Assembly: GCA_945831575.1 (NCBI GenBank)
Contig: CAMACX010000006.1
Coordinates: 3,135-67,134, forward strand
DNA from: an uncultured Mediterranea sp.
GTDB lineage: Bacteria > Bacteroidota > Bacteroidia > Bacteroidales > Bacteroidaceae
Length of the DNA stretch: 64,000 bases
Direction: 5' to 3'
The notes beneath the pieces were generated by a model. The model saw only the letters and a program-made list of their open reading frames with translations. It had not been told where the DNA came from and did no database searches. A program made the position numbers and the translations under genes. This document shows positions 1-64,000 of this stretch, in pieces. Each line of letters begins with the position of its first letter. Positions within the stretch are counted from its first letter, which is position 1.

Positions 1-188
1 GCCCTTTCAAGCCGGGATTATCAGACACGAACTCAAATGATTACCGATGCAAAAAAACACTTTTTCGATGATTCAGACCAATAAAACCCACACTTTTTCT
101 ATGATTCACCCTCCAGCAGAGGCAAATTCATACCCTCGTATTCACATAGATTAAGCCAGGACCCCTTGGTAAACTCAGAGAAAAGTAG

Positions 189-196
189 TAACTTTG
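189..196 (+). promoter_or_regulatory. Bacteroidota -7 box TAacTTTG upstream of the SauUSI-like gene
   Basis: Exact TAnnTTTG match 28 nt before the ATG at 225. Confidence 0.45.
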
Positions 197-224
197 CTGA
201 AAGAAATAATGTAATCAAACAACC

Positions 225-3200
225 ATGAAACTTCAAGAAGGATCATACGAGAACCTTATCACACAACAATTGCAACAGGAGATTGAGCAAGCCAATATAA
301 ACGGACTCGTTTGTAAGAAAGACTCTATAGACACTGCTGAATCACCCTCGATGCTAGCAGGACATATTAACAGACTTATATGTAACAGGCTCTCTGATGA
401 GGAACTTTCAGCAGAAGAACGTGCTTCATTTGTCAACCGTCTCATCGAATTTCTGGGAGAAAACGACGAGGAGAAGATTGCTGATGAAAATCAGATATTG
501 GCTGCTGTAATATCTAGACAAGAGGAAGCCAACCTCATAGCTACCCGCAACAAGATAGTGAGACCCTTGACTGGATTTAGGACAAGCAGCTTGTTTACTG
601 GTGGACAGAGTGATATTCCCCTAAGCGCCGAAATAAGCAGAGACATCCAAACGGCAGACCGCATCTTTTTAATCGTATCCTTCCTCAGGCTGTCAGGCAT
701 CAATCTGATTTACGATGACTTGAAACGTTTCTGCAACCACCACGAGCACAAGCTATGCATCATTACCACGACCTACTGTGGAGTGACCGAACCAAAAGCA
801 CTAGAACGTCTTGCCCAATTACCCAATACAGAAATCCGAATCTCTTACAATACAGATATCGAAAGGCTTCATGCCAAAGCATATATCTTTGAAAGAAACT
901 CAGGATTCAGCACTGCCTACATCGGCTCTTCTAACCTATCTAAATCAGCACAAACAGATGGACTGGAATGGAACATCAGAGTGACCAACGTTGAAAATCC
1001 ACACATCATCAAAACCGCAATGGCAACTTTCGATCTCTACTGGAATAGCAACAACTTTGAGGATTTTAGACTCGGTGGTATCGATAAGTTTTACAAGGAA
1101 ATTGCAAGAGAAAAAAGACCTAAAGAGTGTAGAACTGAACTATGGAGCCGCTACACCATATTGCCTCATCAAAAAGAGATACTTGACAAGTTGACTCTTC
1201 AGCGAGAAAACGGCATCTACCGAAACCTCATCGTGGCAGCCACAGGTACAGGTAAGACCGTAATCTCCGCCTTCGACTACAAAACATTCTGCAACACACA
1301 TCCGCAATCCAACCATATCCTGTTTGTAGCCCATCGACAGGAAATACTGAGTCAAGCACTTTTTACTTATCGCAGCGTACTGATGGACAGTAATTTTGGA
1401 GAGCTATGGGTGGGTAATCAGCGACCTTCAAGAGGCATAAGCCAACTATTTGTCTCGGTGCAAACTTTTAATTCTCGCTTTGATGACATATTCAGCACCC
1501 TTTCGTCCGACTATTACCATTATATTGTCATCGACGAATGCCATCATAGTGTAGCCGATAGTTACCGTAAAATACTGTCCCACTTCAAGCCCGAACTTCT
1601 GATTGGACTGACAGCCACACCTGAGCGGATGGACGGTGAAAGTCTGTTGCCTGACTTTGACCAGACTATCAGCGCTGAAATCCGACTCACCGCTGCGCTC
1701 AATGCGCAACTACTCACCCCCTTCCAATACCTCTGCATTAGCGACACGACAGACCTAAGAGACGAAGAGTTAATGCAAGGTAATAAATATATTGCAACAA
1801 AGCTCACTGATAGATTATGCAATAGCGAGCGAGTAGCACTCATCATTGATAGGCTGACGTATTACCTGCCTGATGAGACCAAGTGTAAAGCATTAGGATT
1901 CTGCTCAACTAAAGAGCACGCCCGATACATGGCTGAGCAATTTCGGTCTTATGGCTTTCGAGCAGATTATCTTACATCCGACAGAAGCGAAGATCGAGAT
2001 ATGCTGAACAAGAAGTTGGCCAGAGGAGAAATCAACTACCTGTTTGTGGTTGACATCTTCAACGAAGGAGTCGATATACCCGAGGTAGATACCGTTCTCT
2101 TCCTACGCCCTACCGAATCGCTCACCATCTTCCTACAACAATTAGGACGCGGTTTGCGACTTGCGCCAGGCAAAGAGCTGCTCACCGTATTTGACTTTGT
2201 GGCCCAACTCAATCACAAATACGACTTCACCAGCCGCTTTCGCAGCCTCATGGTGCGACAAGACAAGAGTGTCATCGACCAAGTGAAACAGGGCTTCACC
2301 CTCCTACCTCAAGGATGCTCCATTCATATGGAAGAAAAAGCACAGCAGTATGTACTCGAAAATATTCAGTCGGCCATCTACAATCGCCGACGTCTGGTGC
2401 AAGAGCTCAGAACGTACGATCACCAACCCACACTCAAAGAGTTCATCGCAAACAATGGACAGGACATTCGACTGATCTACAAGACCGGCTGCTGGACCAG
2501 CTTGAAACGAGAAGCAGGCCTATGTCACTATAACGATGATGAGTGCACTAAAAGATACGAAAAAGGGCTCTCCAACCTCCTGCATACCAACAGCGCAACC
2601 TACCTCCACTTCATTCAGGATACGCTCAACCATCTCCAACCTCAATACATCAGCAAGCAAAACGACACATACACCACCATGCTCTACTACACGCTCTATA
2701 TCGATAAATTAGAAAAGACACCATTCCACTCCCGAGAAGAAGCCATAGCAACGCTCCGTAACTATCCACTCTTTATTTCCGAAATTAAAGAATTGGTAGA
2801 TTATCAGCTGTCTCAGATTGCAATCAAAACCTTCACCATTGGCCAAGGCCTGCCCGACACGCTCGAACAGTACGGTTGCTATACCCGAAAAGAAGTGTTC
2901 ACCATCTTTGGACGTCAGACGGTCAATAAACGCATGCAAGGTATCTCAGCCGGTGTATTCAAAATCGATGAACTGAATACAGAACTTCTATTCGTTACAC
3001 TGAATAAATCAGACAAAGACTACTCTCCTTCTACCCAATACGATGACTATGTAGTGAGCGAATTTCAGTTTCATTGGCAGTCACAAAAATCCGATTCGCA
3101 CGCAAACAAAGGACGTCGTTTTGCGGAACAGGCCAAGAATAAGAAGAAGTTTCTCCTATTCGTTAGAGAATACAAACAAGATGGGTTTGGCAACACCTGT

Positions 3201-3314
3201 CCCTTCTACTGTTTCGGACTAGTGGATTACATCTCTTCTACCGGTGACAAGCCTATGAGTATCAATTGGAGAATGCAACAGCGTATCCTTCCACAGTTCC
3301 TCAAAATCGTCTAA
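225..3314 (+). CDS. SauUSI-like three-domain protein (PLD-family nuclease, SF2 DEAH-type helicase, DUF3427-like C-terminal domain). Putative type IV modification-dependent restriction endonuclease.
   Basis: 1029-aa ORF. HKD-like motif HAKAYIFE...GSSNLS. Helicase motifs AATGTGKT (I), DECHH (II), LTATPER (III) and QQLGRGLR (VI). About 300 aa follow the helicase. Visibly lower GC than the following genes. Confidence 0.8.
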   Translation: MKLQEGSYENLITQQLQQEIEQANINGLVCKKDSIDTAESPSMLAGHINRLICNRLSDEELSAEERASFVNRLIEFLGENDEEKIADENQILAAVISRQEEANLIATRNKIVRPLTGFRTSSLFTGGQSDIPLSAEISRDIQTADRIFLIVSFLRLSGINLIYDDLKRFCNHHEHKLCIITTTYCGVTEPKALERLAQLPNTEIRISYNTDIERLHAKAYIFERNSGFSTAYIGSSNLSKSAQTDGLEWNIRVTNVENPHIIKTAMATFDLYWNSNNFEDFRLGGIDKFYKEIAREKRPKECRTELWSRYTILPHQKEILDKLTLQRENGIYRNLIVAATGTGKTVISAFDYKTFCNTHPQSNHILFVAHRQEILSQALFTYRSVLMDSNFGELWVGNQRPSRGISQLFVSVQTFNSRFDDIFSTLSSDYYHYIVIDECHHSVADSYRKILSHFKPELLIGLTATPERMDGESLLPDFDQTISAEIRLTAALNAQLLTPFQYLCISDTTDLRDEELMQGNKYIATKLTDRLCNSERVALIIDRLTYYLPDETKCKALGFCSTKEHARYMAEQFRSYGFRADYLTSDRSEDRDMLNKKLARGEINYLFVVDIFNEGVDIPEVDTVLFLRPTESLTIFLQQLGRGLRLAPGKELLTVFDFVAQLNHKYDFTSRFRSLMVRQDKSVIDQVKQGFTLLPQGCSIHMEEKAQQYVLENIQSAIYNRRRLVQELRTYDHQPTLKEFIANNGQDIRLIYKTGCWTSLKREAGLCHYNDDECTKRYEKGLSNLLHTNSATYLHFIQDTLNHLQPQYISKQNDTYTTMLYYTLYIDKLEKTPFHSREEAIATLRNYPLFISEIKELVDYQLSQIAIKTFTIGQGLPDTLEQYGCYTRKEVFTIFGRQTVNKRMQGISAGVFKIDELNTELLFVTLNKSDKDYSPSTQYDDYVVSEFQFHWQSQKSDSHANKGRRFAEQAKNKKKFLLFVREYKQDGFGNTCPFYCFGLVDYISSTGDKPMSINWRMQQRILPQFLKIV

Positions 3315-3344
3315 TCTATAACTACAGAAGCTGTTAATTAACAA

Positions 3345-3788
3345 TCAGAACAGCCGCAGCCCGCGGCACGCCATCTGGCTCCAGGCGGAGCGACCATCGT
3401 GGCGGATCTGCAGCACGCCCCACCAGATGGCGATGCCCACCAGCGAGGAGACGGACTGCACGGGATGGAGGTCGAGCATCGTGGTGTTGACTGCCAAGGC
3501 AACCAGCGAGGAGACGATGAAGAGGTAGAAGCCGCTCTTGTTCCACCGCATGAGCAGCAGCGCAGCATAGACGTTGCAGGCACCGAGCAGGGCCAGCAGC
3601 GCAACAGCCGCCACGGGCAACTGGGGGTCGGCATCGACAAGCGATACCAGGTACTGCAACGTGACACCGGCATTGATGAGCAACACCAACCAAAGCCAGA
3701 AGGTGACACAGCCGTGGCGCTGCCGTAACTCATCGTGCATTGTACAATTCGCTTCAGCATTCATATCAGTATGCATATCAGTATGCAT
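3345..3788 (-). CDS. Small integral membrane protein, function unknown (about 4 TM segments)
   Basis: Of three overlapping ORFs here, only this frame gives hydrophobic helices (FWLWLVLLINAGV, AAVALLALLGACNVYAALLL, FYLFIVSSLVALAV, LVGIAIWWGVL). The start is uncertain: the MHTDMHTD prefix comes from a 12-bp duplication, and an internal Met at 3740 is possible. Confidence 0.6.
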   Translation of the reverse strand: MHTDMHTDMNAEANCTMHDELRQRHGCVTFWLWLVLLINAGVTLQYLVSLVDADPQLPVAAVALLALLGACNVYAALLLMRWNKSGFYLFIVSSLVALAVNTTMLDLHPVQSVSSLVGIAIWWGVLQIRHDGRSAWSQMACRGLRLF

Positions 3789-3832
3789 ATTCGGTATTCA
3801 TATCACTATTCAAGTCACCCATGCGCAGCACC

Positions 3833-5347
3833 TCAGAGTTTGACCTTCTTCTTGACTGACCGGGACTCGTTGTGGAGACGGTCGAGGGCGGTGACGACGT
3901 AGGTGTACTTGGTCTTGCCGTCGCGGTAAGGCAGCTTGTAGAAGGTGTTGGGCGTAAGGGCCACGAGGTGGGTGGCATCGTTGATATCGACCTGCTCGCC
4001 CTCCTCGAAGCGGTAGATGGCGTAGTGGACGGCACGGTCCATCTCCGTGCGGTACTTGGGAGCGGTCCAGAAGAGCACGTAGCCATCCTCCATCCAGAGG
4101 GGTTTCACCTTGCTCACCTTGCCGGGGGCCTTGTGGTCCATGAAGTAATAGACGGGCGGAATGGCGGGATAGCGGTGGTACTCGGCACGCAGGACCTCGG
4201 CGTAATTGCCGGCATTCTCCACCACGGCGGAGGCGGGCCACTGGCAACTGCCTTCGATGGTCTGGTAAGCACGCTGCAGCTTCATCTTGGCAGCAATCTG
4301 ACTCTGCTCAGGATGCTGCGGGTCGGCATGTTGCACGGTGTTCATCACCGACTGACCGATGTAGAGGGGTCGTCCCTCGGTGTGCTTGGCCCACCAATCC
4401 ACCAGCTCGGCATAGTCGGCTGCGGGATGGCCTATCTGCCAATAGATCTGCGGGATGTTGTAGTCAATCCATCCCTCCCGGGCCCAGAGGAGCACATCGG
4501 CATAGAGGTCATCGTAGTTCTGCAAGCCGTTGGTCTTGCTGCCCAGCGGGTCGCTCTTCTCGTTGCGGTAGATGCCGAAAGGCGACACGCCAAACTTCAC
4601 CCAGGGCTTGACCTCGCGCACGGTCTCGTGTATCTTCTTGATGAGCAGGTTGACGTTGCTGCGGCGCCAGTCGGCCTTGCTGTCGAAGCCACGGCCGTAG
4701 CGGGCAAAGCTGTCCTCATCGGGAAAATCGAGTCCCTTCTGCGGATAGGGATAGAAGTAGTCATCCATGTGGATGGCATCCACGTCGTAGCGGGTCAGGA
4801 TGTCGGTGATGACCATGCAGATGTGACGACGGCTCTCGGGCAGCGCAGGGTCGAAGAAGAGTTGGTTGCCATAGGTCACGAACATCTCGGGATGGAGGTG
4901 GTAGAGGTGGCCGGGAGCCAGCTCATTGGATAGCGAGGTCTTGACGCGGTAGGGATTAATCCAGGCATGAAACTCCATGCAGCGCTTGTGGCACTCCTCG
5001 ATCATGAACTGCATCGGGTCCCACATGGGCTCAGGGGCCTTGCCCTGCTCCCCCGTGAGGAAGCGGCTCCACGGCTCCAGCTGGGAAGCGTAGAGCGCAT
5101 CGGCCTCCGGACGTACCTGGAAGATGATGGCATTGATGCCGGCCCGCTGCAAGGCGTTGAGCTGAGACACCAGGTTCTGCCGCATCGCCTCGGGGGCCAT
5201 GCCCTTAAACTGGCCGTTGACGCACTGGATCCAGGCGGCACGAAATTCGCGTTTGGGATAGCGCTGACTGTTATCCTGAGCCTTCAAGCCACCGCCCAGC
5301 GCCAGACAGAGGCAAGCCCACAACATGATGATTACGGTTCTTCTCAT
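3833..5347 (-). CDS. Secreted glycoside-hydrolase-like family 10 (GHL10/DUF187, YngK-like) protein
   Basis: 504-aa ORF with an N-terminal signal peptide. REFRAAWIQ start of a TIM-barrel-like domain, typical of GHL10 proteins. Confidence 0.7.
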   Translation of the reverse strand: MRRTVIIMLWACLCLALGGGLKAQDNSQRYPKREFRAAWIQCVNGQFKGMAPEAMRQNLVSQLNALQRAGINAIIFQVRPEADALYASQLEPWSRFLTGEQGKAPEPMWDPMQFMIEECHKRCMEFHAWINPYRVKTSLSNELAPGHLYHLHPEMFVTYGNQLFFDPALPESRRHICMVITDILTRYDVDAIHMDDYFYPYPQKGLDFPDEDSFARYGRGFDSKADWRRSNVNLLIKKIHETVREVKPWVKFGVSPFGIYRNEKSDPLGSKTNGLQNYDDLYADVLLWAREGWIDYNIPQIYWQIGHPAADYAELVDWWAKHTEGRPLYIGQSVMNTVQHADPQHPEQSQIAAKMKLQRAYQTIEGSCQWPASAVVENAGNYAEVLRAEYHRYPAIPPVYYFMDHKAPGKVSKVKPLWMEDGYVLFWTAPKYRTEMDRAVHYAIYRFEEGEQVDINDATHLVALTPNTFYKLPYRDGKTKYTYVVTALDRLHNESRSVKKKVKL

Positions 5348-5425
5348 GATTTGCTTTTCCTATATACTCTATATTCTATTCTAATAATCTATCCGATTTG
5401 GCTATACGTTGCCTATTATTGAGTA

Positions 5426-5433
5426 CAAAAGTA
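5426..5433 (-). promoter_or_regulatory. -7 box TActTTTG (minus strand) upstream of the GHL10 gene
   Basis: The plus strand reads CAAAAGTA, 78 nt upstream of the ATG at 5347. Confidence 0.35.
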
Positions 5434-5495
5434 CAAACGGAGGGCGGAATAGCGAAATAGTTGGCCAATAATTTTAGTTAAAAGAAGATTTTCAC

Positions 5496-5503
5496 TACAT
5501 TTG
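5496..5503 (+). promoter_or_regulatory. -7 box TAcaTTTG upstream of the lactonase gene
   Basis: Exact TAnnTTTG match 26 nt before the ATG at 5530. Confidence 0.45.
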
Positions 5504-5529
5504 CAGCAGATTTTTAAATCCATTAATCC

Positions 5530-6684
5530 ATGCTTAAGACCATGAACAGCCATCCATTCCAGCACATGATACTGGCTGCCGCAGTAGCAGCCAGCACCTG
5601 TATGGGCACTATGGGATGCTCCCACAAGCCCGCAACCTCATCCGACAGCAACGAGCAGCTCATGCTCGTAGGGACCTACACCAATGCCGGCTCAGAGGGG
5701 ATCTACTCCCTGCGATTCAACCAATCCAACGCCGAATGGCAACTGCTCGACTCGGCCCACGTAAGCAACCCATCGTTTCTGGCCATCGACCCGGCACGGG
5801 CGCTGATCTACTCAGTAAGCGAGGACGGCGGACCTAAAGACGCCCTGGTCCTGCTGGCACTCAACCCCTCCACGGGTGCCATGCAGCTGAAGGGGAGCTG
5901 GGAGACCAAGGGCGCTGCGCCATGCTACGTCAGCTTCAGCCCCCATGCCACCGTCACTGCCAACTACACGGGCGGTTCGCTCAGCCTTTTCCCGCTGGAC
6001 GACCAGGGGGTACCGGCCCCGCTGGAGGCGCTCTTCCCCGGTGAATGCACCCACAGCGACCCCGAGCGTCAGGAGGCTCCCCACGTGCATTGCGCACACT
6101 TCTCGCCCGATGGCCGCTACCTCTTTGCCACCGACTTCAGCAGCGACCGCCTGCTGCGCTTTGCCGTCAACGAGACCACTCCGCTGCTCTCACAGCCTCA
6201 GGTGGCTGCAACCATCGAAGCAGGCAGCGGACCGCGCCACCTGACCTTCGCGCCCGACGGACGACACGCCTACCTGATCAGCGAACTGAGTGGCATGGTG
6301 CATTGCTTCGACTATCAGGCGGACCGGGGTGAACTCAACCTCAAACAGGTCATCGAGACGGACTCCGTCCATGCCCGAGGCAGTGCGCACATCCTGCTCA
6401 GCCCCGACGGTCGCTTCCTCTACGCCTCCAATCGCCTGGAGCACGAGGGCATCGCCATCTTTGCCGTGAGTCCCACCGACGGCACGCTGACTCCTGCAGG
6501 CTACCAGCTGACGGGCCGCCACCCACGCCACTTCGCCCTCACCCCCAACGGACGCTACCTGCTGGCTGCCTGCCGCGACAGCAACAGCATCGAGATCTAC
6601 CTGCGCGATGCCTCCACTGGAGCGCTCACTCCCACAGGAAAAGTCATCCCGCTCAGCAAACCGGTCTTCGTGGGATGGTTTTAG
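5530..6684 (+). CDS. Lactonase family protein (6-phosphogluconolactonase-like 7-bladed beta-propeller), probable lipoprotein
   Basis: 384-aa ORF with repeated propeller-blade pattern (GPRHLTFAPDGRHAY, SPDGRFLYASN, HPRHFALTPNGRYLLAA). Signal peptide with Cys (MGTMGC). Confidence 0.75.
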   Translation: MLKTMNSHPFQHMILAAAVAASTCMGTMGCSHKPATSSDSNEQLMLVGTYTNAGSEGIYSLRFNQSNAEWQLLDSAHVSNPSFLAIDPARALIYSVSEDGGPKDALVLLALNPSTGAMQLKGSWETKGAAPCYVSFSPHATVTANYTGGSLSLFPLDDQGVPAPLEALFPGECTHSDPERQEAPHVHCAHFSPDGRYLFATDFSSDRLLRFAVNETTPLLSQPQVAATIEAGSGPRHLTFAPDGRHAYLISELSGMVHCFDYQADRGELNLKQVIETDSVHARGSAHILLSPDGRFLYASNRLEHEGIAIFAVSPTDGTLTPAGYQLTGRHPRHFALTPNGRYLLAACRDSNSIEIYLRDASTGALTPTGKVIPLSKPVFVGWF

Positions 6685-6727
6685 TTAATTATAACTAATG
6701 AAAAGGCGAACCAACAGATAACTTCGC

Positions 6728-6735
6728 TACATTTG
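6728..6735 (+). promoter_or_regulatory. -7 box TAcaTTTG upstream of the 6844 ORF
   Basis: Exact TAnnTTTG match about 108 nt upstream of the first ATG. Confidence 0.35.
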
Positions 6736-6843
6736 TAAGACGCTAAGGGGAATCCCTGGCAGAATGAGAGGCTAACAGGCTGATTATTCATACAATAATT
6801 AACAATACAAAGATCATTCAATAAGCATACATTGACTATTCAA

Positions 6844-7971
6844 ATGATACGAAGCATCATGAGACAAAGAAATCTGGTTTTCAACAAGGATAAGAGACTG
6901 ACACACTGCCTCCTGGCCACAGGGGCCACGCTGCTGCTCGCCACGTCGGCCCTGGCTCAGACGGAGGTGACCGTGGGGGTGATGCGAGGCAAAGAGTATG
7001 GTGTTACCTACATGCTGCCCCGCACAGAGATTGAGATCATGCTTCAGGTGACACGCCACAGCTATACGCCGGGCGAATACTGCAAATATGCGGAGCAATA
7101 CCTGCATCTCACGGACGTGAAGCCCAATGCCAGCGTCAACTACACCCTGGACAAGGTGACGATGCGCCCCATAGGAGTGCCTGACAAGGAGCATATCTAC
7201 TTCGTCAAACTGCGCGACAAGACAGTGGCCCCGCTGATGGAGCTGACCGAGGAGGGCATCGTGCGCTCCATCAACATGCCTTTCAGTGGAACAAAGGCTG
7301 AGAGCAACCAGCCGAACAGCCCCACCACCGCTCCTGCTGAAGAGACGCTTGACCCGCGCAGCTTCCTGACGCAGGACATCCTGATGGCCAGCTCCAATGC
7401 CAAACGGGCTGAGCTGGTGGCCAAGGAGATCTACGACATCCGAGACAGCCGCAACGCCCTGCTGCGTGGCGAGGCGGACAACATGCCGCAGGACGGTGCT
7501 CAGCTGAAGCTGATGCTCGACAACCTCAACCGCCAGGAGCAGGCCATGACGGAGATGTTTGCAGGCCACGTGGAGAAGGTTACCGAGCAGATTCCGGTGC
7601 GTGTGCCTGTCAAAGAGACCAAGGGACAGGTGGCCTTCCGCTTCTCGCATCATCTGGGTCTGGTGGATGGAGAGAACCTGGCCGGAGAGCCCTACACGCT
7701 CGTAGTGACCAACCTCAACCCGTCGATGAGTGCCCCACTCACCGAAGAGGAGCGAAAGAAGCAGCTGGATGGGGTGGCCTACAACGTACCCGGAAGGGCC
7801 CGTGTGCAACTGATCTACCGTGGAGAGGTACTCTATGACCAGGAGCTCTCCATAGCCCAATTTGGTACGCGGGAATACCTGGCTCCCGTCCTCTTCAATA
7901 AGACCACAACCACCAAGGTACTGTTTGATGTCAACACGGGCGGCATCATCAAAGTGGACCGTGGAGAATAG
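6844..7971 (+). CDS. Secreted protein of unknown function (resembles the Bacteroidota DUF4831 family)
   Basis: The ORF-track frame is 6832..7971. The first ATG is at 6844 and a signal peptide ends ALAQTE. The family name is from memory only. A rho-independent terminator follows. Confidence 0.7.
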   Translation: MIRSIMRQRNLVFNKDKRLTHCLLATGATLLLATSALAQTEVTVGVMRGKEYGVTYMLPRTEIEIMLQVTRHSYTPGEYCKYAEQYLHLTDVKPNASVNYTLDKVTMRPIGVPDKEHIYFVKLRDKTVAPLMELTEEGIVRSINMPFSGTKAESNQPNSPTTAPAEETLDPRSFLTQDILMASSNAKRAELVAKEIYDIRDSRNALLRGEADNMPQDGAQLKLMLDNLNRQEQAMTEMFAGHVEKVTEQIPVRVPVKETKGQVAFRFSHHLGLVDGENLAGEPYTLVVTNLNPSMSAPLTEEERKKQLDGVAYNVPGRARVQLIYRGEVLYDQELSIAQFGTREYLAPVLFNKTTTTKVLFDVNTGGIIKVDRGE

Positions 7972-7997
7972 CCGCCCTACCGGAACCATAAAAAAGA

Positions 7998-8039
7998 AGG
8001 AGGCCCTCACCGCACATCGGGGGGCCTCCTCTTTTTTTT
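7998..8039 (+). terminator. Rho-independent terminator after the 6844..7971 gene
   Basis: 9-bp GC-rich stem AGGAGGCCC / GGGCCTCCT followed by T8. Confidence 0.7.
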
Positions 8040-8045
8040 ATCTAA

Positions 8046-8101
8046 TGCCTACTGACAGGCATCTATTCTGCCTAGAGATTTTGCCTACTAACAGGCATCT
8101 A
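8046..8101. repeat. Two copies of a 20-bp hairpin-forming repeat TGCCTACTRACAGGCATCTA
   Basis: Copies at 8046..8065 and 8082..8101, each with a TGCCT/AGGCA stem. They lie between convergent genes. Confidence 0.6.
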
Positions 8102-8117
8102 CAAGGTCTGTTTTTAC

Positions 8118-9455
8118 TTACAGGCGGGCGCGGATGGCCTTGCTGGCCTCCTCGTAGCCGGGCTTGTTGAGCAGGGCAAACATGTTCTTCTTGTAAGCCT
8201 CTACACCGGGCTGGTTGAAGGGGTTCACACCGAGCAGGTAGCCACTGATACCGCAGGCACGCTCGAAGAAGTACATCAGCGAACCGATAGCCTCTTCGGT
8301 CAGAGCGGGAATCACCACGCGCATGTTGGGCACACCACCATCCACGTGAGCCAGCTGTGTGCCAAGCTCAGCCATCTTGTTGACCTCATCCACATGCTTG
8401 CCGGCCAGGAAGTTGAGTCCATCCAGATTCTCTGCATCGCTGGGTACCGTGAGGCTGTGGTTCACCTTCTCTACAGAGATGACCGTCTCGTAGATGGTGC
8501 GCTCACCCTCCTGGATCCACTGGCCCATGGAGTGCAGGTCGGTCGAGAAATCGACAGCTGCGGGGAAGATACCCTTGCCGTCCTTACCCTCTGACTCACC
8601 ATAGAGCTGCTTCCACCACTCGCTCACGTAGTGGAGTTTGGGGTTGAAGTTGACCAGAATCTCAATCTTCTTGCCCTGCTTATAGAGTTCGTTGCGCGTA
8701 GCGGCGTAGATGGCTGCGGGGTTCTCCTCAAAAGCCACGTCGGCACCGCACTTCTTCTCCATGGCAGCAGCACCAGCTACCAAGGCACGGATGTCATAAC
8801 CGGCCACAGCAATGGGCAGCAGGCCTACCGGAGTCAGCACAGAGAAGCGACCGCCCACGTTGTCGGGGATGACGAAGGTCTTGTAACCCTCCTTGTCGGC
8901 CGTGACACGGGCAGCACCCTTCTTGGCATCCGTAACGGCTACGATCACCTTGCGGGCCTCCTCCTTGCCAAGCTGGCGCTCGCACTGCTCACGCAATAGG
9001 CGGAAAGCCAGTGCCGTCTCGGTCGTCGTGCCCGACTTGGAGATATTGATGATACCAAACTTCTTATCCTTCAAGTAGTCTGTCAGTTCGTAGAGGTAAT
9101 CCTCACCGATATTATGACCTGCGAAGAGGATCACAGGACCATTCTTCTTTTCACGGAGCCAAGCAAAGCTGTCGCTCAGGGCTTCGATCACGGCACGCGC
9201 ACCGAGGTAGCTGCCGCCGATACCAGCCACAATCACCACCTCACAGTTCTCACGCAGCACCTTGGCAGTAGCCTCCAGGTCAGCGAGGTGTTCTTCGGTT
9301 ATCGAAGAAGGCAGGTGGAGCCAACCTAAGAAATCGTTACCAAGACCTGTACCATTCTCCAATGCTTCCTGAGCAGCCTTAACCTGCTCCTTGTAAGCCT
9401 CCAAGCTCTCTTTACCGATAAAGCTCAGACTTTTTTCAATGTTCAACTGTACCAT
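8118..9455 (-). CDS. pgi: Glucose-6-phosphate isomerase
   Basis: 445-aa ORF with conserved PGI blocks ([35 protein letters not shown]). Confidence 0.95.
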
Positions 9456-9490
9456 ATTTTTGAGTTTATATGTGTTTTAAAATGTATCAC

Positions 9491-9513
9491 TTGTAGCTTG
9501 TAGCTCGTAGCTA
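9491..9513. repeat. Three heptamers TTGTAGC TTGTAGC TCGTAGC running into the gpsA stop codon
   Basis: Direct reading. Same motif family as the arrays at 12470 and 45892. Confidence 0.8.
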
Positions 9514-10506
9514 TCTAAACGAGTCCGTGAGCAGCTTGATCTCGATGGTGGGAGAGATGCGCTCGTACAGGATGTTATACACCGCATCCACGATGGGCAT
9601 GTTGACGTGGTAGTGCTTATTGATCTCCTTGATGCACTTGGTGCCGTAATAGCCCTCGGCAATCATCTCCATCTCAATCTGGGCACTCTTCACGCTGTAA
9701 CCCTTACCAATCATCGTACCAAACGTACGGTTGCGGCTGAAGTTACTGTAGCCCGTCACGAGCAGGTCACCGAGATAGACCGACTCGGCCACGTTGCGCT
9801 CCAAGGGATGCACGGTCTGCAGGAAGCGGTTCATCTCCTGGATGGCGTTGCTCATCAGAACAGCCTGGAAGTTGTCGCCGTACTTGAGTCCGCTGCAGAT
9901 ACCCGCCGCAATGGCATAGACATTCTTGAGCACCGAGCTGTACTCGATACCGGCCACGTCGTTGCTCACCGAGGTCTTGATGTACGCCCCGGAGAGGTGA
10001 CGCGCCACGGCTGCCGCCTTCTCCGTGTCCGTACAGCCGATGGTGAGGTACGACAGGCGCTCCAGAGCCACCTCCTCAGCATGGCAAGGTCCGGCCACTA
10101 CGGCAATGTTCTCAGGCGGTACGCCGTACTCCTTGGTGAAGTACTCCGACACAATCACATTGTCATCGGGCACGATACCCTTGATGGCCGTGATGATGAA
10201 TTTGTCCTTAATCTTGGTACGCAGCTTCTTGAGATGCGACTTGAGATAAGGAGACGGAGTGACAAAAATCAGCGTGTCCGACTGCTTCACCACGTCGTTG
10301 ATGTTGGAGTTGAAGTTGATGCGCTTGACGTCAAACTTCACACTCGTGAGATAAGCGGGGTTGTGCCCCAGCCGCTTGAAGTCAGCAATCCGGTCGTCAC
10401 GGCGCATGTACCAGTTGATGGATTCGGATTGTCCCAAAACCATCTTGGCAATGGCCGTAGCCCAACTGCCACCTCCCATTATGGCTATCTTTCCCGGTAG
10501 TTTCAT
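9511..10506 (-). CDS. gpsA: NAD(P)H-dependent glycerol-3-phosphate dehydrogenase
   Basis: 331-aa ORF. N-terminal Rossmann motif [10 protein letters not shown] and a GpsA-like C-terminal domain. Overlaps the lysS stop by 4 nt. Confidence 0.9.
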
Positions 10507-12227
10507 ATCTTATTGATCCATTCCTCCACCTCTTTGACAGTGGGGTTGGTGAGTTCAAGCTTATATTTCTTGTTGAGTCCGCAGATGTCCATGTGTACCT
10601 TTTGCGGGTTGACGTCCTTCATGTCGCTGACCAGATTGTAACCTGCCTTCTGTAGCACGGGTACCCAGGTTTCAGGGATGCCCAGCTCCATATAGCGCGA
10701 AGCCGGATCCTTGGGAGGTGCCTGCTCAGGACGCATCTGCGGGAAGAAGAGTACCTCCTGGATGAAGGGCTTGCCGGTCATGAGCATCGTCAGACGGTCA
10801 ATACCGATGCCGATACCCGACGTGGGAGGCATACCGTACTGCAACGCCTTGAGGAAGTCCTGGTCGATGAACATGGCCTCGTCGTCGCCCTTCTCGCTCA
10901 GACGGAGCTGCTCCTTGAAGCGCTCCTCCTGGTCGATGGGGTCGTTGAGCTCGCTGTAGGCATTGGCCAGCTCCTTACCGTTGACCATCAGCTCGAAGCG
11001 CTCGGTCAGGCCGGGCTTGCTGCGGTGGGCCTTGGTCAGCGGACTCATCTCCACGGGGTAGTCGGTGATAAAGGTGGGCTGGATATAGGTGCCCTCGCAG
11101 AACTCGCCGAAAATCTCGTCAATCAGCTTGCCCTTACCCATGGTGTCGTCAATCTCCATCTTCAGCTCCTTGCAAATCTGACGGATCTCCTCCTCGCTCT
11201 TGTCGCTCAGGTCGTAGCCGGTCTTCTCCTGGATGGCCTCCAGGATGGGCAGACGGCGGAAGGGAGCCTTGAAGCTGATGGTCTTGCCGTCAATCTCCAC
11301 ATCGGTAGAGCCGTTGACCTCTAGGGCGATGCGCTCCAGCAGCTTCTCGGTGAAGCTCATCATCCAGTTGTAGTCCTTGTATTGCACGTAGAGCTCCATG
11401 CAGGTAAACTCGGGATTGTGGTTCTTGTCCATACCCTCGTTGCGGAAGTTCTTGCCTATCTCATAGACGCCCTCAAAGCCGCCCACGATGAGCCGCTTCA
11501 GATAGAGCTCGGTGGCAATGCGCAGGTAGAGGTCGATGTCAAGCGAATTGTGGTGGGTGATGAAGGGACGTGCGCTGGCTCCGCCGGGGATGGACTGCAG
11601 GATAGGAGTCTCCACCTCGGTATAACCAGCCTCGTCAAACACGGCACGCATGGTCTTGATGACCTTGGCACGCTTCAGGAAGGTGTCCTTCACACCGTCG
11701 TTGACGATGAGATCGACGTAGCGCTGGCGATAGCGCAGCTCGGGGTCATCAAACTTATCATAGGCCACACCGTCCTTATACTTCACGATAGGCAGCGGAC
11801 GCAAGCTCTTAGCTAGCACGGTGAGCTTCTTGGCGTGGACACTGATCTCGCCCGTCTGGGTGCGGAAGACGAATCCCTCCACACCCACAATGTCGCCCAG
11901 GTCGAGCAGACGCTTGAAGACGGTGGTGTACATCTCCTTGTTCTCATCCGGGCAGATGTCATCACGCGTCACATAGACCTGGACACGGCCTTTGGAGTCT
12001 TGCAGCTCCATGAACGAAGCCTTACCCATCACGCGGCGGCTCATGATACGGCCCGCAATGGACACCTGGCGAGGCTCAGCATCGTCCTTGAATTCTGCTT
12101 TTATATCTGTAGAAAAAGCGTTGGTTACATACTCTGCTGCAGGGTATGGCTCGATACCCATGGCACGCAATTCATTCAGGCTATTCCGCCGAATGATTTC
12201 CTGTTCACTAAGTTCCAGTACGTTCAT
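10503..12227 (-). CDS. lysS: Lysine--tRNA ligase (class II) with a C-terminal extension
   Basis: 574-aa ORF. Class II motifs FRNEG and GIGIGIDRL, with an OB-fold N-terminal region. Confidence 0.95.
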
Positions 12228-12255
12228 TTCGTTTATTCTGAATCAAATTTGGGTA

Positions 12256-12263
12256 CAAAAGTA
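12256..12263 (-). promoter_or_regulatory. -7 box TActTTTG (minus strand) upstream of lysS
   Basis: The plus strand reads CAAAAGTA, 28 nt upstream of the ATG at 12227. Confidence 0.45.
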
Positions 12264-12420
12264 AGAAAGTTTTTTTAGATTCCCCACTTTTTTTGCTAAA
12301 TAATCTCAAGAGCCCCATCAATACCTATTATTATTAGGACATAAAGAGCAAATAGTGTCCTTTTTTCATTCAAATAAGACCTATAAACGAACATTGGGAG
12401 CACTATTACAAAACAATTTC

Positions 12421-12428
12421 TACCTTTG
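12421..12428 (+). promoter_or_regulatory. -7 box TAccTTTG upstream of the heptamer-array leader of the 12633 gene
   Basis: Exact TAnnTTTG match about 40 nt before the array starts. Confidence 0.4.
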
Positions 12429-12469
12429 CAGCGTTAGAATAGAATAAGACGGCCAAGCAACAAAGAGCC

Positions 12470-12626
12470 CGTAGCTAGTAGCCCGCAACTTGTAGCTTGT
12501 AGCTAGTAGCTCGTAGCTAAAAACAGAGCTCGTAGCTTGTAGCTCGTAACTTGTAGCTCGTAGCTCATAGCTCGTAACTAAAAATAGAGTTTGTAGCTTG
12601 TAACTCGTAACTTGTAACTTGTAACT
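12470..12626 (+). repeat. 19 heptamers of consensus YGTARCT in three blocks (7, 7 and 5 copies), with AAAAAYAGAG(C)T spacers after the first two blocks and GAAAAA before the ATG
   Basis: Counted base by base. Blocks at 12470-12518, 12531-12579 and 12592-12626. The ATG at 12633 follows GAAAAA. Confidence 0.9.
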
Positions 12627-12632
12627 GAAAAA

Positions 12633-13598
12633 ATGAACTGGATGATAAAATGCTTCGGGGTGTTGATGCTGACTGGAGTGAATACCCTGACCTCTGCGCA
12701 AGAGAAATTGGTTCCACTGAAGTATGGTGATATGGAACAATGGGTGGTACGCACCGTACACGAATCGAGTGTCATCGGAGGAGACGACAAGGTCCTCTAT
12801 GAAATTGGGCCCAACCAATCCGTCATCAGCAACGACCCCTACAAAAATCTGGGTCAATCACCCTGGGGTACCTCGAATGTCATGGCCAAGGTGATGGGCA
12901 TCGTCAAGACCAACAATACGGTCTATCGCGACGTGCGCCCTGAGGGTGGCTACTGCGTCCGCATGGAGACCCACATCGAGAAGGTCAAGGTGCTCGGCAT
13001 GATGAACATCAGCGTGCTGGCTGCCGGATCCATCTTCCTGGGCGACATGCAGGAGCCAATCACAGGCACGAAGGAGGGCGTGCAGGCCATGAACTGGGGC
13101 ATACCCTACACAGAGAGACCCTATGCCCTCTGCTACGACTACCGCGTGAAGCGCAGCGGCGAGCCAAGCCGTATCAAGCTGACGGGATTCAGCAAACGGG
13201 GTGTGGTGAGCGGATCAGACAAGGCCATCACCGTCTGCCTGCTGCAGAAGCGCACGGAGGATGCCGAAGGCCATATCACCGCCCTCCGTGTGGGAACGAT
13301 GGTCGTAACCTATGAGCAATCGACCGACGGCTGGGTCAACAAAGCCTCCTACCCTATCCTCTACGGCAACATCACCGGTCGCCCCGACTACAACGATGAA
13401 CTGATGGGCCTTCGCGTCAACGACTATGCACGCAACAGCAAGGGCGAGATGGTGCCCGTCAAGGAGATAGGATGGGCATCTGCCGATGAGACACCTACCC
13501 ACCTGTTGCTGCAATTCTCCTCCAGCCACGGAGGAGCCTACGTGGGTACACCGGGCAATACATTCTGGGTGGACAACGTGGGACTGATCATGAAATGA
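12633..13598 (+). CDS. Secreted PCMD-domain-like protein (putative carbohydrate metabolism domain)
   Basis: 321-aa ORF with a signal peptide ending TSAQE. The overall pattern resembles the Bacteroidota PCMD family. The family call is from memory. Confidence 0.65.
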   Translation: MNWMIKCFGVLMLTGVNTLTSAQEKLVPLKYGDMEQWVVRTVHESSVIGGDDKVLYEIGPNQSVISNDPYKNLGQSPWGTSNVMAKVMGIVKTNNTVYRDVRPEGGYCVRMETHIEKVKVLGMMNISVLAAGSIFLGDMQEPITGTKEGVQAMNWGIPYTERPYALCYDYRVKRSGEPSRIKLTGFSKRGVVSGSDKAITVCLLQKRTEDAEGHITALRVGTMVVTYEQSTDGWVNKASYPILYGNITGRPDYNDELMGLRVNDYARNSKGEMVPVKEIGWASADETPTHLLLQFSSSHGGAYVGTPGNTFWVDNVGLIMK

Positions 13599-13673
13599 CT
13601 TCTGGTCTTGAACGGCATGACGTGAAATGCTTGATGAAAACAGCATGATGACAAATTAAGAAATTGATGTACA

Positions 13674-14861
13674 ATGAGCATGAAAAGATACCGACTACCC
13701 TTACTCCTCACGCTGTGGCTGAGCACTTCCACCCTGCAAGCACAGGAGACGACTTATGATGCCGCTGTAATGCAGCAGACCGCCACTCCTGCCGACAGCG
13801 TCAAACGCAAGGGGTGGTTCAACCGCTTCCTGGATTACTTCAACGACGCCAACAAAGAAAAACCTCAACGTAAGTTTGACTTCAGCATCATCGGTGGTCC
13901 ACACTACAGCACCGACACCAAGCTGGGCATAGGCCTTGTAGCTGCAGGACTCTACCGCACCAATCCGACCGACTCACTCCTGCCCCCATCAAACGTCTCC
14001 CTCTTCGGCGACTTCTCGTCTGTAGGGTTCTACCTGCTCGGCATACGCGGCACACACCTCTTCCCTCAGGACCGTTACCGGCTGGACTATACGCTCTACG
14101 GATTCTACTTTCCCAGTAAGGTGTGGGGCATCGGCTACGATGAGGGCAACCTGGATGCCAACGAGTCGGATCTGAAGCGGTGGCAAGCACGCATCAAGGT
14201 CGATTTCCTAATCCGTGCAGCCAAACACTTCTACGTGGGTCCTTCGGCCTCCTTCGACTACGTACTGGCCAAAGAGGTGGAGCGACCCGAGTTGCTTCAC
14301 GGCATGGACCGGCACACCACCAACATCGGCGTGGGACTGACCATGGTCTATGACTCGCGCGACGTGATGACCAACCCCCACCGCGGCTTCTATGCCTCGC
14401 TGAGCCAGCATTTCCGCCCCGCCTTCCTGGGCAACGACTACGCCTTCAGTACCACCGACTGGCGATTCAATACCTACAACAAGGTGTGGAACGGGGGCTT
14501 GATTGCCACAGACTTCCGCGGCACGCTCAACTTCGGTACCCCCTCATGGGGCATGATGGCCCTGCTGGGCAGCTCAAACACCATGCGCGGCTACTACGAA
14601 GGACGCTACCGCGACAAGCATAAGATGGAGGGAACCATCGAACTGCGTCAACACGTATGGAAGCGCAACGGCATCGTGGTGTGGGCCGGAGCGGGTACCG
14701 TATTCCCCAAATTCTCTGCGCTCCGCTTCGACAAACTATTGCCCAACTATGGTTTCGGCTACCGATGGGAGTTCAAGAAAGATGTCAACGTGCGTCTGGA
14801 CTATGGCTTCGGCAAGAATGGCCAATCGGGATTCCTGTTCAACATCAACGAAGCCTTCTGA
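13674..14861 (+). CDS. Omp85/BamA-TamA family outer-membrane beta-barrel protein
   Basis: 395-aa ORF with a signal peptide (LQAQE). Alternating beta-strand pattern with an aromatic C-terminus (NINEAF). Confidence 0.7.
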   Translation: MSMKRYRLPLLLTLWLSTSTLQAQETTYDAAVMQQTATPADSVKRKGWFNRFLDYFNDANKEKPQRKFDFSIIGGPHYSTDTKLGIGLVAAGLYRTNPTDSLLPPSNVSLFGDFSSVGFYLLGIRGTHLFPQDRYRLDYTLYGFYFPSKVWGIGYDEGNLDANESDLKRWQARIKVDFLIRAAKHFYVGPSASFDYVLAKEVERPELLHGMDRHTTNIGVGLTMVYDSRDVMTNPHRGFYASLSQHFRPAFLGNDYAFSTTDWRFNTYNKVWNGGLIATDFRGTLNFGTPSWGMMALLGSSNTMRGYYEGRYRDKHKMEGTIELRQHVWKRNGIVVWAGAGTVFPKFSALRFDKLLPNYGFGYRWEFKKDVNVRLDYGFGKNGQSGFLFNINEAF

Positions 14862-14903
14862 CATACATCTCCTGAATCCATCACTCTATAGAAAATCTTA
14901 AAC

Positions 14904-16613
14904 ATGAATTATAATCATCCGCTCTATCGCTTCTTGGCGAACTGCTGCCGCCCCAGATTCCTCTATTTCTACTACCTCATCGCCTTGATACTGCCCAACG
15001 TAGGCCTCTCGATTACCGAACCCATGGGCATCATGGCCCGCATCACGAACCTGTTGTTGCCAGCCGGTCTCTATGCCCTGCTGCTCACCTGCAACCGTAA
15101 GCCGGGGAAGATGATCTGGATTCTATTTCCCCTCGTCTTCCTGGCAGCCTTCCAGCTGGTGCTACTCTATCTGTTTGGACAATCGGTCATCGCGGTGGAT
15201 ATGTTTCTCAACGTAGTCACCACCAATCCGGGTGAGGCCATCGAGCTGCTCGACAACCTTATCCCTGGGGTGGCCGGTGTCTTTATCGTCTATCTCCCTG
15301 CGCTGATTCTCGGCCTCTGCTCGCTGCGCATGGGGCAGCTGCTGGAGCGGCCCTGGATTACCCGTGCCCGACGCTGGTCAGCGGGCCTACTCGGTGCAGG
15401 GACAGTTTGCCTGGGTCTCACCTACTTGGCCGAGCCGAATTACACCGCACACAAAGAGCTCTACCCGCTCAACGCCAGCTACAACCTCTACCTGGCCATC
15501 GAACGGACCAACAAGCAAGTCCACTATGCCGAGACTTCGCGCCACTTCCGCTTCAAGGCCACCTCGACCCATAGCTCACCCCAAGAGACCTACGTGCTTG
15601 TGATCGGCGAGACGGCCCGTGCCTGCAACTTCAGCCTCTACGGCTACGACCGCGACACCAATCCACAGCTAGCCTCCATCGATGGACTCTTCACCTTCCG
15701 CGATGCGCTGACGCAATCCAATACCACCCACAAGAGCGTGCCTATGTTGCTTTCAGCTGCATCGGCTGAGGACTTTGACCGCATCTACCGGGAGAAGAGT
15801 CTGATTACGGCCTTCCGCGAAGCGGGATTCCACACCCTCTTCCTCTCCAACCAACGGCCCAACCACTCGTTTATCGACTTCTTTGGCATGGAGGCTGATG
15901 AGTACCACTTCCTGCAGGAGGAGCAACCCGGCGAAGAGATTCCATCGGATGCTGACCTGCTCCAGGGGGTGAAGCAAGCATTGACGCAGCATGAAGACAA
16001 ACTGCTCATCGTACTCCACGCCTACGGTTCGCACTTCAACTACCGCGAGCGCTACCCGCGCTCGATGGCACACTTCACGCCCGATGACCAGACCGATGCC
16101 AAGTACAAGAACCGCGCCTCGCTCGTCAACGCCTACGACAACTCTCTCCGCTTCACCGATGCCATCCTGGGAGAGCTCACCACGCTGCTCACCACTCACG
16201 GCGGTATCGCAGCCTGGATCTACACCTCCGACCACGGGGAAGACCTCTTCGATGACAGCCGGCGCTGCTTTCTCCACGCCTCGCCCGTACCCACCTACTA
16301 CCAGATTCATGTGCCGCTCTGGATCTGGCTCTCAGCTGACTATCGCACGCATTATGCCGCAGAGGCCGAAGCCCTGGAAGCCCATACCGACCAACCGGTG
16401 TCCACCAGCCTTTCGCTGTTTCACACCCTGCTGCAGCTCGGCGGACTCTCCACACCGGTGCTTGCAGACAGCCTCTCGCTCTGCTCTCCCAGTTACCATC
16501 CTGTACCGCGTTGCTACCTCGACGACCACAACCGCCCCGTGCCGTTGCATGAGCTAGGCCTGACCGAAGAAGACATCAAGCAATTTCATCGCCACAGGGT
16601 AGCATACGAATAA
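14904..16613 (+). CDS. Phosphoethanolamine transferase (EptA/sulfatase superfamily)
   Basis: 569-aa ORF. Five N-terminal TM helices, then a sulfatase-like domain (VLVIGETARA, HAYGSHFNY). Confidence 0.8.
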   Translation: MNYNHPLYRFLANCCRPRFLYFYYLIALILPNVGLSITEPMGIMARITNLLLPAGLYALLLTCNRKPGKMIWILFPLVFLAAFQLVLLYLFGQSVIAVDMFLNVVTTNPGEAIELLDNLIPGVAGVFIVYLPALILGLCSLRMGQLLERPWITRARRWSAGLLGAGTVCLGLTYLAEPNYTAHKELYPLNASYNLYLAIERTNKQVHYAETSRHFRFKATSTHSSPQETYVLVIGETARACNFSLYGYDRDTNPQLASIDGLFTFRDALTQSNTTHKSVPMLLSAASAEDFDRIYREKSLITAFREAGFHTLFLSNQRPNHSFIDFFGMEADEYHFLQEEQPGEEIPSDADLLQGVKQALTQHEDKLLIVLHAYGSHFNYRERYPRSMAHFTPDDQTDAKYKNRASLVNAYDNSLRFTDAILGELTTLLTTHGGIAAWIYTSDHGEDLFDDSRRCFLHASPVPTYYQIHVPLWIWLSADYRTHYAAEAEALEAHTDQPVSTSLSLFHTLLQLGGLSTPVLADSLSLCSPSYHPVPRCYLDDHNRPVPLHELGLTEEDIKQFHRHRVAYE

Positions 16614-16759
16614 AGTGCCCTCTATTAATGAATAGGGCCAGCTCTCTGCAAAAGAAAAGAGGTAGCTCCGTTTCACAACGCAACTACCCCTGCAAACTTA
16701 AAACAACCAACAAAAGAAATAGATTATTCTTATATATAAATGATAGTCAATCAATTATA

Positions 16760-18949
16760 TTATCTAACAAACAGCAATTCGCGATATTTCGGCAAGGTCC
16801 ACATCTGGTTGTCCACAATCAGCTCGAGCTTGTCGATGTGGTAGCGAATCTCCTCCATAGCGGGCACGATGGTGTCGTGGTAGGCAATGGCCTTCTCACG
16901 CTCGGACTCAATCTTGTTGGCCACCTTACGCGCCTCAATCATGGCATCGACATGCTCCTTGATGAAGGCGGTGCGGTCAGCAATCTCCTCAATCAGCTCC
17001 AGGTTCTTGGCCGAGAGCTTGGCGGCCTTCTCTGCCGGGAAGAGCTCCTTCATCTTATAGACGTTGTCTATCAGTTCCGTCTGGTACTGCGTAGCCACGG
17101 GGATGATGTGGTTCATGGCCAGGTCACCCAGCACACGGGCCTCAATCTGAATCTTCTTGGTGTACATCTCCCACTTCACCTCGTTGCGGGCCTCCAGCTC
17201 CTTATGGGTCATCACACCAGTCTTCTCAAACATGGCGATGCTGTCGGCCTTGAGGTAGTTGTCGAAGATGACGGGTACGCTCGTCTCACAGTCCAGTCCG
17301 CGGCGAGCTGCCTCAGCCTTCCACTCGTCGCTGTAACCGTTGCCATCGAAGTGGATGGGCTTGCAGATCTTGATGTACTTGCGGATGACATCAAGCAGGG
17401 CGGTAATCTTGGGTTCACCCTTCTCAATCAAGGCATCCACCTCCTGCTTAAACTCAACCAGTTGCTCCGCCAAGGCAGCGTTAAGGGCAATCATGGCGCT
17501 GGCACAGTTGGCCTCGCTACCCACGGCACGGAACTCAAAGCGGTTGCCCGTGAAGGCGAAGGGGCTGGTGCGGTTGCGGTCGGTATTGTCAATCATCAGT
17601 TCGGGAATCTGGGGAATGTCGAGCTTCATGCCCTGCTTGCCGCTGAGGGCAATCAGTTCGTCCGTGGTATTCTCCTCGATATGACTGAGCACCTGACTGA
17701 GCTGCTTGCCCAGGAACGAAGAGATGATGGCAGGGGGTGCCTCGTTGGCTCCCAGACGGTGGGCATTGGTCGCGCTGGAGATAGAGGCCTTCAGCAGACC
17801 GTTGTGGCGATAGACAGCCATCAAGGTGTTGACCACGAAGGTGATGAAGCGGAGGTTCTCCTCGGGTGTCTTACCCGGAGCATGGAGCAGTACACCGGTG
17901 TCAGTACCCAGCGACCAGTTGTTGTGCTTACCGCTACCATTCACGCCCTTGAAGGGCTTCTCATGGAGCAGCACGCGGAAACCGTGGTTGCGGGCCACTT
18001 TACGCATCAAGGCCATAATCAGCATGTTGTGATCGACAGCCAGGTTACACTCCTCAAAAATGGGAGCCAGCTCAAACTGGTTGGGAGCCACCTCATTGTG
18101 ACGCGTCTTGACAGGGATTCCCAGCTTGAGCGCCTCGATCTCCAGGTCCTTCATGAAGGCAGCCACACGGGGAGGAATGGCACCGAAGTAGTGGTCTTCC
18201 AGCTGCTGGTTCTTGGCTGAATCATGACCCGTAAGGGTACGCCCCGTCAACAGCAAGTCAGGACGGGCAGCGTAGAGGCCCTCATCCACCAGGAAGTACT
18301 CCTGCTCCCAACCCAGGTAGGCAAAGACCTTCTTCACCTCCGGGTCGAAGTAGTGGCAGACATCCACGGCAGCCTTATCCACGGCACGCAGCGCCTTGAG
18401 CAACGGAGCCTTGTAGTCGAGCGATTCACCGGTATAGGCCACAAAGATGGTGGGGATGCAGAGCGTGTCATCCACGATGAATGCAGGTGACGAAGGATCC
18501 CAGGCCGAGTAGCCACGCGCCTCGAAGGTGTTGCGAATACCGCCGTTGGGGAAACTGGAAGCATCGGGTTCCTGTTGCACGAGCAGCTTGCCGGTAAACT
18601 CTTCCATCATGCCACCCTTGCCATCGTGCTCCACGAAGGCATCATGCTTCTCGGCCGTACCTTCGGTCAAGGGATGGAACCAGTGTGTATAGTGGGTAGC
18701 GCCCATTTCGGTAGCCCATTTCTTCATGCCTGCAGCCACCTCATCGGCTATGCTGCGGTCAAGTGGTGCGCCGTTGTCAATCACGTCAATCAACTTGGCA
18801 TATACCTTGCTGGGCAGGTAGCGGAACATTTTCTCCTTGTTGAATACATACTTGGCAAAGTATTCCGAAGGACGCTCCTTCGGCACTTGCACCTCCACGG
18901 CGCGCTTCTTGAACGCCGTTTCTACAACTCTGAATCTTAGTTTAGACAT
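16760..18949 (-). CDS. Glutamine synthetase type III
   Basis: 729-aa ORF. Size and blocks are typical of GSIII (HNEVAPNQFE, NGSGKHNNWS). Confidence 0.9.
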   Translation of the reverse strand: MSKLRFRVVETAFKKRAVEVQVPKERPSEYFAKYVFNKEKMFRYLPSKVYAKLIDVIDNGAPLDRSIADEVAAGMKKWATEMGATHYTHWFHPLTEGTAEKHDAFVEHDGKGGMMEEFTGKLLVQQEPDASSFPNGGIRNTFEARGYSAWDPSSPAFIVDDTLCIPTIFVAYTGESLDYKAPLLKALRAVDKAAVDVCHYFDPEVKKVFAYLGWEQEYFLVDEGLYAARPDLLLTGRTLTGHDSAKNQQLEDHYFGAIPPRVAAFMKDLEIEALKLGIPVKTRHNEVAPNQFELAPIFEECNLAVDHNMLIMALMRKVARNHGFRVLLHEKPFKGVNGSGKHNNWSLGTDTGVLLHAPGKTPEENLRFITFVVNTLMAVYRHNGLLKASISSATNAHRLGANEAPPAIISSFLGKQLSQVLSHIEENTTDELIALSGKQGMKLDIPQIPELMIDNTDRNRTSPFAFTGNRFEFRAVGSEANCASAMIALNAALAEQLVEFKQEVDALIEKGEPKITALLDVIRKYIKICKPIHFDGNGYSDEWKAEAARRGLDCETSVPVIFDNYLKADSIAMFEKTGVMTHKELEARNEVKWEMYTKKIQIEARVLGDLAMNHIIPVATQYQTELIDNVYKMKELFPAEKAAKLSAKNLELIEEIADRTAFIKEHVDAMIEARKVANKIESEREKAIAYHDTIVPAMEEIRYHIDKLELIVDNQMWTLPKYRELLFVR

Positions 18950-19021
18950 AATGTTATGAGTTTATGAGTTTGTTGATATAAGTTATTAAGTTTGTGATTA
19001 TATCATCTGGTGAGATAACCA

Positions 19022-20428
19022 TTAGTTATTATAGGCACTCTCTCCATGCTCGTAGATGTCGAGTCCCTCTTCCTCGATGCGGCGAGGTACACGCAATCCA
19101 TGAAGCTTATCCAGCACCTTGAAGATCACGAAGCCCATTGCAGCAGCCCAGAGACCTACGATCACGGCTCCAAAGAGCTGAGCGCCCAGGAATCCCCAGC
19201 CGGCTCCGTAGAAGAGTCCTTCGCTCGTGGAGAAGAGGCCGGTGAGCACCGTGCCCGTGAAGCCACATACACCATGTACAGAGCTGGCTCCTACAGGGTC
19301 ATCAATCTTGAGCACCTTATCAATAAAGTCAACGGCAAAGATCATCAGCACGCCGCAGATAGCACCAATCAGTACCGATCCAGCAGCCGACACGCAGTCG
19401 CAACCGGCAGTTATGCCGACCAGTCCGGCCAGGATGCCGTTGAGGGTGAGTGAGAGCGAAGGTTTGCCATACTTCAGCCAGCTGACGGCCAGGGCAAAGA
19501 ATCCACCGGCACAGGCAGCCAGGTTGGTGGTAAGGAAGACGTGCGAAATGGCAATCTGGTCATCGGTGGTGGCAGCAGCGAGCTGCGAACCGGGGTTGAA
19601 GCCAAACCAGCCAAACCAGAGGATGAATACACCCAAGGCGGCGATGGTCAGGTTGTGACCCGGAATGGCGCGTGACTTGCCATCCTTACCATACTTGCCG
19701 ATACGGGGGCCAAGAATGGTGGCACCCACCAGGGCAATCCATCCACCGACGCTATGTACGATGGTCGAGCCGGCAAAGTCATGGAATGTCGCGCCAAAGG
19801 TGTCCATCATGAAGGAACCCTCATCGCCGTTCATCAGCCAGCCTCCGCCCCAGGTCCAATGACCCGAAATAGGATAGATCAGCACGCTGATAAAGAGCGT
19901 ATAGACGAGGTACATGGAGAACTTGGTACGTTCGGCCATGGCACCCGATACGATGGTGGCTGCCGTAGCACAGAAGACGGTCTGGAAAATCAGGAATCCC
20001 TCGTTGGGCAGGGCACCGCTGTCGTAGAAACTGCTATCGAAGAAGTGAGGCATCCCGACGAAGTCGCCTGCGCCAAACATCAGTCCGAAGCCAATAATCC
20101 AGAAGAGCAACGAGCCAAACATGAAATCGACAAAGTTCTTCATCAGGATATTGGCCGTATTCTTGGTGCGGGTAAATCCTGCCTCGACCAGGGCAAATCC
20201 CGGCTGCATAAAGAAGACGAGCATGGCTGCCAGAAGCATCCATACGGTATTGATACCATTGGCCTGTTCGGCAATTGCATCGGTAGTCTCTGCAGCCACC
20301 TCCGCTACAGGTGCTGCTGTCACCACAGGTTCTTGTGCATAGAGGTCGGTGACCAGACAGAGTGCCATCAGGATAGCGCCGGCTACCCAGAGTTTGGCTA
20401 TCGCGTATTTCTTTTCTTTGTTCATCAT
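19022..20428 (-). CDS. amt: Ammonium transporter (Amt family)
   Basis: The ORF-track frame extends to 20599 but overlaps the P-II gene. The likely start is MMNKEKKY at 20428. Amt blocks present: FALVEAGFTR, DFAGSTIVH and GVHGVCG. Confidence 0.9.
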   Translation of the reverse strand: MMNKEKKYAIAKLWVAGAILMALCLVTDLYAQEPVVTAAPVAEVAAETTDAIAEQANGINTVWMLLAAMLVFFMQPGFALVEAGFTRTKNTANILMKNFVDFMFGSLLFWIIGFGLMFGAGDFVGMPHFFDSSFYDSGALPNEGFLIFQTVFCATAATIVSGAMAERTKFSMYLVYTLFISVLIYPISGHWTWGGGWLMNGDEGSFMMDTFGATFHDFAGSTIVHSVGGWIALVGATILGPRIGKYGKDGKSRAIPGHNLTIAALGVFILWFGWFGFNPGSQLAAATTDDQIAISHVFLTTNLAACAGGFFALAVSWLKYGKPSLSLTLNGILAGLVGITAGCDCVSAAGSVLIGAICGVLMIFAVDFIDKVLKIDDPVGASSVHGVCGFTGTVLTGLFSTSEGLFYGAGWGFLGAQLFGAVIVGLWAAAMGFVIFKVLDKLHGLRVPRRIEEEGLDIYEHGESAYNN

Positions 20429-20495
20429 TTTTGTGTATTTGTTTACGTTGTACGTTTCGATGTACGGTTTTTTGTGGTTCATGTGCTGCGCGCGT

Positions 20496-20852
20496 TTACT
20501 TTTCCTGTTCGGCATTGTAGAGAGCGATGTCTCCCCGTTCGCCCGTGCGGATGCGAATGGCATCCTCCAAGGGGATGATGAAGATACGTCCATCGCCAAT
20601 CTCTCCCGTCTGGGCGGCCTTCAGGATGGCCTGTACGGTCTTTTCAGCGTTCTTATCTCGTACAACGATGGAGATGAGTATGCGCTCTATGGAGCTGGTG
20701 TCGTACATCACGCCGCGATAAATGCGTGCTTGTCTGGATTTACCGATACCTCTCACTTCGTAGTAAGAGAACCATTCGATGTCTGCTTCGAGCAGCGCAT
20801 CCTTGACCTCTTCAAACTTGGTCTTGCGGATAATGGCTTCAATCTTTTTCAT
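20496..20852 (-). CDS. P-II family nitrogen regulatory protein
   Basis: 118-aa ORF. MKKIEAIIR...EVRG.G T-loop region and DGRIFI C-terminal block. Confidence 0.9.
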   Translation of the reverse strand: MKKIEAIIRKTKFEEVKDALLEADIEWFSYYEVRGIGKSRQARIYRGVMYDTSSIERILISIVVRDKNAEKTVQAILKAAQTGEIGDGRIFIIPLEDAIRIRTGERGDIALYNAEQEK

Positions 20853-20878
20853 ACCTTAATCTATTAAATTAGTCCTTT

Positions 20879-21601
20879 TTAAAAACTCATTCCTACTGTA
20901 AAATAGGCCCCTTCCGTACGCGGGTTCCAGGTGGCTGTGGCAAATAGCGGCAGGGAGAAGCTATCGGTCACCTTGATCTCCTTGGTAGCTCCAATGCTGA
21001 GGCTGACCACAGCAAATCCGTTCGCGCCATAGAAGCTGGTCTCCCAGGGGGTAGCTCCCACTTCGGCTGTCCACTCCATGTCGCCCAGCTTGAAGGGGGC
21101 TGCAAGGGTGACGTACGATGAATAGGCGCGTTTTCCGTTGCTTTTCACGCCATCGGCTCCTGCAAAGTTGGTGTACCAATTGAGGGCAACGGGGCCAAAA
21201 TCGTAACCCACTTGTGCTTCCAGCACGTGCGAGTTGGTCTCGTTATGGGCTCCGTACTGGAAATACTTGGCCGCTTGGTCGCCAGCCATGTTGAACCAGT
21301 AATCGGTGGCTGAGATGCTGAATCCTCCTGTGGAGTAGCCCAGTGTGAGGTCAAACTCCTTGGTATCGCTACTCTCCAGCCCTACAGAGCCCCATGCTCC
21401 GAGCGAAAATCCTTTGTAGGCTACCGAGAGAGAGGGCTGAACACTCACACCTCCCAGATCCTGGCCACGCCAGATGTAACCGCTCACTACATCTGCTCCT
21501 ACAGATGTCTCTACTTTGTCTTGTGCATTTGTCGCAACAGGCATCACGGCAATCAGACTTACCAAGATGGCCTTCATTCTCTTTGTGGTTTTTTCTTTCA
21601 T
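20879..21601 (-). CDS. Outer-membrane porin-like beta-barrel protein, first gene of the P-II/Amt operon
   Basis: Signal peptide (AVMPVATNAQ), alternating beta pattern and a C-terminal F. The start could be 21601 or 21577 (the track gives 21631). Confidence 0.6.
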   Translation of the reverse strand: MKEKTTKRMKAILVSLIAVMPVATNAQDKVETSVGADVVSGYIWRGQDLGGVSVQPSLSVAYKGFSLGAWGSVGLESSDTKEFDLTLGYSTGGFSISATDYWFNMAGDQAAKYFQYGAHNETNSHVLEAQVGYDFGPVALNWYTNFAGADGVKSNGKRAYSSYVTLAAPFKLGDMEWTAEVGATPWETSFYGANGFAVVSLSIGATKEIKVTDSFSLPLFATATWNPRTEGAYFTVGMSF

Positions 21602-21660
21602 CTTTGTTACCTTTTTTGTAAAACAATCCATTTACTATCACTAATTATTATTTTCCAGAA

Positions 21661-21770
21661 AATATGTATTTGTATCTATCTTGTAATTTGTATTATTGTT
21701 GCTTGTATTTGTATTATTGTTGTCTGTATTTGTATAGTTATCATTGTTTGTATCTGTATCAGTCGGTCTG
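21661..21770. repeat. T/G-rich low-complexity tandem repeats (TGTATTTGTAT core, with a duplicated 19-bp GTAWTTTGTATTATTGTTG segment at 22-bp spacing)
   Basis: Direct reading. GTAATTTGTATTATTGTTG lies at 21683-21701 and GTATTTGTATTATTGTTG at 21705-21722. Confidence 0.8.
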
Positions 21771-21814
21771 TTTTTGAGTTGTGGAGTAGTCTAGATTTAG
21801 GTTAGGTAGGCTAT

Positions 21815-23047
21815 CTACATCAGCCATTTGCGGAGGCGCTTCATGGCCTCCTGACAATCTTCGTGGCTGCCGAAGGCGGTGAGGCGGATGTAACCCTCAC
21901 CGCTGGGTCCGAAACCTACGCCCGGAGTGCCCACCACGTTGGCCTCGTAGAGCATCTGCTCGAAGAACTTCCAGGAGCCGATGCCGTCGGGGGTCTTGAG
22001 CCAGATGTAAGGGGCGTTGACTCCGCCGAAGACCTTCAAGCCGGCGGCCTCCAGGCCCTGCCGCATCGTGCGGGCATTCTCCATATAGTAATTGATGTTG
22101 GCACGTACCTGCTGCTGTCCCTCGGGGGTAAAGATGGCCTCGGCTGCACGCTGGGTGATGTAGCTGGCACCATTGAACTTGGTGCATTGGCGGCGGTTCC
22201 AGAGCTTACCCAGAGGGATGCGGTCACCCGTGAGGGTGGCGGCAGTCAGCTCCTTGGGCACCACGGTATAACCGCAACGCACGCCGGTGAATCCGGCTGT
22301 CTTGGAGAAGCTGCGGAACTCGATGGCACACTTCTTGGCCCCCTTGATCTCGTAGATGCTGTGAGGCACGTTATCTTCCTGAATGAAGGCCTCGTAGGCG
22401 GCATCAAAGAGGATAAGCGTGTCGTTGGCCAAGGCGTAATCCACCCACTTCTTGAGTTGCTCCTTGGTGAGCGTGGTGCCCGTGGGATTGTTGGGGTAGC
22501 AGAGATAGACGATGTCGATGCGCTTGTCGGGGATAGCGGGAATGAAGTTGTTCTCGGCCGTGCAGGGCATGTAGGTCACGTTGCTCCACTTACCGTCAGC
22601 CTCCAGCACACCAGCCCGTCCGCACATCACGTTGCTGTCGATATAGACAGGATAGATGGGGTCGGTCACTCCCACGCTGTTGTCGTGGCGCAGGATGTCG
22701 CCGATGTTGCCCGTGTCACTCTTGGCTCCGTCGTTGACGAAGACCTCGCTGGGCGTGAGGTGAATGCCACGGGGCTGAAAGTCGTGCTTGATGATGGCAT
22801 CAATCAGGAAGTCATACCCTTGCTCCGGTCCATATCCGTGGAAAGTGCTGGCGCTGGCCATCTCTTCCACCGCCTTGTGCATGGCCTCGATGCAGACCTG
22901 CGGCAGGGGGCGCGTCACGTCGCCTATACCCAGCCGGATAAGCGATTGCTTGGGGTGGGTGATTTTGAAACTGTTGACTTTTTTTGCGATGTCGGAGAAG
23001 AGGTAGCTTCCCGGCAACTTGAGGAAATGTTCGTTGACTAATGCCAT
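21815..23047 (-). CDS. dapL: LL-diaminopimelate aminotransferase
   Basis: 410-aa ORF. Class I aminotransferase with PLP-lysine block SFSKTAGFTGVRCGY. N-terminus MALVNEHFLKLPGSYLF is typical of DapL. Confidence 0.85.
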   Translation of the reverse strand: MALVNEHFLKLPGSYLFSDIAKKVNSFKITHPKQSLIRLGIGDVTRPLPQVCIEAMHKAVEEMASASTFHGYGPEQGYDFLIDAIIKHDFQPRGIHLTPSEVFVNDGAKSDTGNIGDILRHDNSVGVTDPIYPVYIDSNVMCGRAGVLEADGKWSNVTYMPCTAENNFIPAIPDKRIDIVYLCYPNNPTGTTLTKEQLKKWVDYALANDTLILFDAAYEAFIQEDNVPHSIYEIKGAKKCAIEFRSFSKTAGFTGVRCGYTVVPKELTAATLTGDRIPLGKLWNRRQCTKFNGASYITQRAAEAIFTPEGQQQVRANINYYMENARTMRQGLEAAGLKVFGGVNAPYIWLKTPDGIGSWKFFEQMLYEANVVGTPGVGFGPSGEGYIRLTAFGSHEDCQEAMKRLRKWLM

Positions 23048-23073
23048 ATCTTTTGTTGTAATTTGATGTTGTT

Positions 23074-23934
23074 TTATTCTCTGATTTCCATTTTACCGTC
23101 GAATACGATGGTGGCCGGTCCGGTCATCATGACATGTCCCGTAGCCTCGTCCCAGGTAATCTCCAGCGTACCGCCATCCATCACGACTCGCGATTGGCGC
23201 GGACGGCGCCCTGTCAAGGCGGCAGCGACAGCGGTTGCGCAGGCTCCTGTACCACAAGCCTGTGTGATGCCCGAGCCGCGCTCCCACACCCTCATGCGGA
23301 GGCTTCCGTCGGCCTGAGGCTCTACAAACTCCACGTTGATGCGTCCGGGGAAGAGGGGATGATGCTCCAGCAGCGGACCATCCACGGTCAAGTCGATGCC
23401 ACTCAGACTATCCACAAAGAGTACGAGGTGAGGATTACCCATGGAGACCGTGGTACCTACATAACGGTGGGCTCCAGCAAAGATGGGTTGTTCAAGCATG
23501 GGCTTTGCGCCCTGGCCGTCGTAATCGGCAGGCTCATCAGCAGGAGCACCCATATCGACGGTAACCGAAGTGACGCGGTTGGTCTCATCAAGGTGAAGGT
23601 GAAGGATTTTGATGCCCGACAAGGTCTCCAGCAACACGGTGGTCTTCGTGGTCAAGCCATACTCATAGACATACTTACCGATGCAGCGCGAGGCATTGCC
23701 ACACATCATGGCTTCTGAGCCGTCGGCGTTGAAGATTCGCATCGAGAAGTCGGCCTTATCCGAGGGGCCAATCAGCACGAGCCCATCGCTTCCGATGCCC
23801 GTGTGGTACTTGCTCCATTCCACAGCCCAACGTTCGGGGTGATCAAGAGGGAAACGCATCGTATCAATATAGATGTAATCGTTGCCCGCTCCGTGCATCT
23901 TTGTAAACTCTATTATCCTTGTCATTTTGCTCAA
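23074..23934 (-). CDS. dapF: Diaminopimelate epimerase
   Basis: 286-aa ORF with GAGNDY and both catalytic Cys blocks ([16 protein letters not shown]). Confidence 0.9.
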
Positions 23935-23973
23935 TAAACTTTGTTGGTTTTATCCTTTTGCATTAAAACGCTG

Positions 23974-23981
23974 CAAAGATA
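23974..23981 (-). promoter_or_regulatory. -7 box TAtcTTTG (minus strand) upstream of dapF-dapL
   Basis: The plus strand reads CAAAGATA, 39 nt upstream of the ATG at 23934. Confidence 0.45.
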
Positions 23982-24327
23982 CGACATTTTGTATTCATCA
24001 AGCAAAAATCTACTTTCTTTTTTCTATAAAAAAGTATAATAAATTTCTATTCAATAGCTAAAAGCACGATATACTTACAGATTAAAAGCTATAACATAGT
24101 ATTAGTAACAATATGACATTATATATTTGGTATAATGGGTTGATATGTCATAAATCCGTTGAAGAGACCTCAAAAGGCGGCTATAAAAATAGCCCAGGGC
24201 ATCAGTTTGCCCTGAGCTATCTCTCGATGTTGACACAAATCTCCTTATCATCACGCAAATCTACGTGAATGAGCAAAATGAAAGTCAATCTGTGTGCTAT
24301 CTGTCAATCTGTAAAATCCGTGGTTCC

Positions 24328-24369
24328 TAATCACTAATCATTAATCACTAATCATTAATCACTAATCCC
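24328..24369. repeat. Six heptamers TAATCAY (GTGATTA/ATGATTA on the gene strand), 12 nt after the DPP-IV stop
   Basis: Counted base by base. Confidence 0.9.
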
Positions 24370-24380
24370 CCTTCGCGGCG

Positions 24381-26606
24381 TCATCTTGCTCCGGCAGGGA
24401 GGTTGTGGAGCCAGAAGTCTGACATCGTGCGGCGCAGATGTAGGGTGGTACCCTGACGCTCGTTGATGCTGTGGCTGCGCATGGGATACGAGATTTGGTA
24501 GAACACCTTGCCCAGGCGCACCAGTTCGTTGACCATCATCTCGCAGCTCTGGTAGTGGACGTTGTCATCGCCCGTGCCGTGGATGAGCAGCAGGTTACCC
24601 TTCAGCCCCTCGGCATAGTGAATGGGCGAGCCCTTGCGGTAGCCCTCGGGGTTGCGCTGCGGCGTATCCATGTAGCGCTCCTGATAGATGGTGTCGTAGA
24701 GGCGCTGGTCGGCCACGAAGGCCACGGCAATACCCGTATGGAAGACATCGGGATAGCGGAACATGCAGTTGAGTGTCTGACTGCCTCCCCCACTCCAGCC
24801 GGTGATGCCCACACGGCTGAGGTCGATGTAGCTGTGCTGACGTCCCAGGTCCTGGATGCCCTGCGCCTGGTCGCGGCTGGCCAGCACACCCACCTCGCCG
24901 TAGATGCACTTACGCCATGCCCGGCCACGGGGCGTATTGGCACCCCGGTTCTCGATGCTCACCACGATGTAGCCCTGGTTGGCCAGGTACTGATGCCAGA
25001 GGCTACCACCCTGCCACACATCCTGCACGGTGGCGCTGGCCGGCTCTCCATAGACATCGATAATCACAGGATAGCGGCGTGTGGAGTCGAAGTCGGCCGG
25101 CTTGATCATCCAGGCATCCAGCCAGAGGCTGTCGCTCTTCACCTTGACAAACTCCTTGTCCTTCAGACCGAGTGATGCCCATTGCTCGCGGGCACGGCTG
25201 TTGTCGGTAATCAGCTCGACACGCCGGTGGGTAGGCAGGGCAATGCGGTCGATGACGGGAGGCGTGGCCGCGTTGCTGAAGGTGTGTACAGCCCAGCGTC
25301 CGCCGGGTGCCACGTTGTAGTGGTGCTGACCGCTCTGGTCGGCAGGACTGAGGCGACGCACCTCCCCCTTGCCGAAGAGCTTGGCCTCGTAGAGGTAGCG
25401 CTGTGTGAAATTATCGGGCGAGGCGATGAAATAGACCACGCCACGCTTCAGGTCCATGCCGAGCTCCTCCACCACGTCAAAGTCACCCCGCGTGATGGGT
25501 ACCACCTGCTTGCCGTCGCGGCTGATGCGGTAAATGTGACGCCAACCGTCGCGTTCGCTCTGCCAGGTAAACCACTGGTTCCCCTTGAGCCAGGTCACCT
25601 GGTCGTTGGTCTCCAGCCAGGCAGCATCGGTATCGGTAAAGATGTTATCGGCCTGGGTCTGACCCACACGGGCTATCCATACGTGGTTGGTATTCTGCTG
25701 ACGGTTCATCTGCTGGATGAAGAGCTCCTGCGTGCCGGGGATGAAGTCCATGCGGGGGATGTAGTTCTCGCGGGGGTCTCCGGGCAGGGCAATCCAGGTG
25801 GTAGGTCCGCCATCGGCTGAGACGGTACCCACCTTGACGGCCGCATTACGGGTACCAGCCTTGGGATACGGGAAGCGCTGGATGGTGGGATAGAGCGAAT
25901 CTACATTATTAATAATGTCAAACCAACCGGTGCCGCTCGTGTCGCTCTGCCAATAGGCAATCGAAGCTCCGTCGGGACTCCAGCGGAAACCGTCACGGCA
26001 ACCAAACTCCTCCTCATAGACCCAGTCGAAGGTGCCGTTGACGCACTCCTCACCTCCGTCGGTGGTCAGCGCTGTACGTTTGCCGTCGGCCAGGCGCTCC
26101 ACGTAGATGTTGTTGCCGCTGACGTAAGCCACCCGGTCGGCCTGGGGCGCAAACTTGGCAAACATGAGCGAAGCCTCGGGCAATCCCTTGCCCAGCTGCT
26201 GGAGGTGGCCATCTGCGAGGCGCAGCACCCAGTAGTCACCCCGGGTGTCGTAGCGCCACACCCTACGGGTGTTGGTGTAGATTAGGGCCTGCTCCCCCTT
26301 CTCATCGAGCTGGAAGCTGCGCACACGGAGCTGCTTGCCCGTGGCCGGATTGACCAGCTGCTCAGCAGGTATGATGACCTGCCGCTCGCCATCCTTGGCC
26401 CGGTAGGCAGCCACCTCGAAGAGGCCATCCTGCCTGCGCTCCACCTGAGAGTAGCGCTCTCCATCGGGCATCCAGCGTACCGAGCGCCCCCACTCTGTCT
26501 CAATCAGTCGTCCATTGACAGCCTCTTCGAGCGTAGGCACCCGTTGTGCCTGGACCGTCAAGGCCAAGGCAGCTCCTGCAAGAGCTGCAAAGAATTTCAA
26601 TTTCAT
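24381..26606 (-). CDS. Dipeptidyl-peptidase IV (S9B prolyl oligopeptidase family), secreted
   Basis: 741-aa ORF with a signal peptide. Beta-propeller N-domain, nucleophile elbow GWSGGG, and GTGDDNVH near the C-terminus. Confidence 0.9.
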   Translation of the reverse strand: MKLKFFAALAGAALALTVQAQRVPTLEEAVNGRLIETEWGRSVRWMPDGERYSQVERRQDGLFEVAAYRAKDGERQVIIPAEQLVNPATGKQLRVRSFQLDEKGEQALIYTNTRRVWRYDTRGDYWVLRLADGHLQQLGKGLPEASLMFAKFAPQADRVAYVSGNNIYVERLADGKRTALTTDGGEECVNGTFDWVYEEEFGCRDGFRWSPDGASIAYWQSDTSGTGWFDIINNVDSLYPTIQRFPYPKAGTRNAAVKVGTVSADGGPTTWIALPGDPRENYIPRMDFIPGTQELFIQQMNRQQNTNHVWIARVGQTQADNIFTDTDAAWLETNDQVTWLKGNQWFTWQSERDGWRHIYRISRDGKQVVPITRGDFDVVEELGMDLKRGVVYFIASPDNFTQRYLYEAKLFGKGEVRRLSPADQSGQHHYNVAPGGRWAVHTFSNAATPPVIDRIALPTHRRVELITDNSRAREQWASLGLKDKEFVKVKSDSLWLDAWMIKPADFDSTRRYPVIIDVYGEPASATVQDVWQGGSLWHQYLANQGYIVVSIENRGANTPRGRAWRKCIYGEVGVLASRDQAQGIQDLGRQHSYIDLSRVGITGWSGGGSQTLNCMFRYPDVFHTGIAVAFVADQRLYDTIYQERYMDTPQRNPEGYRKGSPIHYAEGLKGNLLLIHGTGDDNVHYQSCEMMVNELVRLGKVFYQISYPMRSHSINERQGTTLHLRRTMSDFWLHNLPAGAR

Positions 26607-26644
26607 AGTCTTTATTTTTAGTTATCGAATTATTGATTTTGAAA

Positions 26645-26770
26645 AGTAAACGAGTTGACAAGGTAACAAGTTGACTACAATAAATACGCTATCTATATTC
26701 GTTTACTTGATTAACTCGTTTACTTGATTACTTGTTCACTCATTGAGATGTTCACTTCTTGCATCAAGTT
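26645..26770. repeat. Palindromic spacer built from a 13-bp inverted repeat (AAGTAAACGAGTT / AACTCGTTTACTT) and 17-bp-period direct repeats (CGTTTACTTGATTA x2, GTTCACT x2)
   Basis: Direct reading between the DPP-IV start and the C69 stop. Confidence 0.8.
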
Positions 26771-26775
26771 ACGGG

Positions 26776-28380
26776 TTAGAACCCGAAGCGGGCGCTGTTC
26801 CAGAAGTCAGCAGCCATCTCATCCCAGCTCAGGATAGTGGCGCCGATGAAGTCGCGCGTGTAGCCGTTGAGGTAGTTGCGGGCAGCCTCCTCACCCTCCT
26901 CCTTGAGGATGGCCTGATAACGGGCCTCCACCATGGGCAGTTCCTGCTGCCCCTTGCACTCAAAGTGGAGCACGTTCTGCTCAATCTGCTTACGCCATGT
27001 ACCCCATCGCAGGGCGGCCAGTTTGTTGGCCTCGCGGTAGTGCCACAGGGCCGCATCCTTGCGGTAGCGGTGGTTGCCGCAGATGCCATAGAGGGCAGGC
27101 AGCTTGGTCACACCGCAGAAGATGGGCACACGTGGGCTCTGTCCCGGATTGTCCATCGAGAACCATACCACGCCACCCACGGCATCGGGCAGCCAGGAGC
27201 GCAGCTGGATAACCGTGGAGTAGGCACATTGGGGCACGGAGATGTTGCGCACGTTCTTCACCGCCCCCTCTCGGATACCGTTGAGCATCTTCTGCTCGTC
27301 GGCACGCATCCAGGGGTTGGCCTTGGGACTGACGATGGTGTCTGTCCGTCCATCCTTATGCTTCACGGTCACCTTCAGGTTGCGGGTGATGTCGAGGTCG
27401 GTGCCTTCGTAGGTCTCACGCAGCAGGGCCATCACCCGGGTCACGTCCACCGGACCCTCAGGCTTCACGCTGAAGGGGAGCTCCTCGGCGTTGATGTCGA
27501 GATGCAGCGAAGGGGCCAGCGCATTGAGCACAAACCATTCGCGCACGCTGAACGACTTCTTCTCGCCGAAGTAGTTGCCTCCGCTGTAGGCCTTCCAGAA
27601 CTTGAAGGGCTCCTTGCCATCCCAGTAGCCCAGGCGGCGGGCCACGTCGAAAACGTTGTCAGAAGCCATGAAGTGCTCCTTATCCTTGAGGTTGAGGGTG
27701 GAGATGCGCGAGATGTTGGCCGAGATGCCCACGTGGTCGTCAGGGATGCGCTGGGCAGCCCATACTCCGCCAATCTTCTCCTTGCCTTCGCCGAAGACCT
27801 CAAACTGCCACACCTCCTGAGGGTCGGCCACGGTAAGGCATTCGCCGCTGTCGGCGTAACCATATTGCTTGATGAGCTGTCCCATCAGTCGGATGGCCTC
27901 ACGGGCGGTGGTGCAGCGCTCCAGGGCGATGCGTTGCAGCTCCTCAATCATAAACATGCCCTTGGGGTTCTGCAGCTCCTTGCGTCCACTGATGGTGGTC
28001 TCGCCCATGCCCAGCTGCTTCTCGTTGAGGCAAGGGTAAGAGGTGTTGAGGAAGGCGTAGGTGTGACGCACCTGCGGGATTTCGCCCTTCACTTTGACCC
28101 CCGTGCGGTCGGAGGCAAACTCGGTATGCATCAGGCCATCGTAGATGGTGGTCACGGTGTCGCGCTCAAAGTCCTGTGCAGCAGGGATGTTGACCCAGGT
28201 GCGGTACCAGCTGTCGCACGTGTGGCTGGTGATGACAGAGCCGTCGGCACTCGCCTTACGCCCCACCATGATGCTGGTGCAGCTCTCCGGGTCACGAGGA
28301 TGAGCAGTCTGGGCCTCAGCAAGAACCCCCATCTGAGCCAGGCCCAACGCCAAGAGGAGAAAAGAATGGATTGCTTTCAT
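26776..28380 (-). CDS. C69 family dipeptidase, secreted
   Basis: 534-aa ORF. Signal peptide followed by a Cys-containing SCTSIMV block, typical of the Ntn-type C69 nucleophile. Confidence 0.8.
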   Translation of the reverse strand: MKAIHSFLLLALGLAQMGVLAEAQTAHPRDPESCTSIMVGRKASADGSVITSHTCDSWYRTWVNIPAAQDFERDTVTTIYDGLMHTEFASDRTGVKVKGEIPQVRHTYAFLNTSYPCLNEKQLGMGETTISGRKELQNPKGMFMIEELQRIALERCTTAREAIRLMGQLIKQYGYADSGECLTVADPQEVWQFEVFGEGKEKIGGVWAAQRIPDDHVGISANISRISTLNLKDKEHFMASDNVFDVARRLGYWDGKEPFKFWKAYSGGNYFGEKKSFSVREWFVLNALAPSLHLDINAEELPFSVKPEGPVDVTRVMALLRETYEGTDLDITRNLKVTVKHKDGRTDTIVSPKANPWMRADEQKMLNGIREGAVKNVRNISVPQCAYSTVIQLRSWLPDAVGGVVWFSMDNPGQSPRVPIFCGVTKLPALYGICGNHRYRKDAALWHYREANKLAALRWGTWRKQIEQNVLHFECKGQQELPMVEARYQAILKEEGEEAARNYLNGYTRDFIGATILSWDEMAADFWNSARFGF

Positions 28381-28440
28381 TATAGAATCGTTTGATGAAT
28401 TATAGAATCGTTTGATGGATTATAAAATCGTTTGTTACGT
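28381..28440. repeat. Three 20-bp tandem repeats TATAGAATCGTTTGATGRAT abutting the C69 start codon
   Basis: Units at 28381-28400, 28401-28420 and 28421-28440 (the third is diverged). Confidence 0.9.
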
Positions 28441-28489
28441 TGTTGAATAGTGCATTGACCATGTCAAGGCTGTGACGGGCAGTTCTGAA

Positions 28490-28605
28490 GAGTGAACTGT
28501 TCAGCGATGAAAGTTTAACTATTCAGCGATGGCAGTTTAACTGTTCGAACGCGAAGAGTTAACTATTCGAACATAAAGAACTCCCCAGCCATGAACAGTT
28601 CACTC
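28490..28605. repeat. Inverted-repeat-flanked module: 14-bp IR GAGTGAACTGTTCA / TGAACAGTTCACTC enclosing four 22-bp tandem units (AACTRTTC...AGTT)
   Basis: Units at 28495, 28517, 28539 and 28561. IR at 28490-28503 and 28592-28605. Confidence 0.9.
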
Positions 28606-28623
28606 ATTTCAAGCCCCGTCCCC

Positions 28624-28686
28624 TAATCACTAATCACTAATCATTAATCACTAATCACTAGTCATTAATCCCCAATCCCTAATCAC
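28624..28686. repeat. Nine heptamers TAATCAC/TAATCAT running into the pepC stop codon
   Basis: Counted base by base. The last unit (28680-28686) overlaps the TGA at 28683-28685. Confidence 0.9.
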
Positions 28687-29870
28687 TTAAAAAAAATCTT
28701 CTTACGAATCTCCTTGGGGAGGGCATCCTTGTGTACCATGATGTAGATGGTCTTGGCACGGACATAGCTGGTGGACATGTTGAGGTAGCCGCCAAAGCGG
28801 TTGCGGTCGGTGCCCCAGGAGTTCTTGGTGACGTAGTAGCGGGTGCCGTTCTGGTCGGTCACGATGCCGGTGATGTGCATCAGGTGGTCGTCGGTAGTGA
28901 CAAACTTCGCATAGCCCTCCTGGCGCACTTCAGGCGTCACCTCCACCTCGGGACAGGGGCGCTCGAAGCGGTAAGCCTCCTCCAGCATATCGCGCTGCTC
29001 CTGGCCGGAGAGCTGCTCAAAGCGCTCGCGGTCGGTGGTCGAGAGGTCGCTCGCCGAGCGCTTCTTCGGGTTGATGGCCACGCCGTTCTTGTGGCTGAAT
29101 CCGCGCTCGCTCACGTCGCCATCCCAACATACCGTGTAGCCGTGGGTCAAGGCATGGTCCATCACCTGCATCAGCTCGTCCAGCGGCAGGTTGTACATCA
29201 GCTGATGCTCCCAGTTGTCGGGCACCTCGGGAGCAAACTGCTGGTAGTAAGGCTTATGGGTGAAGCTGGTCAGCTCCACGTAGTCATCCATGTTGAGTCC
29301 CAGGCTGGCCGCAAAGCTCTGCGGCGTGTAGCTCTTGCCCTGGTAGGTAAAGTTCTCGGGCAAAGGGCCCAGATAGGTGTCCATCAGCGCATTCACCAAC
29401 TGATCATACTGCGGCGAGCGGGCCTTCAGCTTGACCGAGGCATCGGCCAGCGCCTTGACGTAGGTAGCCAGCTCCTGGTGGTCGTGACGCTCCGAAGCGT
29501 AATTGATGCCGTGATAGACCTCCTCCGGCACGATACCCACCTGCCTGAAGGCTTTCATCCAAGTGTGTGACAGGCTCCCCTGCCCCACGTTGCCCTGTCC
29601 GCGGCGGTAGTAGTTGTCCTCCATCTGGTTGAGGTACTTCTGACGCACGATGAAAATCTCCGAGAGGTCATACTCCCCCTTGCCCATGCGCAGCAGTTCC
29701 GACTCCATGAAGGAGGTGGTGGCGAAGCACCAGCAGGTGCCCGTAGCAGCTTGATTCTTCACAGGCGTGGCAGGCACAGAGGCCACGTCAGCAAACTGAT
29801 AGCCGCTCTCCTGAGCGACTGCGGCCGTTGCGCAAAGCAGCAAGGCCATCATTCCAGATCGTAGATTCAT
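28683..29870 (-). CDS. pepC: Aminopeptidase C / bleomycin-hydrolase-like C1 cysteine peptidase, secreted
   Basis: 395-aa ORF with the papain-type catalytic block QAATGTCWCFA and a signal peptide. Confidence 0.85.
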   Translation of the reverse strand: MNLRSGMMALLLCATAAVAQESGYQFADVASVPATPVKNQAATGTCWCFATTSFMESELLRMGKGEYDLSEIFIVRQKYLNQMEDNYYRRGQGNVGQGSLSHTWMKAFRQVGIVPEEVYHGINYASERHDHQELATYVKALADASVKLKARSPQYDQLVNALMDTYLGPLPENFTYQGKSYTPQSFAASLGLNMDDYVELTSFTHKPYYQQFAPEVPDNWEHQLMYNLPLDELMQVMDHALTHGYTVCWDGDVSERGFSHKNGVAINPKKRSASDLSTTDRERFEQLSGQEQRDMLEEAYRFERPCPEVEVTPEVRQEGYAKFVTTDDHLMHITGIVTDQNGTRYYVTKNSWGTDRNRFGGYLNMSTSYVRAKTIYIMVHKDALPKEIRKKIFFK

Positions 29871-29937
29871 AGTTACTTAGCTTTATTTTATAAATATACA
29901 TTTAGTTGATTACACTCTTTTCGACCCTTTTCAGCCT

Positions 29938-29945
29938 CAAAAATA
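29938..29945 (-). promoter_or_regulatory. -7 box TAttTTTG (minus strand) upstream of pepC
   Basis: The plus strand reads CAAAAATA, 68 nt upstream of the ATG at 29870. Confidence 0.35.
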
Positions 29946-30004
29946 GGTTGTTTTTTCGAGCCGTGCAAGCATTTTGGAGGGAAAAAGAAGGGCTACGGGA
30001 AGAT

Positions 30005-31300
30005 TTACTTCAGCTTCATCACGTCGCACCAGCGGGTGGTGGGATTGGGGCTGCGATGGTCGTGCCTGATGGCATCGGCAAAGACACCGGCCTTGCCTTC
30101 GCCGCCCTGGGGCGTGTATTGCTGCGAGCCGAGCACCAGCGTCTCCGTGCCGTAGAGGCGGTTGATGCGGTCCATCGCCTGGTCGAGCCGCTGGAGCCGC
30201 TCGTACTGCCCGGGCTGGAGGTCGAAGAGGTCGTGCTGTATCGGCGTGTCGCCCTGGATGCCCATCACGATGACCCCCGCCTTCTTGTACTGATACCCCG
30301 GGCGGAAGATGCGCTGCAAGGCCCTCTGCGCGGCCTGTACGATGGTGAGCGTGGCGTTGGAGGGCGTGACGAGCTGCTCCTCCTCAAAGCTCCAGTACTG
30401 CCCCAGGTCCTCGCGGAAGGGGTTGGTGTGGATGAATACCCCCACGACCTGGGCCACCGTGTGCTGCGCCCGGAGCTTCTCCGCACAGCGTGCCGCGAAG
30501 TTGGCCACATGGGTGGTGAGTCCCTGCAGGTCAGGCACCATGGAGGCAAAGCTGCGGCTCGTGCAGATGCTCTTCTTCTGGGCATACTCCTCGTTGGGCA
30601 CACAGTCTTGACCGTTGAGCTCCGCCCAGGTGCGGTAGATGACCACGTTGCCCAGGGCCGTGCGGACAAAGTCGCCGTGCAGCTGGGCAAAGTCGTAGGC
30701 CGTCTTCACCCCGTAGCCGGCCAGACGTGCCGCATAGCGCCGGCCCACGCCCCACACCTCCTCCACGGGGTATTGCTGCAGCGCCTTGATGCGCTTCTCC
30801 TCCGTGTCGATGAGGCAGCAGTGGTGGTAGCCCGGGTAGCGCTTGGCGTAGTGGCTCGCCACCTTCGCCAACGTCTTACTGGGTGCCAGGCCGATGCTCA
30901 CGGGCATCCCCACCCAGCGCTTGACCTTGCGGTGGAGCGCCTCGCCCCAAGCCTTGAGGTCAATGCCCTCCACGCCCTGGAAATAGACAAAACACTCGTC
31001 GATGGAGTAGCGGAAATAGGCCGGTGCCTCAGCGCGGATGATGGAGACCACGCGCCCCGTCAGTTCGCCGTAAAGCTCATAGTTGGAGGAGAAGATGGCC
31101 ATCTTCGCTCCCGGGAAGAGCTGCCTGAGCTGGTACAGGGGCGTGCCCGCCTTGATGCCCATGGCCTTGGCCTCGTTGCTGCGTGCCACCACACAGCCGT
31201 CATTGTTGGAGAGCACCACCACAGGCACCCCCTCCAGGTCGGGGCGGAACACGCGTTCGCACGATACGTAGCAGTTGTCACAGTCGATGATGCCGTACAT
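30005..31300 (-). CDS. umuC: Y-family translesion DNA polymerase (UmuC / Pol V catalytic subunit)
   Basis: 431-aa ORF. N-terminus [15 protein letters not shown] and [11 protein letters not shown] are typical of UmuC. Confidence 0.9.
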
Positions 31301-31324
31301 AGTCTCTATATATTTGATGGAATA

Positions 31325-31384
31325 GGATTACAGATCGGGTTACAGATCGGGTTACAAATCGGGTTACAGACAGGGTCGCAACAG
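31325..31384. repeat. Five 12-bp tandem units GGGTTACAGATC in the umuD-umuC spacer
   Basis: Units at 31325, 31337, 31349, 31361 and 31373 (the last is diverged). The first two units contain GATC. Confidence 0.9.
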
Positions 31385-31391
31385 CGCCGAA

Positions 31392-31829
31392 TCAGCACTT
31401 CTCAAACGTGCGGATAAGGTGAATCACCACGCCCCACACCTCAAACTGGCTCCCCTCCTCCACCTTGAAGACGGGATAGTCAGGGTTGGCCGGTCGCAGC
31501 TCGATGTACCCCTCGCGCCGGTGCGTCAGGTCGAGGTACTTCATGGTAAACTCGCCGTTCCAGAAGGCCACGACGATGGAGCCATCATGAGGCTCCACGG
31601 CGCGATCTATGATGACGCGGTCGCCGTCCAGGATGCCCGCATTCTTCATCGAGTCGCCCTCCACGTCGCCGTAGAAGGAGGCCTCGGGGTGGCGGATATA
31701 GTCCCTGTTGAAGTCGAGCGTCTCGTGGCGGTAGTCATCCGCCGGCGAGGGGAATCCCGCCACCACCGATGCATGTTCCAGTTCCAACTGCGTGTCAAAC
31801 ACGCCTTTACGAATCTTTATATTGCCCAT
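31392..31829 (-). CDS. umuD: UmuD / LexA-like S24 self-cleaving peptidase
   Basis: 145-aa ORF. AGFPSPA cleavage-region motif, GDSM serine block, and K in FTMKYL. Confidence 0.9.
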   Translation of the reverse strand: MGNIKIRKGVFDTQLELEHASVVAGFPSPADDYRHETLDFNRDYIRHPEASFYGDVEGDSMKNAGILDGDRVIIDRAVEPHDGSIVVAFWNGEFTMKYLDLTHRREGYIELRPANPDYPVFKVEEGSQFEVWGVVIHLIRTFEKC

Positions 31830-32076
31830 TGCCGTATGATATTACCGTATGTTGATATTATGCCGTCAGGCGGTTAAGCCATGTCGTTCACGCCCCAAAT
31901 CAGGCCGTTCACGCCTGCAAAGATGCGAAAAATATTCCAAACAACAAAACTGAAAGGGTAAATCACCTTGCACCTGCAGCCTCTATGTCAGAGGGCCGAT
32001 ACATCGTGTCGGCAAGCTGACGGACGGTATCGGGTTCATCCGACATTTGGAGCAATACCAATTGAAATATCTTCTC

Positions 32077-32282
32077 AGGCTGAAAGCCCAAACATCTTCA
32101 AATCAGCAAGCATACGGGCTGAAAGCCCAGCAAACTCCCAGCTCGAAAGCCTACAGGCTGAAAGCCCTGCAAGCTCCCAGCCTAGGGCAACGCCCTAGGT
32201 CTAAGAAGCATATACCATCCTACGCCCTGAAAAGGGCAAAAGCATTTAGCTCAGGGCAACGCCCTGGGCCCTAGACGAGGGC
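32077..32282. repeat. Array of about 8 short GC-rich stem-loops with A-rich loops (GGCTGAAAGCC x3, CCTAGGGCAACGCCCTAGG, GCCCTGAAAAGGGC, CAGGGCAACGCCCTG)
   Basis: Direct reading. Partly a 39-40-bp tandem repeat. Confidence 0.8.
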
Positions 32283-32456
32283 GTGAATAAAACATATAAT
32301 ATTTCAAGAACTATGGGAATACCAACAAACCTTGGCTATATTCAATCTAAAGCCAATATCAAAAGACCTAAAAAATCAATACGGAATTTCAGCGGCATAA
32401 AATTTTTCAATGTGGTGATAAGTTCCCGAATGCTTGTTTAGGTCGAAATAAATGAT

Positions 32457-32464
32457 TACCTTTG
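32457..32464 (+). promoter_or_regulatory. -7 box TAccTTTG inside the IS left end, driving the transposase
   Basis: Exact match 23 nt before the ATG at 32488. Confidence 0.45.
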
Positions 32465-32487
32465 CATTCGAATTCAAATTATCACCT

Positions 32488-33540
32488 ATGCTATTAAACC
32501 AATTCCATAAGAGGTTCCCTGATGAGGAAAGCTGTATTTCTTATTTCAAAGATATACGTGAGCAGAGTCTTCCCAAGTGTCCGAAATGTGGGCACGACGT
32601 ATATTCATGGATACCCAAAAAGGAGGCATTTGAGTGCAAGAAATGTCGCCATAGAATACCCCTGACAAAGGATACAGTGATGGAGCATAGTAAACTACCA
32701 TTGCGTACATGGTTTTATACGATGCACCTCATAACATCCATTAAACAGGTTCTCTCCGCAAAAGAGGTTCAATACCAACTTGGAATGGAACAATATCCAC
32801 CAGTCTGGTTGATGATGATGAAGCTTAGGAGTATCATGGGCAAACGAGAAGAAATGTACCTGCTTAACGGCAAGATAGAACTTGACGAGGCATTCTTCCC
32901 CACTCGTGTTGAAGAGACCGAAAAGGGTAAGCCGCTAAGACGTGGAGCAGGAAGCCAAAGGCAGACAAAGGTCCTTGTAATCGTTGAGAGTAAGGAAGTT
33001 GACGAGATTTTGAAGGAGTATCTTGAGAAGGTCCAGATAGACAAAACAGCTGCACTTGAGAAGAAGACTAAGGGCAGGAAAACCAGAAAGACAGTTCGAT
33101 ACATAAAGATGTTTGTTATTGAGAATATGGAGGCATCAACAATTGATCAAGTCTTGGCCAAGTCTGTTGACAAGAACGCCGTAATAGTGACTGACGGTCA
33201 TGCATCACATTCGCACATCAAAGAAAACTTTGCTGGTCACATTCCTGTCGTGGAGTACAATCCAGAAAAAGTGGTAAAGAACAACCTCCCCTGGGTTCAT
33301 ATAGTAATAGGTGAGTGCAGAAATGGCATCGCTGCAATCCACAAAAAGATTGACAGTCGATTCTTACAATTGTACCTGAATGAGTATTGCTGGAAGTTTA
33401 ATCGTCGATTCTTTAGGGACTCATCAGACCCGAAGTATGACCTGTTCGACAGATTGGTGAAGATTGCTGCCATCTATACCTCCGATATTAAGTGGAGGGA
33501 CTATCCCAATGCAGAGAAAGATGACGATGAAGTCCTCTAA
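32488..33540 (+). CDS. IS1595-family (ISXO2-like) DDE transposase with an N-terminal zinc ribbon
   Basis: CPKCGH...CKKCRH zinc-ribbon motif followed by a DDE-type domain. The track start of 32452 precedes the promoter box, so the start is moved to MLLNQF. Confidence 0.8.
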   Translation: MLLNQFHKRFPDEESCISYFKDIREQSLPKCPKCGHDVYSWIPKKEAFECKKCRHRIPLTKDTVMEHSKLPLRTWFYTMHLITSIKQVLSAKEVQYQLGMEQYPPVWLMMMKLRSIMGKREEMYLLNGKIELDEAFFPTRVEETEKGKPLRRGAGSQRQTKVLVIVESKEVDEILKEYLEKVQIDKTAALEKKTKGRKTRKTVRYIKMFVIENMEASTIDQVLAKSVDKNAVIVTDGHASHSHIKENFAGHIPVVEYNPEKVVKNNLPWVHIVIGECRNGIAAIHKKIDSRFLQLYLNEYCWKFNRRFFRDSSDPKYDLFDRLVKIAAIYTSDIKWRDYPNAEKDDDEVL

Positions 33541-33622
33541 ATCGGGGGCGGGAACTTATCACCACATTGAATAAAATTTTGCTTAAAGACATTATTGTAG
33601 CTATAGTCTAATCGCTGAATAG

Positions 33623-33949
33623 CTATGATTCGGGGACGAAGCGCATGCGCACGCCGGCAAACATCTTGCTCGTTACCTTGTCGGGGGAGTCAACGGCCTT
33701 GTTGCCCGGCCCCGTGTAGCCTGCGAGGCGGAAGGAGCCGAGTCCGTCGAGCTTGACGCTGCGTCCGGCGGCGAGGTAGTCGGCCATCACTTCGCCGAGC
33801 ATGGAGAGCACGGCGCGTGCGTCGGCCTCGCTGACGGTGGAGATCTGGGCTAACTTCTTGGCGATGGTCTTGGTACTTACAGGCTTGCCCTGCGTTACGC
33901 TTCTCGGGTACCACTTTCCTTGTGGGTTCTTCGACTTGATGTAGTACAT
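33623..33949 (-). CDS. HU-family (Bacteroidota HU-like) DNA-binding protein
   Basis: 108-aa ORF. IAKKLAQISTVSEADARAVL...VKLDGLGSFRL matches the HU/IHF fold pattern. Confidence 0.7.
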   Translation of the reverse strand: MYYIKSKNPQGKWYPRSVTQGKPVSTKTIAKKLAQISTVSEADARAVLSMLGEVMADYLAAGRSVKLDGLGSFRLAGYTGPGNKAVDSPDKVTSKMFAGVRMRFVPES

Positions 33950-34084
33950 AAGTTGAAATGGTTTTGAGGTTTGTGCATCCGGACGGGTTTCGTATGGCGT
34001 TCGTAATATAGCCGGATGCTTTGTATATTACGAAGCCTTGGTTTGTACAGTACTGTCGTAGGGACGATAATAGTTTGACGGTTG

Positions 34085-34915
34085 TTAACTTTTGGGGTCG
34101 TAGGGGGCTATCTCTGTCGGGATGAGTTCCTTGGCTAAGGCTGCTGCCCGCTCTGCTGCGACCCGCTCGGCTGCGACCCGATCTGCTTCGGCCTGCTGGG
34201 CTGCTGCCCGATCTGCTGCGGCCCTCCGGGCTGCGGCCTGCTCGGTGAGGAGGAGGGCTGACCCGAAGAGGTCTATGCCTGCTGCGCGGCGTATGTAGGT
34301 GCATTCTGAGGCGGAGATGCGCAGGTCCACTCCTCGCACGGCAATCCTGCTCACGGTGGCCGAGGAGATGAGGTGGTCTGGCCAACGGTACTTCGCCTTG
34401 GCCCCGTTCTTCTTGCACTTGTAGAGGTCGCGGCGCACGGTGCGGATGTAGTCGTCGGCGGCCTGCTGCACGGCCTCGCGCAGCGCTGGTGCGGTCCAGA
34501 GGCGCACGCCGGGCAGCAGGTTGGTGGTGAAGGAGGTGCGCACCTTGGCCCCGTTCTCGTAGATGATGTCGCACACGGTGGTGAGGTAGCACACGTCGGT
34601 GCCGGGCACCATCTGCGTGAGTCCCGGGGCGAAGAGCAGGAAGTCGATGCCCCTGTCGAGGTAGAAGCGCACGATCCTGGAGTAGATGCTGAACGGCGGG
34701 TTGTCGATGACCACGCAGCCCTCGGGGTAGTCGTAGCGCTCGTAGTCGCCTCCGGGGTAGAAGGGTCGCACGATGGTGCGCCCCTCCAGGTGCAGCTCGC
34801 TCGCGGCCCACTGGAGCAGGGCCTCATAGACGGGCTGCGGGGTGTAGCAGTCGTCGGTGGTGCGCTTGATGGCGAATTTCTCGATGAATTGTTCGTAGGT
34901 TTCTCCTTTGGCCAT
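34085..34915 (-). CDS. Putative N6-adenine DNA methyltransferase (orphan) with an Ala/Arg-rich pentapeptide-repeat tail
   Basis: 276-aa ORF. DCYTPQPV (motif X-like) and VIDNPPF (motif IV NPPF). The C-terminal seven 15-bp repeats (34151-34255) encode xRAAA units. Confidence 0.6.
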   Translation of the reverse strand: MAKGETYEQFIEKFAIKRTTDDCYTPQPVYEALLQWAASELHLEGRTIVRPFYPGGDYERYDYPEGCVVIDNPPFSIYSRIVRFYLDRGIDFLLFAPGLTQMVPGTDVCYLTTVCDIIYENGAKVRTSFTTNLLPGVRLWTAPALREAVQQAADDYIRTVRRDLYKCKKNGAKAKYRWPDHLISSATVSRIAVRGVDLRISASECTYIRRAAGIDLFGSALLLTEQAAARRAAADRAAAQQAEADRVAAERVAAERAAALAKELIPTEIAPYDPKS

Positions 34916-34935
34916 TTTGGGTAGCGATTAAGGGG

Positions 34936-35256
34936 TTAGTGATTATGGAGTATTTCGGAGCCGTTGTCGGTCCGATGCTCGCTGATGAATCCGGTCAGCT
35001 TCAGGTAGCTTTTGCCTTTGCGCCTGAATGCGAGCTTGAGGAATTCCCAGCATAGCCGTAAGCAGGTGCTTTTGTCGAGGACCTCATTCAGCACGGCCGG
35101 CTTGTCCATGAGGTAGCCGTGGAGCCTGCCCGTATCAATACGATCCGTCCAGATCTCATCTGGAGGAACGTCACGGTTTAATTCAGAGCAGAGTGAGAGC
35201 ATTAAGGTCTGCACCTTCCATGCCTTAATTTTTTCTTCGAGTTCTTTTTTATCCAT
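34936..35256 (-). CDS. Hypothetical 106-aa protein; candidate immunity partner of the upstream MuF-fusion protein
   Basis: AT-rich ORF immediately downstream of, and co-oriented with, the MuF gene. No motif recognised. Confidence 0.5.
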   Translation of the reverse strand: MDKKELEEKIKAWKVQTLMLSLCSELNRDVPPDEIWTDRIDTGRLHGYLMDKPAVLNEVLDKSTCLRLCWEFLKLAFRRKGKSYLKLTGFISEHRTDNGSEILHNH

Positions 35257-35283
35257 TTTGTTTGGTATTTAAATTAATGTTTG

Positions 35284-35291
35284 TACCTTTG
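35284..35291 (+). promoter_or_regulatory. Orphan -7 box TAccTTTG pointing antisense into the 3' end of the MuF gene
   Basis: Exact TAnnTTTG match on the plus strand, with no plus-strand ORF downstream. Confidence 0.35.
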
Positions 35292-35299
35292 CGGCATGT

Positions 35300-35358
35300 A
35301 AAGCACTGAGGGAATGGCTACCTGACAAAAGAGATCTAACTGCCGCCCTTGGTGCTTT
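35300..35358 (+). ncRNA. Candidate antisense small RNA 5' stem-loop. Alternatively an intercistronic hairpin of the minus-strand operon.
   Basis: 13-bp stem AAAGCACUGAGGG / CCCUUGGUGCUUU (two G-U pairs) with a 33-nt loop. It starts about 9 nt after the promoter box and overlaps the MuF stop codon. Confidence 0.3.
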
Positions 35359-36373
35359 ATCTTATACTGTCTGTGACGGAATACAAATAGTATGTAATTC
35401 TTATCTGTCCGTTTCGGTTTTCCTCCTCCTTCGCTACATTTAAATAAACTGTATTAGAACGCAGCCTTACACTGTAATAGTAGAAATGTGTAATGTTATC
35501 ATTTCTTTCATGCGAAAGCTGAGCATCATCCTCGTAAGATGACCGTTTCAACAAGTCGCCAAGATTTCTTAAATCTTCCTTTTGTAGTACTGCGCTCCTT
35601 CCGTATGTGTCTGAATAGAGGTGCTTATTCCCGTATTTGGTAAATCCCACTTTAATGTAGCCATCCGGAATAGGTTTCTCATGCTTAACCCTGAGCAATG
35701 GAGCCATCTCCTTATCTACGTAGTGCTTCCGCTGTATGGCCGATTGGCTCTTCTCCAGATCACCAGCACACTCCCTAAAGAATCGGCACGCTTCGCAGAG
35801 CTGGGTGTTTGCTATGCCTTCGGAGGCTAGGTTGGCCTTGCCGTCACCTTTGGCGGTGGGGCAGGTGCGGCACTGACGGATGGTGTAGGGGTTGTAGTCG
35901 GGGACGGCCTTCTGCTGCTTGCCTGAGTTGAAGCGGAACATGTCGTACTGACCTATCGCGAGCTGGCCGAGGCGCATGGCTTCGTCATGGTCCGTCGTGG
36001 GGTACTTGGACTTGCGCACCTGCACTACGGAACAGCGGCAGTTCCATCCATTCGGAACATAGTACTCCTCCCAGAAGGGGTCGTCCATGGGGAGGGTGAC
36101 GCCATCGAGGGCGGCGTGCTCGGGACGGACGCGGTCGTCGCCGGCGGTGCGGTACTGGAGGTTGTAGCGGTCGCCGTCCTCTGCGTACAGCTCCCACTTG
36201 GCGGCCATGGAGGCGGAGGCGTGGATGAAGTTGTACTCGGAGCGGAGGTAGTTGGCGTTGTAGGTCTCATCGACCGCACGGACATCGTTCAGAAAGCGTT
36301 CGAACGGTTTTCGGTTGCCGTCCGGGTCAAGCAGCGAGGGGAAGGACTCGTTCAGCTCGTGGAAGGCCTTCAT
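35357..36373 (-). CDS. Phage MuF / SPP1 gp7-family head-morphogenesis domain protein fused to an unrelated AT-rich C-terminal module (candidate toxin domain)
   Basis: MuF core DDRVRPEHAALDG...PNGWNCRCSV. CxxC...CxxC linker (CRTCPT, CEACRF). GC drops sharply below about 35830. Confidence 0.75.
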   Translation of the reverse strand: MKAFHELNESFPSLLDPDGNRKPFERFLNDVRAVDETYNANYLRSEYNFIHASASMAAKWELYAEDGDRYNLQYRTAGDDRVRPEHAALDGVTLPMDDPFWEEYYVPNGWNCRCSVVQVRKSKYPTTDHDEAMRLGQLAIGQYDMFRFNSGKQQKAVPDYNPYTIRQCRTCPTAKGDGKANLASEGIANTQLCEACRFFRECAGDLEKSQSAIQRKHYVDKEMAPLLRVKHEKPIPDGYIKVGFTKYGNKHLYSDTYGRSAVLQKEDLRNLGDLLKRSSYEDDAQLSHERNDNITHFYYYSVRLRSNTVYLNVAKEEENRNGQIRITYYLYSVTDSIR

Positions 36374-36434
36374 GCCGGAGAATAGTCATGCTGGTATCGG
36401 CATTTATCTCAATTTATCTCCCTCACTATCTCCA

Positions 36435-36485
36435 TTTATCTCCTGCCTCATATTATCTCCTGCCTCATGTTATCTCCCGCCTCAT
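36435..36485. repeat. Three 17-bp tandem units WTTATCTCCYGCCTCAT ending on the ATG of the tail-chaperone ORF
   Basis: Units at 36435, 36452 and 36469. Looser TTATCTC copies run from 36402. Confidence 0.85.
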
Positions 36486-36654
36486 GGAGACACTCACCTT
36501 CATGCACTGCTGCCTGGCCAGCGCGTGCAAGGCCGACGGCATACCCTTTGAGATGGATGTGCAGGAGATGGCCGACCAGCTGACCCCCGACGACGTGAAC
36601 GCCTTCGCGGCCTCACTCAGCGGCGGAGAGGCAAAAAAAAGTAGAATTTTCTGA
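36484..36654 (+). CDS. Tail assembly chaperone G-like ORF (probably 5'-truncated)
   Basis: 56-aa ORF ending 13 nt after an A8 run, directly upstream of the T-like ORF and the tape-measure gene. Confidence 0.55.
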   Translation: METLTFMHCCLASACKADGIPFEMDVQEMADQLTPDDVNAFAASLSGGEAKKSRIF

Positions 36655-36985
36655 GAGAGAGGTCGGTGAGACCGGTATTGCCGACCTCGTGGCTGTGTCA
36701 GTGGGGAGCATGGGCTTGAGTCTGGACGACTTCTGCTCCATGACTCCCCACGAATTTTATCTCACCCAGCGCGCCTGGCACCGCACGCACGTGGAGCAGC
36801 CCTGGGAGCAGACGCGCCTGCTGGCCTGCTCCATGCTCCAGCCCTGGAGCAAGAAGAAGCTCCGCCCCGAGGACGTGATGCGCTTCGCCTGGGACGAAAA
36901 GAAGACCGCCAGCGCCCACCCTGCCCACAGAGAGCAGAGCACGCGCCAGCGGTTCGATGAGATCAAGAAAAGGTGCGGGGGCTAG
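36599..36985 (+). CDS. Tail assembly chaperone T-like extension. It has no ATG of its own and is predicted to be expressed as a G-T fusion by a +1 (or -2) shift at the A8 run (36633-36640).
   Basis: Frame +1 relative to G is open from 36599 through the A8 run. MGLSLDDFCSMTPHEFYLTQRAW resembles the conserved gpT/GTA chaperone motif. The track lists the ORF from GTG at 36689. Confidence 0.55.
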   Translation, partial: TPSRPHSAAERQKKVEFSEREVGETGIADLVAVSVGSMGLSLDDFCSMTPHEFYLTQRAWHRTHVEQPWEQTRLLACSMLQPWSKKKLRPEDVMRFAWDEKKTASAHPAHREQSTRQRFDEIKKRCGG

Positions 36986-37116
36986 TCCTTGCGGAATAGG
37001 TAAAACAGAGCACGTATTCCTATCGAAATCCCCGCATATAGGCCATACGCAAGCAACGCCAAGTTGCAGAAAGCTATGAAGCAGTAAAACAATTTATCCC
37101 AGAAAAACCTATCCAT
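36982..37116 (-). CDS. 44-aa hydrophobic small protein (MDRFFWDKLFYCFIAFCNLALLAYGLYAGISIGIRALFYLFRKD), antisense between the tail genes
   Basis: Translated by hand and below the ORF-track cutoff. One or two predicted TM segments. It has its own TAtaTTTG box 25 nt upstream. Confidence 0.4.
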   Translation of the reverse strand: MDRFFWDKLFYCFIAFCNLALLAYGLYAGISIGIRALFYLFRKD

Positions 37117-37141
37117 ACCCGTTACGATTATTAACACGCTG

Positions 37142-37149
37142 CAAATATA
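37142..37149 (-). promoter_or_regulatory. -7 box TAtaTTTG (minus strand) upstream of the 44-aa ORF
   Basis: The plus strand reads CAAATATA. Confidence 0.4.
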
Positions 37150-37166
37150 AACATTATTTTTTTAAT

Positions 37167-38516
37167 ATGGCAAACAATACCGTAAATTTTACGATAAATA
37201 TCAAGGATAATGCTACTGGTAAGCTTAAAGAGATTACTGCATCAACCAACGATCTCGGCAAGATGGTCAGAAGCGTGACCGAAGAGGTCCGTGCAAACCA
37301 GCGAACCATTGTAGATTGGGCACAGGCTGCGCAGGCAGCCGACATGCTCAGCCAATCCATCAGTCAGATTTACGATGCAGCAAAAGATGTGACGCAGGCC
37401 TATCAGGTGCAGCTCGTGGCAGAGACGCAACTCGTCACGGTAATGCGGCAGCGCATGAAGGCCACCGACGAGGAAGTGCAGAGCATCAAGGAACTTTGTA
37501 GCGCACAGCAGGAGCTAGGAGTGATAGGCGACGAGGTGCAGCTGAGCGGCGCGCAGCAGATGGCCACCTTCCTCAACGAGAAGAAGAGCCTCGACACCCT
37601 GATTCCGGCCATGAACAACCTGCTGGCTCAGCAGAACGGACTCAACTCCACCAACCAGGACGCAGTAAGTATAGGGAACCTGATGGGTAAGGCCATGCAG
37701 GGACAGACCGAGGTGCTGCAACGCGTGGGAATATCCTTTAGCGAAGCGCAGAAACAGGTACTGAAGTTTGGCACGGAGAGCGAACGGGCCGCCGTCCTCG
37801 CACAAGTTATCACAGAGAATGTGGGTAACATGAACGCCGAGCTGGCAAAGACCGATGCAGGAAAGCAGAAGCAGCTGGAGAACGCACTAGGAGACATCAA
37901 AGAAGAGCTAGGCGCTATAGTACAGCCTATGATGACGGTCATAACTAAGACTTATCAGCTGTTTACAGTAGGTACATACCTGGCTAAGACGGTTTCAACG
38001 GTAAAGTCTCTCCGTCTAGCTATCGGACCGTTACTTCCTACATTCGTATCATGGAGAGTAGTATCGGTTAGGTTGAGCGCTACCATGACCGTCTTACGTG
38101 CCAAACTACGCGGCGTCGAAGTAGGTGCTACGACAGCCCGCATGGCGATAAGCAGACTGATGGTAGCCTCCGGCGTAGGCGTTGCCATAGCGGTCCTTTC
38201 ATACGCTATCTATAAGTTGACAGGAAGCGCATCCTCCGCATCGGACGAGCTCGACAACCTCACCACCTCGGCCCGCCAGCTCCGCGAGGCCTCGGACGCT
38301 TACACCACGGCATCATCCGATGCCAAGGCGGCCATCGACATGGAGCTGGCCAGCCTGAAGCAGCTCATCGACAGCCACGCTGACGACAAGCAGGCGGTCA
38401 GCGAGCTCAACAGCAAGTACGGCGAGGCGTTCGGCACCTACGAGACCGCCTCCGAGTGGTACGACGTGCTGACGAAGAAGAGCGAGACCTACTGCCGTGG
38501 AAATAATTCGCCGTAA
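37167..38516 (+). CDS. Phage tail tape-measure protein, likely 3'-truncated
   Basis: 449-aa ORF, coiled-coil rich with central TM segments, following a G/GT pair. It ends abruptly (ETYCRGNNSP) where composition and context change. Confidence 0.7.
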   Translation: MANNTVNFTINIKDNATGKLKEITASTNDLGKMVRSVTEEVRANQRTIVDWAQAAQAADMLSQSISQIYDAAKDVTQAYQVQLVAETQLVTVMRQRMKATDEEVQSIKELCSAQQELGVIGDEVQLSGAQQMATFLNEKKSLDTLIPAMNNLLAQQNGLNSTNQDAVSIGNLMGKAMQGQTEVLQRVGISFSEAQKQVLKFGTESERAAVLAQVITENVGNMNAELAKTDAGKQKQLENALGDIKEELGAIVQPMMTVITKTYQLFTVGTYLAKTVSTVKSLRLAIGPLLPTFVSWRVVSVRLSATMTVLRAKLRGVEVGATTARMAISRLMVASGVGVAIAVLSYAIYKLTGSASSASDELDNLTTSARQLREASDAYTTASSDAKAAIDMELASLKQLIDSHADDKQAVSELNSKYGEAFGTYETASEWYDVLTKKSETYCRGNNSP

Positions 38517-38521
38517 CTTTG
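38514..38521 (+). promoter_or_regulatory. -7 box TAacTTTG overlapping the tape-measure stop codon
   Basis: Exact match. Only a 27-aa ORF (38619..38702) lies downstream before the Rpn promoter. Confidence 0.3.
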
Positions 38522-38873
38522 CCCCTGTGAAGAAAGGAGAAACGCACGCATCTCCTGCGGCTCCCGAAGGCATCTCGAAGGCATCCCAAAGGATTCCGCT
38601 CCACAGAGGCAACCAATTATGTTTAACAATTTTACCCATTATCGCATGATGGCAAGAATTACCCCTATCAATGTAATCAAAGGCGACAGCGGCATGGAGT
38701 AACCCCTCGTGAGTGAAGCGGGGTGTCCTTCTCTGAAGGATCCAACATCGCAGGTTTGGGCATATCCCGCAGCTCAAGCCTGCTTTTTCATTATAGGTGT
38801 CCCCCCCGAGGAGATTGATGAGGGGACAGAAGATATTTCACGCATAACATTTGGCCGATAACAGAATAAATCG

Positions 38874-38881
38874 TACTTTTG
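38874..38881 (+). promoter_or_regulatory. -7 box TActTTTG upstream of the Rpn-family gene
   Basis: Exact match 28 nt before the ATG at 38910. Confidence 0.45.
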
Positions 38882-38909
38882 CCTCCGTAAACAGATAATT
38901 GATACCACC

Positions 38910-39917
38910 ATGGGAGTAAGCAACAAATACATCCGTTTTGACTGGGCCATGAAGCGACTACTTCGCCACAAGGCCAATTTTGCCGTGCTGGAGGGCTTGA
39001 TGACCACCCTGCTCGGCGAGCAGATTACCATCGTCAAGCTGCTGGAGAGCGAGAGCAACCAGGAGAGCGAGTTTGACAAGTACAACCGGGTCGATCTGCT
39101 GGCTGAGGACAGCAGGGGACGGCTCATCCTCTTTGAGATACAGAACAACAACGAGTACGCCTACTTCCAGCGGATGCTGTTCGGCACCTCCAAGCTGGTC
39201 ACGGAGTACATCAACCGTGGCGAGGGGTACGAGAAGGTGCGCAAGGTCTATAGCATCAACATCGTCTATTTCGCCCTAGGCAGCGGCAGCGACTACGTCT
39301 ATCATGGCAAGACGGAGTTTCGCGGGCTGCACAACAACGAGCTGCTCAACCTCACCCCCTTCCAGCAGCAGACCTTCCAGGTAGAGACCGTCAGCCAGCT
39401 CTATCCTGAGTACATCATCCTGCGTGTCAACGACTTCGATAAATGGTCGGTCGTACCCCTTGACCAATGGATCTACTTCCTCAACACAGGTGAGATACCC
39501 GACGAGGCCAATGCCCCCGGCCTGCCCGAGGCACGCGAACGCCTGAAGCTGGACCGCCTGACCAAGGCCGAACTGGATGCCTACTACCGCCATCTGGACA
39601 ACGTGGTCATCCTGCGCGACAACATCAACACCGAGCGTGCTGAAGGACGCGCGGAAGGACGCGCGGAAGGACTGGAAGAAGGACGTGCTGAAGGACGTGC
39701 TGAAGGACGCGCTGAAGGACGTGCTGAAGGACGCGCTGAAGGACTGGAAGAGGGAATGGCAAAAGGACGTGCTGAAGGGTTGGAGGAAGGTCTGGAAAAA
39801 GGAGTAGCACAAGCGAAAAGAGCTACTGCCCAGAATCTGAAAAACCTTGGCTTATCCCTAGAACTGATAGCTCAAGCCACCGGACTGAGCATAGAAGAAA
39901 TAGCAAAACTGCACTAA
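38910..39917 (+). CDS. Rpn/YhgA-like PD-(D/E)XK nuclease family protein (putative transposase/recombination-promoting nuclease) with a C-terminal AEGR repeat tract
   Basis: 335-aa ORF. N-terminus KYIRFDWAMKRLL...RVDLLAED...LFEIQN is typical of the family. Fourteen 12-bp in-frame repeats at 39639-39806. Confidence 0.8.
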   Translation: MGVSNKYIRFDWAMKRLLRHKANFAVLEGLMTTLLGEQITIVKLLESESNQESEFDKYNRVDLLAEDSRGRLILFEIQNNNEYAYFQRMLFGTSKLVTEYINRGEGYEKVRKVYSINIVYFALGSGSDYVYHGKTEFRGLHNNELLNLTPFQQQTFQVETVSQLYPEYIILRVNDFDKWSVVPLDQWIYFLNTGEIPDEANAPGLPEARERLKLDRLTKAELDAYYRHLDNVVILRDNINTERAEGRAEGRAEGLEEGRAEGRAEGRAEGRAEGRAEGLEEGMAKGRAEGLEEGLEKGVAQAKRATAQNLKNLGLSLELIAQATGLSIEEIAKLH

Positions 39918-39938
39918 CCTCTACTTTAAAATGCCACT

Positions 39939-41177
39939 ATGCATAAAATCAAACTCCTTATCTCATGTATCGCCATGATGACATGCTCATCTGCCCTCCA
40001 GGCACAACAGTCTCAGCAGCACCAGCAGCAGTCTCAACAGCAGCACCAGCAGCCCGTTACGGCAGCCGCTGACTCCATCCCCTTCGGCCTGCTGCACGGG
40101 CCCTACCTGCAGGAGGTGACCACCCAGGCGGCCACCGTGGTCTATGAAATGTCGTCGAAGGCCTTTACCTGGGTGGAGGTGAAGCCCCACGGCAGCGCCG
40201 ACAGCCAGGCACGCCGCTGCATCAACTCGCGCGATGGCCTGCTGGAGGCCGACAACGCCTTTGGGTCCGTACGCATCAAGGGACTGGAGCCTGCCCACAG
40301 CTACGACTACCGCATCATCTCCAAGCAGATGCGCGACTTCAAGCCCTACAAGGTGACCTACGGCGACAGCATCGCCACCCCTTGGTACACCTTCTCCACC
40401 ATCAACCCCGCACAGCAGGGAGCCACCATCTTCGTGACAAGCGACATCCACAACGAGACCGCCAAGCTGGAGCGACTGCTCGACCTGGCCGACTACAAGA
40501 CGTGCAACGCCTTCTTCTATGCCGGCGACATGGTGAGCTACATCAGCAACCACGAAGCCCCCTTCAAGGCCTTCATCGACCCGAGCGTGAAGCGCTTCGC
40601 CTCGTCCATCCCCTTTGAGGTGGTGAGGGGCAACCACGAGACCCGAGGCAACCTGGCCCGAAGCTACTCCAGCTACTTCCCCAAGGAGAACGGCAAGATC
40701 TACGGCTCTTACCGACTGGGCGACGTGATGGTCGTCATGCTCGACAGCGGTGAGGACAAGGAGGAGAGCCATTGGGCCTACTCGGGACTGACCGACTTCA
40801 ACGCCTACCGCACGGAGCAGGCCGAGTGGCTCCGGCAGCTGATCAAGAGCAAGGAGTACAAGACGGCCCGTTACCGCATCATCATCTGCCACTTCCCCCT
40901 GGTGATGGACAAGATGTGGCAGGACGAGAAGGCCTGGTGGGGATGGGATGACGCCATCCGCAAATTCCTCCCCGTGCTCAACGAGGCCAAGGTGGACCTC
41001 ATGGTCTCGGGCCACTCACACCGCTTCTTCTACCACGAATGCGGAGCCGACAATAACCGCTTCCCCATCCTGGAGCAGGGCTACGACTCGGCCACCCGCC
41101 TGGAGCTGCGCGATGGCAAGATTCACCTCAAGGTCATCGACATCAACGGCCAGGTACTGAAGGAGTGTACGCTGTAA
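39939..41177 (+). CDS. Secreted metallophosphoesterase (purple-acid-phosphatase-like)
   Basis: 412-aa ORF with a signal peptide and a Q-rich linker. Motifs GDMVSY, VRGNHE and GHSHRF. Confidence 0.8.
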   Translation: MHKIKLLISCIAMMTCSSALQAQQSQQHQQQSQQQHQQPVTAAADSIPFGLLHGPYLQEVTTQAATVVYEMSSKAFTWVEVKPHGSADSQARRCINSRDGLLEADNAFGSVRIKGLEPAHSYDYRIISKQMRDFKPYKVTYGDSIATPWYTFSTINPAQQGATIFVTSDIHNETAKLERLLDLADYKTCNAFFYAGDMVSYISNHEAPFKAFIDPSVKRFASSIPFEVVRGNHETRGNLARSYSSYFPKENGKIYGSYRLGDVMVVMLDSGEDKEESHWAYSGLTDFNAYRTEQAEWLRQLIKSKEYKTARYRIIICHFPLVMDKMWQDEKAWWGWDDAIRKFLPVLNEAKVDLMVSGHSHRFFYHECGADNNRFPILEQGYDSATRLELRDGKIHLKVIDINGQVLKECTL

Positions 41178-41313
41178 GAATGCGTTCGCGAGGCGCCCCC
41201 CTTCTCTCAGAATCATGAAATCCGGCTACAGTCATCAGCACACCGCTGATACCGTAGCCGGATTTTAATTATGGATTCATCTGATGGAGCGAATCAACAC
41301 TCCAACATGTGAA

Positions 41314-42454
41314 TCAGTACTCTACCTTGTAGTCCTTAGGGAGGTGTTCACCCTTCCAGGCCCTCTTTGAGGTCCAATCCTCGGCGGGGTCGGTCCAGAA
41401 GGGGTTGTCGGCGGGAAGGCCAAGGGGCAGGAAGCTCAGCGTAGCCATGTAGAGGCTACCCGTGGAGGTGTAACTGTCGGCACACTCGGGCTGATGGCCA
41501 TTGAAGCCAAGCACCAGCCAGCCGTTGGCATCAAAGTTCTGGTTGCCCTCGTACATGTTGCGGTGTACGGCTGTCAGGGCGCAACGCACCTGGGCGGGCT
41601 TGACATGTTCGGGCAGCTTCTCGCGCAGGGCCACATTCATGGGATGCATCACGTAGGAGTTGTAGTTGTCCATGCTAAACTTGGGTCCATCGCTGTACCA
41701 GCCATCGCCCACGTACCACTCCTTCACCTTGTTTCTGGCCAGATTGCTGCGGAAGGGGTCGCTCTGGGCACCCTGTTGCAACAGAAACGTCTCGATGAGT
41801 CCCGCAAAGAGCAGCCAGTTGTTGTAGGCACCCGTGCGGTCACGCAGCGACTGCAGCGCGCTGATGTAGAGCTCCTTAGTCACCTCGTCCAGGGGGGCCC
41901 AGAGCGCCTTGGGGGTGCGGATAAAAGCGTGTACCAGGTAGGCCGCATCCACGATGGGCTGCGCCTGCTTGGTGAAGTTGAGCCTGTCGGGCGACTGGGG
42001 GTCCATGGCGTTGCGGAGTCCACGGAGCACCTCCTCGCGCAGCTGCTTGCGCAGCTTGCCCTCCTCCGTATCGTCATCGGGCAGGGCGAGCCAGAGAGCC
42101 ACTCCGGCCAGCGTGCGGCCCACGGCCTCCAGGTGTGTCACCTCATAATACCAGCTCTCGGGGTACGTCTCACCGGTACTCCACTCCACGGACATGTTCT
42201 TGCGAAGCGTATTCTCCGCAAGGTTATCCAAACTTCGGGATAACCTTGCCGAGCGTCATCTGCTTGAGCAGGTCCTCCACACGCAGGTCAATGGGCTGTG
42301 CAGGGTCTTCATAGAGGTCCTTTATGCCATTCTTGTTAAAGTCACTCCATCCCTTGTGATAGATTCTTTTCTTGCCCGACCGGGCCGCAGGCGAGGCGCT
42401 AAGGCAGGTAGAAACCAGCAGGGCCGCACCCAAAATCATAGTTACTTTTCTCAT
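41314..42454 (-). pseudogene. DUF2264-like protein gene interrupted by a frameshift near 42224-42231
   Basis: A 76-aa signal-peptide ORF (42224..42454) and a 305-aa ORF (41314..42231, TTG start) lie in adjacent frames and overlap by 8 nt. The second frame is open for only about 30 nt upstream of the junction. Confidence 0.5.
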
Positions 42455-42504
42455 TTTTAATAGGTTTATTTGGTTATAAATCGTGCGGTTAAAAGATTCG
42501 AGTG

Positions 42505-42512
42505 CAAATATA
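42505..42512 (-). promoter_or_regulatory. -7 box TAtaTTTG (minus strand) upstream of the DUF2264-like gene
   Basis: The plus strand reads CAAATATA, about 50 nt upstream of the ATG at 42454. Confidence 0.4.
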
Positions 42513-42522
42513 ACATAAAGGA

Positions 42523-43059
42523 GTGTATTCTAAGGCAGAAATGACCGATTATTTCCTGATGCTCCACTTCATTCACAATCCCTTTATTCCCCAGCTCAAC
42601 AAGGGCATACAGCCCGATGTCTTCCTCAACCACGAACGGGTGGCCAACCACTACGCTATTCCTTCCATCAACCTGGCTGAGGAGGTGGCCCGTCGCATGA
42701 TCCGGGGCCAATTTGACTGGGAGCAATTTGGCGGTACACACCCTGCATGGGATGGGCATAAGATCTATGCCGCTGCCATCAACCGCCTATTCGACCTGGA
42801 GTGGAAGGGAGAGGCTGTCAAGGCAGACTTGCACCCCCATGTGCTTCCAGCCATGCCTTTAGACCCGTTCAGCTACGACAACGGGCAATTCGTACCCATC
42901 ACGGCCGCCCGTCAGCTCAACGGTTGGAAGGTGATGGATGACTGGACCCCCACAGTACAGGGCGACACCCGTCCAGGGGGAACCCACCCACCACACTTTA
43001 CGCCTCAGGATGGCCAAGGGCGAGCGTACCGGATGCCAGATACGTCAGTTTGTGATTAA
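42523..43059 (+). pseudogene. Fragment of an SGNH/GDSL hydrolase gene (C-terminal part only, aberrant tail)
   Basis: Lacks the N-terminal GDS block. Retains GGTHPAWDGHKIYA (block V-like). The tail after a G5 run (GDTRPGGTHPPHF...) looks frameshifted. Confidence 0.5.
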
Positions 43060-43114
43060 TGGAAAATAATCACGATTTATCCGGCAAAAATTTGGCTATT
43101 CAGAATAAATGACG

Positions 43115-43122
43115 TACTTTTG
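43115..43122 (+). promoter_or_regulatory. -7 box TActTTTG upstream of the sulfatase gene
   Basis: Exact match 90 nt before the ATG at 43213. Confidence 0.4.
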
Positions 43123-43212
43123 TCTTCATATCCTATGTGTTTTAATCTAACATGAAGGCTATTTATTCAACGTGAAGGACAAATTATTTAACTTAAAGAA
43201 TAACTTATCGAC

Positions 43213-44769
43213 ATGAAGAACAACTTAATGCTATTATCGTGCCTTTCAGCTGGCGTAGGTCAGCTGGTGGCTACCCCGGCCCAGGCTGAGGAGGGGAAGA
43301 GAAAACAGACTCAGGAGAAAGCTCCCAACGTAATCGTCATCCTGGCCGATGACCTGGGATATGGCGACCTGCAATGCTATGGAGCCAAGAACGTGGAGAC
43401 ACCCAATGTCAACCGGCTGGCTGCCCAGGGCATCCGGTTCACCAACACCCACGCCATAGCGGCGACCAGTACCCCCTCGCGCTACTCGCTGCTCACAGGT
43501 GAATATGCATGGCGGCGACCCGATACCGATGTGGCGGCAGGTAATGCGGGTATGATCATCCGGCCCGAACAATACACCATGGCCGACATGTTCAAGTCGG
43601 CCGGCTACCGCACGGCGGCTTTCGGCAAGTGGCACCTGGGGCTGGGCGACAAGACGGGTATGCAGGACTGGAACGCTCCCCTACCCTGCGGACTGGCCGA
43701 CATCGGATTTGACGAACACTACATCATGGCTGCCACGGCCGACCGCGTGCCCTGCGTCTTCATACAGAACGGGCAGGTGGCCAATTACGACCCCTCGGCA
43801 CCCATCGAAGTGAACTACCAAAGGAATTTCCCTGGCGAACCCACGGGAAGGGACAATCCCGAACTGCTCTATAACCTCCGCTCCAGCCATGGTCACGACT
43901 ACTCCATCGTCAACGGTATCGGCCGCATCGGCTACATGAGGGGTGGCGGCAAGGCGCTCTGGAAGGACGAGGACATCGCCGACTCCATCACCTCCCACGC
44001 CATCGACTTCATCCGCCGCAACCAGGATGAGCCCTTCTTCATCTACTTCTGCACCAACGACATCCATGTGCCCCGATTCCCGCACCCCCGCTTCCGGGGC
44101 AAGACCAACATGGGCCTGCGAGGCGATGCCATCGCACAGTTTGACTGGTGCGTTGGAGCACTCATGCAAGCCCTGGATGAGATGAAGCTGGCCGACAACA
44201 CGCTGATCATCCTCACGAGCGACAACGGTCCCGTAGTGGATGACGGCTACGACGACCAGGCCGAGGAGCTGCTCCATGGCCACCAGCCGGCAGGTCCCTG
44301 GCGCGGCAACAAGTACAGCGCCTTCGAGGGCGGTACCGCCGTGCCAGCCATCGTGCGTTGGCCGGCCAAGGTGAAGGGTGGACAGGAGTCGGACGTGCTG
44401 ATGTCGCACATCGACTGGATGGCCTCGCTGGGCCATCTGCTCCAGGCCCGCCTGCCTAAAGGCTCCGCCCCCGACAGCCAAGACCGCCTGGGCAATCTGC
44501 TGGGTACCGACGCTACCGAGCGCCCCTGGGTCATCGAGCTGGCCTCCAACCACGTCCTCTCCGTACGCACCAAGGAGTGGAAATACATCGAGCCCAACGA
44601 CGGACCTGCCATGATACCCTGGGGACCGAAGATTGAGACAGGCAACCTGAGCACTCCGCAGCTCTACCACATCAGCCAGGAGCAGGACGAACGCACCAAC
44701 GTTGCCGCCGAGCACCCTGACATCGTCTTCGAGATGCAGAACATCCTACGGCGCGAACGGGCCAAATAG
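43213..44769 (+). CDS. Arylsulfatase-family sulfatase, secreted
   Basis: 518-aa ORF. ILADDLGYGD and the formylglycine motif in Ser form (S-T-P-S-R in ATSTPSRYSLLTG). Confidence 0.85.
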   Translation: MKNNLMLLSCLSAGVGQLVATPAQAEEGKRKQTQEKAPNVIVILADDLGYGDLQCYGAKNVETPNVNRLAAQGIRFTNTHAIAATSTPSRYSLLTGEYAWRRPDTDVAAGNAGMIIRPEQYTMADMFKSAGYRTAAFGKWHLGLGDKTGMQDWNAPLPCGLADIGFDEHYIMAATADRVPCVFIQNGQVANYDPSAPIEVNYQRNFPGEPTGRDNPELLYNLRSSHGHDYSIVNGIGRIGYMRGGGKALWKDEDIADSITSHAIDFIRRNQDEPFFIYFCTNDIHVPRFPHPRFRGKTNMGLRGDAIAQFDWCVGALMQALDEMKLADNTLIILTSDNGPVVDDGYDDQAEELLHGHQPAGPWRGNKYSAFEGGTAVPAIVRWPAKVKGGQESDVLMSHIDWMASLGHLLQARLPKGSAPDSQDRLGNLLGTDATERPWVIELASNHVLSVRTKEWKYIEPNDGPAMIPWGPKIETGNLSTPQLYHISQEQDERTNVAAEHPDIVFEMQNILRRERAK

Positions 44770-44820
44770 GAAGATTGGACAGATTTCCTGAATGTTGACA
44801 ATCACAAGAAAGTGACTCCA

Positions 44821-44970
44821 AAGTAACTCTGCCGTACCTCTAATCCATCTCTAATCGTACTCTAATCAAACTCTAATCATTCTCTAATTCGCGATTAGAC
44901 CTGGATTAGAGTTACTTCGGAGTTACTATTGAGTTACTACGGACCTACCTTAGACCTAGATTAGACCTAC
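44821..44970. repeat. About 150 bp of motif arrays phased at exactly 11 bp: CTCTAATC x5, inverted GATTAGAS x2, GAGTTACT x3, TTAGACCT x2
   Basis: Start positions are 44838/49/60/71/82, 44893/904, 44909/20/31 and 44950/61. AAGTAACTC at 44821 is the inverse of GAGTTACTT. Confidence 0.9.
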
Positions 44971-45101
44971 GACTGACTCGCTTTTGCCCTACACAGGAAC
45001 ACTTCTTAACATTTCAGTAACAAAGAAGCCTTTACAGTCAAGCCAGTCTCAATATTTACAAATAACCGATACAATATCTTATAAGATAAAAGATAACAAC
45101 A

Positions 45102-45147
45102 ATACCTGAAAGGGGGAGAAGCAGATGCTTCTCCCCCTTTCAGGTAT
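45102..45147. terminator. Bidirectional terminator hairpin between the sulfatase and SIMPL genes
   Basis: Perfect 22-nt arms ATACCTGAAAGGGGGAGAAGCA / TGCTTCTCCCCCTTTCAGGTAT separated by 2 nt. Confidence 0.7.
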
Positions 45148-45172
45148 TTTACCCAACCGATGAGACTTGTGC

Positions 45173-45874
45173 TTACTGCTTGAGGTAGTAGTTAACGGTG
45201 GTCACCACGCGGATGCTCTTGATGTAGGGCGTATTGCTGTCGCGGTCTTCGATGACAAACTGTCCCTGCGAGGCGTTACGTATCTTGCCCAGGCGACTGT
45301 CGCTGTCCTTGGCAAACTTCTCAGCTGCGGCACGGGCGTTGCGCGTGGCCTCTTCAATCATGCGAGGCTTCACGTCGTTGAGCTTCGTGAAACTATAGGT
45401 CACGTTGTAACGGTAGTCACCCCCCGTGATGGCGATACCCTGCTTAAGCAGTTCGGCCTGCTCACCCATCAGCTGGCGCACCACATCCACACGCTGTGAG
45501 GTGACGGTAATAACCGATGTGGCATTATAACGGTAGTTCACATTCTGTGCCCCGTAGCGCTCAGCCTCCATGTCGATAATCTCAGGGGCGGCAATGCTGA
45601 TTTCCTCCTCCTGGATGCCACGGCTCTTAAGGAAGGCCACGATGGCCTGGTTCTTCTTATTTATATTGGCATAGATGGTGGTAGGGTCGTTGCCGATATC
45701 CTTAAACATCAAGGGCCAGACCACCTTATCCGCCGGCACCTCCATCTCAGCCAGTCCCTTTACCGTGACGATACGGTCCTTGGCGATAAACTCTGTAATA
45801 CCTTTCTTAACCTGACTGCCCAAAAGGAACAGTCCCACGGCGATGATAATCGCCTCCCATTTCAAGCTTTTCAT
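45173..45874 (-). CDS. SIMPL (DUF541) domain periplasmic protein
   Basis: 233-aa ORF. N-terminal TM/signal segment and a pattern typical of the SIMPL/26-kDa periplasmic immunogenic protein family. Confidence 0.75.
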   Translation of the reverse strand: MKSLKWEAIIIAVGLFLLGSQVKKGITEFIAKDRIVTVKGLAEMEVPADKVVWPLMFKDIGNDPTTIYANINKKNQAIVAFLKSRGIQEEEISIAAPEIIDMEAERYGAQNVNYRYNATSVITVTSQRVDVVRQLMGEQAELLKQGIAITGGDYRYNVTYSFTKLNDVKPRMIEEATRNARAAAEKFAKDSDSRLGKIRNASQGQFVIEDRDSNTPYIKSIRVVTTVNYYLKQ

Positions 45875-45891
45875 GCAATTTCATTTTTTAA

Positions 45892-45968
45892 GTTACGAGC
45901 TACAAGCTACGAGCTACGAGTGACATGCTACGAGTGACATGCTGCGAGCTACAAGCTATAAGCTACCA
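45892..45968 (-). repeat. Eleven heptamers (gene-strand reading YYGTAGC, i.e. GTAGCTY) forming the 5' leader of the SIMPL gene
   Basis: Counted base by base. Same motif and same sense orientation as the array at 12470. Confidence 0.9.
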
Positions 45969-45979
45969 GTTATTGTGAG

Positions 45980-45987
45980 CAAATGTA
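45980..45987 (-). promoter_or_regulatory. -7 box TAcaTTTG (minus strand) immediately upstream of the heptamer leader
   Basis: The plus strand reads CAAATGTA, 12 nt from the first heptamer. Confidence 0.4.
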
Positions 45988-46116
45988 ACGCCTTTTGGGC
46001 AGATTCTGTTCATCTTCAAGGAGAAATAGGAAGGCATTTAATATACCGACATGCTTTTTTAGTGTATTTAATTAAAAAAAGCAGGTAGAATCAGCAATCG
46101 GTTCAAGAAAAAGCGC

Positions 46117-46124
46117 TAATTTTG
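46117..46124 (+). promoter_or_regulatory. -7 box TAatTTTG upstream of nagA
   Basis: Exact match 31 nt before the ATG at 46156. Confidence 0.45.
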
Positions 46125-46155
46125 TCGGGTGAAACATAACTAACCCCTAAATCCT

Positions 46156-47322
46156 ATGTTGACTCAACTTATTAATGCAAAAATCCTCACCCCACAGGGG
46201 TGGTTGAAAGATGGCTCTGTACTGATCAGAGACGGTAAGATACTGGAAGTGACCAACTGTGACCTGGCCGTAATCGGTGCGCAGTTGATTGACGTGAAAG
46301 GCATGTACGTACTGCCCGGTGGCGTGGAGATTCACGCCCACGGCGGTGGTGGACGCGACTTCATGGAGGGCACCGAGGATGCCTTCCGCAAGGCAGCCGC
46401 TACCCATATGCAATACGGTACCACCTCCATCTTCCCGACCCTCTCCTCCAGCACCGTGCCGATGATCGAGGCCGCCGCCGAGACCTGCACCAAGCTGATG
46501 GCTGAGCCCGACAGCCCTATCCTGGGCCTCCACCTCGAAGGACACTACTTCAACATGAAGATGGCCGGCGGACAGATGCCTGAGAACATCAAGGACCCCG
46601 ACCCCAACGAATACATCCCCATCGTAGAGAAGTGGCACTGCATCAAGCGTTGGGATGCCGCACCCGAACTACCCGGAGCCATGCAATTTGGTAAATACAT
46701 CACCGGCAAGGGCATCCTGGCTTCTGTGGGCCACACGCAGGCCGAATACGAAGACATCCACGCAGCTTTCGAGGCCGGCTATAGCCACGCCACCCACTTC
46801 TACAACGCCATGCCGGGATTCCACAAGCGTCGCGAGTATAAGTATGAGGGTACTGTGGAGAGCATCTACCTGATGGATGACATGACTGTAGAGGTTGTGG
46901 CCGACGGCATCCACGTGCCCCCCACCATCCTCCGTCTGGTCTATCGCATCAAGGGCGTAGAGCGCACCTGCCTCATTACCGATGCCCTGGCCTGCGCCGC
47001 CAGCGACAGCAAGGAGGCCTTCGACCCGCGCGTCATCATCGAAGACGGGGTCTGCAAGCTGGCCGACCGCTCTGCCCTGGCTGGTAGCGTAGCCACCATG
47101 GACCGTCTGATCCGCACCATGGTGCAGAAGGCCGAAATCCCCTTGGCCGATGCCGTACGCATGGCCAGCGAGACCCCCGCACGCATCATGGGCGTAAGCG
47201 ACCGCAAGGGCTCGCTCCAGAAGGACAAGGATGCCGACATACTCGTCATGGACGAAGACCTCAACGTACGTGCCGTATGGGCTATGGGCAAGCTGGTGGT
47301 GGATAAACTGGCAAGCAAATAA
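46156..47322 (+). CDS. nagA: N-acetylglucosamine-6-phosphate deacetylase
   Basis: 388-aa ORF. Amidohydrolase HAHGGGG block and a NagA-like C-terminus. Confidence 0.9.
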   Translation: MLTQLINAKILTPQGWLKDGSVLIRDGKILEVTNCDLAVIGAQLIDVKGMYVLPGGVEIHAHGGGGRDFMEGTEDAFRKAAATHMQYGTTSIFPTLSSSTVPMIEAAAETCTKLMAEPDSPILGLHLEGHYFNMKMAGGQMPENIKDPDPNEYIPIVEKWHCIKRWDAAPELPGAMQFGKYITGKGILASVGHTQAEYEDIHAAFEAGYSHATHFYNAMPGFHKRREYKYEGTVESIYLMDDMTVEVVADGIHVPPTILRLVYRIKGVERTCLITDALACAASDSKEAFDPRVIIEDGVCKLADRSALAGSVATMDRLIRTMVQKAEIPLADAVRMASETPARIMGVSDRKGSLQKDKDADILVMDEDLNVRAVWAMGKLVVDKLASK

Positions 47323-47363
47323 TTACCAAGTAACTAGTAACCGATACTTATAGAATAAGAATA

Positions 47364-49355
47364 ATGAGAACGAATCTTAGCTCACAGATTACACTCAATA
47401 GTGTATCAACCCGTTATTACCGCCCCGAGAACGCCTTCGAGCGCTCGGTGCTGACCCGACTGGAGAAAGTCCCCACCGACATCTACGAGTCGGCAGAGGA
47501 GGGCGCTTCACAGATAGCGCTTGACATCGCACAGCTTATCCGCGACAAGCAGAAGGCCGGACGCTTCTGCGTGCTGGCCCTGGCCGGAGGAGCATCTCCC
47601 CGTGGGGTCTATGCCCAGCTCGTGCGCATGCACAAAGAGGAGGGACTGAGTTTCCGCAACGTCATCGTATTCAACCTCTACGAATACTATCCCCTGGCCT
47701 CGGATGCCGTCAACAGCAACCTCAACCAACTGCGCGAGATGCTGTTGGACCATGTGGATATTGACCGTCAGAATATCTTCAGCCCGGATAGCACCCTGGC
47801 CAAGGATGCCATCTTTGAATACTGCCGCCTCTACGAACAGCGTATCGAGAGCTACGGAGGCATAGATGTGGCCATCCTGGGCATCGGGCGTGTAGGCAAC
47901 ATCGGCTTCAACGAACCGGGCTCACGCATCAACTCCACCACCCGCCTCATCCTGCTCGACAACGCTTCGCGCAACGATGCGGCCAAAATCTTCGGCTCCA
48001 TCGACAGCACCCCCGTCAGCTCCATCACCATGGGTGTACAGACCATCCTCAACGCGCGCAAGGTCTATCTGCTGGCCTGGGGTGAAGAGAAGGCCAAGAT
48101 GATCAAGGCTTGCGTAGAGGGTAACATCACGGACACCATCCCCTCATCCTTCCTGCAGACCCACAACAACGCCCATGTGGCTATCGACCTGAGTGCCGCA
48201 GCCAACCTGACACGCATCCAGCGCCCATGGCTCGTCACCTCTTGTGAATGGAACGACAAGCTCATCCGTAGCGCCATCGTCTGGCTCTGCCAACTCACGG
48301 GCAAACCCATCCTCAAGCTGACCAACAAGGACTACAACGAGAACGGTCTGAGCGAACTGTTGGCTCTCTTCGGCTCGGCATACAATGCCAACATCAAGAT
48401 ATTCAACGACCTGCAACACACCATTACGGGTTGGCCGGGTGGTAAACCCAATGCCGATGACACCTATCGTCCGGAGCGTGCCACACCCTATCCCAAGCGC
48501 GTAGTGGTCTTCTCACCCCACCCCGATGACGATGTCATCTCCATGGGTGGCACCATCCGCCGACTGGTGGAGCAGAAGCACGACGTGCATGTGGCCTATG
48601 AGACGAGTGGTAACATTGCCGTAGGCGATGAGGAAGTAGTACGCTTCCTCCACTTCATCAACGGTTTCAACCAGCTCTTCAACAACAGCGCCGACCAGGT
48701 CATCAACGAGAAGTATGCTGAAATCCGCCAATTCCTGCGTGAGAAGAAGGATGGCGATATGGACACGCGCGACATCTTGACCATCAAGGGATTGATACGC
48801 CGTGGCGAGGCCCGCACAGCCTGCACCTACAACAGCATTCCCCTGGACCATTGCCACTTCCTCGACCTGCCCTTCTATGAGACGGGCAAGATTCAGAAGA
48901 ACCCCATCAGCGAAGCCGACGTGGAGATTGTGCGCAACCTGCTGCGCGAGATTCAGCCGCACCAGATTTTTGTGGCTGGCGACCTGGCCGACCCACACGG
49001 TACACACCGTGTCTGCACGGATGCTGTGTTTGCTGCCATCGACCTGGAGAAGGAAGCCGGTGCCGAATGGCTGAAGGATTGCCGCATCTGGATGTACCGC
49101 GGTGCCTGGGCCGAATGGGAAATCGAGAACATCGAGATGGCTGTACCTATCAGCCCCGAGGAACTGCGCGCCAAGCGTAACTCCATCCTCAAGCACCAGA
49201 GCCAGATGGAGAGTGCACCCTTCCTGGGCAACGACGAACGCCTCTTCTGGCAACGCAGCGAGGACCGCAACCGCGGCACGGCAGCCCTCTACGACAGCCT
49301 GGGTCTGGCCTCATACGAAGCCATGGAGGCCTTCGTAGAGTACAAGCCCCTGTAA
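47364..49355 (+). CDS. nagB: Glucosamine-6-phosphate deaminase, long Bacteroidota form with a C-terminal LmbE/PIG-L-like domain
   Basis: 663-aa ORF. N-terminal NagB fold (LALAGGASPRGVY). C-terminal SPHPDDDVISMGGT motif of the LmbE family. Confidence 0.85.
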   Translation: MRTNLSSQITLNSVSTRYYRPENAFERSVLTRLEKVPTDIYESAEEGASQIALDIAQLIRDKQKAGRFCVLALAGGASPRGVYAQLVRMHKEEGLSFRNVIVFNLYEYYPLASDAVNSNLNQLREMLLDHVDIDRQNIFSPDSTLAKDAIFEYCRLYEQRIESYGGIDVAILGIGRVGNIGFNEPGSRINSTTRLILLDNASRNDAAKIFGSIDSTPVSSITMGVQTILNARKVYLLAWGEEKAKMIKACVEGNITDTIPSSFLQTHNNAHVAIDLSAAANLTRIQRPWLVTSCEWNDKLIRSAIVWLCQLTGKPILKLTNKDYNENGLSELLALFGSAYNANIKIFNDLQHTITGWPGGKPNADDTYRPERATPYPKRVVVFSPHPDDDVISMGGTIRRLVEQKHDVHVAYETSGNIAVGDEEVVRFLHFINGFNQLFNNSADQVINEKYAEIRQFLREKKDGDMDTRDILTIKGLIRRGEARTACTYNSIPLDHCHFLDLPFYETGKIQKNPISEADVEIVRNLLREIQPHQIFVAGDLADPHGTHRVCTDAVFAAIDLEKEAGAEWLKDCRIWMYRGAWAEWEIENIEMAVPISPEELRAKRNSILKHQSQMESAPFLGNDERLFWQRSEDRNRGTAALYDSLGLASYEAMEAFVEYKPL

Positions 49356-49416
49356 GGCGTCTATGCACCCCTAATGCAAGTTTTCCCTAGAATTTGCATC
49401 CATAATCACACTCTAA

Positions 49417-49465
49417 CGCCCTGAAACACAATTGCCAAAGAAGGCCGTGTTTCAGGGCGATTTTT
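49417..49465 (+). terminator. Rho-independent terminator after nagB
   Basis: 13-bp stem CGCCCTGAAACAC / GTGTTTCAGGGCG followed by ATTTTT. Confidence 0.75.
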
Positions 49466-49535
49466 CGGGCCGTACCGACGCTGGACGAGCTATAACGTAC
49501 AGCCCTTGCATTAAAAACTAAACAACGAATCCAAC

Positions 49536-52472
49536 GTGAAGATAAAGACCCTCATCATACTCCTGCTCGCCACAGCGACACAGACCGCCCTGGCACAGGC
49601 CATAGAGCAAACCATAGAGCAAACCGTCGCGCAACGGTTGAACGACTACTTCAACTCCTACACGACTTCGGAGGCGGAGATCAACCGCTGCAAGCTGGAC
49701 AGCATCACCACCGACTTCAACCACCGCACCCTCACCATCTACGCCAACGAGGCTTTCGGCTACCAGCCCTTCCGCCCTGAGACCGTGGAGCGCATCTACG
49801 GCGAAATCCGCCAACTGCTGCCAGGACCGGTAAACTACTTCACACTCTCCCTGCGGACAGGGAGTTACACCATCGAGGAACTGGTACCCAATTATTACCG
49901 CACCAAGCGGAAAGAGCAGGAGAAGAGTCGCCTCTATACCGGCATCAAGGAGAAGAAGACTGCCCCCTGGGTGACCTGCACCTCAACACCCTACCGCCCC
50001 ACCAAGGGACTAGCCAATCGGCACATTTCGCTCTGGCAAAGCCACGGCCGCTACTACGTGAACCGGGAAGGGGAATGGGGGTGGCAACGTCCCCGGCTAT
50101 TCTGCACGACGGAGGACCTCTTCACACAGTCGTTTGTCCTCCCCTACCTCATCCCCATGCTGGAGCAGGCAGGGGCCGTGGTCTATACTCCACGCGAACG
50201 CGACTTGCAACGCCACGAGGTCATCGTGGACAACGATACCCCAGGCACCAGCTCCAGGTACCTTGAAGTATCGAGCCGCAAAGCCAAGTGGCAGACCACG
50301 TCAGAAAGTGGATTTGCCTATCGACGCACCATCTACCAAGACAACGAGAATCCCTTCACAGAGGGAAGCGCACGGATGATTACCACCGAGCGCAGACCCG
50401 AGAGAGCCTTTGCCGAATGGATTCCAGATATTCCCGAGACAGGCGAATATGCGGTCTATGTGAGCTATCAGACGCTGCCACAAAGCGTAACCGACGCCAA
50501 GTACAGCGTGTTTCATAGCGGCGGTGTGACCGAATTTCGCGTCAACCAGCAGATGGGAGGCGGTACGTGGGTCTATCTCGGCACCTTCCGTTTTGACCAG
50601 GGACGTAACGACTACGGCATGGTGACACTCAGCAACGAAAGTGCGGAACAGGGTGTGGTAACTGCCGATGCGGTGCGCTTCGGAGGCGGTATGGGCAACG
50701 TGGCCCGCGATGGCAAGTGCAGCGGTCTTCCCCGCTATCTGGAGGGGGCGCGCTACGGAGCTTTGTGGAACGGTATGCCCCAGGAGGTCTATAACGGCTA
50801 TCAGAGCAACAACGACTACAGCGATGACATCAACAGCCGGTCGCGCACACTCAACTACCTCAACGGCGGTTCGCCTTTCAATCCCCGCACGGAGGGACTA
50901 GGCATACCCTTCGAACTCAACCTGGCTCTCCATAGTGATGCAGGCTACCACGAGGACGATCAGCGCGTAGGTACCCTGGGTATCTACACCACCCGCTTCA
51001 ATGAGGGATTGCTGAGTGGGGGCACCAGTCGCCTGGCCTCACGCGACCTGGCCGACCTGCTGATGAGCCAGCTGAAAAGCGACCTGCAGACCGCCATGGG
51101 TAGTGGCTGGAACCGCCGCAGCCTGTGGGACCGCAACTACAGCGAGACCCGGCTCCCCTCTGTGGCGTCGTGCATCATCGAATTGCTCTCGCATCAGAAT
51201 TTTGCTGACATGGTATGGGGGCACGATCCCATCTTCAAGTTTACCGTGGGGCGCTCGCTCTACAAGGGCATCTTGCGCTTCCTCGCCACACAGCACCACA
51301 CCGACTACGTGGTACAACCTCTTCCCGTGACCCACTTTGCCATCCACTTTGGCAAGAAGAAGAATACCTTCGAGCTCAACTGGCGTCCGCAAGCCGACCC
51401 CACAGAGTCCACAGCCACAGCCGACGAATACATCGTCTATACCCGCATCGGACGAGGTGGCTTTGACAACGGCGTGCGGGTAAACGGCACTTCCTATACC
51501 GTGAAGGTGGAGCCCGGCGTGGTCTATAGCTTCAAGGTCACCGCCGTCAACCGAGGTGGTGAAAGTTTCCCGTCAGAGATTCTCAGTGCCTACAAGAGCA
51601 AGCAGAAGGAGCGGCATCGCATACTGATTATCAACGGATTCGACCGTCTGAGCGGACCGGCTGTGGTCAACACGCCAGAGCTGGCCGGCTTCAACCTGGA
51701 GCAGGATCCCGGTGTACCTTACCTGAAGGATATCTCCCTCTGTGGTTACCAGCAGGTGTTCGACCGCAAGCTGGCTGGCAAGCAGCTGGGAGAAAGTGAC
51801 GGATCACTCGAAGGACTCCAGATGGCGGGCAACACCTTCGACTACCCCTTCATCCACGGTAAGGCCATCCAGTCCTCCAGAGGTTACAGCTTTGTCTCCT
51901 GTAGCGATGAGGCGGTAGAAGAGAATCTCGTGCCACTCTATGCCTACGATGTCGTGGATTACATCCTTGGACTGGAAAAGCAGGATCAGCAAACCACCCC
52001 CTCACTCCACCGCTACTACAAGACCTTCTCCTCACCCATGCAACGTGCCCTCTCCTCCTACCTCACCATCGGCGGACGCCTGCTGGTAAGCGGGGCCTAT
52101 GTGGCTAGCGACATGCAGCAGAGTGAGAGCAACCGCCGCTTCCTGAGTGAGGTACTCAAGTGCAACTATGCCGGGACAGCCACCACCGCCGACCGATACT
52201 TCCGCGTCAACGGCATGAATCAGGAGGGACTGCTGCAACGGCTTCCCAACGAGCGTTGCTACGCCCTCCCTAAAAGCGACCGGCTGCTGCCCGCCCCGGA
52301 GAGCTTTGCTGCCATGACCTACCAGGATGGGACGACAGCCGCCGTGGCTTACAGAGGGGCAGAATACCGCACCTACGTGATGGGCTTTCCCCTGGAATGC
52401 GTCTCTGACGAGAAGGTCAGACAACAATGGATGGCCTCCATTTTGCAGTTCCTGACCACGAAAAACAAATAA
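49536..52472 (+). CDS. Large secreted amidase_3-like (MurNAc-LAA fold) protein with an inserted golvesin-C-like domain (homologues are often labelled xanthan lyase)
   Basis: 978-aa ORF with a GTG start and a signal peptide. Split amidase-like blocks (HISLWQSHGRYY, ELNLALHSDAG, ELLSHQNFADM). Function uncertain. Confidence 0.55.
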   Translation: MKIKTLIILLLATATQTALAQAIEQTIEQTVAQRLNDYFNSYTTSEAEINRCKLDSITTDFNHRTLTIYANEAFGYQPFRPETVERIYGEIRQLLPGPVNYFTLSLRTGSYTIEELVPNYYRTKRKEQEKSRLYTGIKEKKTAPWVTCTSTPYRPTKGLANRHISLWQSHGRYYVNREGEWGWQRPRLFCTTEDLFTQSFVLPYLIPMLEQAGAVVYTPRERDLQRHEVIVDNDTPGTSSRYLEVSSRKAKWQTTSESGFAYRRTIYQDNENPFTEGSARMITTERRPERAFAEWIPDIPETGEYAVYVSYQTLPQSVTDAKYSVFHSGGVTEFRVNQQMGGGTWVYLGTFRFDQGRNDYGMVTLSNESAEQGVVTADAVRFGGGMGNVARDGKCSGLPRYLEGARYGALWNGMPQEVYNGYQSNNDYSDDINSRSRTLNYLNGGSPFNPRTEGLGIPFELNLALHSDAGYHEDDQRVGTLGIYTTRFNEGLLSGGTSRLASRDLADLLMSQLKSDLQTAMGSGWNRRSLWDRNYSETRLPSVASCIIELLSHQNFADMVWGHDPIFKFTVGRSLYKGILRFLATQHHTDYVVQPLPVTHFAIHFGKKKNTFELNWRPQADPTESTATADEYIVYTRIGRGGFDNGVRVNGTSYTVKVEPGVVYSFKVTAVNRGGESFPSEILSAYKSKQKERHRILIINGFDRLSGPAVVNTPELAGFNLEQDPGVPYLKDISLCGYQQVFDRKLAGKQLGESDGSLEGLQMAGNTFDYPFIHGKAIQSSRGYSFVSCSDEAVEENLVPLYAYDVVDYILGLEKQDQQTTPSLHRYYKTFSSPMQRALSSYLTIGGRLLVSGAYVASDMQQSESNRRFLSEVLKCNYAGTATTADRYFRVNGMNQEGLLQRLPNERCYALPKSDRLLPAPESFAAMTYQDGTTAAVAYRGAEYRTYVMGFPLECVSDEKVRQQWMASILQFLTTKNK

Positions 52473-52509
52473 ATCGCCCCAACATGATGCGGATATGCGC
52501 GGAAAAGCC

Positions 52510-52517
52510 TATCTTTG
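52510..52517 (+). promoter_or_regulatory. -7 box TAtcTTTG upstream of the 52535 operon
   Basis: Exact match 17 nt before the ATG at 52535. Confidence 0.45.
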
Positions 52518-52534
52518 CCTCCGTATTTATTTAA

Positions 52535-52876
52535 ATGACTCAAATCATGTTTACTATTCAAGCCAACCCGAGCGGTACCCGCTCGATGAACGTGTCCGAG
52601 GAAAACCTGGCCACGATTGAGAAATATGGCCTGTTCCGTCACCTGATAGACAGCAACGGCATTGTGGATGAGAGCGTGCTCGAAAAGCTGCGCCTCAACA
52701 TCCGCGACCTGATTGCCTCGCAAGAAGGCAACTGCAAGGATTTGCTCGACCTCTGCATTGACGTGATATACCATAGCAACATGAAGGCCTTCGGGCTCAA
52801 CCAGCTGATTATCCTCTACCTGCAATGGCTCAACCAACCTGAGGAGGAGACGGCAGAAGCAGAAGAGAAGTTATGA
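52535..52876 (+). CDS. Hypothetical 113-aa protein
   Basis: ORF with an ATGA overlap to the next gene. No motif recognised. Confidence 0.55.
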   Translation: MTQIMFTIQANPSGTRSMNVSEENLATIEKYGLFRHLIDSNGIVDESVLEKLRLNIRDLIASQEGNCKDLLDLCIDVIYHSNMKAFGLNQLIILYLQWLNQPEEETAEAEEKL

Positions 52877-53085
52877 AGACCATCGACACTTGTGGCCCCA
52901 TGCCCTACAGTCCGCTGATTCCCGCCGTCAAGGCCATCTGCGAGGCTCAGCAGGGAGAGACACTCGAGATTGTGATCGACAAGGAGCAGGTCTTTGCCGA
53001 TCTCAAGGAGTTTCTCGCCGAACAGGGCATAGGCTTCCGCGAAATCTACGACCGCGAGAAGATGAGGTTGCAATTTACGAAATAA
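52873..53085 (+). CDS. TusA/SirA-like small sulfur-carrier-fold protein (tentative)
   Basis: 70-aa ORF. The N-terminal Cys loop DTCGPMPYSPL, followed by GETLEIV, resembles the TusA CPxP region. Confidence 0.45.
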   Translation: MKTIDTCGPMPYSPLIPAVKAICEAQQGETLEIVIDKEQVFADLKEFLAEQGIGFREIYDREKMRLQFTK

Positions 53086-53112
53086 CCCAAAGGCTCTGCT
53101 GAAACCAACGAC

Positions 53113-54933
53113 ATGAAGCAATACCAACTGACCGACTGGCTGCCCACCACCAAGAAGGAGGTGGAACTGCGTGGATGGGATGCGTTGGACGTCATCCTCT
53201 TCAGCGGCGATGCCTACGTGGATCACCCCTCGTTTGGAGCGGCTGTCATCGGGCGCATCCTCGAAGCCGAAGGACTGCGGGTGGCTATTGTGCCGCAACC
53301 CAACTGGCGCGATGACTTGCGCGACTTCAAGAAGCTGGGGGCTCCGCGCCTATTCTTTGGCGTGAGTGCCGGCTGTATGGATAGCATGGTCAACAAATAC
53401 ACCGCTAATAAGCGGCTGCGGAGCGATGATGCCTACACCCCTGATGCCCGCCCGGACATGCGTCCTGAGTACCCATCCATAGTCTATACGCAGATTCTGA
53501 AGCGTCTCTTCCCTCAGGTACCCGTGGTACTGGGAGGCATTGAGGCCAGCATGAGGCGACTCACCCACTACGACTACTGGCAGGACCGCGTGCGCCCCTC
53601 CATCCTAGTGGATAGTGGAGCCGACCTGTTGGTCTATGGTATGGGCGAGAAGCCTATCGTAGAGCTTGCACGCCGCATGAAGGAGCTCCCTGAAGGCACG
53701 CCGCTCAGCCAGCTGCAACTACCCCAGACGGCCGTACTGATTGATGGCGAGGTACAGACTCAACCCGAAGACATCCTGCTCTACAGTCACGAAGAGTGCC
53801 TGAAGGACAAAAAGAAAGAGGCAGCCAACTTCCGCCACATCGAGGAGGAGAGCAACAAGCTACATGCCCAACGCATCCTCCAGCGGGTAGGCCAGCAGAC
53901 CGTGGTAGTCAATCCACCCTACCCTCCCCTGACCGAAGCAGAACTCGACCAGTCGTTTGACCTCCCCTATACGCGTCTCCCCCATCCCAAGTACAAGGGA
54001 AAGCGCATACCGGCCTATGACATGATCAAGTTTTCGGTCAACATACACCGAGGTTGCTTTGGTGGCTGTGCCTTCTGCACCATCTCCGCCCATCAAGGCA
54101 AGTTCATCGTGAGTCGCAGCAAGGAGAGCATCTTGCGTGAGGTAAAGGCCATCATGGAGCTACCCGATTTCAAGGGGTACTTGAGTGACCTGGGCGGACC
54201 CAGCGCCAACATGTACCGCATGAAGGGCAAGGACCATAGCCTGTGCGAACGCTGCAAGCGTCCCTCCTGCATCCATCCACGCATCTGCCCTAACCTGAAT
54301 ACTGACCACACTCCTCTGCTGGACATCTACCGCGCCGTCGATGCCCTGCCCGGCATCAAGCGCTCCTTCATCGGTAGCGGCGTACGTTATGACCTGCTGC
54401 TTCATCACAGTCCCGATGAGGCCGTCAACCGCAGCACGCGCGAATATACCCGCGAGCTCATCAGCCGCCACGTGAGCGGACGCCTCAAGGTAGCCCCCGA
54501 ACATACGAGCGACACGGTACTGCAGATGATGCGCAAGCCCCCCTTCGCTCAGTTTGAAGAGTTCAAGCGCATCTTCGACCGCATCAACAGCGAGGAGGGG
54601 CTGCGGCAACAGCTGATACCCTACTTCATCTCCAGTCACCCGGGTTGCCGTACCGAAGACATGGCCGAGCTAGCTGTCATCACCCGCCGCCTCGACTTCC
54701 ATCTGGAGCAGGTGCAGGACTTTACCCCCACACCCATGACTGTCTCTACCGAGACCTGGTACACCGGTTTCCATCCCTACACACTCCAACCTGTCTATAG
54801 TGCCAAACGTCCTCAGGAGAAACTGGCCCAGCGTCAGTTCTTCTTCTGGTACAAGCCCGAAGAGCGCAACAAGCTGATTGCCGAGCTCAAACGCATGGGG
54901 CGGAAGGACTTGATTCATAAATTATTCTATTAA
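53113..54933 (+). CDS. ygiQ: YgiQ-family (UPF0313) radical SAM protein
   Basis: 606-aa ORF. N-terminal FSGDAYVDHPSFG and the radical-SAM cluster motif CFGGCAFC. Confidence 0.85.
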   Translation: MKQYQLTDWLPTTKKEVELRGWDALDVILFSGDAYVDHPSFGAAVIGRILEAEGLRVAIVPQPNWRDDLRDFKKLGAPRLFFGVSAGCMDSMVNKYTANKRLRSDDAYTPDARPDMRPEYPSIVYTQILKRLFPQVPVVLGGIEASMRRLTHYDYWQDRVRPSILVDSGADLLVYGMGEKPIVELARRMKELPEGTPLSQLQLPQTAVLIDGEVQTQPEDILLYSHEECLKDKKKEAANFRHIEEESNKLHAQRILQRVGQQTVVVNPPYPPLTEAELDQSFDLPYTRLPHPKYKGKRIPAYDMIKFSVNIHRGCFGGCAFCTISAHQGKFIVSRSKESILREVKAIMELPDFKGYLSDLGGPSANMYRMKGKDHSLCERCKRPSCIHPRICPNLNTDHTPLLDIYRAVDALPGIKRSFIGSGVRYDLLLHHSPDEAVNRSTREYTRELISRHVSGRLKVAPEHTSDTVLQMMRKPPFAQFEEFKRIFDRINSEEGLRQQLIPYFISSHPGCRTEDMAELAVITRRLDFHLEQVQDFTPTPMTVSTETWYTGFHPYTLQPVYSAKRPQEKLAQRQFFFWYKPEERNKLIAELKRMGRKDLIHKLFY

Positions 54934-54945
54934 AAGAGTTTACTA

Positions 54946-55045
54946 CTCCCGGCTGAAGTATTTGCTATCCACGGCCGAAGAGTTAACTATTCACGACCGA
55001 AGAGTTAACTATTCACGACCGAAGTATTGACCTTTCAGCCGGGAG
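54946..55045. repeat. Inverted-repeat-flanked module: 12-bp IR CTCCCGGCTGAA / TTCAGCCGGGAG enclosing three 22-bp tandem units (AACTATTCACGACCGAAGAGTT)
   Basis: Units at 54963, 54985 and 55007. Same architecture and shared AACTATTC...GAAGAGTT core as the module at 28490-28605. Confidence 0.9.
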
Positions 55046-55170
55046 GAGTTAATACTAAATAAAAGTTAAATCTATACCCTTTTGATGCAGTATTTGGAGC
55101 TGCTTGCCGTTTTTTGGATAAAAACAATGAAAAACGGTAGGAGATTGGGATGAAACTCAATTCTTTTATC

Positions 55171-55178
55171 TAAATTTG
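55171..55178 (+). promoter_or_regulatory. -7 box TAaaTTTG upstream of the lipoprotein gene
   Basis: Exact match 26 nt before the ATG at 55205. Confidence 0.45.
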
Positions 55179-55204
55179 CAAACTCAAAAAGAATAATAGG
55201 TAAA

Positions 55205-56053
55205 ATGAAAAGAAACATTTTTTTTGCAACAGCTATGGCTCTCTGCATGGGCCTTTCGTTCACATCTTGCTTGGACTCTGACAACGACACCGACACCAAT
55301 TACGTAGGTGGCTTCGTAAAGGTATCTTCCAGCTACATGGGCTTTGGCTCATTCATCTCTCCTGATGGTAAGACCACTATTAATCCCTCTACCGCTTCAC
55401 TTACCAACCTGGAGCAGAATGGCTTCAAGATGAGCGAAGTGAATGCTGCATTTGTACAAGGTACATACAGCGAAGCTGAAAACCCCGACGCAGCGACTAC
55501 CCTCAAATTTAATAACGTCAGCATCTCCTATGCCGCATCGCTGGATGCCCGTGTGGAGATTGTCGATCAAAAAGGCGCCCTCAACGACTCCATTAACAGA
55601 GCCTGCATCCGCAACATCGACAACTCTCAGCGTGGCAACAATTACTTCAGCGAGGACTTCAACAAGCCCTGGTTCTTCTACGATAATACCACACTCGTAT
55701 TGCCTATCAGTTACAACCTGAGCGGGCAGAAGCTGCATGCCTTCACGCTGGTATTCTACGCATCGGAAGTGGAGCCGGGCGACACGACCCTCAAGCTGAG
55801 CTTGAAGCACTACAATGCCAATGAGAATGCAAGCAACAATGACTCCTACAGCTTTGCTGCTAACTATCCTTACGCATACTTCTATGCGTTCGACTTGCGC
55901 AACGCCATCGCATATTGGCAGCGGACCAACTCGGGCTCAGCTGAGCCCCAGACCGTAACCATCGAATACGTAGCCAGTGAGTTCAGCAACGACATCAAGC
56001 AGGGTGAAACCAAGCAGTTGACTATTGAACGCAAGGGCATCGTCCAAAAATAA
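55205..56053 (+). CDS. Surface lipoprotein of unknown function (possibly NigD-like)
   Basis: 282-aa ORF with a lipobox ending at Cys (LSFTSC). The acidic SDND stretch that follows is typical of the Bacteroidota lipoprotein export signal. Confidence 0.6.
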   Translation: MKRNIFFATAMALCMGLSFTSCLDSDNDTDTNYVGGFVKVSSSYMGFGSFISPDGKTTINPSTASLTNLEQNGFKMSEVNAAFVQGTYSEAENPDAATTLKFNNVSISYAASLDARVEIVDQKGALNDSINRACIRNIDNSQRGNNYFSEDFNKPWFFYDNTTLVLPISYNLSGQKLHAFTLVFYASEVEPGDTTLKLSLKHYNANENASNNDSYSFAANYPYAYFYAFDLRNAIAYWQRTNSGSAEPQTVTIEYVASEFSNDIKQGETKQLTIERKGIVQK

Positions 56054-56057
56054 GAAA

Positions 56058-56633
56058 ATGAATTATAAAGCACTATTTCATAGAGCATTTTTACTGATTT
56101 CCTCCCCGGCTTCGGCCTGGGAGGAAATTCGTTTGGAAGAGGATAGACGAGCGGTATTCAGCAGCTTCGTATATCCCATGATAGGCCTTTGCGGCCTTTC
56201 TGTGTTTTTAGGTTCCCTCTTCTCCCACGGCTGGGGAGGGCCGGAAAGCTTCCGCTACGCCATGACCCAATGCTGCGCTATTGCCGTGGCCCTCTTCGGA
56301 GGTTATTTCCTGGCAGTCAACCTCACTCATCACTACACGGCCCGCATGCTCAACATGCCGGTTGAGAAAAGCCTGATTCTCCAACTGGCCGGCTACTCCA
56401 TGGTGGTCATCTTCTGCCTGCGCATCATCCTGGCGCTGATGCCCGACTTTCAGATCATCGCCCTGTTGCTGCAATTCTACACGGTCTATATCGTCTGGGA
56501 AGGGAGTGAACGCCTGATACATATCAACGAAGAGAATCGACTGAAGTTCACGCTGGTCAGCTCAGTAGCCCTGCTCTTCTCACCCGTAATAATCGAATGG
56601 ATTTTCGATAAGTTGACCTATTTTCTCAACTAA
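56058..56633 (+). CDS. Yip1-family integral membrane protein
   Basis: The start is moved to MNYKALF (the track start of 56025 overlaps the previous gene). Five TM segments in the Yip1/DUF1282 pattern. Confidence 0.65.
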
Positions 56634-56650
56634 CTCACCCTCTTCACATT

Positions 56651-57103
56651 ATGAAGCAACCTCCTGTAAACATCAAGAATAAACGTGCCACGTTCGACTA
56701 TGCCCTGATTGACACCTATACGGCCGGCATCGTGCTGACAGGCACGGAGATTAAGTCTGTCCGTTTGGGAAAAGCCAGTCTAGTGGATACCTTCTGCTAC
56801 TTTGTGAAAGGCGAACTGTGGGTAAAGAATATGCACATCGCTGAGTACTTCTACGGCAGCTACAATAACCACACAGCCCGTCGCGACCGCAAACTGCTTC
56901 TCAACCGCAAGGAGCTAGACAAACTGCAACGCGAGAGTAAAGACCCCGGATTCACTATCGTGCCCGTGAGGATGTTCATCAACGAGAAGGGACTCTGCAA
57001 GGTGGTGGTCGCCCTGGCCAAAGGTAAGAAGGAGTATGACAAGCGCGAAAGTCTGAAAGAGAAGGCTGACAAGCGTGAAATGGCACGTATGTTCAAGAAA
57101 TAA
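56651..57103 (+). CDS. smpB: SsrA-binding protein
   Basis: 150-aa [11 protein letters not shown]...GTEIKS is typical of SmpB. Confidence 0.95.
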
Positions 57104-57122
57104 CCCATTGACATCAAAGAAG

Positions 57123-59894
57123 ATGAAGCAGATACAGCAAGCAATAGTTGAACGCATACTGATACTGGATGGTGCACTCGGCACCATGTTTCAGCAACAC
57201 CACTTGACGGAGACGGATTTCCGTGGGGAGCGATATGCAGACCTTGAGGGAGAGCTGAAGGGCAACAATGACCTGCTCTGCCTGACACGTCCCGACCTGG
57301 TGGAGCACATCCACCGCCAATACCTTGAAGCTGGTGCCGACATCATCGAGACCAACAGCTTCAATGCCACACGAATCAGCCAATCCGACTATCATACCGA
57401 AGCCTACGTGCGTGAGATTAACCTCGCCGCAGCCCAACTGGCGCGTCGTGCAGCAGATGACTATTCGCAACGTACCCCCAATAAACCACGCTACGTGGCT
57501 GGTTCGATTGGTCCGACCAACAAGACGTGCTCCATGAGCCCCGATGTGAACAATCCAGCCTATCGCGCCATCACCTTCGATGAACTGGTAGCTGCCTATT
57601 GCGAACAGATTAACGCCCTCATCGAGGGTGGAGTCGATGCGTTGCTGATTGAGACCATTTTTGATACACTCAACGCCAAAGCAGCCCTCTATGCCGCCGA
57701 ATGCTGTATGGAGCAGCAAGGCCGGCGACTGCCTATCATGCTCTCTGTCACCGTAGCTGATATCAGTGGACGTACCCTCTCAGGACAGACTCTGGAGGCT
57801 TTTCTAGCCTCCGTCCAACATGCCGATATCTTCTCTGTAGGGCTCAACTGCTCCTTCGGTGCCCGTCAGCTCAAGCCCTTCTTGAAGGTGCTCTCGCGCA
57901 AGGCACCTTACTACATCAGTGCCTACCCCAATGCAGGCCTGCCCAATGGACTGGGCCTCTATGACCAAACCCCGGAGATGATGACTACCGAGGTCAAGGA
58001 GTACCTTGACGAAGGGCTTATCAACATCCTGGGAGGTTGCTGCGGCACCACCCCCGAATACATTGCCCGCTTTGCCCAGCTAACTCAAGATTACAAGCCC
58101 CATCAACCGGCCTCACGCCCCGAGGCACTCTGGCTCTCCGGCCTGGAGTTGCTGGAAGTCAAGGCTGAAAACAACTTCGTAAACGTAGGCGAACGTTGCA
58201 ACGTGGCCGGTTCGCGCAAGTTTCTCCGACTCATCAACGAAAAGAAATACAACGAAGCCCTGAGCATCGCCCGCAAGCAGGTGGAAGATGGTGCCCAGGT
58301 CATCGACATCAACATGGATGACGGCCTGCTCGACACGGAGGCCGAAATGGTCCATTTCCTTAACCTGCTCGCCTCCGAGCCCGATGTGGCCCGTGTCCCC
58401 CTCATGATTGACTCCTCAAAATGGAGCGTCATAGAGGCTGCCTTGAAGTGCATCCAAGGCAAAGCCATTGTCAACTCCATCTCCTTGAAGGAGGGCGAGG
58501 AGACCTTCTTGGCCCATGCCCGCACCATCCAGCGTTATGGAGCTGCGGTAGTGGTGATGGCCTTTGATGAAGAGGGACAGGCCGATACCTACGAGCGGAA
58601 GATTGCCGTCTGCCAGCACGCCTACCGGCTGCTGACTGAGCAGCTCCATTTCAGCCCCTATGACATTATCTTCGACCCCAACGTGCTGGCCGTAGCTACC
58701 GGCATGGAGGAGCACAATGCCTATGCACTCCATTTCATCCAAGCCACCGGATGGATCCGAAAGCATCTCCCCGGTGCCCACGTAAGTGGTGGTGTGAGCA
58801 ACCTCTCCTTCTCCTTCCGAGGTAACAACTATCTGCGAGAGGCGATGCATGCTGTCTTCCTCTATCACGCCATCGGTCAAGGCATGGACATGGGCATCGT
58901 CAATCCCGCCTCCTCCGTGCTCTATACCGACCTACCGTCCGATCTGCTGGAACATATCGAAGATGTAATCCTCAACCGCCGTCCAGATGCTGCCGAACGG
59001 CTGATTGCCATGGCCGAGCAGATGAAGGCCGAAGCCGAACGACAGAAAGCGATCTCTGACGGAACTCCCTCTGCAGAGAGCACTGCGGCTAGACCCTCGT
59101 GGAGAAAGGGAAGTGTGGAGGAGCGTCTGCAATACGCGTTGGTAAAAGGGCTCGGAGACTACCTGGAAGAGGACTTGTCTGAAGCTTTAAAGCAGTACGA
59201 TAAAGCTGTTGAGATTATCGAAGGCCCTTTGATGGCTGGCATGAACCGTGTGGGTGAGCTCTTTGGCGCAGGTAAGATGTTTCTGCCACAAGTGGTAAAG
59301 ACAGCACGCACGATGAAGCAGGCCGTAGCCATCCTGCAACCGCATATCGAGGCCAGTCGTCAGGGTGAGTCTGCCTCGGCCGGTAAGGTACTCGTAGCTA
59401 CCGTCAAGGGCGACGTACACGACATTGGCAAAAACATCGTCTCCGTAGTCATGGCCTGCAACGGCTATCAGATTATCGACCTGGGCGTCATGGTCCCAGC
59501 AGAGACCATCATACGCCGTGCCATTGAGGAGCAGGTAGATATGGTGGGACTGAGCGGTCTGATTACCCCTTCGCTCGATGAGATGGTGCATGTGGCGCAG
59601 GAGATGGAACGTGCCGGACTGGACATTCCCTTGCTGATTGGTGGAGCCACCACCTCGCTGATGCACACGGCGCTCAAGATTGCCCCTGCCTATCACGCCA
59701 CGGTAGTCCACATGAAAGATGCCTCACAAAATGCAACCATCGCTGCCCGGTTGATGAACAAGCAGCTGCATCAACAATTGGATGAAGAGCTGCTGAAGAG
59801 CTATACCGCCCTGCGCCAGCAACGTACGGCGGAGCAACCCTCATCACTCTCCCTTGAAGAGGCCCGCAAGCAGCGGCTGAACCTCTTTGATTAA
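57123..59894 (+). CDS. metH: Cobalamin-dependent methionine synthase, short form lacking the C-terminal reactivation domain
   Basis: Start at [21 protein letters not shown]. Hcy domain [11 protein letters not shown], pterin domain, and B12 motif DVHDIGK. The ORF ends right after the B12 domain (923 aa). Confidence 0.9.
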
Positions 59895-59908
59895 ACCTGA
59901 GACACACC

Positions 59909-61984
59909 ATGCCCCACCACCGAAGCAGTCCCCACACTCCCCCCTTATACTATCTCCTGATAGCAGGAGGGTTACTGCTGACCTCTCTGCTGATAACCTC
60001 TGAGGTAAGAGCACAAGAGATTACGCCAATGCAGAGGCAAGAAGACCCCCTTTCGGTCTATCTGGAAGAGGAGTTGGAGGAACTGGCTGTGGATGGCCAA
60101 GATGAGGATTGGGAGAATGAATTGGAGGCTCTGGATTGGCTACGGCAACACCCCATTGAGGTCAACAGCGCCACCCGTAGTGACTGGGAGCAACTCCCCT
60201 TCTTGGACGAGTACCAGATTTCTGACCTGCTCGACTACCTGGCCCAATATGGTGCGATGAAGTCGCTCAACGAGCTTTATTCCGTCAAAGGACTGAGCCG
60301 ACGTACGGTGCAGCGCATCCTCCCCTACGTCTGCCTCAAGGAAAAGCCGGAGCAAGTCCGTTTCCCCACACCCAAAGAACTACTTCGATGGGGCCACCAT
60401 CGGCTGGAAAGCCGCATCGACATCCCCCTCTATACCCGCGAAGGCTATCATAAAGCGTACCTTGGTCCCTCGCTTTACCACTCCCTGCGCTACCGTTACC
60501 GCTTCAGCAACCACATCCAACTAGGCCTTACCGCCGAGAAAGATGCCGGTGAACCCCTCTTTGCACTCTACAACAACCGGGGTTACGACTACTACTCCCC
60601 CTACCTCTTCATCCGTGACTACGGTTGGCTTAACCAGCTGGTCGTGGGCAACTACCGGCTCCACCTTGGCCTAGGGCTCACGGTAGGCTCCGGCTTCCTC
60701 AACGGCAAGAGCTACTCACTCACCACCGCAACCTTCCGCAACAATACCATCACGCCCCACAGTTCCACGGATGAATACCGCTATTTCCAAGGGGCAGCCG
60801 TCCAGCTTGAACCCGTCAAGCGACTGCAACTGCTTGCCTTCTACTCCCACCGTTCACTGGAGGGAAGCCTTGATGGAGACACCGTAACCTCCATCTACAA
60901 GACAGGTCTCCACCGCACACAGAAGGAGGCTGACAAGCGCAACGCCTTCACCCGTCAAGATATGGGTGGCGACCTTACCTACAGTTTTCCCTATGCCCAA
61001 GTTGGCGTATCAGGGGTCTTTACACACTTCAGCCTGCCCTATGTACACCGACTACCCAAATATGCCCAGTACTACCCCACAGGAAGTGACTTCCATAACC
61101 TCTCCCTACACTACAAGGCCCGTTGGCATCAGTTCTTCTTCAGCGGCGAATCAGCCTTAGGCAAGCAGGGATATGCTCTGCTCCATCGTCTGGACTATCG
61201 CCTCAACAATCTAGGCAACCTGCTCCTCATCCACCGGCTCTATAGCCATGACTACTGGAGCTGGCACGCCTTTGCCTTTGGTGAAAGTAGTACGCCACAA
61301 AACGAAAACGGCTGGTATCTGGCTGCCGAACTGACCCCATGGGCTCATTGGCGACTCTTTGGCAGCATAGACCTTTTCTCCCACCCCTGGTGGAAATACC
61401 GAATAAGCAAACCGTCGCAGGGAGTGGACGGGATGATGCAAGTACAATGGAGTCCCCGCGCCCCGCTTCAATTCACGCTCAACTACCGCTACAAGCGCAA
61501 GGAACGCGACATCACGGGTACAAGTGGTCAGGACATCCGTCCCCTACACCACCACCGCACACGCTGGCGTATGGAGTACACTACGGCACTTTGGCAGAGC
61601 CAGACCACTCTGGACTACAATCATCTACAGCAGACCCGTATGGAGGCCTCGCAAGGATGGAGCGTGACGCAACGATTGAGATTCACACCGAGCCGATTGC
61701 CCCTGCAATTTACGCTGCAAGGCAGCTACTTCAGCACAGACGACTACGACAGCCGCATCTATACCTACGAGAAAGGGATGCTCAACACCTTCTCCACGCC
61801 CTCATTTTATGGCGAAGGCATCCGACTCACCCTCCACCTGCGGTGGGACTACCGCTGGTTCTCGTTGCTCGCCAAGTGGGGCGAGACACGCTACTTCGAC
61901 CGCCACGAAATCAGTTCTGGCAACGACCTCATCCAATCCAATCACAAGGACGATATCTACCTTCAAGCCATCATCAAGTGGTGA
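59909..61984 (+). CDS. Helix-hairpin-helix (ComEA-like) domain protein with a large beta-barrel-like C-terminal region
   Basis: 691-aa ORF. N-terminal TM segment, an HhH region (VNSATRSDWEQLPFL...VKGLSRRTVQRILPYV), then a Y/F/W-rich alternating pattern. Confidence 0.65.
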   Translation: MPHHRSSPHTPPLYYLLIAGGLLLTSLLITSEVRAQEITPMQRQEDPLSVYLEEELEELAVDGQDEDWENELEALDWLRQHPIEVNSATRSDWEQLPFLDEYQISDLLDYLAQYGAMKSLNELYSVKGLSRRTVQRILPYVCLKEKPEQVRFPTPKELLRWGHHRLESRIDIPLYTREGYHKAYLGPSLYHSLRYRYRFSNHIQLGLTAEKDAGEPLFALYNNRGYDYYSPYLFIRDYGWLNQLVVGNYRLHLGLGLTVGSGFLNGKSYSLTTATFRNNTITPHSSTDEYRYFQGAAVQLEPVKRLQLLAFYSHRSLEGSLDGDTVTSIYKTGLHRTQKEADKRNAFTRQDMGGDLTYSFPYAQVGVSGVFTHFSLPYVHRLPKYAQYYPTGSDFHNLSLHYKARWHQFFFSGESALGKQGYALLHRLDYRLNNLGNLLLIHRLYSHDYWSWHAFAFGESSTPQNENGWYLAAELTPWAHWRLFGSIDLFSHPWWKYRISKPSQGVDGMMQVQWSPRAPLQFTLNYRYKRKERDITGTSGQDIRPLHHHRTRWRMEYTTALWQSQTTLDYNHLQQTRMEASQGWSVTQRLRFTPSRLPLQFTLQGSYFSTDDYDSRIYTYEKGMLNTFSTPSFYGEGIRLTLHLRWDYRWFSLLAKWGETRYFDRHEISSGNDLIQSNHKDDIYLQAIIKW

Positions 61985-62000
61985 AGCGTGCTTTTGGAGA

Positions 62001-63341
62001 TTACTCCTCCTGGCCATCGGCGGTGAGAAGTCGGTTGGAGATTTTCTTCTTGGGAGTCAGTCCCATCTTCTGCAAGCGGTCTGCCTGACGCACTAAGCTG
62101 CCATTACCATCCGAGAGCTGATTGAGCGCACGGTCATAGTCATTCTGAAGCGCCTTGAGGCGGTCACCAATCGCGAGGTAAGTGTCCGTAAAGCCCACAA
62201 TCTTCTCATATAGCAAGGTACCACGACGGATAATCTCCTGCACATTCTTGGCCTGATATTCCCGTTTCCAGAGGTCGAGCGAGAGCCGGAGCGCACTAAT
62301 CAAATTGGTAGGACTCATGATAACCACCTTTTTATTATAGGCATACTCCCAGAGCTGTGGGTCGCCCTGTATAGCCAACAGGTAAGCCCCCTCTGTGGGG
62401 ATAAACATCACCACAAAGTCGGGTGCCTTATCATCATAGTGCGAATAATCCTTCAGGCTCAGTTCATCCACATGGGCCCGTACCGAACGCAGATGGGCCT
62501 TAAGGCAGGTCTGCTGCTCCTCCTTATCGGAGGCTGCTGTATAGGCCGCAAAAGCAGTCAGCGAGACCTTTGAGTCGATAATCAATTCGCGTTGGTCGGG
62601 GAATCGGACGATAATATCGGGCTGCATCTTCTGCCCGCTCTCCTCATTGAGTAGAGCCTCTCCCTGCTCATTCTTGATAAACTCCTGGCGCACATAATGC
62701 TCCCCCTCTACAAGTCCACTGGCTTCAAGCAGACGTTCCAGAATCATCTCCCCCCAGTTGCCTTGCACCTTGCTATCGCCTTTGAGTGCCCGGGCCAGGT
62801 TGCCAGCCTCCTCTGAGAGTCGGTTGTTGAGTTCCACCAGTTCTTTGATGCGTTCACCGAGGGAGAAGCGCTCCTTCGCCTCGGTGCTGTAGGCCTGCTC
62901 CACCTGCTGCTTAAAATCCTTGATAGTACCCGTCAAGGGCTGAAGCAGTTGTTGCAGATGATCGGCATTGAGTTGCCGGAACTCCTCCGAACGGCTCTTG
63001 AAGATACGGTTGGAGAGGTTCTCAAACTCCAATGTCATGCGTTGATTCATCTGCTCCGCATCCAGCTGCTGCTGACGGAAACGCTGCTCTTGCTGCTGGA
63101 GCTGCTGATGATGACGCATTTCTGCCTGTTGAAGTTGATCTTGATACCAGGCCTCTTTCTCCTGTTTCTGTTGTTGGAGCAGTTGATTTTCTTTCAAGGC
63201 TGCGGCCAGTTGGGCCTGCATATTAAGCTCGCGTTCGCGGTCTGCAGCCTGACTGGTGTTTACCTTGCTTAAGGCCCACAACCATCCCAGGACAGCACCT
63301 CCCAGAAGGCCCATCCCCAACCATAACATATCCTGCATCAT
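62001..63341 (-). CDS. rmuC: DNA recombination protein RmuC
   Basis: 446-aa ORF. N-terminal TM segment, a Q-rich coiled coil and a RmuC nuclease-like C-terminal domain. Confidence 0.85.
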   Translation of the reverse strand: MMQDMLWLGMGLLGGAVLGWLWALSKVNTSQAADRERELNMQAQLAAALKENQLLQQQKQEKEAWYQDQLQQAEMRHHQQLQQQEQRFRQQQLDAEQMNQRMTLEFENLSNRIFKSRSEEFRQLNADHLQQLLQPLTGTIKDFKQQVEQAYSTEAKERFSLGERIKELVELNNRLSEEAGNLARALKGDSKVQGNWGEMILERLLEASGLVEGEHYVRQEFIKNEQGEALLNEESGQKMQPDIIVRFPDQRELIIDSKVSLTAFAAYTAASDKEEQQTCLKAHLRSVRAHVDELSLKDYSHYDDKAPDFVVMFIPTEGAYLLAIQGDPQLWEYAYNKKVVIMSPTNLISALRLSLDLWKREYQAKNVQEIIRRGTLLYEKIVGFTDTYLAIGDRLKALQNDYDRALNQLSDGNGSLVRQADRLQKMGLTPKKKISNRLLTADGQEE

Positions 63342-63354
63342 CTCTGCAGAGGGA

Positions 63355-64000
63355 TTACTGCGTGAGGATTTCGTTGCCCGTCTCGGTAATCAGCACCTGA
63401 CTCTCCCATTGAGCCGAGGGCAGTCCATCATCAGTCAGTACCGTCCAACCGTCCGCCTCGTCAATGTAGATTTCCTTGGTGCCCATGTTAATCATCGGCT
63501 CAATGGTGAAGGTCATGCCCGGTACGAGCAACATACCTGCTCCACGCCGGCCCACATGCTCCACGGTAGGCTCCTCGTGGAACTTAATGCCACAGCCATG
63601 TCCACAGTATTCACGCACCACATTGTAGCCGTTACTCTCCGCATGTTGCTGGATCACGGCACCTATATCTCCCAACCGGGCCCAGGGCTGAGCAGCCTGA
63701 ATACCCAGATCACGGCATTCGCGTGCCACCTCCACAAGACGGCGCACCTCGGGCTTCACCTCGCCAATCATGAACATACGCGAGGCATCGCTGTAATAGC
63801 CCTTGTAGATTGTCGAGACATCCACGTTGACAATATCCCCACTCTTCAGAATCTCCTTAGGAGAGGGTATGCCATGACACACCACCTCATTGATACTCGT
63901 ACAGACACTCTTGGGGTAGCCCTCGTAGAGGAAATCGGCAGGTATAGCATCATGGTCAGTAGTAAAAGCATAGACCATGTGGTCAATCTCCGAAGTGGGC
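63355..64000 (-). CDS. map: Type I methionine aminopeptidase (N-terminus lies beyond the window end)
   Basis: MetAP blocks VCHGIP, DIVNVD, GHGCG and FTIEP. The reading frame is open to position 64000. Confidence 0.85.
   Translation of the reverse strand, partial: PTSEIDHMVYAFTTDHDAIPADFLYEGYPKSVCTSINEVVCHGIPSPKEILKSGDIVNVDVSTIYKGYYSDASRMFMIGEVKPEVRRLVEVARECRDLGIQAAQPWARLGDIGAVIQQHAESNGYNVVREYCGHGCGIKFHEEPTVEHVGRRGAGMLLVPGMTFTIEPMINMGTKEIYIDEADGWTVLTDDGLPSAQWESQVLITETGNEILTQ

Follow-up and report, generated by a model that had tools for sequence, protein, structure and literature searches.

Introduction

TAACTGA repeats are intergenic tandem heptamers that have been described in Beggiatoaceae, Cyanobacteria and five Bacteroidetes (MacGregor 2015, PMC4679880). 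Most are in forward orientation and precede a start codon by a few nt to some tens of nt, their forward strand contains stop codons, no functional theme is shared by the genes downstream, close relatives have repeat-free and shorter intergenic regions, and repeats of other heptamers are found alongside them (PMC4679880). The arrays that we analyse here resemble them in each of these respects, so that the statement of a preliminary description of this locus, namely that no regulatory element of this form had been described, is not supported. Unlike the TAACTGA repeats, the arrays of the present window are built from a GTARCTY unit with mixed R/Y variants, contain a 61-bp higher-order block and belong to a gut Bacteroidaceae host, and their copy-number polymorphism within a species is shown directly.

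According to the summary given in PMC4679880, heptanucleotides are the commonest class of prokaryotic long simple sequence repeats (LSSRs) with units of 5-11 nt (Mrazek 2007), slippage is their proposed mechanism and units whose length cannot be divided by 3 are kept out of coding sequence. The arrays of the window are alike on both points, with periods of 7, 11 and 20-22 in noncoding DNA and periods of 3, 12, 15 and 36 in coding DNA. As summarized there, the LSSR survey is a statistical one and gives no rule of position or orientation with respect to start codons, unlike what is seen for the window arrays. Effects of simple sequence repeats (SSRs) located in 5'-UTRs are also documented in other bacteria, as far as the summaries in PMC4679880 and, for Haemophilus influenzae, PMC12721329 describe them. 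Like the window arrays, the AGAT repeat of Moraxella catarrhalis uspA2 and the H. influenzae 5'-UTR SSR are slippage-prone, follow the promoter and precede the start codon of a surface-related gene, and their copy number differs between strains. Their units are 4 nt or shorter and their expression effects have been measured, whereas the window arrays have a 7-nt unit.

Another family, the cyanobacterial STRR heptamers, was reportedly described by Mazel et al. in 1990 as tandem families present in many copies per genome, intergenic and of unknown function. The STRR units (CCCCAGT, TTGGTCA, CAACAGT), phylum and G+C pattern differ from those of the window; the window unit, YGTARCT, is neither the TAACTGA nor an STRR unit, and its host is a member of the Bacteroidaceae, not a cyanobacterium. 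Searching the literature for the exact repeat sequence returned unrelated primer matches only. The kind of repeat is already known, and what is new is the GTARCTY unit, its 61-bp blocks and the direct view of intraspecies polymorphism.

Sequence and layout of the main array

In the window, by which we mean the whole stretch of DNA analysed (64,000 nt), the main array is made of 19 YGTARCT heptamers at 12464-12632 (+), arranged in three blocks of 7, 7 and 5 units. The consensus is perfectly matched by 15 units; of the other four, three depart from it at a single position and one at two. Block 1 (12464..12524, +) consists of AGAGCC, seven heptamers (CGTAGCT AGTAGCC CGCAACT TGTAGCT TGTAGCT AGTAGCT CGTAGCT) and AAAAAC; block 2 (12525..12585, +) consists of AGAGCT, seven heptamers and AAAAAT; and block 3 (12586..12632, +) consists of AGAGTT, five heptamers, four of which are the GTAACT variant, and GAAAAA, with the ATG at 12633 directly after it. 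Every sequence detail of the 7+7+5 layout, the promoter box and the ATG position that had been given in the preliminary description was re-read and is correct, and the super-repeat of roughly 61 bp that it proposed is also reported by Tandem Repeats Finder, which finds period 61 (2.6 copies, 85% match, score 229) together with period 7 (22.4 copies).

The two-unit pattern GTARCTYGTARCT, with at most one mismatch allowed, has 23 matches in the window versus 0.33 expected from shuffles, and none of the 100 shuffled windows contained 23 or more. With head-to-tail units in the 5-11-nt range extending far longer than chance, the main array belongs to the prokaryotic long SSRs. The sense strand carries 7-9 stops per frame and neither ATG nor GTG, in agreement with the earlier reading of the 7-nt period as non-coding, while on the antisense strand one frame is free of stops and the remaining two contain only 2-3. 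Because the antisense strand of the array is poor in stops, a spurious minus-strand ORF of 145 aa appears at 12420-12857; it overlaps the PCMD gene and we take it as an artefact.

Promoter, leader geometry and downstream genes

The promoter box of the PCMD operon is TACCTTTG at 12421..12428 (+), a Bacteroidetes-type -7 element (TAnnTTTG), followed by the non-repetitive 5' part of the leader at 12429..12463 (+), as read from the sequence. Together with its flank (TACCTTTGCAGCGTTA), the box is conserved in relatives at 80-88% protein identity. The window contains 35 TAnnTTTG boxes, 21 of them in intergenic DNA, which makes up 12.7% of the window, and most are found 17-31 nt ahead of a start codon. 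Judging from Bacteroidetes promoter geometry, PCMD transcription would start near 12435-12440. The main array is probably transcribed as part of the mRNA leader, and its earlier placement in a 5' leader holds well, since the conserved TAnnTTTG box lies upstream of it and no second box of this type fits between the array and the ATG. The array lies after the -7 box and before the ATG, outside both the promoter spacer and the reading frame, which is not the position of a contingency locus.

The operon encodes a PCMD-domain protein (PF13201; 12633-13598, +), an Omp85-like protein (13674-14861, +) and an EptA-like phosphoethanolamine transferase (14904-16613, +), as assigned by Pfam/NCBIfam scans. 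The same gene order is present in relatives, and lysS is the divergent upstream neighbour of the PCMD gene.

Two further GTAGCTY arrays in the window

A second sense-oriented leader array, already noticed in the preliminary description, is present at 45890..45966 (-), where 11 GTAGCTY-type heptamers stand in the leader of the SIMPL/DUF541 gene (45173-45874, -). The promoter box of this gene, TACATTTG at 45980..45987 (-), is again of the TAnnTTTG type, with the array just downstream of it. The distance from box to ATG is 204 nt for the PCMD gene and 105 nt for the SIMPL gene, and the distance from the end of the array to the ATG is 6 and 15 nt, respectively. Once the arrays are removed (163 and 77 nt), 41 nt remain in the PCMD leader and 28 nt in the SIMPL leader, near the usual 17-31 nt, so that both arrays look like expansions inside ordinary short leaders.

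A third array of 3-4 GTAGCTY heptamers, missed by the earlier reading, is located at 9486..9513 (+), between the gpsA stop and the pgi start. These two genes are on the minus strand and the array is antisense to both, with the TAG stop of gpsA overlapping its edge; the sense orientation noted before is therefore that of the two leader arrays, not of every GTAGCTY array in the window. The three GTAGCTY arrays, like the two CTAATCA arrays described below, lie between ORFs and at most overlap an adjacent stop codon.

Array length among strains and relatives

Orthologous PCMD loci were fetched by exact protein look-up. The nearest named homologues belong to metagenome-assembled genomes of Mediterranea, Bacteroides and Prevotella, and at least one source sample is a pig metagenome, from which the host is judged to be an uncultured member of the Bacteroidaceae living in the gut. 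In the lineage with 88% PCMD identity the leader reads CGTAGCT TGTAGCT CGTAACT (CGTAACT) AAAAAGAAG ATG, with four units in two samples and three in another, the protein being identical. The lineage at 84% has about five degenerate GTAAC-type units, and the one at 82% (L011) has an unrelated ATTAGAC-type repeat at the same position of the leader. Relatives at 80%, 74%, 72% and 70% protein identity have leaders without an array. Closer to the window, a second assembly is identical across the main array, while strain L139, from a pig metagenome and with an identical LysS, carries 11+6 units in two blocks versus 7+7+5: the AAAAAC AGAGCT spacer of blocks 1 and 2 is missing, so that they are fused as one block of 11 units, the last block has six units, and the array region is 26 nt shorter than in the window. 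A left-flank search of JGI metagenomes for further alleles of the main array of the window species gave no matches.

The SIMPL array behaves in the same way. Within the species, 11 units are found in the window and in five of the ten retrieved loci, and nine units in the other five; the 9-unit alleles lack one GTAGCATGTCACTC, a 14-nt (2-unit) indel that is polymorphic among samples. The sister species, with 94% protein identity, has a 25-nt leader without an array at the seven loci shown. Taken over both genes, the array-less relatives (70-80% PCMD and 94% SIMPL identity) have short leaders, with about 25-40 nt from the box to the ATG. Since the arrays are present in independent assemblies of different samples, they are not an assembly artefact.

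The copy-number variation that had been hypothesized before as slipped-strand is seen here directly, as is the rearrangement of whole blocks, with changes of ±1 unit (3 vs 4), of ±2 units (11 vs 9) and of whole blocks (7+7+5 vs 11+6). Far from being absent or randomly placed in close relatives, the arrays occur at the same place in the closest ones. Array-free sister lineages, together with length differences between strains, indicate that the two leader arrays are young, lineage-specific and currently polymorphic, by one unit, two units or whole blocks, which is the behaviour of a microsatellite.

We also observed that three of the six Logan contigs retrieved for the 88% PCMD relative (L002, L003 and L006) start exactly at the array, and that L011, the one contig available for the 82% relative, has its start inside the repeat found there. 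Heptamer repeats fragment short-read metagenome assemblies, and links between promoters and genes may be hidden in metagenome-assembled genomes.

Folding of the leaders and accessibility of the start region

The preferred fold of the 215-nt PCMD leader has a predicted energy of -48.9 kcal/mol, with z = +0.33 versus dinucleotide shuffles, and the SIMPL leader folds more weakly than most shuffles (z = +1.77). A structured RNA leader was rejected on these values, which represent no gain over shuffles. No Rfam family matched anywhere in the window at gathering thresholds, and a known RNA family, such as a riboswitch or an attenuator, was ruled out on this ground.

Ribosomes of Bacteroidia disregard the Shine-Dalgarno sequence, and initiation is tuned by mRNA structure and by upstream nucleotides (PMC6847099). 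The energy predicted for opening the region from -20 to +15 around the PCMD start is 3.1 kcal/mol for the real sequence and 2.9 kcal/mol with the array deleted, and rises to 6.5 kcal/mol when block 3 is all GTAGCT and to 9.4 kcal/mol when the whole array is GTAGCT. The GTAACT variant lacks the self-complementary AGCU core of GTAGCT, so that, by prediction, the start region opens more easily with GTAACT units beside the ATG. These modelled energies suggest that selection may keep the PCMD start region open and that the array may be part of the mRNA.

Distribution of heptamer arrays in other genomes

When each species was represented by one genome and runs of four GTARCTY units were sought, at least 119 loci were found, in many phyla. 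Among the matches listed, about 36 are from Bacteroidota and have mixed C/T and A/G units like those of the window, while the arrays outside Bacteroidales are mostly pure repeats of a single unit (Alcanivorax, Halomonas, Pseudomonas, Shewanella and others). GTARCTY arrays recur in many Bacteroidales genomes, and three of them are present in the 64-kb window. As a control, 4-unit arrays of two scrambled heptamers were counted in viral contigs, giving 14 and 33 loci versus 21 for GTARCTY. Scrambled heptamers form arrays about as often, indicating that the 7-nt period is special and the GTARCTY unit is not; the idea of a special, horizontally spread GTAGCTY motif was rejected on this result and on the mostly pure single-unit arrays outside Bacteroidales. 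The wide distribution of GTARCTY reflects heptamer repeats generally. Consistent with this, period 7 accounts for 73 of about 155 tandem-repeat regions across 314 kb of the listed Bacteroidota loci, with the window added, a dominance that agrees with the LSSR survey of Mrazek as it is summarized in PMC4679880.

Among the matches listed, the genes that follow arrays in other Bacteroidales include some whose N-termini, judged by eye, are purD-, aroE- and UvrD-like-helicase-like, and some with signal-peptide-like N-termini. The PCMD and SIMPL products have hydrophobic N-termini, the sole basis on which they had been called exported proteins. A link between arrays and exported proteins looks coincidental, since the third array of the window lies between gpsA and pgi and other arrays precede purD-, aroE- and UvrD-like genes.

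Inverted pairs of the form (RAGCTAC)n-loop-(GTAGCTY)n are frequent in other Bacteroidales and in Pseudomonas among the matches listed, and the pair of Bacteroides timonensis folds with -48.8 kcal/mol (z = -8.4). In a strict automated check of the listed Bacteroidota arrays, this arrangement was found six times and the opposite one not at all, and none of the latter was noticed by eye either. The leader arrays of the window are single arms with no inverted partner, which sets them apart from REP or MITE hairpins. Loci with inverted pairs are L071 4130-4250(-), L113, L036, L056, L066, L080 and L084, and, in Pseudomonas, L049, L052, L068, L079 and L114; their hairpins are very stable and fill either the gap from the upstream stop to the downstream start or the gap between convergent genes. 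GTAGCTY arrays stand directly beside repeated REP-like hairpin cores, of which GGGCGCAAGATGTTGCGCCC and CCACAAGGCCGTTGGCCTT are examples, at L032, L034, L040 and L067 (two Bacteroidales MAGs) and at L048 (three copies in 2 kb), which suggests that some genomes have arrays that move together with small repeated elements or expand on them.

Orientation of the arrays relative to gene boundaries

Orientation was counted on ORFs that were called crudely, by an ATG start and a length of 100 codons or more. Among the matches listed in Bacteroidota genomes, arrays at most 60 nt from a start codon are sense in 15 cases and antisense in 3 (p = 0.0075), and those beside stop codons are antisense to the ending gene in 17 cases versus 7. 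Among 130 arrays collected independently in JGI metagenome contigs, sense arrays prevail at start codons (25 vs 9, p = 0.009; 9 vs 1 for mixed-unit arrays) and antisense ones at stop codons (46 vs 26 relative to the ending gene, p = 0.025). The nearest gene boundary is thus at the 3' end of the GTARCTY reading. About nine arrays from other Bacteroidota among the matches listed overlap a stop codon (distance -3 or -2), as at gpsA.

Stop-codon content accounts for the start-codon half of this orientation rule, not for the stop-codon half. The sense bias at start codons is not predicted by pure neutrality and points to some strand-specific constraint or function of the arrays; the orientation rule is the main evidence, and the sole feature, suggesting that selection acts on them and that they are not entirely neutral. 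In addition, arrays with a majority of GTAACT units make up 9 of the 15 start-proximal and 3 of the 12 stop-proximal Bacteroidota arrays among the matches listed, one A/G tie being left out of the latter count; with a Fisher p of 0.12, this enrichment was not retained and is a trend only.

Discussion

We consider it probable that the main array is a recent, hypermutable heptanucleotide SSR, driven by slippage and still changing in the 5'-UTR of the PCMD/Omp85/EptA-like operon. The repeat, its place, its recent origin and its polymorphism are observed; its transcription, slippage as the mode of change and near-neutrality under selection are what we infer. Replication slippage would add or remove single 7-nt units, while larger misalignment or unequal recombination would duplicate or fuse the blocks of about 61 bp. 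Transcription from the conserved TAnnTTTG promoter would then yield an mRNA carrying (GUARCUY)n, an RNA with stops in every frame, devoid of AUG and predicted to be no more structured than a random sequence. As initiation in Bacteroidia would need an open, A-rich start region and not a Shine-Dalgarno sequence, the non-self-complementary GUAACU units next to the ATG and the GAAAAA after them may preserve translation initiation, and the array may be tolerated because its sense orientation and these A-variant units leave initiation of the Bacteroidia type intact. A change of expression, if there is any, would most likely be a modest by-product of leader length and not dedicated regulation. Tandem arrays make up further intergenic regions of the window as well, which supports the reading as an SSR. 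Besides the orientation rule, two observations speak against it: three lineages independently carry some repeat in the PCMD leader, which could mean that the site is favoured, and the GTARCTY unit occurs three times in 64 kb and recurs in Bacteroidales.

The same polymorphism at the PCMD and SIMPL leaders would also be expected of an adaptive tuning knob, in which slippage in the 5'-UTR shifts leader length, and with it mRNA stability or translation, to give heritable and reversible variation in the amount of envelope proteins in gut populations. The downstream genes are indeed envelope-related (PCMD/Omp85/EptA-like and SIMPL), effects of 5'-UTR SSRs are on record for other bacteria in the accounts of PMC4679880 and PMC12721329, and Logan contigs breaking at the edge of the array could represent coexisting alleles, or equally the difficulty of assembling repeats. 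We nevertheless think this unlikely, given that no functional theme emerges, the arrays flanking housekeeping-like genes (gpsA and pgi, and by eye purD-, aroE- and helicase-like ones), that the array alters neither promoter spacing nor reading frame, and that the predicted accessibility of the start region is alike with and without it. The orientation bias, significant in two independent data sets, would fit a dedicated cis-regulatory array, in which GUARCUY is a putative binding unit, recognized either by a protein that binds single-stranded RNA, each monomer covering about 7 nt, or by a complementary RNA, within a Bacteroidales-wide post-transcriptional regulon. The same idea was put forward for the TAACTGA repeats (PMC4679880), the arrays end 0-39 nt ahead of the ATG, inside the landing zone of the ribosome, and a gpsA-pgi transcript would carry the complementary (RAGCUAC)n. 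Such a regulon seems to us very doubtful, and a binder of the cold-shock-like, S1-like or RRM type equally so, considering that orthologues of sister species have ordinary short leaders and the genes therefore do not need arrays, that copy number is unconstrained (3 to 19 units) and the unit sequences drift, that the relative L011 has an unrelated repeat at the same site, and that scrambled heptamers form arrays at similar rates.

Highly improbable, in our view, is an inserted element, either one arm of a REP- or MITE-like hairpin or a site acting at the DNA level, for instance one bound by a nucleoid protein or TAnnTTGT boxes that resemble a weak promoter. It would be in line with the frequent inverted pairs of other Bacteroidales and Pseudomonas, including the strongly folding one of B. 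timonensis (z = -8.4), with the REP-like cores flanked by some arrays (L032, L034, L040, L067, L048), and with the sequence TARCTTGT, differing from TAnnTTTG at two positions, that is read in sense units whose Y is T. However, neither leader array of the window has an inverted partner or folds better than shuffles, reading the flanks by eye revealed neither terminal inverted repeats nor target-site duplications, and alleles differ by whole units, with 3-4 units at the same spot in the closest relatives, which fits growth in place. A broader proposal is that GTARCTY arrays are orientation-constrained elements of Bacteroidales as a whole, present as sense single arms in leaders and as paired giant intergenic hairpins, and either read by a factor with a 7-nt register or used as a slippage-based tuner of expression at the level of the population. 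We regard it as quite unlikely; were it true, a repeat-based variation system would exist alongside the known invertible promoters of gut Bacteroidales.

Heritable variation in gut Bacteroidales has been attributed mainly to invertible promoters and shufflons. With the hypermutable SSR that we favour, leader heptamers, whose number ranges from 0 to 19 among sister lineages and also differs between strains, may be a second and little-studied source of variation. If copy number affects expression, the arrays could serve as strain-level markers and as natural expression variants for envelope genes.

Other tandem repeats in the window

Two arrays of CTAATCA on the plus strand, that is TGATTAG on the gene strand, are located at 24327-24367 (6 units) and 28623-28687 (9 units), and each begins either at the stop codon of a gene on the minus strand or immediately behind it. 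The second is part of an intergenic region of 300 nt (28381-28682) that consists entirely of three tandem arrays: a 20-mer (2.8 copies) abutting the ATG of gene 26776-28380(-), four 22-mers, and then the TGATTAG heptamers. A T/G-rich tandem repeat of 21 nt (3 x 7) is found at 21680-21759, upstream of gene 20879-21631(-). The sulfatase gene (43213-44769) has an extended leader (window 43115-43227), with a TACTTTTG box 90 nt before the ATG and a 21-nt repeat in three copies, and is another case in which tandem duplication has made a leader longer.

Replication direction was considered as a cause of array orientation, and GC skew reveals neither a clear origin nor a clear terminus within the window. 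At 36374-37166, where gene orientation turns from mostly minus to mostly plus, 793 nt are without a long ORF; this region opens with 10- and 17-nt repeats of the TTATCTCC type, and its GC skew shows no clear origin signal.

Between the convergent genes around 44790-45150, 11-mer arrays occur as inverted partners, CTCTAATCnnn followed by GATTAGAC/GATTAGAG, and AAAGTAACTC against GAGTTACTnnn, and after them comes a perfect G+C-rich hairpin at about 45105-45150. The length of this spacer varies among strains and species (401-403 nt versus 564-584 nt), and the ATTAGAC repeat in the PCMD leader of the relative L011 is similar to its 11-mers.

Follow-up and report, generated by a model that had tools for sequence, protein, structure and literature searches.

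A MuF-family gene whose 3' end is compositionally foreign, followed by a small co-oriented ORF, raises the question of whether the two form a polymorphic toxin with its immunity gene. MuF toxins have already been published from Bacteroidales (Bxa, PMC11699363), and adjacent immunity genes are described for those of Bacteroides (PMC11699363) and of Firmicutes (PMC5576092). In the 64-kb stretch of DNA analysed here (the window), the 338-aa and 106-aa ORFs named in the original prediction were both found (Table 1). The locus is probably a decayed Mu-like prophage fragment which carries a truncated MuF gene with a recombined LPD3 tail and an unrelated 106-aa ORF (orf106), the tail position being a putative capsid-cargo slot in intact phages.

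The N-terminal half of the 338-aa protein carries the MuF core as predicted. It scored above the cut-off of PF04233 (29.6 bits) in the Pfam profile search and above that of TIGR01641 (51.8 against 39.65 bits) in the NCBIfam search, and the motifs DDRVRPEHAALDG and PNGWNCRCSV are present in the translation. The CxxC...CxxC linker noticed behind it is also real. Its five cysteines showed no variation across the family alignment, and zn-ribbon_14 was weakly matched in relatives. This linker is the last trunk element common to every tail class.

Table 1. Features of the MuF locus and of the prophage fragment around it (window positions).
Feature	Position	Strand	Evidence or remark
IS1595-family transposase gene, fragment flank	32452..33540	+	PF12762, PF12760
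HU-family DNA-binding protein gene, prophage fragment	33623..33949	-	PF18291, TIGR01201; 94% nt identical to L005
276-aa phage accessory gene, motifs TTDDCYTP and DNPPF	34085..34915	-	phrog_21498
Orphan 106-aa ORF (orf106)	34936..35256	-	Inside 338-bp insertion 34919-35256 relative to L005
Promoter-like / 5'-leader sequence TGCCGCAAAGGTACAAACATTAATTTAAATACCAAACAAA	35257..35300	-	Repeat in L088, L005 identity
Conserved ~57-nt hairpin beginning within MuF stop codon	35301..35357	-	blastn, covariation, MFE fold
Truncated MuF-family minor head protein gene (5' end gone)	35357..36373	-	338 aa vs 394-440 aa in full-length relatives
LPD3-like tail core, aa 216-338 (~123 aa), apparently exchanged, ancestry unlike that of trunk	35360..35728	-	L005 identity profile, GC3
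Linker with four to five Cys, probable zinc ribbon (C168xxC171...C193xxC196, C202)	35768..35872	-	Family alignment
MuF / SPP1 gp7 core domain, aa 29-116	36026..36289	-	PF04233, E 8.4e-16, 59.2 bits
MuF truncation junction, then five ~17-nt direct repeats (TATCTCCATTTATCTCC)	36385..36477	.	Sequence comparison
Divergent tail-module remnant: 88-aa ORF, 98-aa phrog_16333 ORF, 449-aa tape-measure-like N-terminal part	36388..38516	+	PHROG
PD-(D/E)XK-family (PDDEXK_2) transposase-like gene, opposite flank	38910..39917	+	PF12784

The trunk was found to be incomplete, a feature missed by the original prediction. The protein aligns to full-length homologues only from their conserved GMKTFHEL, phrog_19194 (PHROG) was aligned from profile position 81 onward, and the DNA homology to the intact phage L005 ends at 36382-36384. 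The ORF thus lacks about 66 N-terminal codons as well as the portal gene upstream of it, and no portal homologue was found in the 64-kb window. In relatives, a complete MuF gene lies beside the portal gene, with Portal_Mu immediately upstream or fused. The same junction is present in at least three independent contigs (seven on record), so an assembly artefact is unlikely. The gene lies in a prophage fragment of about 5 kb with a transposase gene on either side. Within it, the 276-aa gene is homologous to a 222-aa ORF of L005 and to fragments in L088, a Bacteroides MAG contig; its motifs, read by eye, hint that it is possibly an N6-adenine methyltransferase. The arrangement of the tail-module remnant recurs in the pig-gut contigs L001-L003, and its tape-measure gene appears to be truncated. 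The context in relatives is Mu-like, with Portal_Mu, Mu Gam and AAA_22, and a gene of about 690 aa is, by its position, probably the transposase. Since portal, capsid, transposase and its own N-terminus have been lost, the MuF gene of the window is most likely non-functional.

It is nevertheless conceivable, if unlikely, that the host or a small satellite-like element has retained the truncated MuF-LPD3 gene for some remaining use of its own, such as interference with superinfecting relatives or as a reservoir of tail alleles for recombination. The ORF is still open amid the decay, the same or nearly the same sequence was found in several pig-gut samples, and the identical arrangement occurs in several metagenomes. 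The trunk shows a dN/dS of 0.24-0.30, which together with the open frame is compatible with residual function. L088 shares the unusual adjacency, the 3' end of its 98-aa ORF adjoining a truncated MuF gene as in the window; it carries another tail (class T3), an orphan tail fragment displaced downstream of the MuF gene, and duplicated hairpin/promoter units, which suggests that the slot is recombinationally active even in fragments. Against retention, the window trunk is nearer to the intact phage L005 (dS 0.21) than to L088 (dS 0.41), so the low dN/dS may stem from a history in functional phages, with gene conversion afterwards; the trunk divergence could have been built up there before recombination into the fragment. 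The two genes are also cut at different places, near codon 58 in L088 and near codon 66 in the window, and PADLOC gave no defence match.

A conserved MuF trunk with swapped C-terminal modules was predicted for the family, and this was borne out when 77 Bacteroidales genome loci were ranked by trunk similarity alone. All 77 tails part ways after PDYNPYTIxxCxxC...CxxC; 58 of them are unrelated to the tail of the window, and the other 19 are of LPD3 type. The tails, 125-190 aa in length in this family of Mu-like phages, form ten sequence clusters, one of which is a truncated copy, leaving at least nine classes. Profile comparison joined these classes into one nuclease-like group and three unrelated classes. 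CdiA_C (Pfam) was matched by 20 of 44 distinct tails belonging to six classes (T1, T3-T7), which from motifs read by eye may be PD-(D/E)xK nucleases. Searches with full-length homologues had given the appearance of a tail conserved family-wide; this view was rejected because full-length queries rank proteins that share their tail ahead of others, and the trunk-only ranking reversed the picture. An additional trunk-only homologue search returned only proteins of up to 350 aa, apparently fragments or short forms and uninformative for tail classes. The possibility that the MuF tail is the target of a neighbouring DGR-type reverse transcriptase was also set aside, as a search of 13 kb of L024 brought up no TR/VR-like direct repeat.

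Barnase/EndoU/RelE-like nucleases had been named as frequent tails in this architecture. The tail of the window is LPD3-like instead, and neither a recognised toxin domain above the Pfam cut-offs nor a significant fold match in PDB was found for it (Foldseek, best E 0.03; the top matches were NTF2-like and designed proteins with TM 0.2-0.3). PDB sequence searches were likewise empty. LPD3 (PF18798) was matched at 20.3 bits and E 6.5e-4, below the Pfam cut-off of 27, and DUF7823 was also matched below cut-off. Among 32 diverse tails of the family, 26 matched LPD3 at E<=0.01, the best at 1.6e-9. The AF2 model of the tail (pLDDT 89.7) was compared with BFVD and matched a large polyvalent protein-associated domain protein (E 1.6e-5, TM 0.61), a PolyVal ADP-ribosyltransferase (E 6.7e-4), a 'Large polyvalent protein-associated domain 3' protein (E 2.2e-3) and, weakly, a 'MuF C-terminal domain' protein (E 0.12), so the predicted fold is shared with LPD3-containing phage proteins. 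A BECR/PBECR tail, suggested by a pattern of His on a helix and Ser on the last strand, was rejected: no PBECR family of Pfam was matched at E<=10, and Barnase, RelE, colicin and EndoU structures were all absent among the PDB Foldseek hits. The LPD3 tails have the invariant polar residues H217, N249, H251, D255, R259, N312, S332 and D335. These look like an active site, and on this ground the tail may be a toxic enzyme. The domain is fused to MuF in the window, to a portal-MuF protein in L071 and to an N-terminal region with HExxH in P0006.

The sharp change of composition is real, with GC of 0.60-0.65 over 35800-36300 against 0.37-0.42 over 35200-35700, but it lies at about 35729-35790 and not at 35830 as first placed. 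GC3 falls from 0.83 in codons 1-212 to 0.44 in the last 126 codons (z about 7.5), and amino-acid composition is therefore not the cause. Nucleotide identity to L005 is 92-100% in the trunk, drops to 50-65% between 35728 and the stop codon and is higher again after it, and the closest DNA to the tail comes from loci with 47-48% GC. The break and a recombination breakpoint thus fall together at the domain boundary, which agrees with the cassette exchange proposed to explain it; on these comparisons, exchange of the tail by recombination is supported. The exchanged segment stops at the MuF stop codon, so the claim that the downstream ORF belongs to the same AT-rich piece fails. AT-richness itself holds for the MuF tail; in orf106 it is limited to the first 50 codons (GC 0.46, GC3 0.54; 0.54 and 0.75 in the remainder).

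The pairing of an LPD3-like toxin, for instance an RNase, with orf106 as its immunity gene, both gained as one AT-rich cassette, is on this evidence improbable. In its favour, tails in the family are polymorphic and many are CdiA_C-like, the published MuF toxins have neighbouring immunity genes (PMC11699363, PMC5576092), His, Asp, Arg and Ser residues are invariant in the LPD3 domain, and orf106 is co-oriented with the MuF gene, 100 nt downstream, and partly AT-rich. Against this, the two ORFs are separated by the hairpin and the promoter-like sequence, which are 78-87% identical to L005; as L005-like identity resumes there, tail and orf106 were not acquired as one piece. The insertion which holds orf106 is bordered by an 8-bp direct repeat, CAAAATGG. 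As first noted, orf106 has no recognisable motif, with zero domain or defence matches in Pfam, PHROG, NCBIfam and PADLOC. An exhaustive phmmer search of 1.84 billion cluster representatives returned its own cluster and one weak partial match, P0122, on the 667-bp contig L086, where the N-terminal half of the matched ORF looks antisense to another gene. The ORF was found beside none of the 86 other LPD3-tail loci, all four substitutions relative to a variant copy are nonsynonymous, and its AF2 model is of low confidence (pLDDT 49.6). Assignment as an immunity gene is not upheld by these results. The Pfam search matched neither a toxin nor an immunity family, and the trunk has neither its N-terminus nor a portal for delivery. 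At the family level, the expectation of linked cassettes held for the C-termini, which vary, and not for the downstream ORFs: no ORF cluster within about 2.2 kb downstream tracked any tail class. A small co-oriented ORF was present at 28 of 67 loci of class T0 and at 20-67% of loci in other classes, flank ORFs having been called mechanically with noisy calls. Immunity genes could sit elsewhere in the phage, beyond this distance.

That no exchange took place, the AT-rich end resulting only from a domain rich in Lys, Asn, Tyr and Ile, can practically be dismissed: the tails of relatives are also somewhat GC-poorer than their trunks (GC3 0.85/0.61 in L005 and 0.59/0.49 in L004), but GC3, which is without amino-acid constraint, falls by 0.39 here against 0.10-0.24 in relatives, identity to L005 drops at the same point and recovers behind the stop codon, and amino-acid identity to P0002, 90-94% in trunk and linker against 42% in the tail (best tail match 65%), already contradicts it.

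The reading preferred here is therefore a decayed Bacteroidales Mu-like prophage fragment keeping a 5'-truncated copy of a modular MuF minor head protein. Its trunk consists of a helical part at the N-terminus, the MuF/gp7 domain and the Cys4 zinc ribbon, and the tails behind it are swapped between phages by homologous recombination in this reading. In the window, a divergent LPD3 allele of a relative with lower GC would have taken the place of the tail core, with crossovers in the conserved tail start on one side and at the hairpin of the stop codon on the other; the composition break would follow from this replacement. By analogy with SPP1 gp7, Mu gpF and the polyvalent proteins, the trunk may, in intact phages, keep the protein anchored at the portal within the capsid, and the tail may be cargo which is packaged, injected and released with the DNA into the newly infected cell. 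MuF is known to anchor effector domains thought to be injected (PMC5512222). Cargo of this kind, if produced only in lytic growth, would make an immunity gene unnecessary, and orf106 would be an unrelated orphan cassette placed between the promoter-like sequence of the slot and the methyltransferase-like gene, rather than a partner of the tail.

The locus shares features with several known systems. As in MuF polymorphic toxins (Jamet et al. 2017, PMC5576092; Apk2; Bxa, PMC11699363), an N-terminal MuF domain bears variable C-termini on close trunk homologues, the gene of intact relatives lies in the head module of the prophage, and sister tails match a bona fide toxin family, CdiA_C. Unlike in these toxins, the LPD3 tail of the window is not a toxin that has been recognised, the tails have no co-varying small ORF (a small co-oriented ORF accompanies 20-40% of loci here, against a published 89%), and the window copy is truncated with its phage lost. 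The category of Jamet et al. that fits the protein is 'MuF with a C-terminal extension of unknown domain'. The polyvalent proteins and the early effectors anchored by MuF or portal domains (Iyer et al. 2017, PMC5512222) resemble it in the LPD3-like tail, by sequence and predicted structure, in the three kinds of fusion described above and in mosaic shuffling of modules without a dedicated immunity gene. The difference lies in the three modules found here against giant proteins of 2-15 domains, and in the score of the window tail below the PF18798 cut-off. With gpF (gp30) of phage Mu and gp7 of Bacillus phage SPP1 it shares the PF04233/TIGR01641 core and, in intact relatives, a place after a Mu-type portal gene; Gam and a MuB-like ATPase in the context of relatives are further likenesses to Mu. 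Mu gpF carries an (inactive) PBECR tail (PMC5512222), while the tail found here resembles LPD3 and gave no BECR match, and the zinc ribbon is extra to both gpF and gp7, which also differ from the window copy in its missing N-terminal codons. As in the toxin exchange of CdiA-CT and Rhs proteins, the exchange affects what follows a conserved junction, L088 has a displaced orphan tail fragment downstream, and CdiA_C occurs in sister tails; unlike there, the tails bring no cognate immunity genes with them, and the delivery vehicle would, by analogy, be a phage capsid in place of a secretion system.

The window itself is of little consequence, as its MuF gene is most likely a fossil and the pairing of toxin and immunity gene proposed for it does not hold up. 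At the family level, a testable picture emerges of gut Bacteroidales phages shuffling capsid-delivered cargo domains, with defined crossover points at the zinc ribbon and tail start versus the hairpin at the stop codon, and with uncharacterised tails of the LPD3, T2 and T8 classes. Tentatively, Bacteroidales Mu-like phages may possess a capsid-anchored 'effector slot', in which a trunk of MuF and zinc ribbon bears at least nine exchangeable tail classes, mostly CdiA-CT-like nucleases and about a quarter LPD3, none with a linked immunity gene, and in which a previously undescribed covarying element of about 57 nt marks the LPD3 3' end as regulatory RNA, terminator or recombination landmark. If this is true, LPD3 would be an uncharacterised injected enzyme, and prophage fragments like that of the window would be reservoirs of alleles. 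Nuclease-like tails which apparently manage without immunity genes bear on whether MuF 'toxins' are interbacterial weapons or early-infection effectors.

The hairpin may be a new RNA motif. No Rfam match at E<=1 was obtained over 33500-37200, which includes it, and a scan for consensus terminators did not call it. In blastn searches it was found only directly after LPD3-type tails (class T0). Compensatory changes were observed in 14 of its 15 pairs, the observed values were reached by none of 500 shuffles, and the MFE fold agrees with it. The promoter-like sequence behind it is 87% identical to L005, in which it lies directly upstream of the methyltransferase-like gene. It occurs in three copies in L088, each before genes of the same slot, and may act as a promoter.

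The MuF ORF of the window belongs to the MuF family by two domain models, Phage_Mu_F (PF04233; aa 29-116, 59.2 bits, cut-off 29.6) and TIGR01641 (SPP1 gp7; 51.8 bits, cut-off 39.65). C-terminal to the MuF domain are two CxxC pairs (C168/C171 and C193/C196) and C202, which are invariant in the family alignment. Within the gene, GC falls from 0.60-0.65 to 0.37-0.42. GC3 is 0.83 in codons 1-212 and 0.44 in the last 126 codons; the composition shift is therefore not due to amino-acid make-up. The two ORFs, MuF core, CxxC...CxxC linker and AT-rich end described in the original prediction were thus all confirmed by ORF calling, domain search, alignment and composition. The composition break is real, but the identity profile against L005, the nearest intact relative, places it at about 35729-35790 and not at 35830, and the AT-richness expected throughout the 106-aa ORF (orf106) is found in its first half and not in its second. 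As predicted, orf106 has no recognisable motif.

Features of the MuF locus in the window
Feature	Coordinates	Strand	Remarks
MTase-like gene, 276 aa	34085-34915	-	phrog_21498; 'TTDDCYTP', 'VVIDNPPFS'; no Pfam match
Insertion relative to L005, 338 bp	34919-35256		8-bp direct repeat CAAAATGG on both sides
orf106, 106 aa	34936..35256	-	ORF call; no Pfam/PHROG/NCBIfam/PADLOC match
Hairpin, ~57 nt	35301-35357	-	conserved loop 'TTAGGACTCAAATGCCAG'
MuF ORF, 338 aa	35357..36373	-	ORF call
Five tandem-like ~17-nt direct repeats	36395-36477		TATCTCCATTTATCTCC and variants
PDDEXK_2 transposase-like gene	38910-39917	+	C-terminal (A/E)EGRAEGR-type repeat

Identity to L005 is 0.92-1.00 from 36382 down to 35729, except three 60-nt windows at 0.77-0.87, falls to 0.50-0.65 from 35728 to 35353, and is at least 0.78 in the intergenic sequence. 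Compared with the homologous protein P0002, amino acid identity is 90% in the trunk, 94% in the linker and 42% in the tail; the best tail match in the protein set reaches 65%. The closest DNA matches to the tail lie in loci with 47-48% GC. These comparisons place the exchanged segment at aa 216-338, with its end at the stop codon. As the window and L005 tails are both LPD3-type alleles, this is an allelic replacement within one tail class, from a lower-GC lineage, and it brought no new fold. The composition break taken as the trace of an exchange is supported, since identity falls at the break, but the adjacent small ORF was not part of it, since the segment stops at the stop codon.

The window tail scored 20.3 bits against Pfam LPD3 (PF18798), below the cut-off of 27, while 26 of 32 diverse tails of its class matched LPD3 at E<=0.01 (best E 1.6e-9). 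For aa 200-338, AlphaFold2 gave a confident model (pLDDT 89.7) composed of two helices, a beta-hairpin, two further helices and a four-stranded sheet. Foldseek with this model gave nothing significant in PDB (best E 0.03, TM <=0.32); in BFVD the matches were to a protein with a large polyvalent protein-associated domain (E 1.6e-5, TM 0.61), to a PolyVal ADP-ribosyltransferase protein and to one named 'Large polyvalent protein-associated domain 3'. No BECR/PBECR match was obtained for the window tail in the Pfam search or PDB Foldseek, and in place of the Barnase/EndoU/RelE-like nuclease that often forms the tail of MuF toxins, the window has an LPD3-like domain. LPD3 belongs to the 40 domains without known function that Iyer et al. 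defined in polyvalent proteins (PMC5512222); MuF anchors effector domains thought to enter with the DNA by injection, and Mu gpF carries a PBECR tail (PMC5512222). The invariant polar residues of the tail class (H217, N249, H251, D255, R259, N312, S332 and D335) are compatible with an enzyme.

Full-length queries returned thousands of matches covering 99% of the protein, with the same tail type in 76 of 80 IMG/VR loci. The first answer drawn from them, a tail conserved family-wide, was overturned by trunk-only ranking. As full-length ranking favours same-tail proteins, the search was redone with an alignment led by the trunk-only sequence (aa 1-200), taking one genome per species. It gave 80 loci of 65-80% trunk identity, all labelled Bacteroidales except three (Lachnospiraceae, Gemmiger and Oscillibacter bins). 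Among the 77 with a readable tail past 'PDYNPYT', 19 tails match the HMM of the window's type and 58 are other types, of 175-240 aa, starting directly at the end of the zinc ribbon. The C-terminus is thus polymorphic in this family, and the predicted conserved MuF trunk with swapped C-terminal domains holds among the relatives. Clustering of all collected tails distinguished ten clusters (T0, the window's LPD3-type class, to T9); as T9 consists of one truncated copy of T4 type, the number of classes is nine. T1, T3, T4, T5, T6 and T7 are loosely linked by profile-profile comparison (E 9e-6 to 7e-4, 49-123 columns), which gave no link of T0, T2 or T8 to this group. CdiA_C (PF18451) was matched by 20 of the 44 distinct tails of the linked group (best E 2.3e-7) and no other Pfam family by any of them; by eye, several seem to carry D...(D/E)xK motifs.

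orf106 is carried by the insertion relative to L005, which separates a promoter-like leader from the start codon of the next gene. The ATG of the MTase-like gene in L005 occupies the exact position of the orf106 ATG in the window. A search of 5.8 billion protein clusters found only its own cluster, and exhaustive phmmer against 1.84 billion representatives gave one partial match (E 3e-5, aa 46-93), on a 667-bp contig that looks like another degraded relative. All four substitutions between orf106 and a 96%-identical variant are nonsynonymous, and its AF2 model has a pLDDT of 49.6. It was next to the tail in none of 86 other T0 loci. No downstream ORF cluster tracked a tail class in 126 dereplicated loci: the best-tracking cluster, d20, occurs at 3/10 T3 loci and also at one T0 locus, and a common 77-aa two-TM protein is found with most tail classes. 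Different tails can even have identical neighbours, as L083-85 share theirs with L007 and L037. The proposal of a linked immunity gene is thus not supported: orf106 is an orphan insertion unique to the locus, and no downstream ORF tracks the tails. A co-oriented ORF of <=150 aa lies within 150 nt of MuF at only 20-40% of loci. A small downstream ORF follows 89% of MuF toxin genes versus 25.5% of short non-toxin MuF genes (Jamet et al., PMC5576092), and in this frequency the family behaves like the short non-toxin group.

At three loci (L113, L114 and L145) with three different tail classes, the first ORF downstream of MuF encodes a 150-207-aa signal-peptide protein resembling a small beta-barrel or outer-membrane protein, suggesting that the post-MuF slot collects morons. 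In many relatives (L020/L024, about 720-2020 nt downstream of MuF, and about 47 other loci; ORF cluster d0), the two-TM protein is followed by a ~433-aa reverse transcriptase, DGR-type by its 'IGLRSSQ' and 'YCDD' motifs and preceded by an Asn-rich TR-like stretch; a search of 13 kb of L024 revealed no TR/VR repeat. The two motifs of the window's MTase-like protein resemble those of N6-adenine DNA methyltransferases, and its C-terminus is an Ala/Arg/Glu-rich repeat (AAARRAAADRAAAQQAEADRVAAERVAAERAAA).

The hairpin, which begins within the stop codon of LPD3-type MuF genes, has a strongly conserved loop. It directly follows the MuF stop codon also in L004, L005, L008, L011, L018, L037, L040, L044 and others. 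By blastn it was present at this position in 36/86 T0 loci and in no other class; it is displaced in L088 (816 nt downstream) and L140 (223 nt downstream). In a 28-sequence alignment, compensatory changes were observed in 14 of 15 pairs, 80% of cells were paired compared with 37-48% in slid controls, and 0/500 shuffles reached the observed values. The single-sequence fold agrees, and Rfam gave no match. Possible roles are those of a terminator-like structure, of a regulatory RNA or of the right-hand homology arm in tail exchange.

Full-length homologues have 394-440 aa and the window protein starts at their internal 'GMKTFHEL', so the gene is 5'-truncated; DNA homology to L005 ends at 36382-36384. 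Compared with the MuF neighbourhoods of seven relatives, the window is homologous only at 33548-36385 and in a short piece at 36880-36993, and possesses no portal, Gam or transposase homologue. The closest relatives sit in Mu-like prophages of Bacteroidales, where MuF comes after a Portal_Mu gene and the context further includes Mu Gam, an AAA_22 ATPase which we read as MuB-like, Phage_tail_S, and a ~690-aa gene in transposase position, judged by position only. Across the junction lies a divergently oriented tail-module piece (phrog_16333 and a tape-measure-like N-terminal part), and the ~5-kb block is flanked by an IS1595 transposase gene and the PDDEXK_2 transposase-like gene, whose protein ends in a long repeat (AEGRAEGRAEGLEEGRAEGRAEGRAEGRAEGRAEGLEEG). 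Pig-gut metagenome contigs have the identical arrangement at 99.98-100% identity, which excludes a single-assembly artefact. The missing genes lead us to regard the block as a fragment of a decayed prophage. The ~17-nt repeats lie right past the junction and could be protein-binding sites or an element's end. About 490 bp beyond the junction (36385-36875) are missing from L088. Two ORFs upstream of the tape-measure-like gene, of 88 and 98 aa, are similar over a 31-nt stretch (36578-36608 and 36858-36888; 'QLTPDDVNAFA' versus 'KLRPEDVMRFA'), which suggests that they are paralogues.

By analogy with SPP1 gp7, Mu gpF and polyvalent proteins, in intact phages the trunk would seat the protein at the portal inside the capsid, with the tail being delivered along with the DNA. 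No immunity gene would be needed if these late genes are expressed only in cells bound to lyse. As the N-terminus, portal and capsid are missing, the window MuF gene is most likely inert. Two observations leave room for a retained function. One is that the ORF is intact with a trunk dN/dS of 0.24-0.30, although the lower dS of the window trunk to intact L005 (0.21) than to fragment-like L088 (0.41) fits gene conversion from functional phages. The other is that L088 shows the same odd adjacency of the 98-aa ORF 3'-end and truncated MuF, while its tail is of class T3 and it also has an orphan T8-like tail fragment and duplicated units of hairpin and promoter. L088 (1-3864, MAG Bacteroides sp. 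PUUB16_bin.045), compared with window 34655-36993, is a second fragment-like locus whose T3 tail is CdiA_C-like. It contains the hairpin/promoter unit twice, the promoter with the first 9 orf106 codons, two MTase-like gene starts, and the T8-type fragment joined in frame to an MTase N-terminus. The locus resembles a recombination scrapyard, in the manner of the orphan CT modules of CDI and Rhs loci.

By its domain the window protein belongs to the MuF family, although it is incomplete, and it would work like polyvalent-protein effectors anchored by MuF or portal. It shares the trunk and variable-tail logic of MuF polymorphic toxins but has neither a recognised toxin domain nor a linked immunity gene, two of the features that define them; the original observation is confirmed and its interpretation partly supported. 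A Bacteroidales MuF toxin, Bxa, is already published (PMC11699363). In the part of the literature covered, the family picture (nine or more tail classes, most of them CdiA_C-like and none with a linked immunity gene) and the T0-specific structured element may both be undescribed so far. The window locus is an ordinary fossil, from a kind of system already known, and its family context is moderately interesting. Some members have long N-terminal extensions and polyvalent-style architectures (P0006; L053 5209-7011; L071 3832-7017; L072 5461-7035). L071 encodes a 1061-aa portal-MuF-LPD3 fusion, and the N-terminal part of P0006 contains a zincin-like region ('HELAHMIDYY') that weakly matches Peptidase_M90.
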